NCBI GenBank assembly: GCA_044347345.1
Contig: JBIKUX010000014.1
Coordinates: 9,434-73,433, forward strand
Direction of reading: 5' to 3'
From: Bdellovibrionota bacterium
Lineage (GTDB): Bacteria; Bdellovibrionota_C; UBA2361; JBIKUX01
Length of the DNA stretch: 64,000 nt
A program made the position numbers and the translations under genes. The notes under the pieces are model-generated. The model worked only from the letters and a program-made list of their open reading frames with translations, had not been told where the DNA came from and made no database searches. Shown here piece after piece: positions 1 through 64,000 of the stretch (position 1 is the first letter of the stretch; the number at the start of each line of letters is the position of its first letter).

Positions 1-1543
1 AGCTTCCTCCTTCCATTGGAGCATCTACTTGACCACTCGCTCGAGCAGTATCTAGAGAATCTTCGGACTTAGACTTAACTTTTTCAGCCGGTTCAGAGTA
101 TGAAATTCGATGATGATAAATTCCAGACAACACTCGACAAAAACACTTTGCTATTTTATGAAGGTCAGCTAGCGTCAATTCACACTCATTCAGTTGACCA
201 CTTGCAAAGACTTTATTGATCATCTTTTGCACCATCCCTTGAATCCTATCACTAGTCGGCTCACTCATGGTGCGTGAGGCTGCCTCAATACAATCAGCAA
301 GCATTAAGATACCAGCTTCTCTCGTTTGCGGTCGTGGGCCAGGATAACAGTAATGAGCTTTATCAACATCTTTCCCTTCAGCCTGAGCTTCCTTGAGAGC
401 TTTATCGTAAAAATACTCAATAGGCGAGGTGCCATGATGTTGTTCGATCATGTCCATTATTACTCGTGGCAAATTGTGCTTACGAGCAAGCTCTAAACCG
501 TCCTTCACATGAGATCGTATGATTAGAGCTGACATTGAAGGACTTAGCTTGTCATGACGATTTTCTCCTGAAACCTGATTTTCAACAAAGTACAGTGGCT
601 TTCTCATCTTTCCAATATCATGAAAATAAGCTCCAACTCGAGCTAACCATGCATTAGCGCCCACTGAATCTGCGGCCGTTTCTGCCATCATTCCCATGAT
701 GTTTGAGTGATTCCAAGTACCAGGAGCTTGAATACTTAATTCTTTTAATAAAGGATGATCAAGAGTTGCTATCTCCATGAGACGCATATCAGTAACAAAG
801 CTACCGAGGTGCTCAACAAGTGGCAGGAGTCCGACAGCAAGCAAAGCAGCAAAAAGAGCCCCGAAAATACCAGAAATATACCTAATAGGGAGTTCATCAA
901 TTTTTATTTCCGGATTCAAAAATATTGATACAGTCGCAAAAATTAATGAAAGAAGAGAGATGTAAAGTCCGGCTCGCATAAATACCAAGCGAGATCTAAT
1001 TCGAACCAAACTGAGAGAAGCAGCGAGAGACGATATTAGGAAATAAATAGCAAGAGTAATATCACCATCACCGTACAAAAAAGTAACAAGCCCCGTAGCC
1101 GCAGAGTAAACAAAAGCATAACGGAGCCCAAGAATAGCTTGAAGAATCAGACCTCCAGCAGCATAAGGAATAATAAAGTGCAAAGAACTTGTTGAAATAG
1201 CTTGGTATAATCTGTGCTTAATTACATAATCAGCAAGAGAAAAGCTAACAATCGTACCGAACCAGCCTATTACCAAAAAAACGCTGGTAATAATTAAACC
1301 AGCTACCACATCTCTCAGTCCACGATAACCACTTTGAGATACTTCAAATGCCGTTCCTATAAGACCGATAACGTATAATGAACAAAACATAGTGACAATA
1401 CGACCCGCCACGGCAGAAATTTCCGAAGCTTCCACCAACCCATGGAAAAGCCATTCGGCTATTAAAGACACTCCAGCGGCGTACGCTAATTCGTGCGAAA
1501 CTTTTAATTTTTCACTCAAATTTGAAAAAATGCCTGATTTCAT
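1..1543 (-). CDS. 7TM-HD (HDIG) phosphohydrolase, PgpH-like; runs off the left edge of the window
   Basis: Not in the ORF track. Hand translation from ATG 1543 gives MKSGIFSNLS..., several hydrophobic helices, then APGTWNHS...AYFHDIGK...YFVENQ. The frame stays open to position 1. Lies directly downstream of phoH, a conserved arrangement. Confidence 0.9.
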   Translation of the reverse strand, partial: MKSGIFSNLSEKLKVSHELAYAAGVSLIAEWLFHGLVEASEISAVAGRIVTMFCSLYVIGLIGTAFEVSQSGYRGLRDVVAGLIITSVFLVIGWFGTIVSFSLADYVIKHRLYQAISTSSLHFIIPYAAGGLILQAILGLRYAFVYSAATGLVTFLYGDGDITLAIYFLISSLAASLSLVRIRSRLVFMRAGLYISLLSLIFATVSIFLNPEIKIDELPIRYISGIFGALFAALLAVGLLPLVEHLGSFVTDMRLMEIATLDHPLLKELSIQAPGTWNHSNIMGMMAETAADSVGANAWLARVGAYFHDIGKMRKPLYFVENQVSGENRHDKLSPSMSALIIRSHVKDGLELARKHNLPRVIMDMIEQHHGTSPIEYFYDKALKEAQAEGKDVDKAHYCYPGPRPQTREAGILMLADCIEAASRTMSEPTSDRIQGMVQKMINKVFASGQLNECELTLADLHKIAKCFCRVLSGIYHHRISYSEPAEKVKSKSEDSLDTARASGQVDAPMEGGS

Positions 1544-1577
1544 CGAATACAGGGAGATTTTACCTCCCTTACCTTAA

Positions 1578-2564
1578 TTAGTGGCTGGTCATCTTCTCAT
1601 ATGCATGCACTATCCGTGCCACTAAAGGATGTCTAATTACATCCTCTGTTCCAAATCGCACCACCGATATCCCACTTACTCCTTCCAGCAATGTAACTGC
1701 CTCTTGCAAACCCGACCGCACACCTGAAGGTAGATCAACTTGAGTAGGATCTCCTGTTATTATGTATTTTGAGTTAAATCCCAGTCTAGTAAGACACATT
1801 TTCATCTGCATTGAGGTTGTATTTTGAGCTTCATCTAATATGACAAATGCTGAACGAAGAGTTCTTCCACGCATAAAAGCAAGAGGTGCTACTTCAATGG
1901 TTCCCTTTTCTATCAATTCTTGAGCTTTATCTGGATCAACCATATCGTAAAGAGCGTCATACAATGGGCGAAGATATGGATTAACTTTCTCTGCCATATC
2001 GCCCGGTAAAAAACCGAGACGCTCTCCTGCTTCAACGGCTGGACGGGCTAAAATTATCCGCTTTACATCCTTACGAAGTAAAGCGGCTACGGCTGTGGCC
2101 ATAGCAAGATAAGTTTTACCTGTGCCGGCTGGGCCAATACCAAATACGATATCGTTATTGCCGATAGCTTCTATGTATTGACGCTGATTAACAGTTTTTG
2201 GAGATATTGAGGCTTTTTTCCCGGCAATTCGCACCGATTCACGTAACATTTCCGTCAATCTAACTTTACGATTAGCAGATAACATCGCAATCCCACGCTC
2301 TATATCACCGGGGAAAATTTGTTCTCCTAATCCTAAAACTTCAGCAAATTGCCTAAGAACATCTACTGCCAAATCAACTGCCGCATCCTGACCTTTTACA
2401 GTAAGCTCCAGAGGAGTCTTACCAATCTCTACCTCGAGTTCTCTTTCAATAATTCGCAAGTTTTCATCTGTAGCTCCTGCAAGAAGCTGCATTATCTCAA
2501 GATATTGTACCGAAAAAGAAACTTCTTTAAAATTTCCGCGTGGATAGCTCCCTTTACTTCCCAA
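1578..2564 (-). CDS. phoH: PhoH-like ATPase (YbeZ family)
   Basis: GPAGTGKT Walker A, RPAVEAGERLGFLPGD, RGRTL, DEAQN motifs. The real start may be slightly downstream. Confidence 0.95.
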   Translation of the reverse strand: MGSKGSYPRGNFKEVSFSVQYLEIMQLLAGATDENLRIIERELEVEIGKTPLELTVKGQDAAVDLAVDVLRQFAEVLGLGEQIFPGDIERGIAMLSANRKVRLTEMLRESVRIAGKKASISPKTVNQRQYIEAIGNNDIVFGIGPAGTGKTYLAMATAVAALLRKDVKRIILARPAVEAGERLGFLPGDMAEKVNPYLRPLYDALYDMVDPDKAQELIEKGTIEVAPLAFMRGRTLRSAFVILDEAQNTTSMQMKMCLTRLGFNSKYIITGDPTQVDLPSGVRSGLQEAVTLLEGVSGISVVRFGTEDVIRHPLVARIVHAYEKMTSH

Positions 2565-2624
2565 GGTGCACTCCTCCTTTATACTCCCTGAGTCTTTACT
2601 TTAGCGCGGCTGAGCAAAACATCC

Positions 2625-2654
2625 TACTATGAAATTTAAGTAAATTTCATAGTA
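2625..2654. promoter_or_regulatory. Near-perfect palindrome upstream of phoH (14-bp arms, 2-nt spacer)
   Basis: TACTATGAAATTTA-AG-TAAATTTCATAGTA read directly; function is inferred. Confidence 0.45.
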
Positions 2655-3028
2655 ATGTGTAAAATTCTCTTTAAACCACTGATTTAGCGATATTTTTAAT
2701 TTATATATTAATCTTGAAACGAAAAGTCCTCATCAGTCTTTTCAATATCTTATACTTACCCCTAGGCGTTTGTCCTCTCTGATAGCTCTTTTCTATCGTC
2801 GCTAAGATGCTACGGTATAGCTCAATCAGAAGAAGGGATATACAGAAACCAGCCGCCGAGCACAACACGCAACAGGGTTAGAATGAAAAAAAGAGCAGAT
2901 AATAAAACAGTAAAAGACGACCAAGTTACCTCAGGTCACTCTGTATCTTTAAAATCTTTAAGAACCCTCCCAAAGACGGTAGATACTAAAACAAACTATA
3001 CCGTCGACATTTACATCGGTCGCAATGA

Positions 3029-4426
3029 TTACGCCGGCATAGATAACTCAAGCAAAACTCTTCTTAAAGCATCTAACGCGGTATATGCCGCAAATGTCCT
3101 TGTTCTATCTCTATCCGCTGGAAAAAATCGACTTAAAACTATCTCTTCATTTGGACCACTGAGCGCAACAAAAAAAGTACCTACCGGTTTTGGTGGTGTT
3201 CCTCCACTTGGACCAGCAATTCCTGTGATGGAAAGCCCCCATACCTCCTTAGGATTCGTTATTTCAGAGGATGAGGAATCTCCGGAATAAAGAGTATCGG
3301 GGTAGAAATTATCACTTCTCTGATCACTTCCCTGATCACTTCCCTGATCACTTCCCTGATCACTTCCCTGCACAGCTTCAATTTTTTTTTGCATTAGCAG
3401 AGATGTTGCACGATTGCGTATACATTGCGCTAGGGCAGTAGCACATTCAGCACTTACGGCTCCATACTCATTAAGTATCTCTGAACTGACTTCAATAATT
3501 CCAGTTTTCCACCTATTATCATAAGCAACAATACCACCGTGAAATATCTCTGAAGCTCCTGCAAAGGCCGTAATAAGAGATGACAATAAACCACCTGTAC
3601 AAGACTCAGCTACAGCAACAGTACCATTCCGTTTTTTTAAAGCTGAATGCACTACTTCAACTAACGAGATGTTTGGGTCAGTGCTAATTATGTAATCCTG
3701 ACCAACGCGCTTGGAAATCTCTTCAACTAGGGAAAGAGGGATTAACGAGCGAGAAGTAAGTTGTAGATGTACCTCTGGAAAGGCTGCGCGAAAGGATAAC
3801 TGTATGTCTGAGGGGATTTCGAGAGTAGCAATCCTTTGTTGAACCTCGGATTCAGGAAGACCAAAAAGACGCCAAAAAAATTCATTAATTGGTGAACCTG
3901 CAATACCACGAGCATGAAGCTCAGGTACTACCGACTGTTCCATCATGGCGTAAAGCTCACGAGGCACTCCAGGAAGAGAGCAGATAATATTTTCATTCTT
4001 CCGTAAAATAAATCCAGAAGCTGAGCCAACTGGATTTGGTATCACGCTACTATGCTCAGGGATCAATGCTTGCTGACGAACTAAACCTTCACAAGACCGC
4101 CCACGAGCAGTATACCAGCTCATCAAATTACTAAGTGCTATTTTGTTTTCAACAAGTTCCTGATTACAAAAAGCAGCGACAGCTTGCCGAGTAATGTCGT
4201 CACTTGTTGGCCCTATTCCACCAGTTATGATTATAAGAGAGGCACGTTTTTCCAGATATTCAAGCGATTCTAGAATCTCATCTAATTTATCATCGCAAGA
4301 CAGCGAGTATTTTACTGGAATACCAACTTTTTTTAGTAATTTTCCTAAATATTGTGAGTTACTATTTAGAATCCTACCATCTATAACTTCCGATCCGACT
4401 GTTAAAAGCGCACTTGTTCTTGCCAC
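3029..4426 (-). CDS. cinA: CinA protein (COG1058 molybdopterin-binding-like domain + NMN deamidase PncC domain)
   Basis: VGSEVIDGRILNSN, TGGIGPTSDDIT, LPGVPRE, AESCTGG, ITGIAGPSGG motifs. Confidence 0.93.
   Translation of the reverse strand: MARTSALLTVGSEVIDGRILNSNSQYLGKLLKKVGIPVKYSLSCDDKLDEILESLEYLEKRASLIIITGGIGPTSDDITRQAVAAFCNQELVENKIALSNLMSWYTARGRSCEGLVRQQALIPEHSSVIPNPVGSASGFILRKNENIICSLPGVPRELYAMMEQSVVPELHARGIAGSPINEFFWRLFGLPESEVQQRIATLEIPSDIQLSFRAAFPEVHLQLTSRSLIPLSLVEEISKRVGQDYIISTDPNISLVEVVHSALKKRNGTVAVAESCTGGLLSSLITAFAGASEIFHGGIVAYDNRWKTGIIEVSSEILNEYGAVSAECATALAQCIRNRATSLLMQKKIEAVQGSDQGSDQGSDQGSDQRSDNFYPDTLYSGDSSSSEITNPKEVWGLSITGIAGPSGGTPPKPVGTFFVALSGPNEEIVLSRFFPADRDRTRTFAAYTALDALRRVLLELSMPA
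3308..3370. repeat. 12-bp tandem repeat CTGATCACTTCC (4 perfect + 1 degenerate copy), encoding GSDQ repeats inside cinA
   Basis: Perfect units at 3320, 3332, 3344 and 3356. Confidence 0.95.
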
Positions 4427-4461
4427 AAAAAGATTCTTTCAAAAATCAAAGTTGATAAAAG

Positions 4462-6042
4462 TTAAGAAGTAGCTTCCGGAATATCCAATTTTGCCAGAGC
4501 ATGATGCTGCTCCTCAAGCTCACGCAACTGAGCGACCAAGATATCTTTAGGAATTAAATTTTCTTCCTCAACCATAAACAGAGGAGTCGATTTAAATGGG
4601 TCAACATATTTTCCGTTATCATACAAACTAAAATGCAAATGAGGTCCTGTACTTCGCCCTGTCATCCCAACTCGTCCAATCTGGTCACCGCGAGAAACCC
4701 GCATCCCAGGCCTTAATCCGCGCTCCACTTGAGAAAGGTGAAGATAGGCTGTGGTAAAACGCTCAGAATGCTTAATTTTTACCGTAATCCCTCCAGCTCC
4801 GTTATAACCAGAATGAGTTATTATACCATCACCTACACTTCGAACTGGCGTACCTATAGGTGCAGCAAAGTCCACACCGTTGTGAGGGCGCCAACGCTGA
4901 AGAACTGGATGAAATCTAGAATCTGAAAAAACTGAGGAAATTCGCGAAAATTTAAGAGGATAGCGGAGGAACCCTGCACCACCCGTCTTACCTTTCTCAT
5001 CAAAGTATCTCGCTTTACCATCTCGACCAACGTGTCGCACAGCTACTTGTAATTTACCACCGCTTCGCATAGATGCAGCTAAAATCGGCCCCACAGAAGA
5101 AACTCTGCCAAGCGCATCTGTGGATTGAGAATACACAATGGAGAAAGAATCACCCCTTTGTAAGTCGCGGCGAAAATCAATTCTATCACTAAAAAGATCG
5201 ACAAAATCATCTATTATTTCGTAAGGAATCTCCTGTTGAGCAGCCGCAGAAGCTAAGGACGAAAATATGATGCCAGCAGAGCGGTATTCACGAGTTACAG
5301 GCTGAAGATTTAACTCCTGTCGCACGAAACGATTATTCCTTAAGCGTTTCGCTACAATCGCACCACCCGTTACCAGCGGCCTTCTAACTTCCAGAATCTC
5401 ATTAGTAAAGCTGGATCTGATGAATTCGATTAATTCACCTTCCTTAAGTACAGACTTTTCAGCACCGGTCACAAGCAACAGATGCGCAACTTCGCTTGCT
5501 ACTTGTGATGAAAGCCCACGTTGTGAAAACAATCGAATCGGGGACTCACCCTCTCGCACTGTAACTACATCTTTGCGAATGCCACTAACGCGACTGAGCT
5601 CCGGCAACTGAGTGCTAGGAAGAAAATTACTATTTTGAGCTATCATGTCCTGCTTAACGCGCAAGCCTGACTCAAGAAAATCTAAGTCATGAACAGAGAT
5701 TCTTTGCAAAGCAGCCGATTTTTTATCATCCACCGAATCCAAACCCTTGTAATGTGGCAGAGCGGATGATTGTTGTGAGAATGATTTGTTAGCCTTTGAC
5801 ATGTATGACAAAGGCATCCTGCGATGAATTGGTGAAGTAGTGCCTACCCCAACTACTGCTACCGCTTGAGCGACGAGAGCAGTAAGAAGTAAGTTACTGC
5901 CTTTAAAAAAATAATTTGAAACCATAACATTCTTTCTGGTCTCTCCTTGAACATTCAGCAAAGAAGCTTTTAGTCTTCTTTGTAACTTCGCGAGAGAACG
6001 TTTTAGCAGAAAAATATCTGCGCTAACAAAATGTCTCCTCAA
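4462..6042 (-). CDS. M23 family peptidoglycan DD-endopeptidase (MepM/OapA-like)
   Basis: RISSVFSDSRFHPV, HNGVDFAAPIGTPV, YLHL, STGPHLHF. The true start is probably downstream of 6042. Confidence 0.9.
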   Translation of the reverse strand: MRRHFVSADIFLLKRSLAKLQRRLKASLLNVQGETRKNVMVSNYFFKGSNLLLTALVAQAVAVVGVGTTSPIHRRMPLSYMSKANKSFSQQSSALPHYKGLDSVDDKKSAALQRISVHDLDFLESGLRVKQDMIAQNSNFLPSTQLPELSRVSGIRKDVVTVREGESPIRLFSQRGLSSQVASEVAHLLLVTGAEKSVLKEGELIEFIRSSFTNEILEVRRPLVTGGAIVAKRLRNNRFVRQELNLQPVTREYRSAGIIFSSLASAAAQQEIPYEIIDDFVDLFSDRIDFRRDLQRGDSFSIVYSQSTDALGRVSSVGPILAASMRSGGKLQVAVRHVGRDGKARYFDEKGKTGGAGFLRYPLKFSRISSVFSDSRFHPVLQRWRPHNGVDFAAPIGTPVRSVGDGIITHSGYNGAGGITVKIKHSERFTTAYLHLSQVERGLRPGMRVSRGDQIGRVGMTGRSTGPHLHFSLYDNGKYVDPFKSTPLFMVEEENLIPKDILVAQLRELEEQHHALAKLDIPEATS

Positions 6043-6296
6043 AAAATCGAAGAAACACCAGACTACAATTTTTAACTACAATTTTTAACCATCGGTAAAT
6101 TTTGATATCCAAAAATTGCCGAAGACCATCATGTATATCATTTGATGCAATTTAGGCCAACCCAAGGATCGAATTTGAATTAATGTTTTAATGTCACAAA
6201 CAATTTTCTAAAAATTGGTGTAAATTGAAAATTCCCTGGCGTTGGTCATCTATGCTAGCCTATCCTAAGCGCGATATTTAGGGATAAAATATAGTC

Positions 6297-7307
6297 GTGG
6301 ATTCTAGTCCTGAAGCAGTTTTAGTTGTTGGTGGTGCCGGATATATCGGAAGTCACGCTGCTCTCACACTGAAGCGACAAGGCTTTCTACCTGTACTTTT
6401 TGATAATTTCTTTAGAGGAAACCGCTTTGTTTCAGAAGAGGTATCATGCCCACTGGTTGAGGGCTCCATAAATGATTCAGCGACCCTCTTGGCTATTTTT
6501 GAAAGATGGAAACCTATAGCGGTTATGCATTTTGCCGCAAAAGCCTATGTAGGAGAGTCTGTATCAGCACCTCTTCCCTACTATGAGACCAATGTGGGGG
6601 GTCTTATAACCTTGCTAAGCGCCATGCGAACTAAAGGTATAAGGCGTTTAATTTTTTCTTCTACTTGCGCTACATACGGGTGTCCTTCAACCACGCCCAT
6701 CTCAGAAAACACCCCACAACTACCAATTAATCCGTACGGCCGTTCAAAATTAATGGCAGAAGAAATTATAGCCGATGCTTGCGCTTCTTCAGATCTTAAG
6801 GCGGTAGTATTTCGCTACTTCAATGCTGCAGGAGCAGACCATTCAGGGCGCATTGGTGAGCTACATCGCCCAGAAACACATCTCATCCCTTTAGCGTTTA
6901 AGGCAGTTGCCCACGGAGTGCCGCTAGTTATTTTCGGTAATGATTATCCAACTAAAGACGGCACATGTGTTCGCGATTATATTCATGTAAATGATATTGC
7001 TGAAGCTCATACTTTAGGCCTTCAACATCTTTTAACTGGTGGCAATTCTCTGACCGTCAATCTAGGACACGGTAGTGGTTATTCCATAATTGATGTTCTT
7101 AAAATGGTAGCAGCAGTAACAGGCAAACCTGTGCCAACAAAAATAGGAAAAAGACGACCGGGCGATCCTCCAATTTTAATTGCCGATGCTTCTCGAGCCT
7201 ATAAATTTTTAGGTTGGTCTCCAACTCAATCAGATTTGCGCACCATAGTCGAGTCAGCATGGAACTGGCATCAATCTGAAATAGGGCAAGAAGGAATAAT
7301 ACCTTAA
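6297..7307 (+). CDS. galE: UDP-glucose 4-epimerase
   Basis: GGAGYIGSH, HFAA, FSSTCATYG, YGRSK, RYFNAAGA, DGTCVRDYIHV. Confidence 0.95.
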   Translation: MDSSPEAVLVVGGAGYIGSHAALTLKRQGFLPVLFDNFFRGNRFVSEEVSCPLVEGSINDSATLLAIFERWKPIAVMHFAAKAYVGESVSAPLPYYETNVGGLITLLSAMRTKGIRRLIFSSTCATYGCPSTTPISENTPQLPINPYGRSKLMAEEIIADACASSDLKAVVFRYFNAAGADHSGRIGELHRPETHLIPLAFKAVAHGVPLVIFGNDYPTKDGTCVRDYIHVNDIAEAHTLGLQHLLTGGNSLTVNLGHGSGYSIIDVLKMVAAVTGKPVPTKIGKRRPGDPPILIADASRAYKFLGWSPTQSDLRTIVESAWNWHQSEIGQEGIIP

Positions 7308-7356
7308 ATAGCGAACTAAACTTCTGATATTATTATAACCTGTAGACAGCAAAATT

Positions 7357-7989
7357 ATGCATGGTAAGTCTTCGGTAATATCCATTCCCAGACTGGCTCT
7401 ATCATCCCTCGCACACCCTGCGCCAGAAGTTGCACCAAATCTTCTTGGATGTATCCTTGTATCCTCTACTACAAATGGCGTTATAACAGCCGGTATGATT
7501 ACTGAAACCGAGGCTTATGGCGGCCCAAACGATGAGGCCAGTCATGGTTTTCGTGGCAAGACTCTGAGAAATAGATCGTTTTTTCTCCCCTACGGTCACT
7601 TTTATGTATATCGTAGTTACGGAATTCACTACTGCGTAAATATAACAACAGGGCATGACGATGGTGGTGCCCCAAAGACATATGCTGAAGGAGTGCTCGT
7701 TAGAGCATTACTACCTTTAGACGGCATTAAAACCATGCGCCGTCGTAGGGGTAAAGACCAAACTTTTCCTGCGTCAAAACTAACAGCCGGGCCGGGTATG
7801 GTAACACAAGCTCTTGGTATTTCTATTGAGCAAGACGGACTGCCTTTAAAAAATGCTACCAATGTATGGGTTACTCAGCCCATCAAAGTATTTATCAAAG
7901 ATGACATCTCTATCACCACACGCATAGGAATTACAAAATCTAAAGAACTTAACTGGCGCTTTCGTTTAAAAGATATGTCTAGCAATTAA
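7357..7989 (+). CDS. mpg: DNA-3-methyladenine glycosylase (MPG/AAG family)
   Basis: ITETEAY, YVYRSYGIHYCVN, GVLVRAL, GPG..TQALGI, RIGIT...WRF. Confidence 0.92.
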   Translation: MHGKSSVISIPRLALSSLAHPAPEVAPNLLGCILVSSTTNGVITAGMITETEAYGGPNDEASHGFRGKTLRNRSFFLPYGHFYVYRSYGIHYCVNITTGHDDGGAPKTYAEGVLVRALLPLDGIKTMRRRRGKDQTFPASKLTAGPGMVTQALGISIEQDGLPLKNATNVWVTQPIKVFIKDDISITTRIGITKSKELNWRFRLKDMSSN

Positions 7990-8127
7990 GACATGAAACA
8001 TTTAACTTAAGCCTATTTACAAAATTTTTTGGCCAACCAAGGAGGTTACTTGCAATCGTTTCCTCCAAAGTGTACTGAAAAGACATTAAAATTAACAAAT
8101 TTTTTTCTAACCGATTAGAGAGTTATT

Positions 8128-8391
8128 ATGCTGGAAACTAGTAGAGACTGTAGCCGCAGCGGCACGGACCTGAACGGCACAGGCCAGAACGGCACAGGCC
8201 AGAACGGCACAGGCCAGAACGGCATGGACCCGAACGGCATGGAAGGCCCGACGCGAGAGCAGATCGTGTCTTATCAAAAGAAAACCTATAATGAAGTTCC
8301 AACACAAGCATCATCAGCAAAAACCTATACCGAAACCGATGCCCAGATATACTTCGGTGATACCAAACTACCAGACGGCTATGGAGCTTAA
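8128..8391 (+). CDS. Small hypothetical protein with GTGQN repeats, immediately upstream of wzm
   Basis: 87-aa ORF with a purine-rich upstream stretch; stops 6 nt before the wzm start; the 15-bp repeat preserves the frame. Confidence 0.5.
   Translation: MLETSRDCSRSGTDLNGTGQNGTGQNGTGQNGMDPNGMEGPTREQIVSYQKKTYNEVPTQASSAKTYTETDAQIYFGDTKLPDGYGA
8161..8243. repeat. 15-bp tandem repeat GGCACAGGCCAGAAC (3 perfect + 2.5 degenerate copies)
   Basis: Units at 8161, 8176, 8191, 8206, 8221 and 8236; GC-rich relative to the flanks. Confidence 0.95.
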
Positions 8392-8397
8392 AAAAAC

Positions 8398-9198
8398 ATG
8401 ATAGCTGCTGTCACCTTTATCCCAGATTTTTTTGTTCAGTTATTTCTTTACAGGGGGTATCTTTGCCAGTCAGTTATCAGAGACCTTAGAACTAAGTATA
8501 AGCGGTCTATGCTTGGTTACCTTTGGACTATGCTCCATCCGCTTGGAATGATGGTGATTTTAGCTGTAGTGTTCGCTGGAATTATGCGAATACCGGTTAG
8601 AGACTATTCTATTTTTCTTTTTTGCGGCATGCTTCCATTTAATTTTTTTTCAAGCACAGCATTAATGTCCTTAGGAAGCATAAGAGCAAATGCTAGATTG
8701 TTCGGACAAGTGCCAGTACCGAAATATATTTTCGTTCTGTCCATAACTTTTTCAAATCTTTTTAATTTTATTGTAGCTTTAGTTCCGCTACTTATTCTGA
8801 TGTTGATATTAGAAAGGCCAATTCCCATTACTGCTTTAACTTTTCCAATAATGATGATTCCTATTGTTTGTATTACAATCGGAGTCTCTTTGATTCTTGC
8901 TACTAGCAACGTTTTTTTTGAAGACACCCTTCACCTATCAGAAGTAGGAATGCAAGCTATTTACTTTTTATCACCAGTGCTATACCGCAGGGAGGATCTT
9001 CCTCAATGGCTTGTTGATATCTTAGTAATATCTAATCCACTGTTTAATCAGATAGAGTTTTTTAGGGATATTTTTTTCTCAGGTGTTCTCCCCGATCCGA
9101 AATTATTTGCAATCAACCTTGCTTCCTCTTTAGTGGTCTTGGCTCTAGGTTTGTGGATATTTAAAAGGTCTGAGGACAAATTTCTTTACTTTGTCTAG
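8398..9198 (+). CDS. wzm: ABC-2 polysaccharide export permease (Wzm/TagG type)
   Basis: RDLRTKYKRSMLGYLWTMLHPL, six hydrophobic segments, YFLSPVLY, NPL. Confidence 0.88.
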   Translation: MIAAVTFIPDFFVQLFLYRGYLCQSVIRDLRTKYKRSMLGYLWTMLHPLGMMVILAVVFAGIMRIPVRDYSIFLFCGMLPFNFFSSTALMSLGSIRANARLFGQVPVPKYIFVLSITFSNLFNFIVALVPLLILMLILERPIPITALTFPIMMIPIVCITIGVSLILATSNVFFEDTLHLSEVGMQAIYFLSPVLYRREDLPQWLVDILVISNPLFNQIEFFRDIFFSGVLPDPKLFAINLASSLVVLALGLWIFKRSEDKFLYFV

Positions 9199-9229
9199 TT
9201 AAAATAATCAGACCTCGAGGAAAACTTTT

Positions 9230-10039
9230 GTGTTAGTGACAAAAAAAATAAAAAGTAAGTCAAACAAGGGCGATGGCACTCGAGCTCTTACTCTTAAAGA
9301 GGTTACCGTTAAATATCGCTCATATAAAGAGCGACCCACATCACTAAAAGAATCCATAATTCGTTTTGTTCGTCATGGAACATTTCGCCATTATTCAACT
9401 TTTGATGCTCTGTCTAAGATTAATTTAACAATTCCAAAAGGGCATATAATCGGTATCATTGGAAGCAATGGCAGCGGTAAAAGCACCCTGCTTAAAGTAC
9501 TTGCTGGAGTATTATTACCCACTGCCGGAGTGGTTGAGCGTAGCGGTAGCATAGCTTCACTCATTGAACTTGGAGCTGGATTTGATCCTGAACTAAACGC
9601 TATTGAAAATTTATACCTGCACGGCTCTCTTTATCGAAAATCAAAAGCGGCAATTAAAGCAAGAATTTCTCATATATTAAACTTTGCTGAGCTCGAGGAA
9701 TTTGCTTTTACACCAGTAAAATATTACTCGTCAGGAATGTTTGCCAGATTAGGATTTAGTGCTGCTATAGATATCGACCCAGATATCCTTTTGGTAGATG
9801 AAATATTAGCAGTAGGGGATGAAAGGTTTAAGGATAAGTGTGATACCGTCTTTCGAACATTTATTGAGAGCGGAAAAACCATAGTTATGGTGAGTCATAA
9901 CATGGATATGCTAGTACGTACTACCGATACGATAGTTGTGCTATCCAGAGGAGAAGTCATCTTTAGCGGTGATCCCAAGGAAGCAGTAAATATTTACCGA
10001 GACCCAAATTATCAGACAAGGCTAACAGCCGGAGAGTAA
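9230..10039 (+). CDS. wzt: ABC polysaccharide export ATPase (Wzt/TagH type, no C-terminal carbohydrate-binding domain)
   Basis: GSNGSGKST, ELGAGFDPEL, YSSGMFARLGF, DEILAVGD. Confidence 0.9.
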   Translation: MLVTKKIKSKSNKGDGTRALTLKEVTVKYRSYKERPTSLKESIIRFVRHGTFRHYSTFDALSKINLTIPKGHIIGIIGSNGSGKSTLLKVLAGVLLPTAGVVERSGSIASLIELGAGFDPELNAIENLYLHGSLYRKSKAAIKARISHILNFAELEEFAFTPVKYYSSGMFARLGFSAAIDIDPDILLVDEILAVGDERFKDKCDTVFRTFIESGKTIVMVSHNMDMLVRTTDTIVVLSRGEVIFSGDPKEAVNIYRDPNYQTRLTAGE

Positions 10040-10226
10040 AGCCTTAGATACCCAGATCAAAATCAGACAGACAGCAATTTCTTAATGATACGCTATGGGT
10101 AAAACATCAGAAATTCGCGCACCTTCGGGTTTCTAGCAAAAAAATAGCAACTTCTAACTTAATTAAACGAACTATACTTAAATTAATTGATATGTATAAC
10201 CTACGTCTATTAACGAGAGTAAAACT

Positions 10227-10667
10227 ATGCACCAGACACCTGTGATCCAAAAACCCTCAGACCCATTTGAGCAGATTTTATGGCATTTAGAACAGATTAA
10301 TCAAAAACGCTCCTATCGTTGGCCACCCGAACAACTTGAACCACAAGTGAGAGAATTAGCAAGTTTAATAGAGAGTCTTTATCACAATTGGCTTAAAATT
10401 AATAATCATAAAAATTCTACTCAAGAGCATTCTGAGTATTTATATTTTGTACTACCTTACGTAAGTTTTCGGTTACTAAACTATCCTTCCTCAAAAACAA
10501 TAAATATCTTTGAAGCATCTTCCTCGCAAAAAAAGCAATTTCTCGCCTTAATGACAGACGAATTACATGAACTTCCTGACTCAAACTTAGTAAGAGCTCT
10601 CCTCAAAGAATCTTTAAATACTTTACTCACCTTTCTTAAAAGTCTAAAACATCGCTGCGAACAATAG
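10227..10667 (+). CDS. Hypothetical protein (146 aa, probably helical)
   Basis: ATG preceded by GAGAG; fills the gap convergently with the 819-aa gene; no motif recognised. Confidence 0.6.
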   Translation: MHQTPVIQKPSDPFEQILWHLEQINQKRSYRWPPEQLEPQVRELASLIESLYHNWLKINNHKNSTQEHSEYLYFVLPYVSFRLLNYPSSKTINIFEASSSQKKQFLALMTDELHELPDSNLVRALLKESLNTLLTFLKSLKHRCEQ

Positions 10668-10681
10668 GACTCTTCCTAAAT

Positions 10682-13141
10682 TCACGTGTTGTCCCTAAAA
10701 AGATCTTGAAAGGCGTAGGGTGGAGTCATAGTATAAAACCTATTATACCCTATCGAATTTAAAAATTGAGTGATTACACTCCAAACGGGATCCCGATTAA
10801 AATCTTGCTGGTCTGGAGAAATTAATACTACCTTTTTGCCCCTCCTTATTGCGCCAATTATTTCATGAACTGTTCCTATGCCTCCATAATGAAAAAAACA
10901 GGCTCCCAAACCTTCTAAAACTTCATGTAAGCGACGGTGAATAGTTTCTACCACTCTCAATTCCCCATGACCTGATGGGACTTCTCCTGACTCTAGAATG
11001 AGAAGATTGGGCGTAGATACTCCCTTCGGACGAATAACTTGTAATTGACCTTCTTTATCTGCGCATAAGATAAAATTTTGACCAAAAAGACCCATCAAAG
11101 TCTGTGCTGGGAGATGATTTCCAGGCGGACTACCACCACCATCCCAAAATTCTGTAAATTTCTCAGGTTCAGGTATGAAAGGCACCTCTACAGTAAAGAC
11201 TGGCAACTCTTCTAAAGTATCATCATTATTACCAATCTTCTCAATTAATTCGCGGCACTCTAGATCACTTACCGTTTCCCCATTCATCTGCGCTGAAAAA
11301 GTAACTCCCGCAGCCCGATGAAGAGGTAAACCTTGCTGCATCATCTTTTGGATAAACTCTTTTGTGAAGGGAATTTGTTTCTTTTCATAACCTTCTGTAA
11401 GCCACTCTACCAAAGATTTCCAAAATTCTTCGTAATTTTCCAGAACTAATAGAGGCACCTCTGCTTTTGCAGCTCCAAAAAAGCCAAATCCTGATGGTAT
11501 GGTACCTCTATTAACTCCTGAATCTATAAATTCAAGACGATCACATGATAAGTGGAACCCTTTATATGGGAGAGGGCGCGATCCGAAATTTTTGAGTATA
11601 CCATCAAAATCAAAATTTTCTGGGTTTACTATGAGTAAAGAATTTGTGTAAGGGGTTCTATGATTGTTGATAGTTGCCTGCAAAATTTCTTGTACTAAAC
11701 TAACCCACCTATTATTTTGTTCATTTAGCATAATGAGGAGGTGCGCCTGATCACCCACTGCCGAATTTTGAATAACTTGTCCCAATACCAATTCAACAAA
11801 TGCTAAGCCTTCTTCAATTTCGGTATTATTTGGCGGAATGAATAAAAAAACTGCACTGTTTATTAGCGGATCATTAAGAACTTTTTTGTTATGAAGTTCT
11901 AATGCTTCACTTGGTTTAAATTCGCTTAGTTCTGGTCTTAACTGACTAAAATTTTTTATTTCTGCCAGGATACCACAATTTCCGAGAATTTTTGTGCCTA
12001 TAATCGCTACTCGAATCTGCTCTAAATAAGGTGGAAAGTATTGACCTGTAAACGTAGACACATCGTGAGTATAAATTAGCGAATAATTCAAAAGATTTTG
12101 GAAAGCTCTCTGAACCGCATATCCTCCATTTTCAACCGACTCGGGTAAAGGATTACCGTCTCTATCTACAAACAAATTAGATAACTGCGCTAAGCCTAAA
12201 GCATTTGTTCCTGGGTTATCAGCAGGAGTTAGATAAGCTAAAGAAGTACCAGAATTATTGGGTAATTCTTCAAAAGAGCCATTAGGATAAAGCTTTACTC
12301 CAGAAATAAGTGAGTCAAACTTAAATACTAACCTACCTGTGGGTTCTCTTTCTTGTATTTGGAGCTTCTTTTGAAGCTCAGATAACAGATTAAACAATTC
12401 CTGCAATCCAAGATGACTAAAATATTTAGCAGCATGCTCACCAAATAATTTATGACAAACCTCATTTAGATCAATTTGTTCACCATTTTCTGCCTCTATA
12501 CCATCAAGAGCATAATGATGCCAAGCTACGCGCTTAATTACCTCTATTAATTTATTTACTGAACTATTTTGAAAACCTTTTAAATGAGAAGCTGTTAACT
12601 CAACAAACTCAACCCCTTCTTTTTCTTTTTCTTTTTCTAAAAGAAGATAAGTAGAGGTATCTTCTGCAACTATAACTATAGGTGTCCTAAGTAAATTAAT
12701 AGCACATTTTCTTGCTTCCAACCTGCTCTTCTCATCAGGCATATAAGCTTCAATAAGTGGAGGAAGAAGTTGAGTTACCGGCAGAAGATTATTTTTATCT
12801 TCATCACTTGGTTGTGAAAACAACCTATTTTCTTGAAAAAATTCGGTAGCTTGTTCTACTGAAATATACCCTTTATCAGTAAGATTTTGTAATACTAATA
12901 ATAAATGAGCATTAGGAGTGTTAGCAACTTGCTTGCAGCGTTCTAATTTTTGGTTAAGGTTACCTTGATGGGTTTGATTCTCAATTGGTTGAGGAGAAAT
13001 AAGCCAAGGGTGAATGTTTGTCAGTTCACAGAGAATATTCAAACAATACTGTTTAAAATGGTTAGAAGTTAAAAACAAAACTGGTACGTCATAAGGCTCA
13101 TTTATTGGATTTTTTTCAACACTAGAGGTACAACTCAACAT
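10682..13141 (-). CDS. Multidomain protein: HAM1/ITPase-like N-terminus + degenerate LOG-like + LOG/SLOG-like C-terminus
   Basis: 819-aa ORF with VLFLTSNHFK (aa 21-30), KC...PIVIVAEDTS (aa ~145-163), FGFFGAAK, GGG..LMG, VVETIHRR and YGGIGTVHE (aa 752-760) followed by KKVVLI. Domain calls are by eye. Confidence 0.7.
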   Translation of the reverse strand: MLSCTSSVEKNPINEPYDVPVLFLTSNHFKQYCLNILCELTNIHPWLISPQPIENQTHQGNLNQKLERCKQVANTPNAHLLLVLQNLTDKGYISVEQATEFFQENRLFSQPSDEDKNNLLPVTQLLPPLIEAYMPDEKSRLEARKCAINLLRTPIVIVAEDTSTYLLLEKEKEKEGVEFVELTASHLKGFQNSSVNKLIEVIKRVAWHHYALDGIEAENGEQIDLNEVCHKLFGEHAAKYFSHLGLQELFNLLSELQKKLQIQEREPTGRLVFKFDSLISGVKLYPNGSFEELPNNSGTSLAYLTPADNPGTNALGLAQLSNLFVDRDGNPLPESVENGGYAVQRAFQNLLNYSLIYTHDVSTFTGQYFPPYLEQIRVAIIGTKILGNCGILAEIKNFSQLRPELSEFKPSEALELHNKKVLNDPLINSAVFLFIPPNNTEIEEGLAFVELVLGQVIQNSAVGDQAHLLIMLNEQNNRWVSLVQEILQATINNHRTPYTNSLLIVNPENFDFDGILKNFGSRPLPYKGFHLSCDRLEFIDSGVNRGTIPSGFGFFGAAKAEVPLLVLENYEEFWKSLVEWLTEGYEKKQIPFTKEFIQKMMQQGLPLHRAAGVTFSAQMNGETVSDLECRELIEKIGNNDDTLEELPVFTVEVPFIPEPEKFTEFWDGGGSPPGNHLPAQTLMGLFGQNFILCADKEGQLQVIRPKGVSTPNLLILESGEVPSGHGELRVVETIHRRLHEVLEGLGACFFHYGGIGTVHEIIGAIRRGKKVVLISPDQQDFNRDPVWSVITQFLNSIGYNRFYTMTPPYAFQDLFRDNT

Positions 13142-13262
13142 ACATTTACTACAGAAGTCGCGTTAATTTTTGATAAATGGTGTCGCTAAAAAAAATACAA
13201 CTACTTTATCAAAGATAAATAAAATAAAACTAATAATTATTAGTAGCAGAGCATACAGCTTT

Positions 13263-13814
13263 TTATTTAATAAATAAAACTTCATTCGGAAGTTCATTTG
13301 AGTGCCCAGTTCCAGCCTGCCCAGTTCCAGCCTGCACAGTTCCAGACTTAAGTTCAATATTTTTAGTAGGAACTACTTTACTAAGCTCAGAGATAGCACA
13401 AAGAATAGCAGAGACTCCGTCACCATTGGCTAGATTACTAGTTATACTAAAAACAATTTTACTCCCGACATCAGGGGTAACACATGTTAACAAACCTCGG
13501 TCACACAGCAGTTCAACAGCCTTATCAGCAACAAGAATATATAAGAGCACACCATTATTAGTGGCAGTGTCCCAAATATCAAAAAACCTAAATAAGTGCC
13601 TTGCTCGACTTATAATAGGGTCATTTACACATAACTCACTAACTGTAAGGCGAGACTCAATAATTATTCTAAGCTCCGCACTATGCTTTTGTTCAAATAA
13701 TTTTATTGCATCAGTTAATTCTGATAAACGCTCAGATGGAAAAAGTCTCCTAACTTTTGATTCAGTGGTACCAAAATGTTTCAATACACTGGCAAAAAAA
13801 TTTAATCTTACCAT
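13263..13814 (-). CDS. TPM-domain protein (DUF477)
   Basis: AIKLFEQKHSAELRIIIE, RARHLF, TNNGVLLYILVADKAVELLCDRG, C-terminal NELPNE; third gene of lemA-TPM-TPM. Confidence 0.88.
   Translation of the reverse strand: MVRLNFFASVLKHFGTTESKVRRLFPSERLSELTDAIKLFEQKHSAELRIIIESRLTVSELCVNDPIISRARHLFRFFDIWDTATNNGVLLYILVADKAVELLCDRGLLTCVTPDVGSKIVFSITSNLANGDGVSAILCAISELSKVVPTKNIELKSGTVQAGTGQAGTGHSNELPNEVLFIK
13303..13347. repeat. 15-bp tandem repeat TGCCCAGTTCCAGCC x3 (AGTGQ) near the TPM gene 3' end
   Basis: Units at 13303, 13318 and 13333 (last degenerate). Confidence 0.9.
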
Positions 13815-14674
13815 TTACCTGAGGCTCCCCCACCGGAAAAAGAACCTCCACCTCCGCTAAAACCACCAAATTTATCACCAAAGCCAATGCCACTGTGATC
13901 TATTGAAAATCCACCATGACGGCTCCGTCTAAAAGAACCACCGCCAGCAGATGAATTAAAAATTGAAAAAAACAAAATAGCTAAAAATATAACTAAACCA
14001 GTGACAAAAGATATAGTCAACAAGCCCAGTACTCCAAACAAAGTAGCACTAGCTAATGAAGCAAATCCTTGTCCAATTAACCCTGCAAGAATTTGAAAAA
14101 GGATTACCCCCATCAATACAAAAAACACGACAATCTGCCCATTTGTCCCAAAATTTCCCGTCTTATTATCTGGCAACGGGAGTTCTTCACCTCTAACTAA
14201 CTTTTCAATCGCTAAGACTCCGCTCATTACTGCTCCTCCGTAATCTCCTTTCTTAAGATACGGAATCATAATGTCCTCAATAATACGTTTAGCATAAACG
14301 TCTGGAACAGCTCCTTCTAAACCTCGTCCCACTTCAATACGAACAGACCTATCATTAGGAACTAATAATACAATAATTCCATCATCTATCTTACTACGAC
14401 CAATCTTCCAAGAAGCAGCTACTCTATAAAGAAATGGTTCAATAGCCTCACCCTCAAGAGTGGGCACAGTTAGCACAACAAGTTGAGTACCCTTCTCCTT
14501 TTCAAGCTGAGCTAATCGCCCGCTGAGAAAATCCTTTACCTCTGTTGAAAAAACAGTCGCTGTATCAATCACTCTGCCAGTAAGCTCTGGCACCGGCACC
14601 TCTCCAAATACCAAGGAGCTCAGCAAAAGTGAGCAACTAAGAACACAACAGCGTATAAGCCAGTACAATTTCAA
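13808..14674 (-). CDS. TPM-domain membrane protein (YgcG-like)
   Basis: Signal peptide, RVIDTA, QLVVLTVPTL, WKIG..DDG, RIEVGRGLEG, TM helices, Gly-rich tail ending GGGASGKW. Confidence 0.92.
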   Translation of the reverse strand: MKLYWLIRCCVLSCSLLLSSLVFGEVPVPELTGRVIDTATVFSTEVKDFLSGRLAQLEKEKGTQLVVLTVPTLEGEAIEPFLYRVAASWKIGRSKIDDGIIVLLVPNDRSVRIEVGRGLEGAVPDVYAKRIIEDIMIPYLKKGDYGGAVMSGVLAIEKLVRGEELPLPDNKTGNFGTNGQIVVFFVLMGVILFQILAGLIGQGFASLASATLFGVLGLLTISFVTGLVIFLAILFFSIFNSSAGGGSFRRSRHGGFSIDHSGIGFGDKFGGFSGGGGSFSGGGASGKW

Positions 14675-14686
14675 CCCCTACCTCCT

Positions 14687-15340
14687 CTATTTTGAAAAAT
14701 CAACAGAGGGTGGTTTTGATACAGCAGCCTCATTCTCTACGGTAAACTGTGGCTTGGGCTGATTGCCAAAAATTTTTGCGGTGATTAGGGTAGGAAAAGA
14801 CCTTATTGTTGAATTAAATTGATTTACAGAGCGAATATAATTTCCACGCGCTACAGTAATGCGATTCTCAGTTCCTTCTAGTTGAGCTTGTAGGTCTCGA
14901 AATCCCTGGTCAGCTTTAAGCTGTGGATAATTTTCAGCTATAACAAGCAATCGAGACAAAGCACCAGATAAGTCAGCTTGAGCCGCTTGAAATTGAGCAA
15001 GTTTAGTCGGGTCATCCGGTACGTCGCTTTGAAGATTAAGGGAACCGACCTTAGCTCTAGCCTCGGTAACTTCCGTAAGAACTTTCTCTTCGTGAGCGGC
15101 GTATCCTTTCACGGTATTAACAAGGTTAGGAATTAAATCAGCTCTCCTTTGATACTGGTTTAACACCTCTGACCAAGATGATTTAGTCTCTTCATCTAAC
15201 TGCTGTATTTTATTATAACCACAACTAGAAGACGTGCAGGCTACCACTAAACAAAGCGCCACTAATGTTATTTTAACCAATCCATCTGAGCCATAAATCG
15301 ATGGTCGTAAACTGAAAAACCGAGAAGGAATAATTTTCAT
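14687..15340 (-). CDS. lemA: LemA family protein
   Basis: CGYN, YQRRADLIPNLVNTVKGYAAHE, ENYPQLKA, QLEGTENRITVAR. Confidence 0.95.
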   Translation of the reverse strand: MKIIPSRFFSLRPSIYGSDGLVKITLVALCLVVACTSSSCGYNKIQQLDEETKSSWSEVLNQYQRRADLIPNLVNTVKGYAAHEEKVLTEVTEARAKVGSLNLQSDVPDDPTKLAQFQAAQADLSGALSRLLVIAENYPQLKADQGFRDLQAQLEGTENRITVARGNYIRSVNQFNSTIRSFPTLITAKIFGNQPKPQFTVENEAAVSKPPSVDFSK

Positions 15341-15428
15341 AGTTAATATCCTTTTTGCAAAGATTGCCGGTAAGCTACCGCCGTTAGATGTATACGCGTG
15401 CTCCTAATAGGTGTATTGATAATTACAC

Positions 15429-15881
15429 ATGGAGAGAACTTCAAATAAAAAGTCACTTCTTGCCCTAGATGTTGGTACAAAAAGGGTAGGTGTTGCCATT
15501 TGCAACATAGATAAAACTCAAAGTGTAATCATACCTCTTCGCTCGTTTTCCCGAGCAAATCAAGAGGCTGAACGAGCAATTATTAATCTTATTTCAGATT
15601 ATCAAATCTCTACCGTTATAATTGGCCTTCCCCTTAATGAAGATAATTCAGAAAATGATATGTGCTTACAGATTCAAAAGTTTGCTCGTCGCTTGTCGCG
15701 TCGTGTAAATGTTAATATTGAATTTGTCGATGAGTACGGAACTACCTACGAAGCATCTGAGAGATTAAGTAAATTTGGTAAAATAACTGGTGACATAGAC
15801 GCTCAATCAGCAGTTATTATTCTTGAAGAGTATCTACGCCTCAATAATAGTGATGAAAACAAAAGAGAAAATCCCCCCTAA
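15429..15881 (+). CDS. ruvX: YqgF/RuvX pre-16S rRNA nuclease
   Basis: LALDVGTKRVGVA, IIGLPL, VDEYGTT, IDAQSAVIILE. Confidence 0.92.
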   Translation: MERTSNKKSLLALDVGTKRVGVAICNIDKTQSVIIPLRSFSRANQEAERAIINLISDYQISTVIIGLPLNEDNSENDMCLQIQKFARRLSRRVNVNIEFVDEYGTTYEASERLSKFGKITGDIDAQSAVIILEEYLRLNNSDENKRENPP

Positions 15882-16959
15882 TAAAACTAGTAGCAATAAA
15901 ACTAAGGTCGAAAAAACTAAAAATATGACCTCACAATCCATAAAATGGATTATTCGTAGTGTGATACTGCTTGGGATTTTTTGGGTAGGATGTAGTTACA
16001 TCTTTTTTTTCGTTCAACACTCGTTTCTTTTACCTATAACCTCGGTAAATCAAGAAGAACTAAAATTCCTCATAGAGATACCTAAAAACTCAGACTTTAA
16101 AAAAGTAGCCAAAAACCTTGAACAAAAAGGCTTAATTCGTCATTGGTGGACTCTGTATCTACTCGCTCGACTCACCGGACAAGACCGAGATCTATCTGCT
16201 GGAGAATTTGAAATATCCTCTGCAATGAACGTTCCTGAGATATTGAATCGTCTCATAAATGGTCCAGCCTTTAGACGCCGAGTGCTTATTCGTGAAGGTA
16301 CAAAAGTAGATGAACTACCGCCACTTTTTGAAATGGCTGGCATAATATCAGCGCTGGAACTTAGAAAAGCATTATCAGATAAAAAGCTGCAAGTAGATTT
16401 AGGAATCCCAGCTGAAGCGCCTAGCTTTGAAGGCTATCTTTTCCCAGATACTTATTTTTTCTCAAGACCAATTGCAGGAAAAGAAATCTTAAGACGCTTG
16501 ATTTTAGAAGGAAGAAAAAAATGGAGTCCTGAATGGGAATTAGCTAGACAAAACAAGCAATTTTCTCTTCACCAAATACTAACCTTAGCTTCTATTATTG
16601 AGAAAGAATCGGGTAATTTCAACGAACAGCCACTCATTGCATCTGTATTTTATAATCGCTTATCACGAGGAATGAGACTCCAAAGTGATCCTACTGTAAT
16701 TTATGGAATCCCAAATTTTAATGGCAATCTAACTCGTTTTGATTTAACAAATCCCTCTCCCTACAACACTTACGTTATAAATGGCTTGCCACCTGGCCCG
16801 ATAGCTAATCCAGGAACTTCAGCCATAAAAGCGGCTCTTTTTCCCCAAACAACTCTTTATCTATATTTTGTTGCAGATGGTACCGGCAAGCACATATTCT
16901 CAAAAACACTCGCCGAACATAATCAAGCAGTAAACTTTTATCAACGGAAAAACTCTTGA
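15823..16959 (+). CDS. mltG: Endolytic transglycosylase MltG
   Basis: N-terminal TM helix, EGYLFPDTY, LASIIEKE, VFYNRL, LQSDPTVIYG, GLPPGPIANPG. The start is probably a downstream ATG. Confidence 0.95.
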   Translation: MKSIYASIIVMKTKEKIPPNKTSSNKTKVEKTKNMTSQSIKWIIRSVILLGIFWVGCSYIFFFVQHSFLLPITSVNQEELKFLIEIPKNSDFKKVAKNLEQKGLIRHWWTLYLLARLTGQDRDLSAGEFEISSAMNVPEILNRLINGPAFRRRVLIREGTKVDELPPLFEMAGIISALELRKALSDKKLQVDLGIPAEAPSFEGYLFPDTYFFSRPIAGKEILRRLILEGRKKWSPEWELARQNKQFSLHQILTLASIIEKESGNFNEQPLIASVFYNRLSRGMRLQSDPTVIYGIPNFNGNLTRFDLTNPSPYNTYVINGLPPGPIANPGTSAIKAALFPQTTLYLYFVADGTGKHIFSKTLAEHNQAVNFYQRKNS

Positions 16960-18878
16960 ATAAAACGGATCCATCTAATCTTCTTCGCAAGGTTGCGCGG
17001 CGATTATTATTCCAAACCACGCGCGAAAAAATTATGATTGCTTTTGCCCTCTGTTTAGGGGGCGGATTAAGCATTTTTTCCGTCTGCGCTCTATTTATAA
17101 ACTTCAACACGCTGAGTAAATCATGGTGGTGGCCTTTTACTCTAGGTATGCTAGGAATTGGCGTAACAATACTTATAATATGGCTCAAAAAAGGCTTTAA
17201 GCTAGATCTCTACAGCGCGGCAAATAAAATTGATAACACCTTCAATCTTAAAAACCGCCTAGGAAGCTTTGTTGCTCTTGAAATCGCTAAGTCATCACAA
17301 AATAATCATTCCTCCAACAAACATACTGCAATCATACAATCCGTCATCCTAAATCAGCTCAACAGTTCTTTACCCAAAGAAGCAATAATACTTAAAAAAG
17401 TATCGCCTCTTAACTTATCAAAAGCTGAGCGAAGATACTTAATTTTTATCGTATTTGTAAGTTGTATTTTGTTAGCTTTAATGGCTTTTCAAGCAAATGT
17501 ATCTATAGTTACTAATAATTTGCTTCCTAATTTAGAATTATCACTTCCTCACCCATTGTTACAAAATGAGACTCGAACAGCCGAGGCTGTTCAGGAGATT
17601 AAAACCTTACTTGAGAATCACCCTGACCTACCTGAAGCTGTTAAAAATGCCTTTACTAATCTTAGTCAAGAACTAACAAAGCCAATCCCAGAAAATGAAA
17701 AAGTAATAACTACGTTACAAAACACTTTAAATGCTATAGATACAGCTAAGGCATCAGATCAACAGAAAAAGTCCGAACCCTCTCCTCGTCCTACATCTAT
17801 TCCTAGATCTACTCCTATATCTACTCCTACATCTATTCCTATATCTACTCCTACTCTACCGTCTTCTCCTACTAAAGAAACCATTAGTACGCCGACCCCC
17901 AATTCAAATTCAAATTCATCACAGAAATCACAGGATCCTGATCAAAAAAACTCAGCTCAAAATTCAAGTAATAACCAAGAGGAAAAGAGCCAGCAAGGAG
18001 ATGCAAATACCAAAGAAGCAGATCAACCAAATAATGCTGGCAAAGAGGCTGAAGACACTTCCAAAAACTCGCAATCAGAAAAAGGAGGGGAGAATAAAAA
18101 TAAAGGGGAGCAAGATAAAAAAAGTAATGGTAACGGTGAGAAGAAGGAAGAAACAGCCAATAAAGATGGTGGTAAAGCCGATGACCAAAATCAAAAATCC
18201 GATTCAAAAAATAATTCAAATGCAAAAGCACTCGATAAAGCCTCTGAGCTTGCCCAAAAACTCTCAGGCTCTAAATCAGAAAGCACCCCTCAAGAAAATA
18301 ATAGTTCAGGTCAAAAACTAAGCGAATCAAATACCCAATCACAAGAAAATAAGGCTGGCGAAAAAGATTCAGACAATAAAGACAATAAAGAGCAAGAAAA
18401 GGGAAATAACAAAAACAACGGAGATAAACCAACTGACTCAAACTCAAACAACAAACAACCATCCCCCTCGTCAACTTCCTCATCAACTCAACAAGACGAA
18501 GAGTCACAAAATAGTAACGATAGCCCTAAACCTCCTAGCTCATCAGAGCCTCGAGATGCTCCCACACTCGGAGGTGAGGCAAACTCTAAACTCACCGACT
18601 CAGAAAAAGAAGCAAAGAGATTTATAGAGGATGGAGAAACTCCTCTAAGCTCTGATGAATTTGAACGAAACAAGAGATTTAAAGAGTCAATTATACAAGA
18701 AAGTGAGGATCAAATTGATCCATCTAAAGCTACTGAGGCAAGCGGAGAGATTGAAGGACTGGGCAGTACTCTTCCAAAAACCAGTATTGAGAAAATTCGC
18801 CGTGAGAAACCTGAGCTACTGAATAGAAGTAGCAATCAGGAAATTCCCCTTGAGTATAAAGATACTTTACAAGATTAA
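16956..18878 (+). CDS. Membrane protein with a long low-complexity Q/N/S/K/E region, first gene of the MoxR cluster
   Basis: Three N-terminal hydrophobic segments, 'LKNRL' motif, polar disordered region and C-terminal IPLEYK, resembling proteins found in MoxR operons. Confidence 0.7.
   Translation: MNKTDPSNLLRKVARRLLFQTTREKIMIAFALCLGGGLSIFSVCALFINFNTLSKSWWWPFTLGMLGIGVTILIIWLKKGFKLDLYSAANKIDNTFNLKNRLGSFVALEIAKSSQNNHSSNKHTAIIQSVILNQLNSSLPKEAIILKKVSPLNLSKAERRYLIFIVFVSCILLALMAFQANVSIVTNNLLPNLELSLPHPLLQNETRTAEAVQEIKTLLENHPDLPEAVKNAFTNLSQELTKPIPENEKVITTLQNTLNAIDTAKASDQQKKSEPSPRPTSIPRSTPISTPTSIPISTPTLPSSPTKETISTPTPNSNSNSSQKSQDPDQKNSAQNSSNNQEEKSQQGDANTKEADQPNNAGKEAEDTSKNSQSEKGGENKNKGEQDKKSNGNGEKKEETANKDGGKADDQNQKSDSKNNSNAKALDKASELAQKLSGSKSESTPQENNSSGQKLSESNTQSQENKAGEKDSDNKDNKEQEKGNNKNNGDKPTDSNSNNKQPSPSSTSSSTQQDEESQNSNDSPKPPSSSEPRDAPTLGGEANSKLTDSEKEAKRFIEDGETPLSSDEFERNKRFKESIIQESEDQIDPSKATEASGEIEGLGSTLPKTSIEKIRREKPELLNRSSNQEIPLEYKDTLQD
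17790..17858. repeat. 12-bp tandem repeat (CCTAnATCTAyT), 5+ copies encoding PTSI/PIST
   Basis: Units at 17790, 17802, 17814, 17826 and 17838. Confidence 0.9.
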
Positions 18879-18976
18879 ACTTTAACCGATGTTTTACGAC
18901 TTCTCAGACTGCGCAAAAGGTGTAAGGATCTAATGTTAAGATTTAAAATGAAAAATTAAATTTATGCTAAATTCAG

Positions 18977-19987
18977 ATGATCGATAAAAATGACAATGCT
19001 CATGCACTAACGCAAGAAATAGAGGCCTTTCGAGATAGATTTAATAAAATAGAGCGCGAACTGGCTAAAGTTATTGTAGGCAATAACATGATAGTTAGGT
19101 CAACTCTTGGATCTATATTTGCCGGAGGTCACGTTTTACTTGAAGGGGTACCAGGATTAGGCAAAACTCTTCTTATAAAATCTATTGCTAGAGTATTAGG
19201 ACTATCTTTTAAACGAATCCAATTCACTCCAGATTTAATGCCCTCAGATATCACAGGTACTCAAGTGCTTGGTAAAGACGAGACAGGTGAGAGAAGCTTT
19301 ATTTTTAAACCAGGACCACTCTTTGCAAATATTATCCTCGCTGATGAAATAAATCGAGCTACTCCAAAAACCCAATCAGCTCTTCTAGAGGCAATGGAAG
19401 AGCGACAAGTCACAGTCTTAGATAAAACATACAAACTTCCATCTCCTTTCTTTGTACTAGCAACCCAGAATCCCGTGGATCTAGAGGGAACTTATCCTCT
19501 TCCTGAGGCTCAACTTGATCGTTTTCTATTTAAAGTTCTTGTAACCTCTCCTACTCCTGAAGAATTAAAAGAAATATTAATAAGAACAACCGGAGCAACT
19601 ATTCCAGAAGTTCGCAGTGTCTTTTCATCAGAGGAGAGTGCTGAGGTGGTAAACAACATGAAAAACTTAGTGCGAAAAGTTTTTATTCCAGAGCCTCTTC
19701 AAGAAGTGCTCATTCGTATGATCGGTGCTTTAACACCCGGAACAAAGTTTGCGACAAACAAAGTAAAGCAATATCTTCGATTTGGCCCTGGTCCAAGAGG
19801 AGCTCAAGCTGTAATTATGGCCGCTAAATTTTTAGCTATCCTAGACGGTCGTATAAACGTATCATTTGACGATATGCGAGTAGTTTTGCCTCCAGCCCTC
19901 AGACATAGACTAATACTTAATTTTCATGCAGAGGCTGAGGGAATAACATCTGATGCTATAATTGCTGAAGTAGCTAATGCGAAGTAA
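18977..19987 (+). CDS. moxR: MoxR family AAA+ ATPase
   Basis: GVPGLGKT, RIQFTPDLMPSDITG, LADEINRATPKTQSALLEAM, ATQNP, PEAQLDRF. Confidence 0.95.
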   Translation: MIDKNDNAHALTQEIEAFRDRFNKIERELAKVIVGNNMIVRSTLGSIFAGGHVLLEGVPGLGKTLLIKSIARVLGLSFKRIQFTPDLMPSDITGTQVLGKDETGERSFIFKPGPLFANIILADEINRATPKTQSALLEAMEERQVTVLDKTYKLPSPFFVLATQNPVDLEGTYPLPEAQLDRFLFKVLVTSPTPEELKEILIRTTGATIPEVRSVFSSEESAEVVNNMKNLVRKVFIPEPLQEVLIRMIGALTPGTKFATNKVKQYLRFGPGPRGAQAVIMAAKFLAILDGRINVSFDDMRVVLPPALRHRLILNFHAEAEGITSDAIIAEVANAK

Positions 19988-19992
19988 ACGCA

Positions 19993-20883
19993 ATGCCTTT
20001 AAATGCTTTAGACCCCGCGACGCTTCGAAAGCTTGATGCATTAACGCTTCAAACCAACCGCTCCCTTCGTGGATTCAGAATAGGAAATCATCGTTCATTA
20101 AGTCGTGGACAAGGTATTGAGTTCGCTGACTATCGTAATTACATCTCTGGCGACAATCCGAGAAACATAGATTGGGGAGTCTATGGTCGCACTGAAAAAC
20201 TTTATGTGCGTACTTACACTGAAGAGCAAAATTTATCTGTACTTATTTATCTTGATAGCAGTAACTCAATGCGCTGTACAAAAAACTCCGACAAATGGCA
20301 CTGGGCTACAAATATTTTTGCAGCTCTTGCTTATATAGGCATCCGAGACAGAGAAAGAGTGCTGTTAAGTAGTGGAATATTTAATACTCCGGTCTCTATC
20401 AGCAATCTTCCAGAGCTACGCTCAATCGCCGAGCAGGCAATTGATGCTCCTAAGTATGCGACAGGCGTTAAACTCCTCCCCGAGGTTGACCTTGAAATCT
20501 TAACTAATACTCTTAGTAAGCTTAAAACACCGGGAATAGGAATAATTCTTTCTGATTTTCTAATGCCTCTTACAGATATACAACAAATTATTCTTCGATT
20601 TGTTTCACACAATTTTAATATAATTGCTGTTCAAATTATCTCGCATCAAGACCTTGCTCCCTTTGGTAATACAAGTCATGGCACTGCATTAGATAGTGAA
20701 ACCGGAGAAGAGTTGATAGTTTCAGTAGACCCGAACAAATATCTTGAGCAACTTAACCAGCACTACAGTCAAGTATCTCTACTTCTACAAAAAAGCGGTG
20801 CTAAGTTCATAAGATCCAAACCCAAAGAGGATCTTTTTGAATTTTTGAGCCGAAATATTCGCACAAGTGGCATATTACGCTAA
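19993..20883 (+). CDS. DUF58 domain protein
   Basis: GQGIEFADYRNYISGDNPRNIDW, LDSSNSM, ILSDFL; follows moxR. Confidence 0.9.
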   Translation: MPLNALDPATLRKLDALTLQTNRSLRGFRIGNHRSLSRGQGIEFADYRNYISGDNPRNIDWGVYGRTEKLYVRTYTEEQNLSVLIYLDSSNSMRCTKNSDKWHWATNIFAALAYIGIRDRERVLLSSGIFNTPVSISNLPELRSIAEQAIDAPKYATGVKLLPEVDLEILTNTLSKLKTPGIGIILSDFLMPLTDIQQIILRFVSHNFNIIAVQIISHQDLAPFGNTSHGTALDSETGEELIVSVDPNKYLEQLNQHYSQVSLLLQKSGAKFIRSKPKEDLFEFLSRNIRTSGILR

Positions 20884-20887
20884 GTTC

Positions 20888-22726
20888 ATGAACCAATTAT
20901 TGTCTCTGTCATTTATAAGTCCAATTGCACTAATAGCTATTCCGATAGGATTAGCAGGGCTATTACTCATCTACAAAAAACATCAAAAAAATCCTGCTGT
21001 AGTCGTACCTTCTTTAATAATACTTCGCTCATTCACTACAACAATTTCTCCTCATAAAAAAAAATACATCCCACTTAGATTATTATTTGACCTATTTCTA
21101 ATAATTCTGGCTGCCTTTGGTTTAGCTGGCCTCTATCAGAAACCTACTGGTGATATTGAAACCATAATAATAGATAACTCACTCAGCATGGGTTATTCAT
21201 CTGATTCAGCCGAATCATTACTACAAGGCGCTAAAGATGCTGCGATCAAATACGCTAATAAACTTTCATCCGATACGAGACTTAAAATATTTGAAACCTG
21301 CCCTTCACTCCGTCTTATTAACGAAACTCCACTACAACCAAAGAAGGTTCAAGGAATTATAAAAAATATCTCTTTATGCTATGGCAAAGATGGAATAAAT
21401 AATGCGTTATTGACTCTACCCTCCTACGGTAAAATAAAAATATTTACTGATCATCCTCCAGATTTGGGTGATAGCTTTACTGTTGATTCTCAAATAAGCT
21501 CCACAGTAATAAAATCTTATCCTGAAGCAGAAAATATTGGATTTACGTCGTTTGAAAAAACATCTGATGGTGGTGCCTTAGCTACTATATCGAATAATTT
21601 TTCCACCAGCGTCCAAGCTAGGGTGCAAATAACCTCCTCTTATACAACTCCATCAGATACAAATTTAACTATTCCGACTTGGCGAGATCTAATTTCAATT
21701 CCAGTAACCTTAACTCCTAAAAAGCCTTTATCGCTCCCCATATCCTCAGAAATTTTCAAACCCGATTCAATAATTAAAATTACGATTAATAACGGTGTTG
21801 ATGGTCTAAGCTACGACAATACAATTTATGTAACCCAAGTTACAAATGAAAAGCTTATAAAAGTAATTTCACCCCTACCACACAAATCATTAAGTCTACC
21901 TAATTTTAAGAATCTAAGTTTTTCTCAACCAAATACTCTTAAAAATCAAACTACCAGTGGCTTGATATATCACCGCACTAATCCAGCACAAGCTCTCTCT
22001 CTTCCTCATATTATTATCATGCCTCCAAAAGATAGTTCATTAATAACTTCTGACAATGATTCTGTAGGAATAATTTCAACATGGAATGAACGGCATGAAA
22101 TCACCAGATATATAGATCCTGGAAGCATTAAATTCTCAAACTACCGCACTTTAGCAGCACATTTATCTCTTGATAGAGTTTTTGCAGGGCCGCGTGGCCC
22201 ATTGCTGCTTGCTGGCGAGGAAAATGGAGTAAGAAAAGCTATTGTTGGATTTGAGCTTCTTCCATTTGAAGGACAATCATCACTTTCAGCTAGCATACTT
22301 TTCTTAAATATAGCCTCTTGGGTTTTTAATGTTAATCTCAATCAATCTGAATCGGTAAACAATAAAGGATTGACTATACAACATCTCACAGCTCTAGAGA
22401 GCTCAGTGAAGAATGCTGAATCACTTGCCCTTTCACAAGTAAAAGCAGATCAAGCGATAAACATTCCCGGATTATACCGAGTAACAATGAATGATGATTA
22501 TTCACAAATAATAGCAGTAAATAATTTCTTACCTGAAGAAACAATAGATAGACCAGCAACACTTTCATTTCCGAAAAGAATCGGCGGTCGAAGCCAAGAG
22601 GAAATACCGCCAAAACCTTTGATTAACCAAATAACAATGATACTCGGATTTTTATTGCTAATTGAGACTCTTTTCAGAGCATTCAGCATATTTAAAAATT
22701 CCTATCGTAGTAAACGTACCGCATGA
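20888..22726 (+). CDS. BatA-like/vWA domain membrane protein
   Basis: N-terminal BatA-like TM pair (VPSL motif), MIDAS-like IDNSLSM, IFTD, C-terminal TM helix. ATG 20888 preferred over GTG 20867. Confidence 0.75.
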   Translation: MNQLLSLSFISPIALIAIPIGLAGLLLIYKKHQKNPAVVVPSLIILRSFTTTISPHKKKYIPLRLLFDLFLIILAAFGLAGLYQKPTGDIETIIIDNSLSMGYSSDSAESLLQGAKDAAIKYANKLSSDTRLKIFETCPSLRLINETPLQPKKVQGIIKNISLCYGKDGINNALLTLPSYGKIKIFTDHPPDLGDSFTVDSQISSTVIKSYPEAENIGFTSFEKTSDGGALATISNNFSTSVQARVQITSSYTTPSDTNLTIPTWRDLISIPVTLTPKKPLSLPISSEIFKPDSIIKITINNGVDGLSYDNTIYVTQVTNEKLIKVISPLPHKSLSLPNFKNLSFSQPNTLKNQTTSGLIYHRTNPAQALSLPHIIIMPPKDSSLITSDNDSVGIISTWNERHEITRYIDPGSIKFSNYRTLAAHLSLDRVFAGPRGPLLLAGEENGVRKAIVGFELLPFEGQSSLSASILFLNIASWVFNVNLNQSESVNNKGLTIQHLTALESSVKNAESLALSQVKADQAINIPGLYRVTMNDDYSQIIAVNNFLPEETIDRPATLSFPKRIGGRSQEEIPPKPLINQITMILGFLLLIETLFRAFSIFKNSYRSKRTA

Positions 22727-25287
22727 TACCAAACTTTAATTTTAATATTTTTGCAGGTGATTTTTCATTTTCTCATCCGACAGCTCTGGCGGTAGGAATA
22801 GCAATAACACTTATTATTTTCTTATGTAGTTTTTCAAACACAATAAGACGTTTGGTTGGACTTTCGCGCTCAGTCATGATTATCAGAGCAATTCTTATTG
22901 CTATTTTAAGTCTGATAATCGCACACCCTATCACAACTAATAAAACACAGATAAAAACCCTTATTGCTGCGGTAGATATGAGCCGCAGTATGGATGTTAC
23001 TGTAAGACAAAAACTCTTATCTAAATTAAATAAATTTAAAGAAAGCGACACAGTAATTAAAATTATTCCTTTTGGTCGTAACGTTGGAAAATCCATTAAA
23101 TTGGAGGGCAATGAATTTAATAACGGAGATTTTTTTATCCCACCGGATCAAGTTGTCTCTGATGCTACAGACCTCACAAAAGTTCTAACAACTATAAATC
23201 AAGAAGAAGCATCAGCAGCATTTCTTTTATCAGACGGCTTTGCTACTGAAGGCAATCTGAACCAACTTCTTTCTTCTGCTCAAGAACTTTCAATACCACT
23301 CCATATAATTACTGATGACACCAATGAACCAGCGCCTTCTTTATCTATCTCTCAATTTTCAGTACCTCTAACAGCATTGCCAGGTGAGGCAGTACCGCTA
23401 CGAGTAAGTGTGATGAATTCATTTGCTGAAGAAAAAATTGGTAGATTGATAATTAAACAATCAGATCAGGAGTTATTTAATCAGACAATTACAATAAAAG
23501 GTGGAGAAGAGCCTGTATACGCTCAATTAAGTCAATCATCCCAAGAAGGGTTACAGGAAATTGTAGCGACTTTTACCCCTAACGATAAAAACCTGCCTCC
23601 AACAACTAGACGGGCTTTTTTAGCAGCTCAAAAAAGACCAAAAGTACTTCTTTTAAGTGGTTCTTCTGAAGACGAGTCACTGATTAAGAGCGTACTCACA
23701 GAACTTGGTCACGAGCTTTCGCTAACATTCTCAAACAAAGACAGCCTCACCGTAGAAAACTACCGCGGAGTTATTTTAAATAATATCTCTCATCAAAATC
23801 TGCCCCTTGGTATTACAAAATATTTAGATAATTATGTTCGCTCAGGAGGAGGACTTTTAGTAATCGGAGGAAACCGAAGTTATGGAATCGGAGGATACAC
23901 CAATACTACTATCGGACGGCTTTTTCCAGTTGAATCAATTCCCCCAAAAGCTGAACAAAAAAGGATCAATATAGCTCTTTCTCTTATACTTGATAAGTCA
24001 CGAAGTATGGCTTCAGATGATCGCTTAATTTATGCAAGAGAGGCAGCTAAAGAAGTGATAAATCATCTAAAAGATGAGGATTATATAGGAGTAATTGGAT
24101 TTGACTCTACCCCTTTTGTTGTTGTCCGAATGGGTCAATTATTATCTACTCGACAACAAGCTCTTCAAAGAATAGAGCGACTATTTCCGGCAGGACGCAC
24201 TAATCTACTACCCGCTTTAGATGAAGCACGTCGAACTCTAGAGAATACTCCTGCTGGTAGAAAGCATATAATCGTACTCACAGATGGCCGTTTACCAGAC
24301 GGTGGTGCGTACTACATTGATATAGTACGCGATATGCGAACAAGCGGAATAACGGTTAGTACTGTTCTATTAGGAGGAGATCTTAACGATGGAACGCTTG
24401 AAGGAATGGCACAAATTGGTGGCGGAAACTTTTATCAAACTGATTCTGCTAGGTCACTACCTCGAATATTCCTCCAAGATGTAATGGTTTCTGGAGCGGA
24501 TCGTACAATGGAAGAAGAATCTGAATTTTTCGTTAAAAGAGGCTCAGGTTCTCTGTCTTCGACATCATTAACTTCCTTTCCACCGCTCCGCGGTTTTGTT
24601 CATACTGAACCAAAACCTAACGCAAATATTGAACTTGTGCTTCAAACTCAAAAAGGTGATGAACCACTCCTTGCTAGTTGGAAGATCGATAAAGGAAAAG
24701 TAGTGGCTTTTACATCAGATGCAAACAGCCGGTGGAGTAACTTCTGGGCAAAATGGCCAAAATTTTCAATTTTTTGGGGTGAAATTCTTTCCTCTATCTT
24801 ACCTAAGGAGTCCTCTGAGCAAATATCTTTTGGACTACGCCACTTTGTTGAGTTAGGAACACTAATAATCGAACCAACCATATACAAAGAAGGTATAAGT
24901 AATCTCACAGCATCAGTAGTATCTCCTCAAGGTACTAAATCATCTCTTACCTTTACTTCTGAAACTCCGGGTTTATTCCGCGGACAAATTCAAAATCCTG
25001 AGGCAGGAGCTTATAAAATTACCCTTTCTGCTAACGGTACCCCACTTCCTGAAATTGCGATTGTTTTGGATGGCAACAATATTGGTGAACAACCGTGGCG
25101 AGGCTTTAACAATTCTCTTCTCTCGCAACTTGCTACTGCCAGTCGCGGATCTATCAATCCATCACCAAATATTTTACCTAAATCTGGGCGAACAATTGAA
25201 AAAATAACCTCTCTAACATCTCCGTTATTTGCTCTTTTTATTGTCACCTTACTTCTTGAGGCTCTCATACGCATTCGTCAACAATAA
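22723..25287 (+). CDS. Double-vWA + class-I glutamine-amidotransferase-like domain membrane protein
   Basis: VDMSRSM...LLSDG and LDKSRSM...VLTDG MIDAS sets, GGGLLVIGG..SYGIGGY..T (GATase1-like), terminal TM helices. Confidence 0.8.
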   Translation: MIPNFNFNIFAGDFSFSHPTALAVGIAITLIIFLCSFSNTIRRLVGLSRSVMIIRAILIAILSLIIAHPITTNKTQIKTLIAAVDMSRSMDVTVRQKLLSKLNKFKESDTVIKIIPFGRNVGKSIKLEGNEFNNGDFFIPPDQVVSDATDLTKVLTTINQEEASAAFLLSDGFATEGNLNQLLSSAQELSIPLHIITDDTNEPAPSLSISQFSVPLTALPGEAVPLRVSVMNSFAEEKIGRLIIKQSDQELFNQTITIKGGEEPVYAQLSQSSQEGLQEIVATFTPNDKNLPPTTRRAFLAAQKRPKVLLLSGSSEDESLIKSVLTELGHELSLTFSNKDSLTVENYRGVILNNISHQNLPLGITKYLDNYVRSGGGLLVIGGNRSYGIGGYTNTTIGRLFPVESIPPKAEQKRINIALSLILDKSRSMASDDRLIYAREAAKEVINHLKDEDYIGVIGFDSTPFVVVRMGQLLSTRQQALQRIERLFPAGRTNLLPALDEARRTLENTPAGRKHIIVLTDGRLPDGGAYYIDIVRDMRTSGITVSTVLLGGDLNDGTLEGMAQIGGGNFYQTDSARSLPRIFLQDVMVSGADRTMEEESEFFVKRGSGSLSSTSLTSFPPLRGFVHTEPKPNANIELVLQTQKGDEPLLASWKIDKGKVVAFTSDANSRWSNFWAKWPKFSIFWGEILSSILPKESSEQISFGLRHFVELGTLIIEPTIYKEGISNLTASVVSPQGTKSSLTFTSETPGLFRGQIQNPEAGAYKITLSANGTPLPEIAIVLDGNNIGEQPWRGFNNSLLSQLATASRGSINPSPNILPKSGRTIEKITSLTSPLFALFIVTLLLEALIRIRQQ

Positions 25288-25502
25288 CTACAGACATTTA
25301 TTTTTAAGATAAATTTAAATATAAAATTTACTTTGTCTTAGATGTAGTTTCACACTATTTCTAGATATCAGCTCCAGTTCTATCAGCAATGGATGCTTCA
25401 AAAGTTTTTTCTATAAAGAAAACTTAGAGGTCTTTCTTTTAACGACTTGTGCCTTTAAAGGAGATATTATGCCAGTATTTCCATTTATTTGAGTAAATAG
25501 TA

Positions 25503-25997
25503 ATGCAAATTTTATCTCGTAAATTTTGGTTGCTTAAAACTGAACCATATTCATACTCGATTCATGATTTTGCTCGTGAAGGAATTACCTGTTGGGAAGG
25601 TGTAAGAAATTATCAAGCACGCAATTTTCTAAAAACCATGAAATGTGGTGATATTGCTTTTATTTACCACTCTTCTACTTCTATTCCAGGAATAGTAGGA
25701 GTAGGTTATGTCAGCTCGGAGGCAATTCCCGATCCAACACAGTTCAAACCTGAAAGTCCATTTTACGATAAAAAAGCAAGAATAGAGGCTCCTCGTTGGT
25801 GGGCTCCCCAGATTAAATTTATTGGAAATTCATCGGACGTAATTACTAGAAAGATGCTTTCTCTTTCAGCTCAAACTTCGTCAATGCGAGTCCTTCAAAA
25901 AGGAAATCGACTTAGTGTTTTACCACTCGAAAATTCTGAAGGTGCGTTTATTTTAAGTAACTGGTTTGAAAAATCTATTTTAGAAAAAATAAGCTAG
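25503..25997 (+). CDS. EVE domain protein
   Basis: WLLKTEP, WEGVRNYQARNFL, FIYHS, RLSVLP. Confidence 0.92.
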   Translation: MQILSRKFWLLKTEPYSYSIHDFAREGITCWEGVRNYQARNFLKTMKCGDIAFIYHSSTSIPGIVGVGYVSSEAIPDPTQFKPESPFYDKKARIEAPRWWAPQIKFIGNSSDVITRKMLSLSAQTSSMRVLQKGNRLSVLPLENSEGAFILSNWFEKSILEKIS

Positions 25998-26003
25998 TAA
26001 CGA

Positions 26004-26528
26004 TTACAACACTACTGCTTCTAACGGATACAAAAAACCACCTATTAATTGCTCTAATAATTTCCAATTAAAATTTGCTCCTGGATCTATCTTGCGCTCA
26101 GGAGCTATATCATTGTGCCCAAGTATATACTTTATTTTATTACGAGCCATAATATAGACAATTAGTCTTGAGAGTGCGCGGTACTGTATTTCAGGATATT
26201 CATAAGTAATGTCGCTACAATCACCACATAGCTCTATGCCAATACTAAAATCATTTACTCCGACTCGTCTATCATCAGGTAACGGAAGCATACTTTCACC
26301 AGCATGGCGAGCGCGAAATTTCTCATCGACACACCAAGCTATCTCACCTTGAGTGCCTATTAAATAATGAATAGATACCTCTTGCTGCTCTAATAGCTTT
26401 GCACATTCAAAAATTGAATACCGTCTATTACAGGTAAACTCTGGATGATAAATAGAATGAATAACAATGGTATCGATTACTACATTAGACGGTCGTTCAC
26501 GATAAAAAGAAAGCGGAATTCTTATCAC
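26004..26528 (-). CDS. N-acetylmuramoyl-L-alanine amidase (Amidase_2, AmpD-like)
   Basis: IVIHS, SIHYLI, ARHAG, NDFSIGIEL, GHNDIAPERKIDPG. Confidence 0.9.
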   Translation of the reverse strand: MIRIPLSFYRERPSNVVIDTIVIHSIYHPEFTCNRRYSIFECAKLLEQQEVSIHYLIGTQGEIAWCVDEKFRARHAGESMLPLPDDRRVGVNDFSIGIELCGDCSDITYEYPEIQYRALSRLIVYIMARNKIKYILGHNDIAPERKIDPGANFNWKLLEQLIGGFLYPLEAVVL

Positions 26529-26562
26529 AGTAAAACCGTATTTAAATAACTAGCCTACTTAT

Positions 26563-27717
26563 TTATTTGTCGGCTGTACCTGGAACTGTACCTGGCACTT
26601 GGTTTGTATCTTTTTCTTTGGGTTTATCATTTATACTATCAGCCATTGCCCCAACTAGACCAAGTTGTTTTAGTAATTCATTAGTGTCAGTCTTGCGCAC
26701 ATCTAATCCTTGCGCCGAACCGTTTTGTTCAGAACCTTCTAATAGAATAAACTGACTTTTTTGCCGAGCAAGAGCTTGAGCAATCGCCAGCCTTACAATT
26801 TTATCAGCTCCGGACTGTCCTAAAGCATCAATTTGTGCCCTCAGTGCTTCAACTTTAGCGAGCTCCTCTGCCTTCTTCTGCTCAGCTTTGTTTTTCTTTT
26901 CAATCAAGTAAGATTCTCCACGAATCTTTGCTCGACGCAATTCCCCTTCAGCTTCGGCCAACAAACGATTGTTCTCTCCTTCAACTCTTTGCAGTTCACC
27001 TCTTAACTGCTCTCGCAATGTTTCTTGCTTATTCTCAGCCAATCTTCTTTTTTCTTGAAGTTCTTGAGTCTCATTTATAGCCTCTTGGTAGCGGTCATCT
27101 GGCTTTTGATCTTCTCCACGATATCTTTCAAAAAGATGCCCCTGATAATCCAAAAGAGTAACATTTATACCCTCGGTTGCTAAGCGAGCTTGCATTGAAT
27201 TTCGAACTCTAGTCACGGCAGCTCTTCGTACCTCCGAGCGCGAATACTCCTCAGTAGAAAGCGTATTCATGTGGGTGCGAATATCGGCACGAGCTATAAC
27301 CTCAACTAAGTTATCTATCTCCTGTTGAGTATCTCCGACGCGTTCAACAATATGACGAATTGCATCTGGTTTTGGATCTACTTGATACTGAACGGTTATA
27401 CTTAAACTAACTTCGTTACCATCCTTTGTGCGAGTTTCAAGAAAATCTTCCGAAGGCTTTCCCTCTGTTCCCTGCCTTCGACCGAGTGTTAAAACACGCA
27501 TCTTTGTATCAACACGAATCAACTCTTGCCACGGCCAAATAAATTCCTTCTCTGCTGGCGACAATACTCTATTCATAACGCCACCACCCAAAAAGCGAGG
27601 AAGGCGATTAAATAAAACACCATACTCACCAGCTTCAAGAGTCTGGAATCCAACCTCACATCCAGTCATTACAACTACAAATAAAACTAATGTTACATTT
27701 TTAAACATTTGTCTCAT
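26563..27717 (-). CDS. SPFH/band-7 protein (HflK/C-like)
   Basis: N-terminal anchor (MTGC), EYGVLF, TRTKDGNEVSLSITVQY, coiled-coil C-terminal half. Confidence 0.8.
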   Translation of the reverse strand: MRQMFKNVTLVLFVVVMTGCEVGFQTLEAGEYGVLFNRLPRFLGGGVMNRVLSPAEKEFIWPWQELIRVDTKMRVLTLGRRQGTEGKPSEDFLETRTKDGNEVSLSITVQYQVDPKPDAIRHIVERVGDTQQEIDNLVEVIARADIRTHMNTLSTEEYSRSEVRRAAVTRVRNSMQARLATEGINVTLLDYQGHLFERYRGEDQKPDDRYQEAINETQELQEKRRLAENKQETLREQLRGELQRVEGENNRLLAEAEGELRRAKIRGESYLIEKKNKAEQKKAEELAKVEALRAQIDALGQSGADKIVRLAIAQALARQKSQFILLEGSEQNGSAQGLDVRKTDTNELLKQLGLVGAMADSINDKPKEKDTNQVPGTVPGTADK

Positions 27718-28892
27718 GGCTGCCTCTCGATTTTTGTATTCGATATGCCACTTAATCTTTGTAACCAGTTATCAACATCGTAAGGTGAGATACCAGAAAC
27801 TACTCCGCCTTTGAGAGATTCAATCATAGGCAACGCCTCAAGAGCAGTAAGCATACGAGATCCTGATTCATTTTGCAGAGCCTTAAGCTTTTCTTGATAG
27901 ACGATAGCGTCTACAGAATTGACAAGAAAATCACCTTCAGCTCGCTTTTGCCCTTCAAATAGAGTTCCTTCAGAATGTAATACGGCAACCTTCGATGAAG
28001 CAGACTGACGACTATCTTCGATCTCTTGACGCAACTTAGCTTCAAGTTCAGTTGTGCCTTTTTCTATTTCCAAAACATCAGCAAGAGCTCTTGCATATTT
28101 TCGCTTCTGAAGCTCCAAATTCTTTTCAAAAATGCGGTCATCAATCGCTTGAGGATATTGGTACCGCCTTACAAGCACAGCCCAAATCTCAATACCTTTT
28201 TTTGATAATTCCTCATTTAAGGCTGAAAAAGCACGAAAAGCAGCCTCTTCTCTAAGAGTAGGATCATAAAACTCAGCCGTAGAAAGTAACCCTAGTGTAT
28301 CTTTCATCACTCCTTGAGCAGATGTAGCAACGAAACGTAACTGCGCTTCAGGGACAAAACCCAAAGCGTTTACCAGAGCACTCGGACCTTCATGAGACCA
28401 TTTTTTCTTTGAAGCTATTGGAACATTCTCGCTATCACGTTGCGATGTAGAACTAACGACCTGTTCGTTGTTAACCGCATCGGCAGATGAGTAGTAACGA
28501 AGTATAAGTGTAGCATCAACCTTCATTTTAGCACCCTCTCCAGTGGGAATCTCGAGAGAGGGTAGATCTAAATCGCCGTTTAACGATTTTTCACTAAAAT
28601 TTACCACTAATAGATCTTTCGGCAAAATGTGCACCACAGAGACAAAAGGTAACTGCCAGTGCAGACCAGGCGAAAGACCCTCAGGCTGAAAGCCCTCTTT
28701 AATTAGAAACGGTATACCAAAATAACTTTGACGTAAGCCAATTTCATCAGGCCTAACTACCTTGCCAAATAGAAAAAAGGGTAATCCACCAGCTAGCGTC
28801 ACAAAGACAAATAAAACAAAAATAAAACTTAAAAAAGTTGTTAATTTCAAGCCATTATCTGACAAATTTTCAGAAGAATTAGTTTGACTCAT
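27714..28892 (-). CDS. SPFH/band-7 protein (HflK/C-like)
   Basis: TM helix, VRPDEIGLRQ, GLSPGLHWQLPF, VDATL, coiled-coil tail; overlaps its partner by 4 nt. Confidence 0.8.
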   Translation of the reverse strand: MSQTNSSENLSDNGLKLTTFLSFIFVLFVFVTLAGGLPFFLFGKVVRPDEIGLRQSYFGIPFLIKEGFQPEGLSPGLHWQLPFVSVVHILPKDLLVVNFSEKSLNGDLDLPSLEIPTGEGAKMKVDATLILRYYSSADAVNNEQVVSSTSQRDSENVPIASKKKWSHEGPSALVNALGFVPEAQLRFVATSAQGVMKDTLGLLSTAEFYDPTLREEAAFRAFSALNEELSKKGIEIWAVLVRRYQYPQAIDDRIFEKNLELQKRKYARALADVLEIEKGTTELEAKLRQEIEDSRQSASSKVAVLHSEGTLFEGQKRAEGDFLVNSVDAIVYQEKLKALQNESGSRMLTALEALPMIESLKGGVVSGISPYDVDNWLQRLSGISNTKIERQP

Positions 28893-29293
28893 ACTACAAT
28901 ACCTCCGCGTATGCGGACAGGTTTTCCATCTGCCGCAACAGCTACCATTATTACTTCGGCACTAGTTACATGCACAGTTTCAATAGTTTCCACACCTCGC
29001 ATCGCTTCGACCTCTATAGCGATCGTAATAGAAGTATTACCGACTGTTTTGGTGGTAGTCAGGAAACTAACTAAGTCACCCACAAAAACTGGAGCAATAA
29101 AATTTACTTCTCGCATCACCTTTGTCACATACCTAAGGGGAGCAACTCGTCGAGCCTGTTGGAGCGCGGCAAGGTCTATTAAGCTTAAAATATGTCCACC
29201 AAATATATGGCCAAACTGATTTGTATCTCTAGGCATCATTGCCTCACGAATGGCTACAAACCATTCTTTTCCATCTCTCTGAACAGTTGCCAT
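28889..29293 (-). CDS. Acyl-CoA thioesterase (hotdog fold, YciA-like)
   Basis: MPRDTNQFGHIFGGHILSLID, FIAPVFVGD, VGNTSI. Confidence 0.9.
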   Translation of the reverse strand: MATVQRDGKEWFVAIREAMMPRDTNQFGHIFGGHILSLIDLAALQQARRVAPLRYVTKVMREVNFIAPVFVGDLVSFLTTTKTVGNTSITIAIEVEAMRGVETIETVHVTSAEVIMVAVAADGKPVRIRGGIVV

Positions 29294-29379
29294 ATAAAAC
29301 TATCTCCCTCCAACGAAGGTATCTATAAAGTCACGGTAGTATCTAGTCTCAAAACCTCTAATCTGAAGCGTAATCCACA

Positions 29380-30684
29380 ATGAGATCACTACTAATTGCA
29401 TGGAACTTGATCAGAATACCCCGATTGTTTGGAGCCCTCTTCCTTGTGCCGGCTATTGTTAGCCTAATACTTATCTATACCCAGCTACACATCACTGAAT
29501 TCATAATTAAAACTTTACGCCGAGATTCATCAACAATAAAACAACAAATAAACGAAAAACGAGAAAATAATATTATTCGCAAAGTGCTTCTTCACTTAGA
29601 AAAACCATTAGAAGATATACAGGTATGCCGCTGGCTATCAAATAATACTAAATTTTCGCAAGATAATTTAATAGTTCCTTGCACCATTGAAGCATACGAT
29701 ATAGCTCTTCAAGTAACAGATCCAGCAAACTACGATGCTTCTTCGTATATACAAATTTTTAATGGTCATTTTCGACGACTTCACATTTGTGAAAACTGTT
29801 CCACAAAAATCATAGTAAATGTCAAAAAAACCAAAAATACAGTAACGACGCCAAATGTTCACGCTTTTGATGTGTGGGCACTTGCTCTACTAAGTTTAAT
29901 TGAATTCTCTCAAGAAAGAGCAGAACGGTATCTTGCTATGCTCTCTGAGGTCAATAAAGTTAATGAACTTACAGGCCCCATTTTCCTTCATGCTGAAGGA
30001 TTTAAGGTTCCTATCAAAGTAAATGATTTAACAGAGTCACTTGGTGCGATAGCTGCTTTAGCAATGAATATTATCATCGCTCTTTGGTTAGCGGTGCGCG
30101 CTCACCGACGCATTCTTGATTATTTTTCGAGAAGTGGTGCTCTTCTTCCGTTAGTTGCAGCCACAGGGCAACGAGATTTCTACACGGCACTTTGGTATCT
30201 CACTGGAGCTCGCGTAGGCTTTTTTTTGATAGCTGCTCTACCTCTTACGTTTGTATACTTAAAGCGCTTTTCGAATAGACCTATTACTCATGTATTTTTT
30301 AATGGAGATATCTCGGCATTGATGGTTTGGCTAATTGCTCTCGTGTCAGGACTTCTTCTCGCAACGCTCATATCTTCTATAGCAGATCTAAAGCATCGAT
30401 TTTCGCTCACCTCGCTATGCTATCGCTATGTTCCTCTGGCTTTCGCTCTTTTAGGGGGAGCGTTCTGGGGCACTTCATTTTTATTTTCTGTAGAACTAAT
30501 GCACAAACTGCGCATCTTACTAGCTGCACTACCTATAGCAGGAATAACTCCAACTCTACTTGCTCCCATTTTTACACCGGATTACGGCGTATTGGTCACT
30601 CACGCTCTGCTCAGTGTAGCCCTTCTTACAATCGTTGCACGAGCAAATGTTCGATGGTTTGCCGCTCATTTAGAGCAAATATAA
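29380..30684 (+). CDS. Polytopic membrane protein, probable ABC permease
   Basis: One TM helix, a large loop with 4 Cys, then about six TM helices; lies directly upstream of an ABC ATPase. Confidence 0.65.
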   Translation: MRSLLIAWNLIRIPRLFGALFLVPAIVSLILIYTQLHITEFIIKTLRRDSSTIKQQINEKRENNIIRKVLLHLEKPLEDIQVCRWLSNNTKFSQDNLIVPCTIEAYDIALQVTDPANYDASSYIQIFNGHFRRLHICENCSTKIIVNVKKTKNTVTTPNVHAFDVWALALLSLIEFSQERAERYLAMLSEVNKVNELTGPIFLHAEGFKVPIKVNDLTESLGAIAALAMNIIIALWLAVRAHRRILDYFSRSGALLPLVAATGQRDFYTALWYLTGARVGFFLIAALPLTFVYLKRFSNRPITHVFFNGDISALMVWLIALVSGLLLATLISSIADLKHRFSLTSLCYRYVPLAFALLGGAFWGTSFLFSVELMHKLRILLAALPIAGITPTLLAPIFTPDYGVLVTHALLSVALLTIVARANVRWFAAHLEQI

Positions 30685-30696
30685 AAAAGGTTACAA

Positions 30697-31653
30697 ATGA
30701 CTTTAACCGAACACTGCACACGAATAACTTTTAGAGATGTAGAGGTATATTACGCCACCCACCCAGCATTACGGTGTAACGAGTTAGATTTAGAAACGTC
30801 AATTTGCGGAATTATTGGTCCTAACGGAGCAGGAAAATCTACTTTTATCAAAACTATTTTAGGATTATTAAGACCTATTCGCGGAGAATTTGGAGCCTAT
30901 TCTGTAACTAAAAGTGGACTTCACAAACTAGTACCTCAGATAGATATGGCTTACTGTCCAGAGATGGGTGCAGTCTTTAATGACATATCTGTCGAAGAAT
31001 ATCTTTTATTCTGGTGTCGTCTTCGACACGGTGGTGCAAAATACTTAAAATTTGGTAATGGAAAACATCTTCTTGATGCTCTTGACCTCTGGGCTATACT
31101 TCCTAAACGAGGCGCTTTTCTCTCAAAAGGTGAAAAGCAACGTGTACAAACTTGTGCCGGATTTCTTTTAAATCCAAAATTATTTTTATTTGATGAGCCA
31201 TTTGATGGGCTTGATGTTCAGCGCACTCAAGACCTTGTAAATCTAATTCAATTAAAACTTAGTGAAACATCATTCATAATTTCTTCTCACCGAATGGATA
31301 TTATTGAGAGAATTGCTCGCTCACTCCTGGTGCTCAACCAAGGTAAAATTGTTAGCTCAGGAACTGTCACAGAGGTTAGCACTGCTCTCGCTGGAGAGGC
31401 TATTATCCTCACTCTTCAGAGTGAAGACCGTAATAATAGAGAAAAAGTTGCGCAATATCTAACCACATCTTTTCCTCACACGATAATTACCGACAGAGGA
31501 ACAGAATGGAGCTTAACTGGGTCAGGCCTCACAGCAAAAGAGCTGGCACAATATTTTTCAACACGCTTTTCACATTTTGAAGTAATGGGTCATCCCCCTT
31601 CCCTTACTGATGCTATGACACTTTATCTGCGGAGTATATTACGATCTACATAG
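30697..31653 (+). CDS. ABC transporter ATP-binding protein (ABC-2/DrrA-like)
   Basis: GPNGAGKST, LSKGEKQR, LFDEPFDGLD, SSH. Confidence 0.92.
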   Translation: MTLTEHCTRITFRDVEVYYATHPALRCNELDLETSICGIIGPNGAGKSTFIKTILGLLRPIRGEFGAYSVTKSGLHKLVPQIDMAYCPEMGAVFNDISVEEYLLFWCRLRHGGAKYLKFGNGKHLLDALDLWAILPKRGAFLSKGEKQRVQTCAGFLLNPKLFLFDEPFDGLDVQRTQDLVNLIQLKLSETSFIISSHRMDIIERIARSLLVLNQGKIVSSGTVTEVSTALAGEAIILTLQSEDRNNREKVAQYLTTSFPHTIITDRGTEWSLTGSGLTAKELAQYFSTRFSHFEVMGHPPSLTDAMTLYLRSILRST

Positions 31654-31716
31654 CATCTTACATCAAGTTTTCGTACACTTGGGTGGGTATGATTTGCTTA
31701 TTAAAGCGCACAAATT

Positions 31717-33189
31717 ATGAAAAAACTTATTCTCATTCTCACCGGCATGCTCACTGTTCCATTAATAGGGGCAATTTTAGTATTGCTTATGCATCCTGCA
31801 AAAATGCAGGCACTGGATATGACCGCTCCTACTGTTTCTTTAAGAAATGCGCCTGTTGGATTAAAAAGTCCTGAAACCAAACTCGAATTAGCTTATTCCG
31901 ATACAGGAGCTGGAGTATCTGAAGTTTCTGTAACAATCTGTCAAGGAGAAATAATCAAAGAAATTTACTCAGAAAAATTCTATCCCAGCAAGAAAGATTC
32001 TGTTCTTACCCTCACAATAAAAAGAGGTACTCCAGAGCTTAGACAAGGACCGGCAACAATAAAAATTACCCTGAAAGATGCTAGCTTACTCAATAATAAA
32101 TTAGTTATTGAACACCCAGTACTAGTGGATTACATCGCTCCTCAAGTTGAGCCTATCTCTTCTCATCACAATGGCCGAGTAGGAGGAGCTCTTTTAGTCG
32201 CTTACAAAGTTTTGGGAGATGATGTAGTCTCGTCGGGGGTTTTAGTTGGAGAAAAGAGGTACTTTGGTGAGCCAGCTCATAATTTATCGCCAAAAATCTC
32301 AGAAACCCCCGGTCTTTTTGTATCTTTGTTTCCTATTCCGACTTCAGTAGATGAAGATATTTCAATATCCCTCTTCGCTCATGATAAAGTTGGGAATGAA
32401 GGCCGCTCTTCTTTTTACTATACAGTAAAACCAACGCAATTTAGGTCAGCAGATTTATCTTTAAGTCGTACCTTTTTTGAAGGCACAATTAGTAAACTAC
32501 TTGGTAAGTATTTAGATTTTGCTCACCTGCCATTTAGAGAATACGATGTAAAAGCCGCTACTGATGAGCAACTGGCATCTGATTTTAAACTTATAAACGA
32601 AGATTATCGAAGAGGTTTAAACGAAAAACTGCGATCCATTAATGCTACTTCAACTTCCACCAGATTATTTGAAGGAGCATTTATTCGACCCTTGAGTGCT
32701 GCACCAACATCATCATTCGGAGAACAGCGCAGTTACTCACTTAACTCTATCCCCGCTGGACAAAGTATCCATCTTGGTATTGACCTTGCCCATCTTATAA
32801 ATGCACCAGTCTTTGCATCTAACAACGGTAAAATAATTTTTGTCGGCGACTTGGGTATCTACGGCACTACCGTTGTAATCGACCATGGAATGGGTCTCAC
32901 CTCACTTTATGGTCATCTATCTTCAACATCTGTTAACGAACAAGATACTGTTTCTCAAGGTGCTCCTATTGGACGCACTGGCGTTACAGGTTTGGCTGGA
33001 GGCGACCATCTTCATTTTGAAATGAGATTACATAACGAAGCTGTATCACCCTTTGAATGGTTAGATCCGCACTGGATCAAGGATCATATCGAACTTCCCA
33101 TTCAAGACATAGTATCAACAGTTACTTCACCAGTAGATACCAAGTCAGCAGTTGTTGGGGCTACGTCAGAACAAAATAAAGGTCAGTGA
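31717..33189 (+). CDS. M23 family metallopeptidase with N-terminal anchor and beta-rich domains
   Basis: HLGIDLA, YGTTVVIDHG, LYGHLS, GGDHLHF. Confidence 0.9.
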   Translation: MKKLILILTGMLTVPLIGAILVLLMHPAKMQALDMTAPTVSLRNAPVGLKSPETKLELAYSDTGAGVSEVSVTICQGEIIKEIYSEKFYPSKKDSVLTLTIKRGTPELRQGPATIKITLKDASLLNNKLVIEHPVLVDYIAPQVEPISSHHNGRVGGALLVAYKVLGDDVVSSGVLVGEKRYFGEPAHNLSPKISETPGLFVSLFPIPTSVDEDISISLFAHDKVGNEGRSSFYYTVKPTQFRSADLSLSRTFFEGTISKLLGKYLDFAHLPFREYDVKAATDEQLASDFKLINEDYRRGLNEKLRSINATSTSTRLFEGAFIRPLSAAPTSSFGEQRSYSLNSIPAGQSIHLGIDLAHLINAPVFASNNGKIIFVGDLGIYGTTVVIDHGMGLTSLYGHLSSTSVNEQDTVSQGAPIGRTGVTGLAGGDHLHFEMRLHNEAVSPFEWLDPHWIKDHIELPIQDIVSTVTSPVDTKSAVVGATSEQNKGQ

Positions 33190-33221
33190 TCACTAAGGGC
33201 TAAATAAATTAATAATAGAAC

Positions 33222-34610
33222 GTGACAATACTTGCAGGTAAATATCAACTTATAGGAGAACTAGGTGAAGGTAGTACGGGTAAGGTATTTCTCGTTCAAC
33301 ACCCAGACCTTAATGTAAAATATGCCCTCAAGGTTCTACATAATACCTTTTCTGATAATCCTTTATTCGTCGAACAATTTAAACGAGAAGCGGAGCTTCT
33401 CCTTCGTTTTACTCACGAAGGATGTGTACAACTTCGAGATTTTGGACGGCTTGAAAGTGGTTCATATTTCATGGCTACAGACTACTGTGAAGGAGAAACT
33501 TTAAAGAATAGGCTTAAAAGAGGTGGCGCACTTGATACTGAACATGCTCTTAATCTGCTAATTCAACTCCTTGATGTACTAAGTGCCGCTCATGCACGGG
33601 GAATAATCCACAGAGATATTAAACCCGATAACATCATCATAGAAGCCGGATATCAAGGAAAAGAGATAATCAAAGTACTGGATTTTGGTATTGCACAATT
33701 ACTTGAACTTGATCGGTCTAAAGATGACAACAATAGCGAGGATTATAACGAAGAACTAACTGTTGGCACCCCTGGCTATATGTCACCAGAGCAAGCCTAT
33801 GGAGAAAGAGACCTAGATCATCGTGTCGACATATATGCCACCGCAATTATAGCTTATGAGATGTTAACCGGTGTTCCACCCTATAGTGGAGATTCGCCAG
33901 AGGAAATATTACTTGCACATGTAACCAAACTACCTGACCCTTTTGCTGCTCGATTAGGCTTACCAACAATTCTTGAAAAGCTAGTCTTCAAAGGTATGGA
34001 AAAATCGAGACAGAAAAGATTTAGTTCTGCCACTGCATTTAAACAAGAGCTCACAAACGCTCTTTCTTTATTGACTGAAACTAACGCTCTTTCAAGGATA
34101 AATGTTAAATTGGATACTTCCCAACAGGATATCTTAATTATTCATCCAGACCCCGTCGTTAAATCCTCATCCTCAAATGAAGAAAAAGCACAAACTAACA
34201 ATCAAACAGGCACAGTAGTTTCACGTATCCTTATTCTAGATGACGAAGACACTTTGCTTACTCTTACTTCTCATATCTTGCAACTTGCTGGATACGAAGT
34301 ATTTACAGCTAGTAACGTGACAGAAACGCATAGATTTTTGGTACATGAACAAGTAGATTTATTGATAACTGATGTACAGATGCCAGATATGCCTGGGTGG
34401 AAAGTATGTAAGATGCTCAAAGCCTCGCTTCCAAACCTTAGAGTGATCCTTTTTTCTACTCTGGATTCTGGAATGCTTGCAAAATTAACTTTAGATAGTG
34501 GTGCCGATGGTTGGATTTCAAAAATGACTCCACCTAAACAGTGGTTACCTTTAATAAAAGAAGTACTTAGCAAACCATCGGGTAGCTTATTGCGAAGGCG
34601 CCGTGAATAG
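33222..34610 (+). CDS. Hanks-type Ser/Thr protein kinase with C-terminal receiver domain
   Basis: GEGSTG, ALK, HRDIKPDN, DFG, GTPGYMSPE; C-terminal ILILDDE...LITDVQMP...ISK. Confidence 0.92.
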   Translation: MTILAGKYQLIGELGEGSTGKVFLVQHPDLNVKYALKVLHNTFSDNPLFVEQFKREAELLLRFTHEGCVQLRDFGRLESGSYFMATDYCEGETLKNRLKRGGALDTEHALNLLIQLLDVLSAAHARGIIHRDIKPDNIIIEAGYQGKEIIKVLDFGIAQLLELDRSKDDNNSEDYNEELTVGTPGYMSPEQAYGERDLDHRVDIYATAIIAYEMLTGVPPYSGDSPEEILLAHVTKLPDPFAARLGLPTILEKLVFKGMEKSRQKRFSSATAFKQELTNALSLLTETNALSRINVKLDTSQQDILIIHPDPVVKSSSSNEEKAQTNNQTGTVVSRILILDDEDTLLTLTSHILQLAGYEVFTASNVTETHRFLVHEQVDLLITDVQMPDMPGWKVCKMLKASLPNLRVILFSTLDSGMLAKLTLDSGADGWISKMTPPKQWLPLIKEVLSKPSGSLLRRRRE

Positions 34611-34648
34611 GTTTCCTCGATACGATTATTTAAGTTAACCTAACCAAT

Positions 34649-34978
34649 ATGAAAAAATCTCAACCATCATTGATTCTTGATGACACAGCAGTCATAGCTG
34701 CCCTCACTGCTCTTCCCGAGTGGCAAAGGACAAGTTCTTATTTAGAACGACATTTAAAATTTCAAAACTTTCGAGAAGCGTTTGCGTTTGTTACTGAATG
34801 TGTGCTCATCTCTGAAAAGTTTGATCATCATCCATCGATAACTTTCTCCTATAATCATGTTACTATACGTCTCACTAGCTTTGATGTAGGAGGTATAACA
34901 ACAAGAGATATTAGATGGGCGGAAACTGCCGAAAAATGTGCATTAAGATATAAGTCGCCAGAGTCTACTACTTCTTAA
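34649..34978 (+). CDS. phhB: Pterin-4-alpha-carbinolamine dehydratase
   Basis: FQNFREAFAFV, DHHPSI, LTSFDVGGITTRD. Confidence 0.9.
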   Translation: MKKSQPSLILDDTAVIAALTALPEWQRTSSYLERHLKFQNFREAFAFVTECVLISEKFDHHPSITFSYNHVTIRLTSFDVGGITTRDIRWAETAEKCALRYKSPESTTS

Positions 34979-35006
34979 TGTCTACTGCTTCTTAATTAGG
35001 ATAATT

Positions 35007-37757
35007 ATGGTCCTCAGTGTTGCTCGAAAAATATTTGGCACTCGTAACGATAGGGTTGTTAGATCATTACGACCCATTGTCAATCAAGTAAAAGAAATTG
35101 GAACTAATCTTGAAAATCTCTCAGATGTTGAGCTTATAAATCGCACTAGCATGCTTAAAGAGAAATTAAATCAAGGTGCTTCGCTCGATATGATAGAATC
35201 AGAAGCTTACGCTACTGTGCGGGAAGCAGCTTACCGAGTGCTACGCATGCGCCATTTTGATACTCAAATTATTGGAGGGGCAGTCCTTCATAGAGGAAAC
35301 ATCGCTGAGATGAAAACTGGCGAAGGAAAAACTCTCGTAGCAACCCTTCCTGCTTATCTTAATGCTCTCTCAGGCAGAGGAGTACATATCGTTACTGTAA
35401 ATGATTATCTTGCAAAGAGAGATGCGGAATGGATGGGACAAATTTTTCGCTTTCTAGGTCTGACTGTAGGATGTGTTCACCCAGGTCTCGCTGAATTCGA
35501 GAAGCGCCAGCAATATCATTCTGATATCACGTATGGTCAAAATAACGAATTCGGTTTCGACTACTTACGCGATAACATGAAACACTCGCTAGACGAAATG
35601 TGCCAGCGACAACACTACTACGCAATCGTTGATGAAGTAGATTCAATTCTAATTGATGAAGCAAGAACTCCTTTAATAATATCAGGGCCAATAGATGAAT
35701 CAACGGACAAATATTACGAAATTAACCGCATTATTCCTCAATTAAAGAAAGACCAACATTATGAAGTAGACTTACGCACCAAAAACCCAATTCTAACAGA
35801 AGAAGGTGTAGCAACAGCTGAGCGCTTGCTCAATATTGACAATCTCTATGACCCGCAAAACATAGAAATTGTTCATCATGTAAACCAAGCACTCAAAGCA
35901 CATACTGTATTTGTCCGAGATGTAGATTATGTGGTTAAAAATGGACAAATCATAATTGTAGATGAGTTCACCGGTAGATTAATGGCTGGACGACGCTGGT
36001 CTAATGGTTTGCACCAAGCAGTAGAAGCAAAAGAAGGAGTAAAAGTTCAAAGAGAAAATCAGACTCTAGCCAGTATTACTTTCCAAAATTATTTTCGTAT
36101 GTACGAAAAACTTTCTGGAATGACAGGTACTGCTGATACCGAAGCGGTCGAATTTCAACAAATTTATAAACTAGAAGTAATAGTTATTCCAACTAATCGA
36201 CCTATGGTCAGATGCGATGAAAGCGATTTAGTATTTCGCAATCGTGCTGAGAAATATGAAGCTGTGGTCGAAGATATAGCATCTATCCACTCTACGGGTC
36301 AGCCAGTCCTAGTTGGAACTATCAGCATTGAGCAAAGTGAGGCTCTTTCAACAGTCCTTCAAAAAAAAGGCATTAAGCACAATGTGCTTAATGCAAAAAA
36401 ACATGAGCATGAGGCTGAAATTGTTGCTCAAGCCGGCAGATTAAATGCCGTAACTATTTCTACAAATATGGCTGGAAGAGGTACAGATATTGTACTGGGA
36501 GGAAATCCTGAATTTCTTGCGGCCGCCGAAACTGGCACAAAAGATAGGCTAGATCCTAACTTTTGTGCTGCTTATAACAAATATCAAGATCAGTGCTTAC
36601 AAGAACGAGAACAAGTCCTTCAGGTCGGTGGTTTAGCGATTATAGGCACTGAGCGTCATGAATCCCGCCGAATAGATAACCAGCTTCGTGGTCGTGCTGG
36701 AAGACAAGGCGACCCTGGCATGAGTCGATTCTATATCTCTCTAGAAGACGATCTCATGCGACGCTTTGCAGGAGATAAACTACAAATGCTCCTGCAAAAA
36801 CTAGGCTGGGAAGAGGGAGCAGCCATGGACGGTAGACTCATTAGTCACTCAATTGAAACAGCTCAGAAACGTGTTGAAGCGATGCATTTTGAGAGTCGAA
36901 AACACGTCACAGAATACGATGACGTAATGAATCGTCAACGAAACATAATTTATCAACTGAGACACAGAATACTTACTGAATCATCACTTGAGAATGAAAT
37001 ACACCTGATGATTGATGATATCCTTGAAGAATTAGTCCTTGAAATATGTGATGATAAAATAAAACCATCTCAATGGGATGTTTCAAAACTTAACGAGCGA
37101 TTTTCTTTTCTTTTTAATATACCTAGCCCATTTGAAACAAAGAACGAAATTACTGAATCAAACAGAAAGCTTGATTCTCAAGAAATTTTTAATAAACTTC
37201 GCTCAGAAGCAAAGGCTCACTATAATAAAATTACGGAAGAAAAAGAGTCAAAACTTTTAGCACTACGTGATTTTTCTCAATCAGAGCAAAATGTAATTCA
37301 GTTTAGCGATAACATTCCGACCTATAATGAAATTGAACGTCGTACGATCTTAGAAGCAGTTGATTACTTTTGGAACAATCATCTTCAAGATATGGAGACG
37401 CTACGTGAAGGAATCGGGCTGAGAGGTTATGGTCAGAAGAATCCTCTTTACGAATATCAAAAAGAGGGTTTTTCTTTATTTGAAACGACTTTAGCTTCCA
37501 TCAAGGAATCCGTATTACGTCGATTATTCTACGAGCAGATCCTAGATGTGAATGTTCTTTTAAATCATATTGCCGAAGAAGAAAAACGACGACATAACCT
37601 TCTTGCAGAAAGCTCGCTATCTCATGGTGATACTGCATCTCACACTGACATTAACGATGAGGATACTTCATCAAATACAATAACATATCAGGAAAGCTTA
37701 GATGATGCTCGTGCTCGACGTGAACAATTAAAACGAGAGAGACGCAAGCACCGTTGA
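35007..37757 (+). CDS. secA: Preprotein translocase subunit SecA
   Basis: MKTGEGKT, VTVNDYLA, DEVDSILIDEARTPLIISG, TNMAGRGTDI, ESRRIDNQLRGRAGRQGDPG. Confidence 0.98.
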   Translation: MVLSVARKIFGTRNDRVVRSLRPIVNQVKEIGTNLENLSDVELINRTSMLKEKLNQGASLDMIESEAYATVREAAYRVLRMRHFDTQIIGGAVLHRGNIAEMKTGEGKTLVATLPAYLNALSGRGVHIVTVNDYLAKRDAEWMGQIFRFLGLTVGCVHPGLAEFEKRQQYHSDITYGQNNEFGFDYLRDNMKHSLDEMCQRQHYYAIVDEVDSILIDEARTPLIISGPIDESTDKYYEINRIIPQLKKDQHYEVDLRTKNPILTEEGVATAERLLNIDNLYDPQNIEIVHHVNQALKAHTVFVRDVDYVVKNGQIIIVDEFTGRLMAGRRWSNGLHQAVEAKEGVKVQRENQTLASITFQNYFRMYEKLSGMTGTADTEAVEFQQIYKLEVIVIPTNRPMVRCDESDLVFRNRAEKYEAVVEDIASIHSTGQPVLVGTISIEQSEALSTVLQKKGIKHNVLNAKKHEHEAEIVAQAGRLNAVTISTNMAGRGTDIVLGGNPEFLAAAETGTKDRLDPNFCAAYNKYQDQCLQEREQVLQVGGLAIIGTERHESRRIDNQLRGRAGRQGDPGMSRFYISLEDDLMRRFAGDKLQMLLQKLGWEEGAAMDGRLISHSIETAQKRVEAMHFESRKHVTEYDDVMNRQRNIIYQLRHRILTESSLENEIHLMIDDILEELVLEICDDKIKPSQWDVSKLNERFSFLFNIPSPFETKNEITESNRKLDSQEIFNKLRSEAKAHYNKITEEKESKLLALRDFSQSEQNVIQFSDNIPTYNEIERRTILEAVDYFWNNHLQDMETLREGIGLRGYGQKNPLYEYQKEGFSLFETTLASIKESVLRRLFYEQILDVNVLLNHIAEEEKRRHNLLAESSLSHGDTASHTDINDEDTSSNTITYQESLDDARARREQLKRERRKHR

Positions 37758-37804
37758 TATCAGCACTCAGTTAATATTAGCAATTAGTTAACCTAAAAAA
37801 TAAG

Positions 37805-38986
37805 GTGACCGTGGCCAGCCTCTCACCATTTTCACTTTATATTCATATTCCGTTTTGTATGCGCAAATGTCCTTATTGTGACTTTGCGACAGAGGCTAGC
37901 AAAGCAATTCCAGAGGATCTTTACCTAAATGCTATCCTCAGTGAGCTTAGTTATTACATTAACCAAAGTGAATGGTGTGACCGTTTAATAACAACAATAT
38001 TTTTTGGTGGAGGCACTCCCTCCTTACTATCTTTTCAGGGAATTGAAAGAGTGCTTCAGTCAATTTACAACCTGTGGAATATCGCTAGTGATGTTGAAAT
38101 CACTCTTGAGGCAAATCCTGAAACTGTTGATAAAACCAAAGCTCAAGACTGGAAGTCTATTGGCATTAATAGAGTAAGTTTAGGAGTACAATCATTTTCA
38201 GAGAGGCACCTTAATCAACTTGGCAGACATCATTCTCCTAAACAATCGAAATATGCGATAGAATATTTAATAGAAAGTAACATTACAAACGTATCTCTTG
38301 ACCTTATTTACGGACTACCATCTCAAACTACTAATGAATTAATGGCTGACCTAAATACTGCTCGCTCGCTGTGTATCACTCATTTATCAGCCTATAGTCT
38401 CACAATTGAGCAAGGGACTCCCCTAGCTTCGCATGTTTTTAATAAAACTGTGATACCACTTGATGACGACATTGTCGCAGAGCAATTTGATTTAATCAGC
38501 ACTATTTTCTCAACAACTCCGTGGTATCGTTATGAGGTAAGCAATTTTGCAACTCCTAATTACGAATCAAGGCATAATCGAGCTTACTGGGAGGGAAAAG
38601 ACTATCTGGGGATAGGTGCTGGTGCTCATAGTTACGTGAAAGGGTATCCAAGTAAAAGATGGGCAAACGTGCGTCTTTGGGAACCTTACGTTAAACGAGT
38701 AAATACCAATGTAACGCCTGTTGCTTGGAAAGAAACGCTATCATTAGAGCGAGAAATAGAGGAATTTCTTCTACTTCGTCTTCGTCTTACAGATGGAGCT
38801 AATCACTCAGATTTTAAGTCTCAATTTAATTTCGATATCGAGCAATACTTTCCAGGAGTACTAAACGAACTAAAACAAAATAATCTTATAAATGATGACG
38901 GACAAAGATTTGCAACTACATCTAAAGGAATGAAATTGCTTGATTCGGTGATAGAGAAATTTGTAGCTGAGTTTAAACCAAACTAG
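37805..38986 (+). CDS. hemW: Radical SAM heme chaperone HemW
   Basis: YIHIPFCMRKCPYCDF, FGGGTPS, YEVSNF, HNRAYW (HNxxYW). Confidence 0.9.
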   Translation: MTVASLSPFSLYIHIPFCMRKCPYCDFATEASKAIPEDLYLNAILSELSYYINQSEWCDRLITTIFFGGGTPSLLSFQGIERVLQSIYNLWNIASDVEITLEANPETVDKTKAQDWKSIGINRVSLGVQSFSERHLNQLGRHHSPKQSKYAIEYLIESNITNVSLDLIYGLPSQTTNELMADLNTARSLCITHLSAYSLTIEQGTPLASHVFNKTVIPLDDDIVAEQFDLISTIFSTTPWYRYEVSNFATPNYESRHNRAYWEGKDYLGIGAGAHSYVKGYPSKRWANVRLWEPYVKRVNTNVTPVAWKETLSLEREIEEFLLLRLRLTDGANHSDFKSQFNFDIEQYFPGVLNELKQNNLINDDGQRFATTSKGMKLLDSVIEKFVAEFKPN

Positions 38987-39031
38987 TACGCTAATGGTAC
39001 TGCGACTCTCCTACTATAAACGAGATTTAAT

Positions 39032-40021
39032 ATGAGGACACTCTTTGTTAGCATACTGGCCACCGCTTTGATCTGGCCTTTAGCATGGTTTAGTTCAAAA
39101 GCTCTTATTACCAGCGGAGGTCGAGTTAAGCCAACATTACCTTATTCCACGCCGACTCTTAACTCTCAAAAATCTGCCGAACAATCTGAGCTTCAAAAGA
39201 TTTCCAAAGAGGATGCAGGTAAGTGGCGAGCTTTAGGGCATGAATTAATAAACAAAGCATCCGCCATGAACGCTCCTGAAGATAAACAGGAAGCATTAGT
39301 TGAAGCATTAGACGCATTCAGAACTGTCCTATCGGTAGAACCAAATGACCCTGAATCGCTTGCCGCAGTAGGAGATATTGCTTTTGAAACACAAGCATTT
39401 TTTCAAGCTGCTAACTACTACTATAAGTACCTCAATGAGCGCCCAACGGACATGAATTACCACAAGCGCTACGCTAGCGCTCTCACCTTTATTGGAAAGG
39501 CAGACCAATCCGTTTCAGTGCTAGAAAAAGTCTTATTTGAACAACCTAATGATTTTCAAGCTCTTGCTTACCTAGCAATTGCAGAATCGCAACTTGGTCA
39601 TATTGAACGAGTAAAATCAATCGGTGAAAAAGCGCTTCTAGCGGCACCTAGTGAGCAAGAAAGAGGCAGATTTGCGGAATTTTTAAATAAAATAATCTCC
39701 AATTCCAAAGGATCAACGATAACGAGTCAACCAGTAGCAACAATTACTGCATCTGCTAACTCAAGTGAGAAACAAGATCCATTCCTAATGGCAATTAGAA
39801 ATCATCCTATTGCCGGAAGCAAAATAGTTTCTATTGAACGCAAAGAAGATACTCTGATACTTTTTTTTCGAGATTTTCCCATGCAAGGAATGCCTACAGT
39901 TGCACGTCAAAAATTCTTATCGAATATAGCAAAATATCCCGGATTAGAAGGTATTAAAACCTTACAATTCATGGATACAGCGACTAATACTCTGATGGAA
40001 CAATATTCTTTGAATAGATAA
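39032..40021 (+). CDS. TPR-repeat protein with N-terminal anchor
   Basis: Hydrophobic N-terminus and TPR-like helical repeats (A..F..VL..EPND..L). Confidence 0.75.
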   Translation: MRTLFVSILATALIWPLAWFSSKALITSGGRVKPTLPYSTPTLNSQKSAEQSELQKISKEDAGKWRALGHELINKASAMNAPEDKQEALVEALDAFRTVLSVEPNDPESLAAVGDIAFETQAFFQAANYYYKYLNERPTDMNYHKRYASALTFIGKADQSVSVLEKVLFEQPNDFQALAYLAIAESQLGHIERVKSIGEKALLAAPSEQERGRFAEFLNKIISNSKGSTITSQPVATITASANSSEKQDPFLMAIRNHPIAGSKIVSIERKEDTLILFFRDFPMQGMPTVARQKFLSNIAKYPGLEGIKTLQFMDTATNTLMEQYSLNR

Positions 40022-40113
40022 AATAATCGCAAAAAAATAATCAGATGTAGACATTCGCTAAAATTCCTGATACCCAAATTAGGCTAATTTAATACATTTT
40101 AGGGATTATCTGC

Positions 40114-41568
40114 ATGTCATCATCAACTAGTGACCGTCCTCTTAAGGACTTTCTAGAAATTCCTTACGCAACTCTCGAAGAAAAAAACCTTTTAGCCAAA
40201 GAAAAGCTAAAGAATCGAACTAATCCAGGTACACTTCAGGAAGATGTAATTAAAGAGCTGACTGATTGTAAAAATCTAAAAGCTGTAACCGTTTGCTTTT
40301 CAGATATTGAAGGGCGGTTTCACATGCTTGATTACGATAAAAAATTTCTTTTAAAATCTTTTGACAATCTAACTTTTGACGGCTCTTCCGTTCGAGGCTT
40401 TACAGCAGTTAGTCAATCAGACCTTCGATTAGAAGTAGATTGGGGCTCTATTAGATGGCTACCAGCCGATGTGTTTGGACCAGGAAAAGTTATCGTATTT
40501 GCTTTTATTAAAGATCGCGATGGTTCACCTTATACATCTGATTTCCGAGGACGACTTAAAGAGCTTTTAGACTCTATTTATAATTCAAATAGATACTCAG
40601 TTAACTTAGCTGTTGAATGTGAAGGTTTTGTTTTTAAAGGAAGAAATGCCGAACAAGATTATACTTCTCGTGCAGGGTTTGAACTTGTTTCCACTGGAGG
40701 ATATTTTCACTCTCTTCCAAACGATCCACTAAGACTTTTCATGGACAAACTTGCAGAAGCACAAAGAGCTCTGGCGTTTGAAAATGAAAAAGATCATCCA
40801 GAAGTCGCACCATCGCAATTCGAACTCAACTATACATACTGTGACGCGCTACTAGCAGCTGACTTGGTGCAACTTTATAAACTAACCGCTAGACAAGTTG
40901 CCGCTAACTTAGGACTTACCGCTTCGTTTCTACCAAAACCTATAGCTGGTATAAATGGCAGTGGTATGCATACAAATATTTCTATTTCAAAAGATTCTAA
41001 AAATCTCTTTTACGATGAAAGAGGAGAAGAAAATCTTTCACAATTTGCATGGGAGTTTATAGATCGCATTCTAAACAACGCTAATGATATCTGTTTGGTT
41101 TTAAATTCCAGTGTAAATTCTTACCGTCGGTTAGATCCTGCATTTGAAGCCCCAAATCAGATTAAATCATCTGCGGTTGATAGAACTTCCATGATTCGAA
41201 TACCATTAGGAAACGCAAAATCTTCTAGGATTGAAGTACGTACAGTTGCACCTGATGTAAATCCTTATTTAGCCTTTTTTGCTATATTACAAACTGGTCT
41301 AAATGGACCAATGCGAGAATCTATTTCGGCGGAAGAGCGAAAGACTCGTACAAAATACCTTCCAGGTAATATTTATGACTCTATAAGGTATTTCAAACAA
41401 AGTACGTTTATTAGTGAGCTTTTTGGTGAAGAGTCAAAAGAAAAATTTATAAATAGAAAAATTTATTCTGCTCATCGATGTCCTCGTGAATTAGGTAAAC
41501 TAGTAAAAACAGAAGAAGTGCTATTTCATCATGAAGTGGTAAATCAGTTTATCGACAGTAAATTCTAA
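40114..41568 (+). CDS. glnA: Glutamine synthetase (type I family)
   Basis: FSDIEG, FDGSSVRG, HPEVAPSQFE, FLPKP..GINGSGMH, NSYRRL, RIEVR. Confidence 0.9.
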   Translation: MSSSTSDRPLKDFLEIPYATLEEKNLLAKEKLKNRTNPGTLQEDVIKELTDCKNLKAVTVCFSDIEGRFHMLDYDKKFLLKSFDNLTFDGSSVRGFTAVSQSDLRLEVDWGSIRWLPADVFGPGKVIVFAFIKDRDGSPYTSDFRGRLKELLDSIYNSNRYSVNLAVECEGFVFKGRNAEQDYTSRAGFELVSTGGYFHSLPNDPLRLFMDKLAEAQRALAFENEKDHPEVAPSQFELNYTYCDALLAADLVQLYKLTARQVAANLGLTASFLPKPIAGINGSGMHTNISISKDSKNLFYDERGEENLSQFAWEFIDRILNNANDICLVLNSSVNSYRRLDPAFEAPNQIKSSAVDRTSMIRIPLGNAKSSRIEVRTVAPDVNPYLAFFAILQTGLNGPMRESISAEERKTRTKYLPGNIYDSIRYFKQSTFISELFGEESKEKFINRKIYSAHRCPRELGKLVKTEEVLFHHEVVNQFIDSKF

Positions 41569-41584
41569 GGTGGGTTAACTGTAC

Positions 41585-41624
41585 CTTAGTCAATCCTTCC
41601 ACAGTAGTGGAAGGATTGACTAAG
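41585..41624. terminator. Perfect 18-bp stem-loop between convergent glnA and topA; probable bidirectional terminator
   Basis: CTTAGTCAATCCTTCCAC-AGTA-GTGGAAGGATTGACTAAG; no adjacent U-tract. Confidence 0.7.
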
Positions 41625-41649
41625 CAATAAACTCTTTTTGAAAAATAAA

Positions 41650-44310
41650 CTACTTGGTTTTTGGAGAGCGTTTGGATTTCGCTCTTCCTGATGATTTTCG
41701 TGATCTAGGTATTACCTCTTCGCTTGCAATTTTAGCAGCTCGAGCATCAAGTAAGCTAATAGCTTCTCCAATTGAAAGCTCCTCAGGGGTAGTTCCTCTA
41801 GGAAGAGAGGCGTTAATAACCCCATCTGTGACGTAGGGGCCAAACCTGCCCTGTTTTACTATAAGGTCTTTTTTAGTTTCTGGATGTAATCCAAGGTTTC
41901 TCAGTTGCGTGGTTGAAGTAGCTCCTCCTGCATTACGCCCTCTTATTTTTGGAGCTCTGAGCAACTCGATTGCCTGCTCTTGAGTAATACTTAAAGGCGA
42001 TAAGTCTCCTACTCCGGTTATGGTACGAGTTACTGATCCGGCTTTAACATAAGGACCATATCTACCATTATGAACTTCTATTTGAGCACCATTATCGGGA
42101 AACAAACCTATTGTTTTCGGTAAACTAAGTAGTTTGACCGCTATATCTAGTGTAACTGACTCGGGCTTCATACCGGCCAATAACGAGGCCATCTTTGGCT
42201 TCTCTTGTTCTCCTGCGACTACTTCTCCCTCTTGAACATAAGGACCAAATCTACCTACCTTTAAATAAACCGCTTTACCAGAGCTCGGGTGAATTCCTAG
42301 GCTTTCTGGTCCTCTTTTTGCTTCTTCGAGTAAACTTTTAGCTCTATCAAGATTGAGTTCATCGGGTGGTAGCTCATTAGGCAAACTTGCTCTAGTTTCA
42401 CCATCTGTTAAAAAAGGTCCGTATCTTCCAATCCTGACTTCAATACTTCGTCCATCTAAACAAGTTCCAAGGGAAATACCACAAACTTCTCTAGGGTCAA
42501 TAATTTCCTCTCCACGTCTCACCAATCCGGCTAGTCCAGGACGACCTCCAGAATAGAAATCGGTTAAATAAAGTAAATTATCAGCTTCACCTCTGGATAT
42601 TTTATCAAGGTCTTCCTCTAAATTAGCGGTATATTCATAGTCAACAACATTTGCGAAATATCTGCTCATTAATTTAGAAAGAGCTAATGCCAAGAAAGTT
42701 GGAACAAGTGCTGTACCCTTTTTAAAGGCATAGGTTCTCTGCATAACCACATCAACAATAGTTGCCCAAGTACTTGGACGACCAATACCCAAGGCTTCTA
42801 GTTGCTTTATTAAAGTCCCCTCACTATACCGAGCAGGTGGTTGAGTCTCGTGACCATGCGTTGATATTTCACAAATATCAATTCTTTGCCCAACTTTTAA
42901 TGGTGGTAAAATCTTCTCTTTATCGGCTAACTCAGCCTCAGGGTCATCAGCACCCTCCACATAAGCTCTAAGGTACCCTGGAAAAGAAATAGTTCTACCA
43001 GATGCACGAAATCTTGCTGTTCCCACTGATATCCCGACAATAACTCGCATACCAGTTGCATCTTTCATCTGACATGCAATGGCTCGCTTCCAAATCAGCT
43101 CATACAGTCTAGCGCTCTCAGCACCTAACTTTGTCCGCACTTCGTCAGGGTGAGAAAAAGAACTACCCGCCGGACGAATTGCCTCATGAGCTTCCTGAGC
43201 ATTTTTTACCTTAGTTCGATAAATCCGAGGCTCTGATGGTAAATATTGAGCTCCAAACTCTTGCTTTATAAGAGCACGAGACGCAGCTATCGCCTCCTCA
43301 GAAAGATTGGTTGAGTCAGTACGCATATAAGTAATAAAGCCATTTTCATACAACGATTGCGCTACTTGCATAGTACGCTTGGCTGTATAGTAAAGCTTAC
43401 GTCCAGCATCTTGCTGTAGAGTACTAGTTGTAAAAGGAGGAGGAGGCTTCTGCGTAAATGGCTTCTCTTCAATCTCAGAAACAATAGCATTTTGCGTTAA
43501 TAATGCTTTCTTTAATTCCTCTGCTCCGATTTGATCTAAAAGAAGAACATCCGAAACATTTTGGAAAAGAGCTCCAGTTTTAGGATCGAAATCTCGACCA
43601 GAAGCTATGCGTTTACTATCAATATGAGTCAGTTCAGCTTCAAAACATTCGGCCTCATCCTTGTTTTTTAAATTAGTTGAAAATATTCCTTTTAAATCCC
43701 AATATTTTCCTGAACGGAAGCTCATCCGTTCTGCCTCTCGCTCGGCTAAAAGACGCATAGCAACACTCTGCACTCGACCAGCACTGAGACGAGGTGCCAT
43801 TTTTTTCCATAACAGTGGGCTTACTGTGTATCCAAATAAACGATCAATTATACGACGAGTTTCTTGAGCTTTTACCAGATTTTGATCAATAGAACGTGGT
43901 GCTTTCAGAGCTGAATCAATAGCACTTTTGGTAATCTCATGAAAAACCAAACGTTTCACTGGAACTTTAGGTTTAAGAACCTCTAAAAGATGCCAGCTTA
44001 TAGATTCTCCCTCTCGATCTTCATCAGTTGCCAAATATATACTGTCAACTTCTCTAACAAGTTTTTTTAGCTCTACTACACGCTTCTTTTTTTCTTCAGG
44101 AATAATGTAAAGGGGCTCAAAATTTGCATCAATATTAATACCCAGCCGAGCCCACTTTTCTTTTTTTACCTCTACTGGAATCTCAGATGCATTATTTGGA
44201 AGATCGCGCACATGACCATACGAGGCGATTATCTCAAATTCTTTTCCCAAGAACTTACTGATAGTTTTCGCTTTCGTAGGCGACTCGACAATAATAAGAG
44301 ACTTCGACAT
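41650..44310 (-). CDS. topA: DNA topoisomerase I (C-terminal Topo_C repeats instead of Zn ribbons)
   Basis: IVESPTKA, ATDEDREGE, SAGRVQS, ITYMRTDS, repeated GRYGPY/GRFGPY units, Lys/Arg-rich tail. Confidence 0.97.
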   Translation of the reverse strand: MSKSLIIVESPTKAKTISKFLGKEFEIIASYGHVRDLPNNASEIPVEVKKEKWARLGINIDANFEPLYIIPEEKKKRVVELKKLVREVDSIYLATDEDREGESISWHLLEVLKPKVPVKRLVFHEITKSAIDSALKAPRSIDQNLVKAQETRRIIDRLFGYTVSPLLWKKMAPRLSAGRVQSVAMRLLAEREAERMSFRSGKYWDLKGIFSTNLKNKDEAECFEAELTHIDSKRIASGRDFDPKTGALFQNVSDVLLLDQIGAEELKKALLTQNAIVSEIEEKPFTQKPPPPFTTSTLQQDAGRKLYYTAKRTMQVAQSLYENGFITYMRTDSTNLSEEAIAASRALIKQEFGAQYLPSEPRIYRTKVKNAQEAHEAIRPAGSSFSHPDEVRTKLGAESARLYELIWKRAIACQMKDATGMRVIVGISVGTARFRASGRTISFPGYLRAYVEGADDPEAELADKEKILPPLKVGQRIDICEISTHGHETQPPARYSEGTLIKQLEALGIGRPSTWATIVDVVMQRTYAFKKGTALVPTFLALALSKLMSRYFANVVDYEYTANLEEDLDKISRGEADNLLYLTDFYSGGRPGLAGLVRRGEEIIDPREVCGISLGTCLDGRSIEVRIGRYGPFLTDGETRASLPNELPPDELNLDRAKSLLEEAKRGPESLGIHPSSGKAVYLKVGRFGPYVQEGEVVAGEQEKPKMASLLAGMKPESVTLDIAVKLLSLPKTIGLFPDNGAQIEVHNGRYGPYVKAGSVTRTITGVGDLSPLSITQEQAIELLRAPKIRGRNAGGATSTTQLRNLGLHPETKKDLIVKQGRFGPYVTDGVINASLPRGTTPEELSIGEAISLLDARAAKIASEEVIPRSRKSSGRAKSKRSPKTK

Positions 44311-44370
44311 ATAACTTTTTATAACCTAAGCTTTCTCCAATCAAGCTTGCGATGGAGCGTATCGCATAGA

Positions 44371-46290
44371 TTAAGCTGAGAGGCAACCTTCTTTTATCTG
44401 CTCCTTCACTTCTTTTTTTTCTCCCTTAGCCAGCATCTTGTGCTTTTTCAGATGTATAGCAACTAAAGAAAGTGCGCCAGCTGGTATTCCAGGTATCCGT
44501 TTAGCCTGAGCTAATGACGTAGGCCGATATGCTTTTAACTTTTGTAGAGCTTCGGTTCTCAGACTCGGTATTGAATCAAAAGAGAAATCTGAAGGTATCT
44601 CCTCATTCTCAATCTTTTTAATTCTATCAATATCTTCTTGTTGCCGACCTAAATAACCACTAAACTTCAGTTCTGTTTCTAAAGAAGTACTTATATCTTG
44701 TTCAAGAGTAAAAGGTGAGGGGAAATAATTAAGGACATCACTCAAGCGTAACTCAGGGCGACGAACTAAAACAGCTAGTGCAATGCTATCTTTTAATTCA
44801 GCACTATTTTTTGATTTTAGCCAATCGTTTGTCGTAGCAGTCGGTTTTGCACGAGTAGTCTCTAAAAATTCTCGACCTCGAGCTAACGCCACTTCTCGCG
44901 CCTCATATTTACGTTGTTGCGATTCGGAAAGAAGGCCGACTTTCTTGGCTCTAGGGCAGAGTCGCTCACATGCATTATCCTCACGTAAAGTAAGTCTAAA
45001 CTCTGCGCGCGATGTAAACATTCGATATGGCTCATCTACGCCAAGAGTCACTAGATCATCAATCATCACCCCAAGATACCCTTCACATCTCGATATAACA
45101 AAGGGCTCTCTTTCAAGACATCGATGAGCTGCATTTATGCCAGCCATTATGCCCTGCCCAGCCGCTTCCTCGTATCCTGAAGTACCATTTATTTGGCCTG
45201 CAAAAAAGAGTCCTTGTATATCCTTACTCTCAAGACAGTGAGTTAGATACCTTGGGTCTATACAATCATACTCAACTGCATAACCTGCCTGTACAATCTG
45301 TGCGGATTCAAGACCACGAATTAAATGAATCATCTCTTGCTGAACATCCAACGGTAAGCTCGTTGAAATGCCATTAGGATAAACTAGATCTGATAAATAA
45401 CCCTCTGGTTCGAGAAATATCGTATGACTCTCACGATCAGGAAAGCGAAAGACTTTATCTTCAATGGAAGGACAATATCTCGGTCCACCGGAGGTAATTT
45501 GGCCATTAAACATCGGACTTCTGCTCTTATTTGCCTCAATAAGAGCATGAACAGAAGAATTAGTCTTTGTAAGCCAACATGGTAATTGAGACTGAGTAAT
45601 TCTATCAGTCATCATGGAAAAAGGTCGCGGAGGCATTTCTCCTGGTTGCTCGTCTAATAGATCGTAGTTTATTGACTTACGATGAATTCTAGGAGGAGTT
45701 CCTGTTTTAAGTCGCCCTAATACAAACCCTAGCGACCGTAAAGAATCACTCAATTTATTGCTTGACAAATCACCTCGACGACCGCCAATAGTTTGCTCTG
45801 CACCGGTATGCATCAATCCACGAAGAAAAGTTCCAGTAGTAAGCACAACGGCATCAGCGGCCATAAAACTACCATCTTTCAGGAAAATCCCTAAGATGCG
45901 ATCTTTCTCTACATGTAAACTAGCAACTTCGCCTTCTACCACTGAAATATTAGGATTGCTACTCAGTAAATTCTGTATCGCTTTTGGGTAAAGGTCTCTA
46001 TCAGCTTGAGCTCTGGATGCATGAACTGCTGGTCCTTTACTGGTATTAAGAGTGCGAAACTGAATGCCAGCTACATCGATAGCTCGCGCCATCAATCCTC
46101 CCAAGGCATCTATCTCTTTCACAAGATGACCCTTACCAAGACCCCCAATGGCCGGATTGCATGACATTTGTCCTATTGCATCTCTACGTAAGGAAACAAG
46201 CGTTGTCTTAACTCCAAGTCTAGCTGCTGCATAAGCTGCTTCAACACCGGCATGTCCACCACCGATAACTATTAAATGAATGGCTGTCAT
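44371..46290 (-). CDS. mnmG: tRNA uridine modification enzyme MnmG (GidA)
   Basis: GGGHAGVEAA, MSCNPAIGG, GPRYCPSIEDK, GQINGTSGYEEAA, EPYRMFTSRAE. Confidence 0.97.
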   Translation of the reverse strand: MTAIHLIVIGGGHAGVEAAYAAARLGVKTTLVSLRRDAIGQMSCNPAIGGLGKGHLVKEIDALGGLMARAIDVAGIQFRTLNTSKGPAVHASRAQADRDLYPKAIQNLLSSNPNISVVEGEVASLHVEKDRILGIFLKDGSFMAADAVVLTTGTFLRGLMHTGAEQTIGGRRGDLSSNKLSDSLRSLGFVLGRLKTGTPPRIHRKSINYDLLDEQPGEMPPRPFSMMTDRITQSQLPCWLTKTNSSVHALIEANKSRSPMFNGQITSGGPRYCPSIEDKVFRFPDRESHTIFLEPEGYLSDLVYPNGISTSLPLDVQQEMIHLIRGLESAQIVQAGYAVEYDCIDPRYLTHCLESKDIQGLFFAGQINGTSGYEEAAGQGIMAGINAAHRCLEREPFVISRCEGYLGVMIDDLVTLGVDEPYRMFTSRAEFRLTLREDNACERLCPRAKKVGLLSESQQRKYEAREVALARGREFLETTRAKPTATTNDWLKSKNSAELKDSIALAVLVRRPELRLSDVLNYFPSPFTLEQDISTSLETELKFSGYLGRQQEDIDRIKKIENEEIPSDFSFDSIPSLRTEALQKLKAYRPTSLAQAKRIPGIPAGALSLVAIHLKKHKMLAKGEKKEVKEQIKEGCLSA

Positions 46291-46330
46291 ACTTTACTTA
46301 CCTGACTACTTTTAAACGATTAAATCTTCT

Positions 46331-47392
46331 TTAAGCCGGCTCTTGTTGAGAAAGACAATGAAGTGTACCACCACCATACAGAAATGGAGTTGAGTAAACA
46401 GTTTCTACTTTTTTATCAGGAAAATTGTGTTCAAAAATTCTGATAGCTTCCTCATCCTGAGGAACATTAAAAGTAGGTACTATTACTGCACCGTCAACAA
46501 AACAAAAATTTGCGTAGGATGCTGGTACTATCTCGCCGTTAAGACGCACTACATCAGGGAAAGGAAGTTCGATTACTTCAATATGAGATCCACTTGCATC
46601 CCGAGCTAACGAAAGACGTCGTAAATTATCTTGTGAGGACGCATAATTAACATGCTCAGGATTATGTGACACTGATAGAAATACAGCACCCGGCCGGATA
46701 AATCGAGCGATATCATCAATGTGGCCATGAGTATCATCACCGACAGCTCCTTGTCCAAGCCAAATAACTTGTTGAATACCAAGCCATCTAGCAAAGATTG
46801 CCTCATACTCTTCCCGAGTAGCTCCGGAATTTCGCTCTTGTATATGGCTTAATAAACACTCTTCAGTAACCATCAAAGTTCCAGCACCATCCGTCTCTAT
46901 AGCCCCACCCTCACAAACAAAGCCCGTAATCCCATCTTGTCTAACAGGGCAAATAACTGGCACACCTGAATGAGACGCTACTAAGCTTCCAATAGTAGAA
47001 TCTCCTGATCCTACCGCAAACCTGCTCCAACCTGAAAAAGTCCAGTGCAAAGCTTTTCGCTCGCTTTTATGGCTAGTTTTTACCCAAGTAGGCCCAGTAT
47101 CTCGCAAAAAAGGTTCTGAAAAATTTGCTGGAATGAATAAGCATCGTTCCAGAGAGACTCCTATTTTATCTAGGATTGACTGATACCATAAAGTCGGTGA
47201 TCCAGCTTCAGGAATGAGAATCTTAACAGTCTCGTAGCGACTAAGAGCCGCAATAAAAGACAAGTATGAAACTTGTATTTCTAGTTGAATATCGAGTCTA
47301 TTGTATTCACTGGAAGAAAAATTCCATGCAAGCCAAGTAGCTAGATGTGGTTCCCATTCAGCTGGAAAACGAAATTTTGATGTATTGTCCAT
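46331..47392 (-). CDS. aguA: Agmatine deiminase family protein
   Basis: PAEWEPH, RDTGP, EGGAIETDG, DDTHGHIDD, ASYANF, GGGTLHCLSQQ. Confidence 0.9.
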   Translation of the reverse strand: MDNTSKFRFPAEWEPHLATWLAWNFSSSEYNRLDIQLEIQVSYLSFIAALSRYETVKILIPEAGSPTLWYQSILDKIGVSLERCLFIPANFSEPFLRDTGPTWVKTSHKSERKALHWTFSGWSRFAVGSGDSTIGSLVASHSGVPVICPVRQDGITGFVCEGGAIETDGAGTLMVTEECLLSHIQERNSGATREEYEAIFARWLGIQQVIWLGQGAVGDDTHGHIDDIARFIRPGAVFLSVSHNPEHVNYASSQDNLRRLSLARDASGSHIEVIELPFPDVVRLNGEIVPASYANFCFVDGAVIVPTFNVPQDEEAIRIFEHNFPDKKVETVYSTPFLYGGGTLHCLSQQEPA

Positions 47393-47494
47393 ACCATACT
47401 CCTATTTTTCATAACATATTTGACTAACACCAAACGATATGAAGACAATTTCCAATTGAACTCCGAGGCCGTGCAGTTTAAAAAAGCTGGGTTG

Positions 47495-47540
47495 CTATGA
47501 CTACACCACTATGACCACATCACTTTATGACCACATCACC
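47495..47540. repeat. Triplicated 14-16 bp unit (ATGACyACAyCAC) containing the aguB start codon
   Basis: ATGs at 47497, 47511 and 47527. Confidence 0.85.
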
Positions 47541-48501
47541 TGACAGCAATACATCTAGCAATACATCTGACAGTAGTACATCAAACAGTAGTACACTTAA
47601 CTGTATTACCATCGCAGTGATACAGATGAAGATGAGCAATTCACCTGATGAAAACCTTTATAAAGCTATCAAGCTTATTAAAGAAGGTATATCTCGCGGA
47701 GCTCAAATTTTGTGTCTTCCAGAATTATTTCGGTCACCGTATTTTTGTACTGAATCCACTTATACTTTTTCAGGCTATACTGTTTCAGGTATTTGTGCTG
47801 AAACAAATAAAAATAGTGCTGCATCTCATTACGGAGAATCTTTACCAGGAGCGGTGCTTCCGCCTCTTTGCGACCTAGCTCGAGCTCATAAGATAGTTAT
47901 TGTAGCAGGCTCAGTATATGAGCACGATAGCTCCACCAATTGTTATTACAACACCTCTGCGGTAATTGACACTAATGGAGAAATTAAAGGTATTTACCGA
48001 AAGAGTCACATCCCTCATGACCTCGGTTTTTATGAAAAGGATTATTTCACTCCTGGCACAAATGACTTCAAACCCGTCCAAACTAGTTTTGGTAAAATAG
48101 GAGTACTTATATGCTTTGACCAGTGGTTTCCTGAAGCAGCCAGAGCTCTTGCACTTCAGGGAGCTGAATACATTTTTTACCCTACCGCTATAGGGTCTGT
48201 GTTAGAAGATCCGCAAAAGGAAGGTAGCTGGCACGATGCTTGGGAGACGATTCAGAGAGGTCATTCCATAGCAAATTCTATAGTAGTAGCAGCAGCAAAT
48301 AGAATAGGAATAGAGGGACACTCAACTTTTTGGGGGGGCTCATTTATCACCAACCATTTTGGAGTTGTAGTAGCTAAAGCCAGTGCAAGCGAAGAGGTAA
48401 TACTTGCCAAGATTGACCGTGCTGAACAAGCACGCCTTCGGGCAGAGTGGGGATTTTTATCAGCACGTAGGCCAGAACTCTACAAAACGCTCTACAAATA
48501 A
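47527..48501 (+). CDS. aguB: N-carbamoylputrescine amidase (nitrilase family)
   Basis: LPELF, YRKSHIP...FYEKDYF, ICFDQWFPEAAR, YPTAIG, FWGGSF; divergent from aguA. Confidence 0.88.
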   Translation: MTTSPDSNTSSNTSDSSTSNSSTLNCITIAVIQMKMSNSPDENLYKAIKLIKEGISRGAQILCLPELFRSPYFCTESTYTFSGYTVSGICAETNKNSAASHYGESLPGAVLPPLCDLARAHKIVIVAGSVYEHDSSTNCYYNTSAVIDTNGEIKGIYRKSHIPHDLGFYEKDYFTPGTNDFKPVQTSFGKIGVLICFDQWFPEAARALALQGAEYIFYPTAIGSVLEDPQKEGSWHDAWETIQRGHSIANSIVVAAANRIGIEGHSTFWGGSFITNHFGVVVAKASASEEVILAKIDRAEQARLRAEWGFLSARRPELYKTLYK

Positions 48502-48594
48502 TTTCCAATTATTAAAATCTTAGCAATGTTTGACAAAAATATGTCGATATTAGGATGATTTGAAGAAGCTAAGAATAATTATCAAAAAATCGGA

Positions 48595-50589
48595 ATGTGT
48601 CGTCATTTTATAAACTTTAAAAAATCCTTTCTGAAATTAAATAATTTTTTATTCGAAAGAGGTATGTTAAAAAAAATCGACGCATTGAGTATATTTTTGT
48701 CGCTCATAATTCCAACAATAATTACTCCTAATTTAGCACTAGCTACATTTAGTGAGTCAGCAAAAAGCGGAGCTTGGAACTCTCCTGATACTTGGGTGGG
48801 TGGTAAAATACCAACTCAATTTGATTCCGTTGTGGTTAAACATTTTCTAACTTCGACAAATTCTGTCACTCATAGCTCCGGAACATTTACCATGCTTTCT
48901 GGAAGCAAAATATCGCTTGAAAATAATGCTCGCCTTATTTTTTCTGATAGTTCTCAGTTTAAAGCGGAATGTACCTTAAATGAGCCCTGCGTTATTCAAA
49001 GTAATGGCAGCGGGTTTATCCGTTTTGGAGGAGAGACTTTTAACTCATCCTATGTTAATTTTGAATCACTTGGCTCCAGCTCACAACCCGCTATTGAATT
49101 TCTTACACCTTCAACAAATTTTCCAGCAAATTTATCACGCCTAAATATTATAAACTGTAAGTTTAATGAAACCGGTTCTGTAATCATAGGAGATTTTCTT
49201 TCCTCTGGTGGGATTACGCCATCACTATCTCTTCAATTCATTCGGAACACTTTTGCGCGCTCCCGCAGTCTGATTAATCTGGCCGTAAGTGCGATAACTG
49301 ACAAAGATGATTCAGCAAAAGCTAGCCGCGTTATTCGCGGTAATGTCTTTGAGAAAACTGTCAGGCTACTTCCCGCCAAGCAATTCATTATTGAGAAAAA
49401 CTTTTTTCATGGTGGCATAGAAAATCTCTCATCTGAACGGTGGAGTTCCTTTAACTCAAATGTAATCAGGCTAACCGGTTCAGGTGGGACAGCGTTAAGA
49501 CTTTCAGGAGATTCAAAAAATAATTACTGGCTCTATGACGCTCCGCAAGAGGCTAATGTTCATTTCATTCAACCACCAGCTTTAGGGGATATTTCCATTG
49601 AAGGTGATATTTTTGAGTTCACTGGAACAACTGGAGATGGTGATACAATACTATTAAACAGTAATATCACGGCAAAACAGATAGTCTCGCTGAAATACTC
49701 CATAGTCTTGCCCAATAAGGGCATGCAGAGCACGGGTACTCTTTTTTCATCTATTGGTAACGAGAATGTATTTGTTAATGCTGAGCACAACACCTATTTT
49801 ACAGGAAACCAAGGAGCAGTTGTTGGAGAAGCCTATGCCGGACACAAAGACCTCATAATGAGCTTTCGGTCTAACATAGCGTGGAATATTCCAGAGATGC
49901 CTGGAGGATTTATTCTTGGCGGAAGCAGCCAATCAGCTCAACCAATAGCTGATGTAATTAGCGCATCTTCTTTATCACATAATGCCGGGTATCTTTTAAG
50001 TCAGTTCTATCCTTTTCTTTCTTTTACAACCTCACCTCATGGTGTAAACGACTTAAATTCAAATCCTGAATTTGTTGATCCCACCCGATCCTTTGCCAGA
50101 TGGAGTAGTGCTAGAGGTGGATCCAATTCCATTTTAGGAGGTATAGAACGTCTTTTTCGCCTAAATACCACTGCTCCGGGAGCGATTGAAGATCTTTTAA
50201 CTTTTATTCGAGAGGGTTTTTTCCCAAGAAATCCACAATTTCAAAATACCGCCCATGACGGAACGATAAGAGGAGCAGTCCAAAATAGTAATGGCAGCAT
50301 TCCAGTTACAACCCCTACTCCAGTCCCTGGTGAACCTACAGCACCAATAATTACACCTGGCGTTAATATAACACCAATCCCATCTTCAACTTGTATTCCC
50401 CTAGAACTTCTACCTCCTGGAGCTCCTCCTTGCACGGTAATACTCCCTCCATCAATCATAACTCCTTCTCAGAGTGACATTATTAACGCAAAAAAATTAG
50501 CCTGTCGTGCAAAAACCAATAAGCGACGTCGCTGTTCCCTAAATAGAAAGCGCTTAAAATGTGTTTGTGTAAGGCGTAAAAGGCGATAG
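48595..50589 (+). CDS. Secreted G8-like/beta-helix protein with Pro/Thr linker and Cys/Arg-rich C-terminal tail
   Basis: Likely start ATG 48664 (GAGG upstream) giving a signal peptide ending ALA; SGAWNSPDTWVGGKIP, Asn/Phe-rich beta-helix-like repeats, NPEFVDP, PT-rich linker. Confidence 0.65.
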   Translation: MCRHFINFKKSFLKLNNFLFERGMLKKIDALSIFLSLIIPTIITPNLALATFSESAKSGAWNSPDTWVGGKIPTQFDSVVVKHFLTSTNSVTHSSGTFTMLSGSKISLENNARLIFSDSSQFKAECTLNEPCVIQSNGSGFIRFGGETFNSSYVNFESLGSSSQPAIEFLTPSTNFPANLSRLNIINCKFNETGSVIIGDFLSSGGITPSLSLQFIRNTFARSRSLINLAVSAITDKDDSAKASRVIRGNVFEKTVRLLPAKQFIIEKNFFHGGIENLSSERWSSFNSNVIRLTGSGGTALRLSGDSKNNYWLYDAPQEANVHFIQPPALGDISIEGDIFEFTGTTGDGDTILLNSNITAKQIVSLKYSIVLPNKGMQSTGTLFSSIGNENVFVNAEHNTYFTGNQGAVVGEAYAGHKDLIMSFRSNIAWNIPEMPGGFILGGSSQSAQPIADVISASSLSHNAGYLLSQFYPFLSFTTSPHGVNDLNSNPEFVDPTRSFARWSSARGGSNSILGGIERLFRLNTTAPGAIEDLLTFIREGFFPRNPQFQNTAHDGTIRGAVQNSNGSIPVTTPTPVPGEPTAPIITPGVNITPIPSSTCIPLELLPPGAPPCTVILPPSIITPSQSDIINAKKLACRAKTNKRRRCSLNRKRLKCVCVRRKRR

Positions 50590-50639
50590 TTTCAGTACGA
50601 AAATTAACGAACGAATCGTTATTAGGCAAAAACTTAAAA

Positions 50640-51158
50640 TTATGGGTGAGCTAATCTACTTAAAGTATCGACGTATTCGTTCCACCTCCAGCCATTATGA
50701 GCCTTAATCCATTGTAACCTAACTTTTGGACGCTTAAGTGCTTCTGAATAAAGAAGCTGAACAAGTTCTAAATTAGCAATCGGGCCACCACTTCGTCGCC
50801 ATCCTTTTGCTGCCCATCCCTTTGCCCACTGATTAATAGTTTGAACACATAAATTACTATCTGAGTATATATTAATCTCTGCATCGCCTCCTAACGACTG
50901 ATACGCATTAATTAATGCAGTTAACTCCATCCGATTATTAGTAGTATCTGAAGAACCACCATGACCTCTAGTAATGATTCTATTACTTTCAACATGGACA
51001 TAGCCCCAACCTCCAGGCCCTGGGTTAGGAGATGCGCCACCATCGGTAAACACACCCGTGATTGGCCCATCTGTGTACCGATCTAAAACCCTTTGTAGTT
51101 TAATATCTGAATCAGGTGAAAGTGACGAAGATGTAATGTAATTCATGGCTGATTTCAT
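50640..51158 (-). CDS. rnhA: Ribonuclease HI
   Basis: FTDGGASPNPGPGGWG, TTNNRMEL, SDS, WIKAH, NEYVD. Confidence 0.93.
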   Translation of the reverse strand: MKSAMNYITSSSLSPDSDIKLQRVLDRYTDGPITGVFTDGGASPNPGPGGWGYVHVESNRIITRGHGGSSDTTNNRMELTALINAYQSLGGDAEINIYSDSNLCVQTINQWAKGWAAKGWRRSGGPIANLELVQLLYSEALKRPKVRLQWIKAHNGWRWNEYVDTLSRLAHP

Positions 51159-51254
51159 TCACCAGTATACTATCTAAAGTTGAATGTTTTAAAATGCGGA
51201 ATAAAAAGTAGTGAATGCTTATAAGCTATTTAAGCTTAAAAATATAATTTTAAT

Positions 51255-52007
51255 ATGCCAACTATAATCTTAAGCCTTATTCTTCTTACGATTGGTTGTA
51301 TTTTAAGCATAACGCTCATCTATTTGTTCTGGCATGCTTTAATGCTCACCTTATCACCAAATCGTAAAAATACCGAACTTGATATAAAAGTATTACCCTC
51401 TCTTATTTTTCAGAAAATACTCCGTTGGAGGCGATATCGGAAACTTAATCGCGCAAAAGAAGCCCTAGTAAATAATAGATCAAAAACTACTTTGACCGAA
51501 CTGGCTCAGTGCTTTATCTTCTTTCCATGTAGTCAAGGTGATCTTGATGAGTGGACTGAACACAACTACGAAGTAATAAGAAGCTTTTTACAAGTTGTTG
51601 ACCAATTCGGGATTCCAATCACTAATCTTACTAACCTCGATGGACTTTTTGAACGACGTATAAATTTAGTGAAGATTCGTGTGGACAATCTCCGTAAACT
51701 TCAACGCATTAGAGCTAAGCAAAAAGTATCAGATCAAAAATCCAAATATTCAGCTCAAAAGCATGCAACCAATGAAGTAAACCCCTCGCCAAGGGACGCA
51801 TGTTACAAAAAAACAGCTTACAATAAAAATACTGATTGGGCTCATCAAGAGATGTTGAATATGCTCGCTGAAACAAACCAAGAATTAACTCTAAATATGC
51901 GAGAAATTCGCGCGACACTAAACGAAATAATATCAATGATACTCCAAGGGACTCATGGAGGTTCTTCTAATGAAGAAAAAAAATATAATGATACAATCAT
52001 TCATTAG
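51255..52007 (+). CDS. Hypothetical membrane-anchored coiled-coil protein
   Basis: 250-aa ORF with an N-terminal TM helix; ends 3 nt before the next gene. Confidence 0.65.
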   Translation: MPTIILSLILLTIGCILSITLIYLFWHALMLTLSPNRKNTELDIKVLPSLIFQKILRWRRYRKLNRAKEALVNNRSKTTLTELAQCFIFFPCSQGDLDEWTEHNYEVIRSFLQVVDQFGIPITNLTNLDGLFERRINLVKIRVDNLRKLQRIRAKQKVSDQKSKYSAQKHATNEVNPSPRDACYKKTAYNKNTDWAHQEMLNMLAETNQELTLNMREIRATLNEIISMILQGTHGGSSNEEKKYNDTIIH

Positions 52008-52010
52008 TGA

Positions 52011-52781
52011 ATGAATTTATCAATTAGAAGAATCTCCTTAAAACTCGGAGAGCTCTTAATTATAGCTAAACCTTCAAATAGACATTCCGTTCCAAGTACG
52101 TCTAAAAACAGTGATCTTCCATCCATTGCAGAGGAACTCCTAGAAAATTATCCAGAACTTAATGGTATTAGTGATAAGTCAGATGAAGCTGGGCTAGTAA
52201 ATCGTCTTGATTTTGAAACAAGCGGTATTCTTCTTGCTGCCACAACTCCTACCTTATGGAAACTATTACGACAAAAATACTCAGAACACCAAATTCGAAA
52301 AACATATCTCTTACTTGTAACTGGTTCTCTAACAGAATTAAAAAACGTTTCAGGTCTTTTATACGGAAGATATAATAGAAGTAAAAAAGTATCAGTAATA
52401 CTTAGCTCAAAAGGATCGCAGATTATAAAAAAAAGAAGCCAATTCTGCGAGGGAGTTTATCAACCCCTAGCAGTTAGCCTTGATGGTTTATTTTCATTTA
52501 TATCTGTTTCTACTTTTACTGGTGCCCGCCACCAAGTACGTGCATTTGCTCAAGCCATAGGTCATCCTTTACTAGGAGATACTATATACGGTGGTAAATC
52601 TTATAATTTTTATGATGAAATTTATCCAACTCCTAGTTTTTTCCTCCATTCTTATCAAATATTCTTACCTTCCAGTCTGGATAGTCTTAAAATAGAGATA
52701 CCATTACCGAATAAATTTCAAAAAATTGTACATCACTATTTTGCGAGTTCAATCAGTTCACAGTACTGTAGAGAGATATAA
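52011..52781 (+). CDS. RluA-family RNA pseudouridine synthase
   Basis: AKPS, VNRLDFETSG (catalytic Asp), KTYL, TGARHQVR, GHPLLGD..YG, LHS. Confidence 0.88.
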   Translation: MNLSIRRISLKLGELLIIAKPSNRHSVPSTSKNSDLPSIAEELLENYPELNGISDKSDEAGLVNRLDFETSGILLAATTPTLWKLLRQKYSEHQIRKTYLLLVTGSLTELKNVSGLLYGRYNRSKKVSVILSSKGSQIIKKRSQFCEGVYQPLAVSLDGLFSFISVSTFTGARHQVRAFAQAIGHPLLGDTIYGGKSYNFYDEIYPTPSFFLHSYQIFLPSSLDSLKIEIPLPNKFQKIVHHYFASSISSQYCREI

Positions 52782-52814
52782 ACGATTAATAAATGCATAA
52801 GGAGCTATTTTTAG

Positions 52815-53759
52815 ATGCACTCAAAAATTCTTATACTTGGCTCCGGACCAGCCGGACTTACAGCGGCAATATATGCGTCTCGAGCTAATTTACAACCGAT
52901 ACTTGTCCATGGTCCTACACCTTACGGACAACTATCTCTTACAACAGACGTAGAAAATTTTCCTGGATTCCCTGAAGGAATAATGGGGCCAGAGTTGATG
53001 GAACTTATGGCTAAACAAGCCAGTCGTTTTGGCACTCAAATTATCCAAGATACAATTACAACAGTTGAACTTAATAAGCATCCTTTCACACTTCAAGGTA
53101 ATAAAACAACATATCATACTGATGCGCTAATTATAGCTACAGGAGCATCACCTAGAACATTAAACATCCCAGGCGAAACTGAACTTTGGGGATACGGAGT
53201 GTCTACTTGCGCTACCTGCGATGGGGCATTTTTTCGCGATAAGATTATTACTGTTGTAGGTGGCGGAGATTCAGCATGCGAAGAGGCACTATTTCTCACC
53301 CGATTTGGCAGTAAAGTAATACTAATCCATCGTAGAGATTCACTTAGAGCTTCTAAAATTATGCAGGAACGTGTTCTTAATCATTCCAAGATAGAAATGA
53401 AGTGGAATACATTGGTAACAAAAGTAAACGGATCTAAAACAGAAGGAGTAACAGGTCTAGAATTAGTAGATACCAATACAAGAGAAGTATCTAGTATTAA
53501 ATGTGATGCTCTTTTTGTTGCAATAGGACATATCCCTTCATCTAGTCTTTTTGTAGATAAACTTGATACAGATCACAATGGGTACTTAGTGCCTAGGCGT
53601 GATATTGGCGAAAATGTCACTACTAAAACCAATATAAAAGGAGTATTTGTTTGCGGAGATGTTCAAGACCATGTTTTTCGCCAAGCAATTACGGCCGCCG
53701 GCTCAGGTTGTATGGCTGCAATCGAAGCTGAAAGATATTTGGAGAGCTTAGGTCATTAA
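52815..53759 (+). CDS. trxB: Thioredoxin-disulfide reductase
   Basis: GSGPAGLTAA, CATCDG, GGGDSACEEA, HRRD, RQAITAAGSG. Confidence 0.97.
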   Translation: MHSKILILGSGPAGLTAAIYASRANLQPILVHGPTPYGQLSLTTDVENFPGFPEGIMGPELMELMAKQASRFGTQIIQDTITTVELNKHPFTLQGNKTTYHTDALIIATGASPRTLNIPGETELWGYGVSTCATCDGAFFRDKIITVVGGGDSACEEALFLTRFGSKVILIHRRDSLRASKIMQERVLNHSKIEMKWNTLVTKVNGSKTEGVTGLELVDTNTREVSSIKCDALFVAIGHIPSSSLFVDKLDTDHNGYLVPRRDIGENVTTKTNIKGVFVCGDVQDHVFRQAITAAGSGCMAAIEAERYLESLGH

Positions 53760-53762
53760 AAG

Positions 53763-53833
53763 GTAAAGAAAGAGACAGTGAAGCAAAATGAAGCGAAAAA
53801 ATTCTGCCTAGTGCTCACTGCCTCTTACTTTAC
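53763..53833. terminator. Imperfect 19-bp inverted repeat between convergent trxB and atpE
   Basis: GTAAAGAAAGAGACAGTGA (53763-53781) versus TCACTGCCTCTTACTTTAC (53815-53833); 2 mismatches and a 33-nt loop. Confidence 0.4.
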
Positions 53834-53875
53834 TGCCTTTTTCTTCACTGCATGCAAAAGTTATCTTATTCTAAA

Positions 53876-54181
53876 TTAGAATTTTCCGAGCAATCGAAAA
53901 GCAATAACAAAAGCAAAAATCACTAGTGATTCAATTAAGGCCAAACCCAAAATTAAAGGAACAAATAAACTCCCAGATGCTCCAGGATTTCTACCAATTG
54001 CATCTAAGGCAGCACTTACAGCTTTACCTTGCGAATAAGTTCCAGCAGCAGCAGCAAGACCAAGAACTACTGCTGCTGCAATAGCTATCAAACCAGCAGA
54101 GCTAGACACATCTGCAGATTGAGCTAAAGCTACTGAAGGAGTAGCAAGAATAACAGCAGCCAAAGTAATAAATCGATTCAT
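53876..54181 (-). CDS. atpE: ATP synthase F0 subunit c with N-terminal leader-like extension
   Basis: GLAAAAGTYSQG, IGRNPGA, LALIES. ATG 54181 preferred over TTG 54202. Confidence 0.95.
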   Translation of the reverse strand: MNRFITLAAVILATPSVALAQSADVSSSAGLIAIAAAVVLGLAAAAGTYSQGKAVSAALDAIGRNPGASGSLFVPLILGLALIESLVIFAFVIAFRLLGKF

Positions 54182-54316
54182 AGCACATTCCATCTTCAAC
54201 AATATATTTTACATTATTTTGCAGTTTCAGCCACTTTAATGTTTCTAAAAGAAACGAGCTGACCACTATCAAAAAAACTAATTATCATTACTCCTTAGTA
54301 GAAGGAGCAACTACCT

Positions 54317-55045
54317 CTAACCATGTTCCTCTTCGTGAGTATCACTATGTTGAGTAGCGAGCTGCACATACACCATAGAGAGCGTTGTAAACACAAAAGC
54401 TTGAATTAACGCCACAAAGGTGCCCAGAATATACGCAGGAATCGCAGCAAAACCAAGTAGCTCAGTAAATACTCCAAGAACTAAATGGTCGGCTGTAATA
54501 TTCCAGTACAGGCGTAGATTGAGAGTCAGAACTCGTAACACCGTACTGAGAAGCTCTAGAAAAAATATCGGTACAGCTAAAAAAACAATACGAATTCCAC
54601 ACGAAAAGTGTTTACAATATCCAAAAAATCCGTTTTCCCGGAGTCCATGAAAATTAAAATAAACAAAGCTTGCTAAAGCAAATCCTAGTGTTATTCCAAT
54701 TGAACCAGTAGTCACTGGCATTCCAGGAATCAGACCGATAATATTACCACATAGCAAAAACAAAAAAAGCGTTGCCATAAAGGGGAAATACCTTCTATTT
54801 TCCCTTCCCATGACAGAATCTTGAAATGATAAAAATGTTTCAGTAAACAGATCTACTAAACCAAACAGAGATATACCGGCGGAAGGAATTATTCCTTCAT
54901 CGCTTTGACTTCTCTGCCGAGCAATCTTTGCAAATTTAACTCCTAACCCAACAAGACCGGTTCCTATCAACATGGCTACTAAAACAGCCTGCATGTTTGT
55001 TTCGGGAATTAATGGGGTTAAATAAGTTGGATGGTCTGACGCCAT
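54317..55045 (-). CDS. atpB: ATP synthase F0 subunit a
   Basis: NIIGLIPG, LNLRLYWNITADH (essential Arg), IQAFVFTTLSMVY. Confidence 0.95.
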   Translation of the reverse strand: MASDHPTYLTPLIPETNMQAVLVAMLIGTGLVGLGVKFAKIARQRSQSDEGIIPSAGISLFGLVDLFTETFLSFQDSVMGRENRRYFPFMATLFLFLLCGNIIGLIPGMPVTTGSIGITLGFALASFVYFNFHGLRENGFFGYCKHFSCGIRIVFLAVPIFFLELLSTVLRVLTLNLRLYWNITADHLVLGVFTELLGFAAIPAYILGTFVALIQAFVFTTLSMVYVQLATQHSDTHEEEHG

Positions 55046-55417
55046 ACTGTAGTCAAAATATAAATTTTAGGTGTAAATGCTTAGTTAGCATTTCAATGTA
55101 TATTAAATGATTTGATTAATGTTTATATAACATCTCTAATTAGATGTTATGGCGAGTTAGGTTAATGTATACAGCTTGCAAAAGCAACAGAACTTAATTT
55201 GCTAGTTAGAGAGCCTCACTTGTAATAACGAGTAATATTCCTATAAGGTCTCAGGGTCGATAAACACTAAGATGTTTTAACTAAGATGTACTTATTAAAA
55301 TAGTAGTATTCTGATTTGGACTTTTTTATTATCTGAAGTTTTTGTAATCGAAGTGCCTACACTTTATTAGTTTTCAGTTTATTAGTTTTAAGTTTAATTT
55401 TCTTCTTTAAATTTTAT

Positions 55418-56968
55418 ATGGAGAATTCAAAACCCAAAATTCCTGATGATGTTACAATTTATGCTAATACTGCCCTAGCAACAGATAACGAATTACCCTC
55501 TAACCAACCAGACTCTTTCAGCAAAAATATACTTCAAGCGTGGGAGAAAACTAAAGACCAGTTAAGACAAGAGCTAGATGAACAAATATTTCATGGCTAC
55601 ATAAGCCCTATTCATTTCGGCTTTGTCGATGTCGAGTCTGGCATTCTAACTCTTAGAGGTCCAAGCAGATTTATAATTGGGCAAGTTGAAAAAAATTTTT
55701 CAACAAAGATTAGTAATATTCTCAGTTCGATTCTGAAAGCAGAATTTTTAATAAATTTTGTTATTGCTGAAGAAGCACCCCAAGAGCGTAATCAACGCTA
55801 TATGGTCGTAAAAAAATTCCCTGTTTCAAGTAATTCAGAACAAAATCTATCAAATCAACCTAATATTTCACCTGCTAAAAACTCCACATCTGTAGAACTG
55901 CCTAATGGTGTATCAGAGGTATCATCTGCTTCCATAGCTGACTCTCAACTTAACAATCGTTATCATTTTGAAAATTTTGTCGTTGGAAATAGCAATCAAT
56001 TTTGCCATGCCGCCTCTCTACGTGTCGCTGAGCGACCCGGACAAAGTTACAATCCGTTATTCATCTATGGTGGTGTCGGATTAGGTAAAACTCATCTTCT
56101 TCATGCTATTGGCAATGAAGTTCTTCGTCGCGACCCAAAAAAGAAAGTTTTATATCTATCAGCTGAAGCTTTTACAAACGAGCTAATTTTAGCTTTACGA
56201 CACGCTAAAATGGATGAATTTAAAAAAAAATTAAGAACAATAGAAGTTCTTTTAATTGATGATATTCAATTCATTAGTGGCAAGGAACGCACTCAAGAGG
56301 AATTTTTTCATACTTTCAATACTCTTTACGGAGCTAAACATCAGATAGTTTTAACATCTGACAAAATGCCCTCAGAAATTCATGGAATAGAAGAGAGACT
56401 TCAAACTAGATTTTCATGGGGACTAACTGCTGACATTCAAGCGCCAGATTTTGAGACCAGAGTAGCCATTTTAAAACGCAAAGCTGAATCTGAATCTTTT
56501 ATAATACCAGAGGAAGTAGCACATTTTATCGCTGATCAGATATCATCTAACGTTAGAGAGCTAGAGGGTGCTCTTACTCGTCTACATGCGGTATGTAGCC
56601 TTCGTAATGTAAAAATATCCTTGGATGTAGCTAAAAATGCTCTTTCACCAATTCTTGTTGGAAAGCCTATTCAGCTTACTGTAGAGGATATAAAAGTCCA
56701 GGTGGCAGAGCAGTTTAGACTAAAGGTTTCAGACATTGTTTCCAAACGTCGTACAAGAAATTTATCTTTTCCACGACATATAGCAATGTACTTGTGTAGA
56801 AAACACACTACGGCTTCTTATCCAGAAATTGGTGAGCAATTTGGAGGAAGGGATCACTCTAGTGTTATACATGCGGCGCATGTAGTAGCTACAAAGCTAC
56901 CAAACGATCCTCAATTAAAAGAAGTAATCGAAATTATAGAGCGTCGCCTTTTTTCAAGAGATAGTTAG
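55418..56968 (+). CDS. dnaA: Chromosomal replication initiator DnaA
   Basis: FENFVVGNSN, YNPLFIYGGVGLGKTHL, IDDIQF, NVRELEGAL, FGGRDHSSVIHA. Confidence 0.98.
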   Translation: MENSKPKIPDDVTIYANTALATDNELPSNQPDSFSKNILQAWEKTKDQLRQELDEQIFHGYISPIHFGFVDVESGILTLRGPSRFIIGQVEKNFSTKISNILSSILKAEFLINFVIAEEAPQERNQRYMVVKKFPVSSNSEQNLSNQPNISPAKNSTSVELPNGVSEVSSASIADSQLNNRYHFENFVVGNSNQFCHAASLRVAERPGQSYNPLFIYGGVGLGKTHLLHAIGNEVLRRDPKKKVLYLSAEAFTNELILALRHAKMDEFKKKLRTIEVLLIDDIQFISGKERTQEEFFHTFNTLYGAKHQIVLTSDKMPSEIHGIEERLQTRFSWGLTADIQAPDFETRVAILKRKAESESFIIPEEVAHFIADQISSNVRELEGALTRLHAVCSLRNVKISLDVAKNALSPILVGKPIQLTVEDIKVQVAEQFRLKVSDIVSKRRTRNLSFPRHIAMYLCRKHTTASYPEIGEQFGGRDHSSVIHAAHVVATKLPNDPQLKEVIEIIERRLFSRDS

Positions 56969-56987
56969 TTTTTCAAGAGATAGTTAG
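56950..56987. repeat. Perfect 19-bp tandem duplication TTTTTCAAGAGATAGTTAG including the dnaA stop codon
   Basis: Copies at 56950-56968 and 56969-56987. Confidence 0.95.
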
Positions 56988-57578
56988 TATAAATAAACCA
57001 TTGTTCGTTATTGAAAATAAATTAACACATAAGGTTATTCTTTTTTATTTTAAATTTTTGTAAAAAGTTTTTACTGACCTTGAAGTACCTTGATGTAAAA
57101 GAGTACAGTCTCCAGAGTTAGGATAACAGAAACATCTATTGTTAAAATTTAATTGGAAAGAAAATAAATCTGATAAAAAACTTTAAAGAAACTTAAACAT
57201 AAGTTTAACATCATAGGATGCTCAAAATAAATTAATTACCTGATTAATAAAAATTATTAATCACAGGTGTTATTATCTGTGGAAATCTTCCGTAAGTAGT
57301 TTTTATTACACTTTAATTTCCGGTAAATCTTGTGGATAATTAGGAATAAACTGTAATTTCTACTCTAAGTTATTCACAATAGATTTAAAGTTTTAGAAGG
57401 AAGTTCGAATTACCTTTTTAAAATGGTAAAAGTAAGTTAGATTTAAACACGTTTTCCACAATAAAATAAAAAACATTTGTATTAAATTCAAATAATTAAG
57501 TGACTTTTACCTGAGTTCTTTTCTCTCTACTACAACAACTATTTATAAATATTAATATTATTAATTAGGAATAGGGTA
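56969..57578. other. oriC: Chromosomal replication origin (oriC)
   Basis: Very AT-rich dnaA-dnaN spacer. DnaA boxes TGTGGATAA 57331-57339, TTATTCACA 57370-57378, TTTTCCACA 57452-57460; near-matches at 57257 and 57278. Trio-like CTACTACAACAACTA 57527-57541 followed by a pure A/T run. Strand skew changes here. Confidence 0.88.
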
Positions 57579-58694
57579 ATGAAATTTTTAATTCCACAAG
57601 TTAGTTTATCTAAAATTGTAAATCTTGGACAAAGTGTGGCAGATAAAAGAAATACAATGCCAATTTTGTATAATTTTAAATTGGAAGTTTTTGACGGATT
57701 ATTAAAAATTATAGCTTCCGATCTTGAAGTAACGTTAGTTCAACAAATTAATGTCTCTGAAGCACAAAATGGTGCTATAGCAGTTAACGCAAAAACATTT
57801 ACTGAAGGAATTAACGAACTTCCTGAAGGGCTTGTTTCAATACAGGTAATTGATAGAAATAGATTACTTGTAGAATGTGAATCTACTTCTCTTAAGTTTG
57901 TTGGATATTCTGCAAATGAATATCCAACTCCGCCAGGTATTGATCTTTTTACTTCATCATTAATTGATGGAAAACGATTTGAACAAATGTTGCGAAAAAC
58001 TATTTTCGCTGCATCCGTTGATGAAACTAGATTTAATTTAAATGCTGTTTGTATGGTATCTTTAAAAGATGAAAATTCTTTAAAGATGGTTGCAACTGAT
58101 GGATATAGACTTGCGGTTGCTATTCAAAATATTGAAGATCTACAGATCTTAGAACAAATTCTTGTCCCTAGAAAAGGAATAATCGAATTAAGGAAATTAC
58201 TAGGAGATGAAATAAATAAAAAAGATATAAAAATAGGAGTAACTAAGGAATTTTTGATTCTTGAAACACCAGATGCAAAACTTGCTATAAGATTAATTGA
58301 TAGTGAGTTTCCTGAATATCAGCAAGCTATACCTCAAGGTCAATGTGAATTAGTAGTAGTAGATGCTACTTTATTTAGTAATGCTCTAAGAAGAGTTTCT
58401 TTAGTAATTACCGATAAAGGTAAAGGAGCTAAGTTTCATTTTGAAGGTAACACTCTTTTGTTATCGGCTTCATCAGCTGAATTGGGAGACGCTGAAGATG
58501 AAGTACCTATAAATTATAGTGGTGCTCCCTTAACTATCGGATTTAATGCACGTTATTTATCTGATCTTGTTCAAGCTTATGGTGAGACCGGACCTCTTCA
58601 TATAGAACTTAGAGGCCCGTTTGCAGCAACCAAGTTTTTTTCTCCAGATGATCAAAATGCTTTTGGAATTGTCATGCCTATGCGTATTGATTAA
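57579..58694 (+). CDS. dnaN: DNA polymerase III beta clamp
   Basis: TMPIL, ASDLEV, VATDGYRLA, VPRKG, RLIDSEFPEY, IGFNARYL, VMPMRI. Confidence 0.97.
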   Translation: MKFLIPQVSLSKIVNLGQSVADKRNTMPILYNFKLEVFDGLLKIIASDLEVTLVQQINVSEAQNGAIAVNAKTFTEGINELPEGLVSIQVIDRNRLLVECESTSLKFVGYSANEYPTPPGIDLFTSSLIDGKRFEQMLRKTIFAASVDETRFNLNAVCMVSLKDENSLKMVATDGYRLAVAIQNIEDLQILEQILVPRKGIIELRKLLGDEINKKDIKIGVTKEFLILETPDAKLAIRLIDSEFPEYQQAIPQGQCELVVVDATLFSNALRRVSLVITDKGKGAKFHFEGNTLLLSASSAELGDAEDEVPINYSGAPLTIGFNARYLSDLVQAYGETGPLHIELRGPFAATKFFSPDDQNAFGIVMPMRID

Positions 58695-58699
58695 GTCGT

Positions 58700-59815
58700 G
58701 TGCAAATAAAAAGTCTATCAGTTTGTAATTTTCGTAATTTAAGATCTGGTAATTATTGTTTTGGTCCCGGTGTAAATGTATTTATAGGGGCTAATGGGCA
58801 AGGAAAAACCAGCCTAATTGAAGCTTGTATTATTGCGGCTGCTGGTCGATCTTTTCGCACATCTCGTCTAAGTGAAGCGATTACATTTGGTAGTAAGTTA
58901 GCAACGGTTCGGGTAAGCTTTAACGATGCTATAGGTCTTAGGTGTGTTGGGACAACTTGGGGGCATCGAAGTTCAAGATTAGTGGAAGTAGATGGTAAGG
59001 AAGAAGTTAAGGCTTCCTCTGTCGTTGGATTGTTACCATTTGTGCTTTTTACTCCATCAGATTCTGATTTGGTTAAAGGGTCTTCTTTGGCTAGGCGTAA
59101 TCTACTTGATAAGCATATAGTAGATGTAGAGCCACGAATTATTGATTCTGTGGTTAGATATCGGAGAGCTGTTCGTCAAAAATTATCATTATTGAAAAGT
59201 GGAAATGCTAATTCAATAAATATTTTGCCATGGAATTTAGTTCTTGCTAGAGAGGGAGCAATTATTTGGCGGGTAAAGCGAAAAATACTGAGGGGGATTT
59301 GTGAAAGAACTTCATTAATGTACAAAATTTTAGCTCCATCAGAAGAGAATCTAGAAGTAAAAATTGTATCTCAGCTTGCATCTGATATTTTAGATTCTGA
59401 GATTGAGGCTTTTTTTCAAAATAAATTACAAGAAGGAGTTTTAAAGGAAATTTCGACTGGTAGAGTCCTAATAGGACCTCATCGAGATGATTTAAATTTT
59501 CTTCTTGATTCACATGATATGCGTGTTTTTGCCTCTCAAGGTCAACTTAGGACGGCTGCTCTTGCATTAAAACTAGCTTCAGTTGGTCAGATTGAGCAAG
59601 CTAGAGGTGAGCCTCCATTAGTTTTTCTCGATGACGTACTTTCGGAACTTGATTTATTTCGTGTTAGGGCTCTTGGAGCGCAACTTATCGCTAGTTCTTG
59701 TCAAGTATTTGTAACTACTACTGATTTATCTTACTCTAGTTTTGATGTACCAACAAAAGGCAATGTTTTTTATGAGATAATTAGTGGTACTATTAACCCA
59801 AGTTCGATAAATTGA
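58700..59815 (+). CDS. recF: DNA replication/repair protein RecF
   Basis: NFRN, GANGQGKT, SFRT, GPHRDD, ASQGQ, LDDVLSELD. Confidence 0.95.
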   Translation: MQIKSLSVCNFRNLRSGNYCFGPGVNVFIGANGQGKTSLIEACIIAAAGRSFRTSRLSEAITFGSKLATVRVSFNDAIGLRCVGTTWGHRSSRLVEVDGKEEVKASSVVGLLPFVLFTPSDSDLVKGSSLARRNLLDKHIVDVEPRIIDSVVRYRRAVRQKLSLLKSGNANSINILPWNLVLAREGAIIWRVKRKILRGICERTSLMYKILAPSEENLEVKIVSQLASDILDSEIEAFFQNKLQEGVLKEISTGRVLIGPHRDDLNFLLDSHDMRVFASQGQLRTAALALKLASVGQIEQARGEPPLVFLDDVLSELDLFRVRALGAQLIASSCQVFVTTTDLSYSSFDVPTKGNVFYEIISGTINPSSIN

Positions 59816-59908
59816 AGTATTTATTAACGTTAAATATACTTTAGTAATCGATTTTATGAGCTTAGGTAGGTTACTTTAGGGTGTATTAAATACGATACGA
59901 GATAATAA

Positions 59909-62476
<2,568 letters not shown>

Positions 62477-62523
62477 TACATTTTATGTGTCTCCTGTTGT
62501 AAGTGCTGTGTTCTGAAGTGTGC

Positions 62524-62552
62524 TTGACTACTAATAAATCATTAGGCACGCT
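62524..62552 (+). promoter_or_regulatory. Putative sigma70-type promoter (TTGACT-N17-CACGCT)
   Basis: Near-consensus -35 box, 17-bp spacer and weak -10 box, upstream of the small basic ORF. Confidence 0.35.
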
Positions 62553-62609
62553 GGAGTCTTAGTTTTTTGATGTTTTTTACTGTTATTTTTAGCATCGAGG
62601 GTGTGTGTC

Positions 62610-62789
62610 ATGGCGTCGTTAAAGAAGATTAATAAAACAAAACGTGGGAACCGTGACAATAAAATTCTTGCCAGACGTCATAAGAAGGCGAAGCAGTATT
62701 CAGCTATTCAGGATGCTCAAGTTAAGTTACTGGACTCTCTTGCTGAACAATTGCGGTCAGTTACAGTCACAACCGCAAAATCAGCGTAA
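62610..62789 (+). CDS. Small basic hypothetical protein (59 aa)
   Basis: GAGGG 8 nt before ATG 62610; MASLKKINKTKRGNRDNKILARRHKKAK... Confidence 0.55.
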   Translation: MASLKKINKTKRGNRDNKILARRHKKAKQYSAIQDAQVKLLDSLAEQLRSVTVTTAKSA

Positions 62790-63864
62790 ATTTTTTGTAA
62801 GAGTTGGAGTTATATTCTTTTTTTTTGCAATAGTTTTTACTCTAGCTTTAATACCAGTTTCTTTTGCCGAGTCTCTCAGAGCCAATACTAATGATAAGTG
62901 TTTAACTTCAAATATTCTTGCTGTTAAAGCCGTAGGGAGTATTGAAACTAATCCATCTAAGGCAGCGGAAGTTTTATTAGCAGCTCTTGTTGAATGCCCA
63001 GGTGTACCGGAAGTATCGTATAATCTGGGTGTAGCACTATCGCGTCTTGGACGTAATGATGAAGCTTTAACTCACTTCCGCTCTGCTCTCTCCGATAAGT
63101 CAACCAGAGAGTTTACTGTGGGCTATTTAAGAGCATTGATGAGTAGTAGTGGTAGGGAAGATGAAGTTATTAAAGAATTTGAAAAAGCATTATTGGAAAA
63201 TCCTAGTGATGTAGGGTTAGCTCATGATTTAGCTAACTATTACTATGAGCATCCACGTGATGAAGTTAGGGTTCTTTTAGAAAAAGCTTTAAATAGTGAT
63301 TTAAAGGATGTGGTAATAAATAGAGCACTTGGTGTTGTAGCTTTTAGAAAGGGTATTTATGCGGAAGCTATTAAGTATCTTGAGGTAGTCTACGAAAAGG
63401 AGAGAGTTTTTGAAATTGGCTTATCGTTAGCCGAAAGTTACTTTAAATCTGGTTTATATGGTCAAGCTCTTCCAGTTCTTTTAAGTATGCGAGAGATGTC
63501 TCCTCACAATGAAAAAGTTTGGGCATTTTTGGCTAATACATATTTGAAAATGAGTGATGAGGATAATGCTCTTACAAGTTTTGAAGAAGCCAGTAATGTA
63601 GCATCTAGTAATGTTAATTATGCTTTAAATGCTGGCCAATTAGCTTATTCTTTAAAGCATTATGAGAGGTCGCTACGCGCATATGATAAAGCTATCGCAG
63701 CTGGAGCGCGTGACCCAGAAATTTTTTACGCTGCTGGGGTCTCTGCTTATCGAGCCGGTAAGTTATCGCAAGCTGAGAAACTGTTCAAACAGACCTTGAA
63801 AAAAAACCCCTACCATAAAAACGCCCAAACTGCCCTCGAAACTCTCTCGCCTCCCGATCCGTAG
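62644..63864 (+). CDS. TPR-repeat exported protein
   Basis: Hydrophobic signal-like segment ending SFA, then many TPR units (YNLGVALSRLGRNDEAL etc.). The start codon is uncertain. Confidence 0.85.
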   Translation: MGTVTIKFLPDVIRRRSSIQLFRMLKLSYWTLLLNNCGQLQSQPQNQRKFFVRVGVIFFFFAIVFTLALIPVSFAESLRANTNDKCLTSNILAVKAVGSIETNPSKAAEVLLAALVECPGVPEVSYNLGVALSRLGRNDEALTHFRSALSDKSTREFTVGYLRALMSSSGREDEVIKEFEKALLENPSDVGLAHDLANYYYEHPRDEVRVLLEKALNSDLKDVVINRALGVVAFRKGIYAEAIKYLEVVYEKERVFEIGLSLAESYFKSGLYGQALPVLLSMREMSPHNEKVWAFLANTYLKMSDEDNALTSFEEASNVASSNVNYALNAGQLAYSLKHYERSLRAYDKAIAAGARDPEIFYAAGVSAYRAGKLSQAEKLFKQTLKKNPYHKNAQTALETLSPPDP

Positions 63865-64000
63865 TCTCTAGGCTGCTGTGTATTGGAGTAGGGATAGGTA
63901 TGAGAGGAAGAGGCAGTGATGTTATGAGAAGTGAGCTATTAGTATAATTTAGAGAGATTTTTGGTTGTGATGAGTCAGGTAGAGAGTATTTAAGTGAATT

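Follow-up and report, generated by a model that had tools for sequence, protein, structure and literature searches.

The 819-aa gene and its surroundings

The window, that is the whole stretch of DNA analysed here, measures 64,000 nucleotides and derives from an uncultured freshwater bacterium, as does the 819-aa ORF (P0001) that is located at 10682..13141 on the minus strand, stop codon included. A preliminary description had proposed a single 819-aa frame at this position, and both the ORF listing and the translation confirm it; all 14 of the strings that it quoted occur in the protein, once each and in their places, and the identities of K145, E160, D161 and E760 are correct. With the local base composition, the probability that 819 codons would lack a stop codon by chance is about 2e-27. 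Measured against the 1079 long ORFs of its own genome, the ORF lies at the 92nd percentile for synonymous codon usage and at the 6th percentile for GC content, which is low at 36.6%. The 819-aa gene is genuine. Three RNA libraries, from two studies, contain contigs that are 100% identical within it, which is a weak hint of a real gene, while the stretches that they leave uncovered carry no information either way, and a DNA run of another study (X12) is identical over the pieces compared and hence offers no population variation for a test of selection.

The ORF is separated from a TPM-domain gene by an AT-rich spacer of 121 bp (13142..13262), which could possibly contain the promoter. A promoter and terminator scan around the ORF gave no score above shuffles, neither a clear ribosome-binding site nor a promoter was seen for it, and an Rfam scan of the window returned zero RNA families.

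On its other side the ORF faces a convergent plus-strand gene (10227..10667) encoding a conserved 146-aa protein with no family assigned, whose stop codon lies 14 bp from that of the 819-aa ORF. Homologues of the 146-aa protein share 87% and 57-59% identity with it. At one locus (L162) the 146-aa gene occurs without the 819-aa gene, beside a trypsin-like protease, and the 146-aa protein is therefore not an obligate partner. The neighbours are housekeeping and envelope genes (GalE, MPG, an ABC-2 exporter, LemA, TPM, RuvX, MltG and MoxR), and the 819-aa gene lies in the core chromosome approximately 43 kb from dnaA. The LemA-TPM-TPM trio is kept in 8 of 8 orthologous loci, none of which carries a positional counterpart of the 819-aa gene downstream of it; the next gene is different each time (SRAP, a methyltransferase, HhH-GPD, FG-GAP, NadA and two of no recognised kind).

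Relatives and rate of evolution

The 819-aa protein had been called an orphan, which is nearly right. Among 5.8 billion clusters, no protein of near length matched it and the shorter proteins yielded only its own 167-aa fragment, which was likewise the sole match among 1.84 billion representatives. Forty genomes of the same order contained no real match, scans of genomes, metagenomes and viral contigs contained none, and phmmer found nothing among 272 ORFs of related loci. The exception is one partial orthologue (L161), which was traced through the conserved 146-aa gene next to it. It is a 408-aa ORF, open at its 5' end, that shares 55% identity (211 of 384 aligned residues) with residues 419-819 and is also convergent beside the 146-aa gene. 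A conserved neighbour taken as the starting point can in this way anchor a fast-evolving 'orphan' gene.

The two adjoining genes differ markedly in their rate of evolution, since in the same genome pair the 146-aa proteins are 87% identical with a dN/dS of 0.09, whereas the 819-aa gene has a dN/dS of 0.49, which shows partial constraint only; the value rises to 0.79 for residues 541-610. The frame of the orthologue is nevertheless intact through 408 codons despite a dS of 0.76. Conservation peaks in the ligand-binding motifs, with residues 669-768 being the best conserved part of the protein (68-80% identity), as opposed to 28% in the linkers, and a second block at residues 444-493 is 68% identical.

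A probable, diverged LOG/SLOG domain at the C-terminus

Residues 605-819 (10685..11329, minus strand) probably form a LOG/SLOG-type Rossmann domain. The preliminary description had placed here a LOG domain that retains its catalytic Arg and Glu, and this reading is supported by several weak to moderate lines of evidence that concur, from Pfam, the Atlas, hhalign and the orthologue. PF03641 is the sole Pfam family to match, with an E-value of 1.1e-3 for the whole protein (19.6 bits) and of 9.2e-5 for residues 541-819 alone (23.1 bits), both scores lying below the gathering cut-off of 27 bits. The orthologue matches PF03641 at the same motif (E 0.011, 16.3 bits), and when the genome was searched with PF03641 in six frames, the 819-aa ORF was not among the matches listed at E <= 0.01. 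None of 1000 shuffles scored as high as the C-terminal region with a LOG HMM built for this work, 1 of 280 natural decoys reached its hhalign LOG score, and a two-sequence profile that includes the orthologue aligned with LOG at P 0.0013. A narrow LOG HMM placed the protein 6th of 2138 genome ORFs, a rank which indicates that this profile is too narrow for a fair test.

The best matches of the 819-aa protein in an Atlas feature search are LOG/SLOG clusters, at a score of 0.82 that serves as a lead only, all of its feature scores being below 0.9. The first three rows of the Atlas structural search are LOG proteins, aligned to residues 534, 541 and 544 through to 819 with TM values by row of 0.70, 0.46 and 0.60, of which the 0.70 covers 177 aligned residues of a model with a mean pLDDT of only 0.47. 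These structural matches begin at residues 534-544, earlier than residue 605. An AlphaFold2 single-sequence model of residues 366-819 was unusable at a pLDDT of 37.6, and the chains that Foldseek matched to it in the PDB were all generic alpha/beta or AAA-type ones with TM <= 0.35. In sequence, phmmer against the PDB gave chance matches only; in a further PDB search the single match, 1rcu_A at an E-value of 1, aligns along the motif-bearing stretch G-x-I-G-T-x-x-E-I-x-G-A ... G-K-x-V-x-L.

Three LOG motifs can be aligned within the domain. D667-G-G-G670 (11132..11143, minus strand) matches the nucleotide-binding loop of LOG at its GGG and is followed, after a 7-residue insertion, by L-M-G at 682-684. 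I734-H-R-R737-L738 (10928..10942, minus strand) is aligned by hhalign with the M-H-E-R-K motif, which makes R737 the candidate catalytic Arg, and G753-G-I-G-T-V-H-E760 (10862..10885, minus strand) aligns with PGGxGTxxE, every position of which is kept save the Pro, replaced by Y752, with E760 as the candidate catalytic Glu. The D667-G-G-G670 loop, H735, R737 and the glycine-rich motif with E760 are all invariant in the orthologue. The interval from R737 to E760 is 23 residues, the same as that from Arg99 to Glu122, the catalytic pair of the Corynebacterium glutamicum LOG protein (CgLOG). The base-contacting positions are altered, I734 standing for Met, L738 for Lys and H759 for Glu; these three changes and that of Pro to Tyr would also be compatible with a domain that senses without catalysing.

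The middle module

Upstream of the LOG/SLOG domain, residues 419-600 (11342..11887, minus strand) form a conserved module that can be weakly threaded as a LOG-like repeat, one that would be catalytically dead. Ser or Cys takes the place of the Arg, and the glycine-rich motif would have decayed to P-S-G-F-G-F, after which a strand-helix with a Y/W pattern follows. A two-sequence profile of residues 419-610 aligns with LOG at P 0.0098, a greedy alignment of residues 366-610 spans 182 columns at P 0.024, and the LOG score of the module is equalled by 9 of 280 natural decoys. A degenerate second LOG had been suggested for residues 370-525; the idea of such a repeat is weakly supported (hhalign P 0.01-0.02), but the threading is best at about 420-600, and for residues 366-540 as many as 221 of 1000 shuffles reach the LOG score. 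The same threading puts FGFFGAAK, previously counted with the C-terminal part, within the glycine-rich relic of the putative dead repeat and not in strand 1 of the live LOG domain. A Smith-Waterman self-comparison of five segments revealed no convincing internal repeat, the best two scores being reached by 4 and by 10 shuffles out of 200.

The N-terminal region

The N-terminus contains a segment, residues 16-76 (12914..13096, minus strand), that weakly resembles HAM1/ITPase proteins according to hhalign and HMMER. Against a HAM1 profile built from 28 relatives it aligns with columns 1-70 at an hhalign score of 23.4 (P 0.013); no shuffle among 200 and no natural decoy among 215, each of 365 aa and taken from this genome, scored as high. 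With a wider profile of 43 sequences the score rises to 24.4 (P 0.0087), and HMMER with this profile covers the same residues (2.6 bits, P 0.0045). In the hhalign alignment T25-x-N27-x-x-K30, E54, T57, N61, K65 and P76 coincide with conserved columns of HAM1, the spacing from E54 to T57 being one residue shorter than in HAM1. A composite of these motifs, written after the alignment had been made, is found in 2 of 2138 genome ORFs, namely the canonical HAM1 gene and the 819-aa ORF; shuffled proteomes give about 0.1 matches each, and 19 of 43 HAM1 proteins match.

The HAM1/ITPase module that had been proposed for the N-terminal part is not established by this signal, which is confined to residues 16-76 and has no significant Pfam or HMM match. 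Pfam searches with residues 1-365, 1-200 and 270-365 gave nothing even at E <= 10, a six-frame PF01725 search of the genome found the canonical HAM1 gene only, and a first HAM1 HMM scored the protein at -1.4 bits, rank 370 of 2138 genome ORFs, a score reached by 15 of 1000 shuffles when residues 1-110 were tested and by 62 of 1000 when residues 1-365 were. K145 and E160-D161-T-S, which had been named as the conserved Lys and the acidic motif, both lie in the unassigned region of residues 77-418 (11888..12913, minus strand), which matches no Pfam family, together with a strand-like RVAIIGT; the alignment uses K65 in place of K145, and E160-D161-T-S is not aligned with the acidic HAM1 motif and stands 84 residues past P76. 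For the (D/E)-D-(S/T)-G-L motif of HAM1 no acidic pair follows P76, and neither the G-F-G-Y-D-P-type loop nor the S/T-H-R of the second half of HAM1 has a counterpart in residues 77-365, which show no HAM1 signal (P 0.32-0.39). The AlphaFold2 single-sequence model of residues 1-365 was unusable (pLDDT 37.4), and the Atlas gave no usable feature match for these residues and structural rows that do not include HAM1.

Proposed function and alternative readings

On balance the 819-aa protein is probably, by a modest degree of confidence, a lineage-restricted multidomain protein with a working C-terminal LOG/SLOG domain that is likely to cleave nucleotides. The gene has an orthologue, is under partial constraint and carries a conserved LOG signature. 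Its product would be a cytoplasmic, fast-evolving protein whose working part is the LOG/SLOG domain at about 605-819, where the glycine-rich phosphate-binding loops and the R737/E760 pair are kept. Such an Arg/Glu pair cuts the N-glycosidic bond of nucleoside 5'-monophosphates in LOG enzymes, and we infer that a nucleotide is most likely bound and then hydrolysed to free base and ribose 5-phosphate. With I734, L738 and H759 in place of Met, Lys and Glu, its base preference is expected to be unlike that of cytokinin-type LOGs. The module at about 420-600 probably represents a LOG-like repeat that has lost catalysis and may serve as an in-chain stand-in for the second subunit of a LOG dimer, in which case the chain would form a pseudo-dimer; alternatively it could be a ligand-binding gate like the flanking PAG domains of PpnN. 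A regulatory or accessory role is presumed for the first 418 residues, of which the weak ITPase-like phosphate-binding signature at 16-76 makes a nucleotide-binding or pyrophosphatase head possible.

The full model of the preliminary description would have the ITPase-like head convert an NTP, perhaps a non-canonical one, to NMP and pyrophosphate and the LOG domain convert the NMP to base and ribose 5-phosphate within one chain, which we regard as unlikely. It draws on the alignment of residues 16-76, on the improvement of its score with the wider profile and on the composite motif, and it has precedents in pyrophosphatase-LOG fusions, such as the NUDIX + LOG fusion of a 51-member Atlas cluster (structural row 2), and in three genomes of the order where HAM1 is joined with an IMPDH-like barrel. 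Against it stand the failure of Pfam, the first HAM1 HMM and the Atlas to find HAM1 in the N-terminal pieces, the shuffles that reach the HMM score, the missing acidic and second-half motifs, the displacement of K145 and E160-D161 from the HAM1 columns and the canonical HAM1 gene that the genome already possesses. In addition, the hypothesis was drawn from the same motifs that were then scored, and the P values are uncorrected for the many families that could have been named.

Somewhat less probable again is that the protein acts in conflict, anti-phage or similar, with the SLOG-type domains, alone or with the HAM1-like segment, sensing a signalling or modified nucleotide and either switching on an effector within residues 77-418 that escapes recognition or depleting a nucleotide pool. 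The fast evolution relative to the adjoining gene would suit such a role, as would the patchy distribution (only its own genome and that of the orthologue, with absence at the L162 site, from 40 genomes of the order and from all eight LemA-TPM-TPM loci) and the low GC content; precedents are the SLOG domain that acts as sensor in Thoeris ThsA and the HAM1-type protein that senses dITP in Kongming. The context, however, lends no support to the defence or nucleotide-depletion role that had been suggested. PADLOC 2023, which predates Kongming and lacks its models, matched neither the protein nor its orthologue and found only generic ABC/AAA ATPase similarities among the neighbours; Pfam and NCBIfam detected no recognisable effector domain, with neither SIR2 nor TIR in the Pfam result, and NCBIfam and PHROGs gave nothing meaningful for the protein. 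The locus lies among housekeeping and envelope genes of the core chromosome, no phage family or viral contig matched, the codon usage of the ORF is native, and the kept Arg/Glu pair suits an enzyme more than a pure sensor. Equally doubtful is the combined proposal in which a diverged ITPase-like head, a dead LOG and a live LOG together take a modified NTP to its base and evolve fast through conflict, be it phage defence or predator-prey; literature searches turned up no description of this architecture.

Least probable of all is a decaying or functionless lineage-specific gene with a relic LOG-like motif, which would explain the dN/dS values, the want of detectable relatives outside one close lineage and of a clear ribosome-binding site or promoter, but not the frames that remain intact over 819 and 408 codons at this dS, the concentration of conservation on ligand-binding motifs over linkers or the identical sequence, over the pieces compared, in the DNA run of another study.

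LOG/SLOG domains are found as nucleotide N-glycosidases, as in cytokinin activation and PpnN, or as nucleotide sensors of immune systems. The protein with a working C-terminal LOG/SLOG domain that we favour would illustrate the extent to which such a domain can diverge with its catalytic pair retained, enough to evade routine annotation and billion-sequence searches. Should the N-terminal ITPase-like signature be borne out, the protein would amount to a compact machine that degrades an NTP to its base, comparable with the NUDIX-LOG fusions although assembled from different parts. At present the protein is a case for biochemical study and not evidence of a new system.

Comparison with known systems

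Defence effectors of the Thoeris ThsA and Kongming KomBC type couple a SLOG or HAM1 sensor to a SIR2 or other effector and work with partner genes; no such effector was recognised in the 819-aa protein and its neighbours are housekeeping genes, the PADLOC 2023 comparison being one without Kongming models. HAM1/ITPase proteins (PF01725; RdgB) have in common with it an N-terminal [ST]-x-N-x-x-K, followed by E, T, N and K that are spaced nearly as in the canonical enzymes and stand in the right place of the chain; it differs from them in reaching no family-level score, and the searches recovered neither the acidic D-D-S-G-L motif nor any of the second half in it.

Among SLOG proteins, SLOG cluster 4 (PF18306) was the second Pfam family listed (E 0.17), and the Thermotoga protein of PDB 1rcu, presumably a member of the SLOG superfamily, aligns with the best conserved 40 residues (R-x-x ... 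G-I-G-T-x-x-E-I-x-G-A ... G-K-x-V-x-L); with E-values of 0.17 and 1 both are leads only. The likeness to LOG proper (PF03641/TIGR00730; C. glutamicum Cg2612) includes G-G-x-G-T-x-x-E preceded by H-x-R, the GGG loop, the 23-residue spacing from Arg to Glu and an Atlas model, of low mean pLDDT, that superposes on LOG proteins. Differences are the score under the Pfam cut-off, the Tyr in place of the Pro of PGG, the Ile, Leu and His that replace Met, Lys and Glu in the base/prenyl pocket and the 7-residue insertion after GGG. LOG is, moreover, a homodimeric enzyme of about 200 aa, whose active site in CgLOG is built at the dimer interface, whereas here the domain ends an 819-aa chain.

PpnN (YgdH), a proteobacterial nucleosidase of nucleotide 5'-monophosphates that is gated by (p)ppGpp, likewise holds a LOG-type catalytic domain inside a larger chain. 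Its flanking domains are non-catalytic and gate access to the active site, and one of them is LOG-like, resembling part of a LOG monomer. A PpnN-type cluster is among rows 4-5 of the Atlas structural search (TM by row 0.48-0.54). The PpnN flanks DUF4478 and DUF3412 (PAG1/PAG2) are, however, unmatched in the 819-aa protein at E <= 10, and the catalytic domain is central in PpnN but C-terminal here, in a chain almost twice as long.

Six loci in genomes of the same order (L066-L071) encode proteins of 547-799 aa that have one or two LOG domains. None of them has the HAM1-like N-terminal motif set, only two of the six (L068 and L069) have two stretches matched by Pfam, and phmmer finds no pairwise similarity between them and the 819-aa protein while hhalign finds it at motif level only (P 0.018-0.26), so that homology past the shared domain is not demonstrated. 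What they do share is a signature LOG, a second, degenerate LOG-like region as judged by eye and long unannotated stretches. L070 is likewise under the Pfam cut-off, at 25.4 bits, and in L071 the degenerate repeat apparently comes first and the catalytic one last, the same order as in the 819-aa protein.

Genomic setting of the 819-aa gene

The 819-aa protein is encoded at 10682–13141 on the reverse strand, as ORF listing and translation agree, and the peptide strings quoted in the preliminary description each occur in it once, at the residue numbers given there. At the local base composition a stop-free run of 819 codons has a probability of about 2e-27, and the frame cannot be attributed to chance. 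The genome spans 2.53 Mb (68 contigs, 95.8% complete), and among its 1079 long ORFs this one lies at the 92nd percentile for synonymous codon usage and at the 6th for GC content (36.6%). This genome is the sole member of its family among those compared, all 40 relatives sharing only its order, and the identity of its GyrB to MAGs labelled Deltaproteobacteria, Binatia, Oligoflexia or Bdellovibrionota does not exceed 55%.

The window belongs to the core chromosome, with dnaA, gyrB, secA, topA and mnmG all within it, and probably includes the replication origin. The dnaA and gyrB genes lie within 55418–62476, the cumulative GC skew changes direction near 57 kb and there is a GC dip to 32% at 56–58 kb. 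Flanking the 819-aa gene on one side are a 146-aa gene, convergent with it, and the ABC-2 exporter pair; on the other side a LemA-TPM-TPM trio shares its strand, with RuvX, MltG and a MoxR operon beyond. Two 15-bp tandem arrays on opposite strands (8160–8239, 5.3 copies; 13303–13345, 2.9 copies), each translated as (N/A)-G-T-G-Q repeats within an ORF's reading frame, bracket about 5 kb containing the ABC exporter and both the 146-aa and 819-aa genes; the C-terminal tail of the 183-aa TPM protein is made up of the second array. Directly upstream of the MoxR AAA+ operon lies a 640-aa ORF (16956–18878, forward strand) without a Pfam family, which combines a transmembrane-looking start with a long low-complexity tail rich in Ser, Pro, Asn, Lys and Glu, and at 33222–34610 (forward strand) a gene joins a Ser/Thr protein kinase domain (PF00069) to a C-terminal response-regulator receiver domain (PF00072).

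The predicted C-terminal LOG/SLOG domain

PF03641 (LOG, 'Lysine_decarbox') is the sole Pfam family found in the whole protein, with an E-value of 1.1e-3 that improves to 9.2e-5 for residues 541–819 alone, where the 23.1 bits do not reach the cut-off of 27 bits; PF18306 (SLOG cluster 4) comes next at E 0.17. The partial orthologue from a metagenome locus, L161, matches PF03641 at the same motif, with an E-value of 0.011. With a LOG HMM made from 30 relatives, residues 541–819 receive a score that none of 1000 shuffles reaches; of 280 natural decoy segments taken from this genome, one reaches the hhalign score of the domain against LOG; and the two-sequence profile made with L161 gives P 0.0013. 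Among PDB sequences the single match is 1rcu_A (E 1), aligned over the best-conserved 40 residues. By features, the protein's best ESM Atlas matches are to LOG/SLOG clusters, at a score of 0.82 that counts as no more than a lead, and the Atlas model aligns with LOG proteins from residues 534, 541 and 544 to 819 with respective TM scores of 0.70, 0.46 and 0.60. Since both AlphaFold2 runs without an alignment gave a pLDDT of 37, the predicted LOG fold rests on the Atlas model, itself of low confidence.

In the alignments D667-G-G-G670 ... L-M-G684 corresponds to the GGG loop, I734-H-R-R737-L to M-H-E-R-K and Y752-G-G-I-G-T-V-H-E760 to PGGxGTxxE. The published account of C. glutamicum LOG proposes Arg99 and Glu122, 23 residues apart, as catalytic; R737 and E760 are likewise spaced by 23 and both are invariant in L161. 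The adenine contacts listed there, Met96, Lys100 and Glu121, are in contrast replaced by Ile, Leu and His. The C-terminus is accepted as a predicted LOG/SLOG-type domain, below the Pfam threshold, in which the catalytic pair is kept and the base pocket changed, as the preliminary description had proposed for the Arg and Glu.

Genomes of the same order encode proteins of 547–799 aa with one or two LOG domains and large insertions (L066:2697–5096, L067:2276–4543, L070:2150–4261, L068:1806–3449, L069:1706–3361 and L071:2134–3792), which, judged by eye, seem to carry a degenerate second LOG-like repeat, and in which much of the chain has no Pfam family. Against these proteins the best hhalign match of the C-terminal domain is the glycine-rich motif in five of six cases, each weak (P 0.021–0.26).

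The middle and N-terminal segments

A degenerate LOG module had been placed at residues 370–525, where profiles do not support it: the LOG score of residues 366–540 is reached by 221 of 1000 shuffles (hhalign P 0.63). With other boundaries, at about 420–600, the idea is weakly supported. Extension of the segment to residue 610 lets the LOG glycine motif, the next strand and the Y/W helix align with P549-S-G-F-G-F ... V-P-L-L-V-L-E-N-Y-E-E-F-W (P 0.0098, two-sequence profile), and greedy hhalign threads 386–599 over 182 LOG columns (P 0.024), with Ser/Cys at the Arg position and the Thr and Glu lost. This threading is weak because nine of 280 natural decoys equal its score; if it is right, a dead LOG-like repeat may span about 420–600 and the live LOG domain would be a compact 605–819. 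The alternative parse, with strand 1 of the live domain at 552–557 followed by an 80-residue insertion, better fits the start of the Atlas alignment. The strong conservation of residues 444–493 argues that the middle module has some function. LOG active sites are described as forming at the dimer interface, and the PpnN site as gated by a flanking domain similar to a portion of a LOG monomer; by analogy, the middle module could be an in-chain pseudo-dimer half or a gate of the live LOG domain.

The N-terminal part had been read as a HAM1/ITPase module, of which a short HAM1-like segment survives as an open lead. Pfam finds nothing in residues 1–365, 1–200 or 270–365 at E <= 10, a HAM1 HMM from 28 relatives scores the protein at -1.4 bits (rank 370 of 2138 genome ORFs), and a six-frame PF01725 search of the genome returns a single gene, the canonical one, from a different contig. 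Hhalign places residues 18–76 on HAM1 columns 3–72 (score 23.4, P 0.013), with T25, N27, K30, E54, T57, N61, K65 and P76 on conserved columns; none of 200 shuffles and none of 215 natural decoys (maximum 21.4) reach this score. When the profile is widened to 43 sequences the score rises to 24.4 (P 0.0087), and this region is then aligned by HMMER as well (P 0.0045). A composite motif, composed after the fact, matches two of the 2138 ORFs, the canonical HAM1 and the 819-aa ORF. All of these tests score the motifs from which the idea arose, and they carry no correction for the many families that a reader might have named. The acidic motif expected after P76 is absent, residues 77–365 carry no HAM1 signal, and the alignment does not put K145 and E160-D161 on the Lys and acidic columns once suggested for them. 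That residues 16–76 derive from a HAM1-type phosphate-binding element is possible, though the balance lies against it, and a working ITPase-LOG tandem is quite improbable.

Distribution and rate of evolution

No homologue of near or shorter length was found in 5.8 billion protein clusters, and phmmer over the full set of 1.84 billion representatives returned only the protein's own 167-aa fragment. No homologue was found in the 40 genomes of the same order, and scanning contigs of genomes, metagenomes and viruses for patterns gave no match. The LemA-TPM-TPM trio is kept in all eight orthologous loci of relatives; the next gene differs in each and none is a positional counterpart of the 819-aa ORF. 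The orthologue was reached via metagenome contigs carrying homologues of the 146-aa neighbour, which are 87% and 57–59% identical to it. At L161 (87%) a 408-aa 5'-open ORF in the same convergent position is 55% identical (211/384) to residues 419–819. At L162 (59%), a second such locus, a trypsin-like protease stands at the corresponding place, and reading the ORFs of at least 120 aa on 11.3 kb of the 20-kb contig revealed none resembling the 819-aa ORF. On this distribution the 819-aa gene is limited to a narrow lineage, and its 146-aa neighbour is not an obligate partner. The 146-aa protein (10227–10667, forward strand) belongs to no Pfam, PADLOC or PHROG family, yet is strongly conserved, with an invariant W-H-L ... 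S-F-R-L ... V-R-A-L-x-K-E-S-L pattern.

Fourteen sequencing runs contain at least half of the sampled words. For nine, the source sample itself is a possible origin; the other five, from five studies and labelled lake-water or freshwater metagenome, hold 74–96%, and one of these (DNA run X12) is identical to the ORF region over the pieces compared. Three RNA libraries from two studies supply contigs that match at 100% over 10214–10921, 10476–10723, 12242–12469 and 11185–11441, a weak hint of transcription, as the matches are strand-blind and DNA carry-over is possible.

Between the window and L161 the 819-aa ORF has dN 0.38, dS 0.76 and dN/dS 0.49, against 0.06, 0.67 and 0.09 for the 146-aa neighbour. 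Identity is 68–80% over residues 669–768 and 68% over 444–493, and falls to 28–32% over 494–518, 644–668 and 769–818. The gene is under constraint in blocks and free elsewhere, and this accounts for the failure of sequence searches.

Comparison with known systems

Published descriptions have ThsA using an SLOG sensor, KomB as a HAM1-type protein that responds to dITP, and SLOG clades ranging from enzymes to sensors, and to that extent the general statements made earlier on these domains in anti-phage systems hold. A conflict or defence role for the 819-aa protein itself finds no support: it matches no defence family, phage family or viral contig and has no recognisable effector domain, its neighbours show only generic ABC/AAA ATPase similarities in PADLOC, the surrounding genes are housekeeping and codon usage is native, while fast evolution, patchy presence and low GC would fit such a role but suit any dispensable lineage-specific gene equally.

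Literature listings show no HAM1-LOG fusion or tandem LOG repeats of this type. The functional logic of an ITPase-LOG protein has precedent, because an Atlas cluster fuses NUDIX to LOG and relatives fuse HAM1 to an IMPDH-like barrel. The latter are 750–789-aa proteins from three genomes of the same order (L033:3332–5701, forward; L034:1870–4212, reverse; L035:3300–5552, reverse), built of a HAM1/ITPase domain at the N-terminus (PF01725 at E 1e-29 in L033), about 250 unannotated residues and a C-terminal IMPDH/GMP-reductase-like TIM barrel (PF00478, E 7e-17), and could serve purine-nucleotide sanitising or conversion. The 819-aa protein fits best among the LOG/SLOG nucleotide-processing proteins, as a new and highly divergent variant with several domains, predicted to work like LOG or PpnN yet lying below the formal family threshold.
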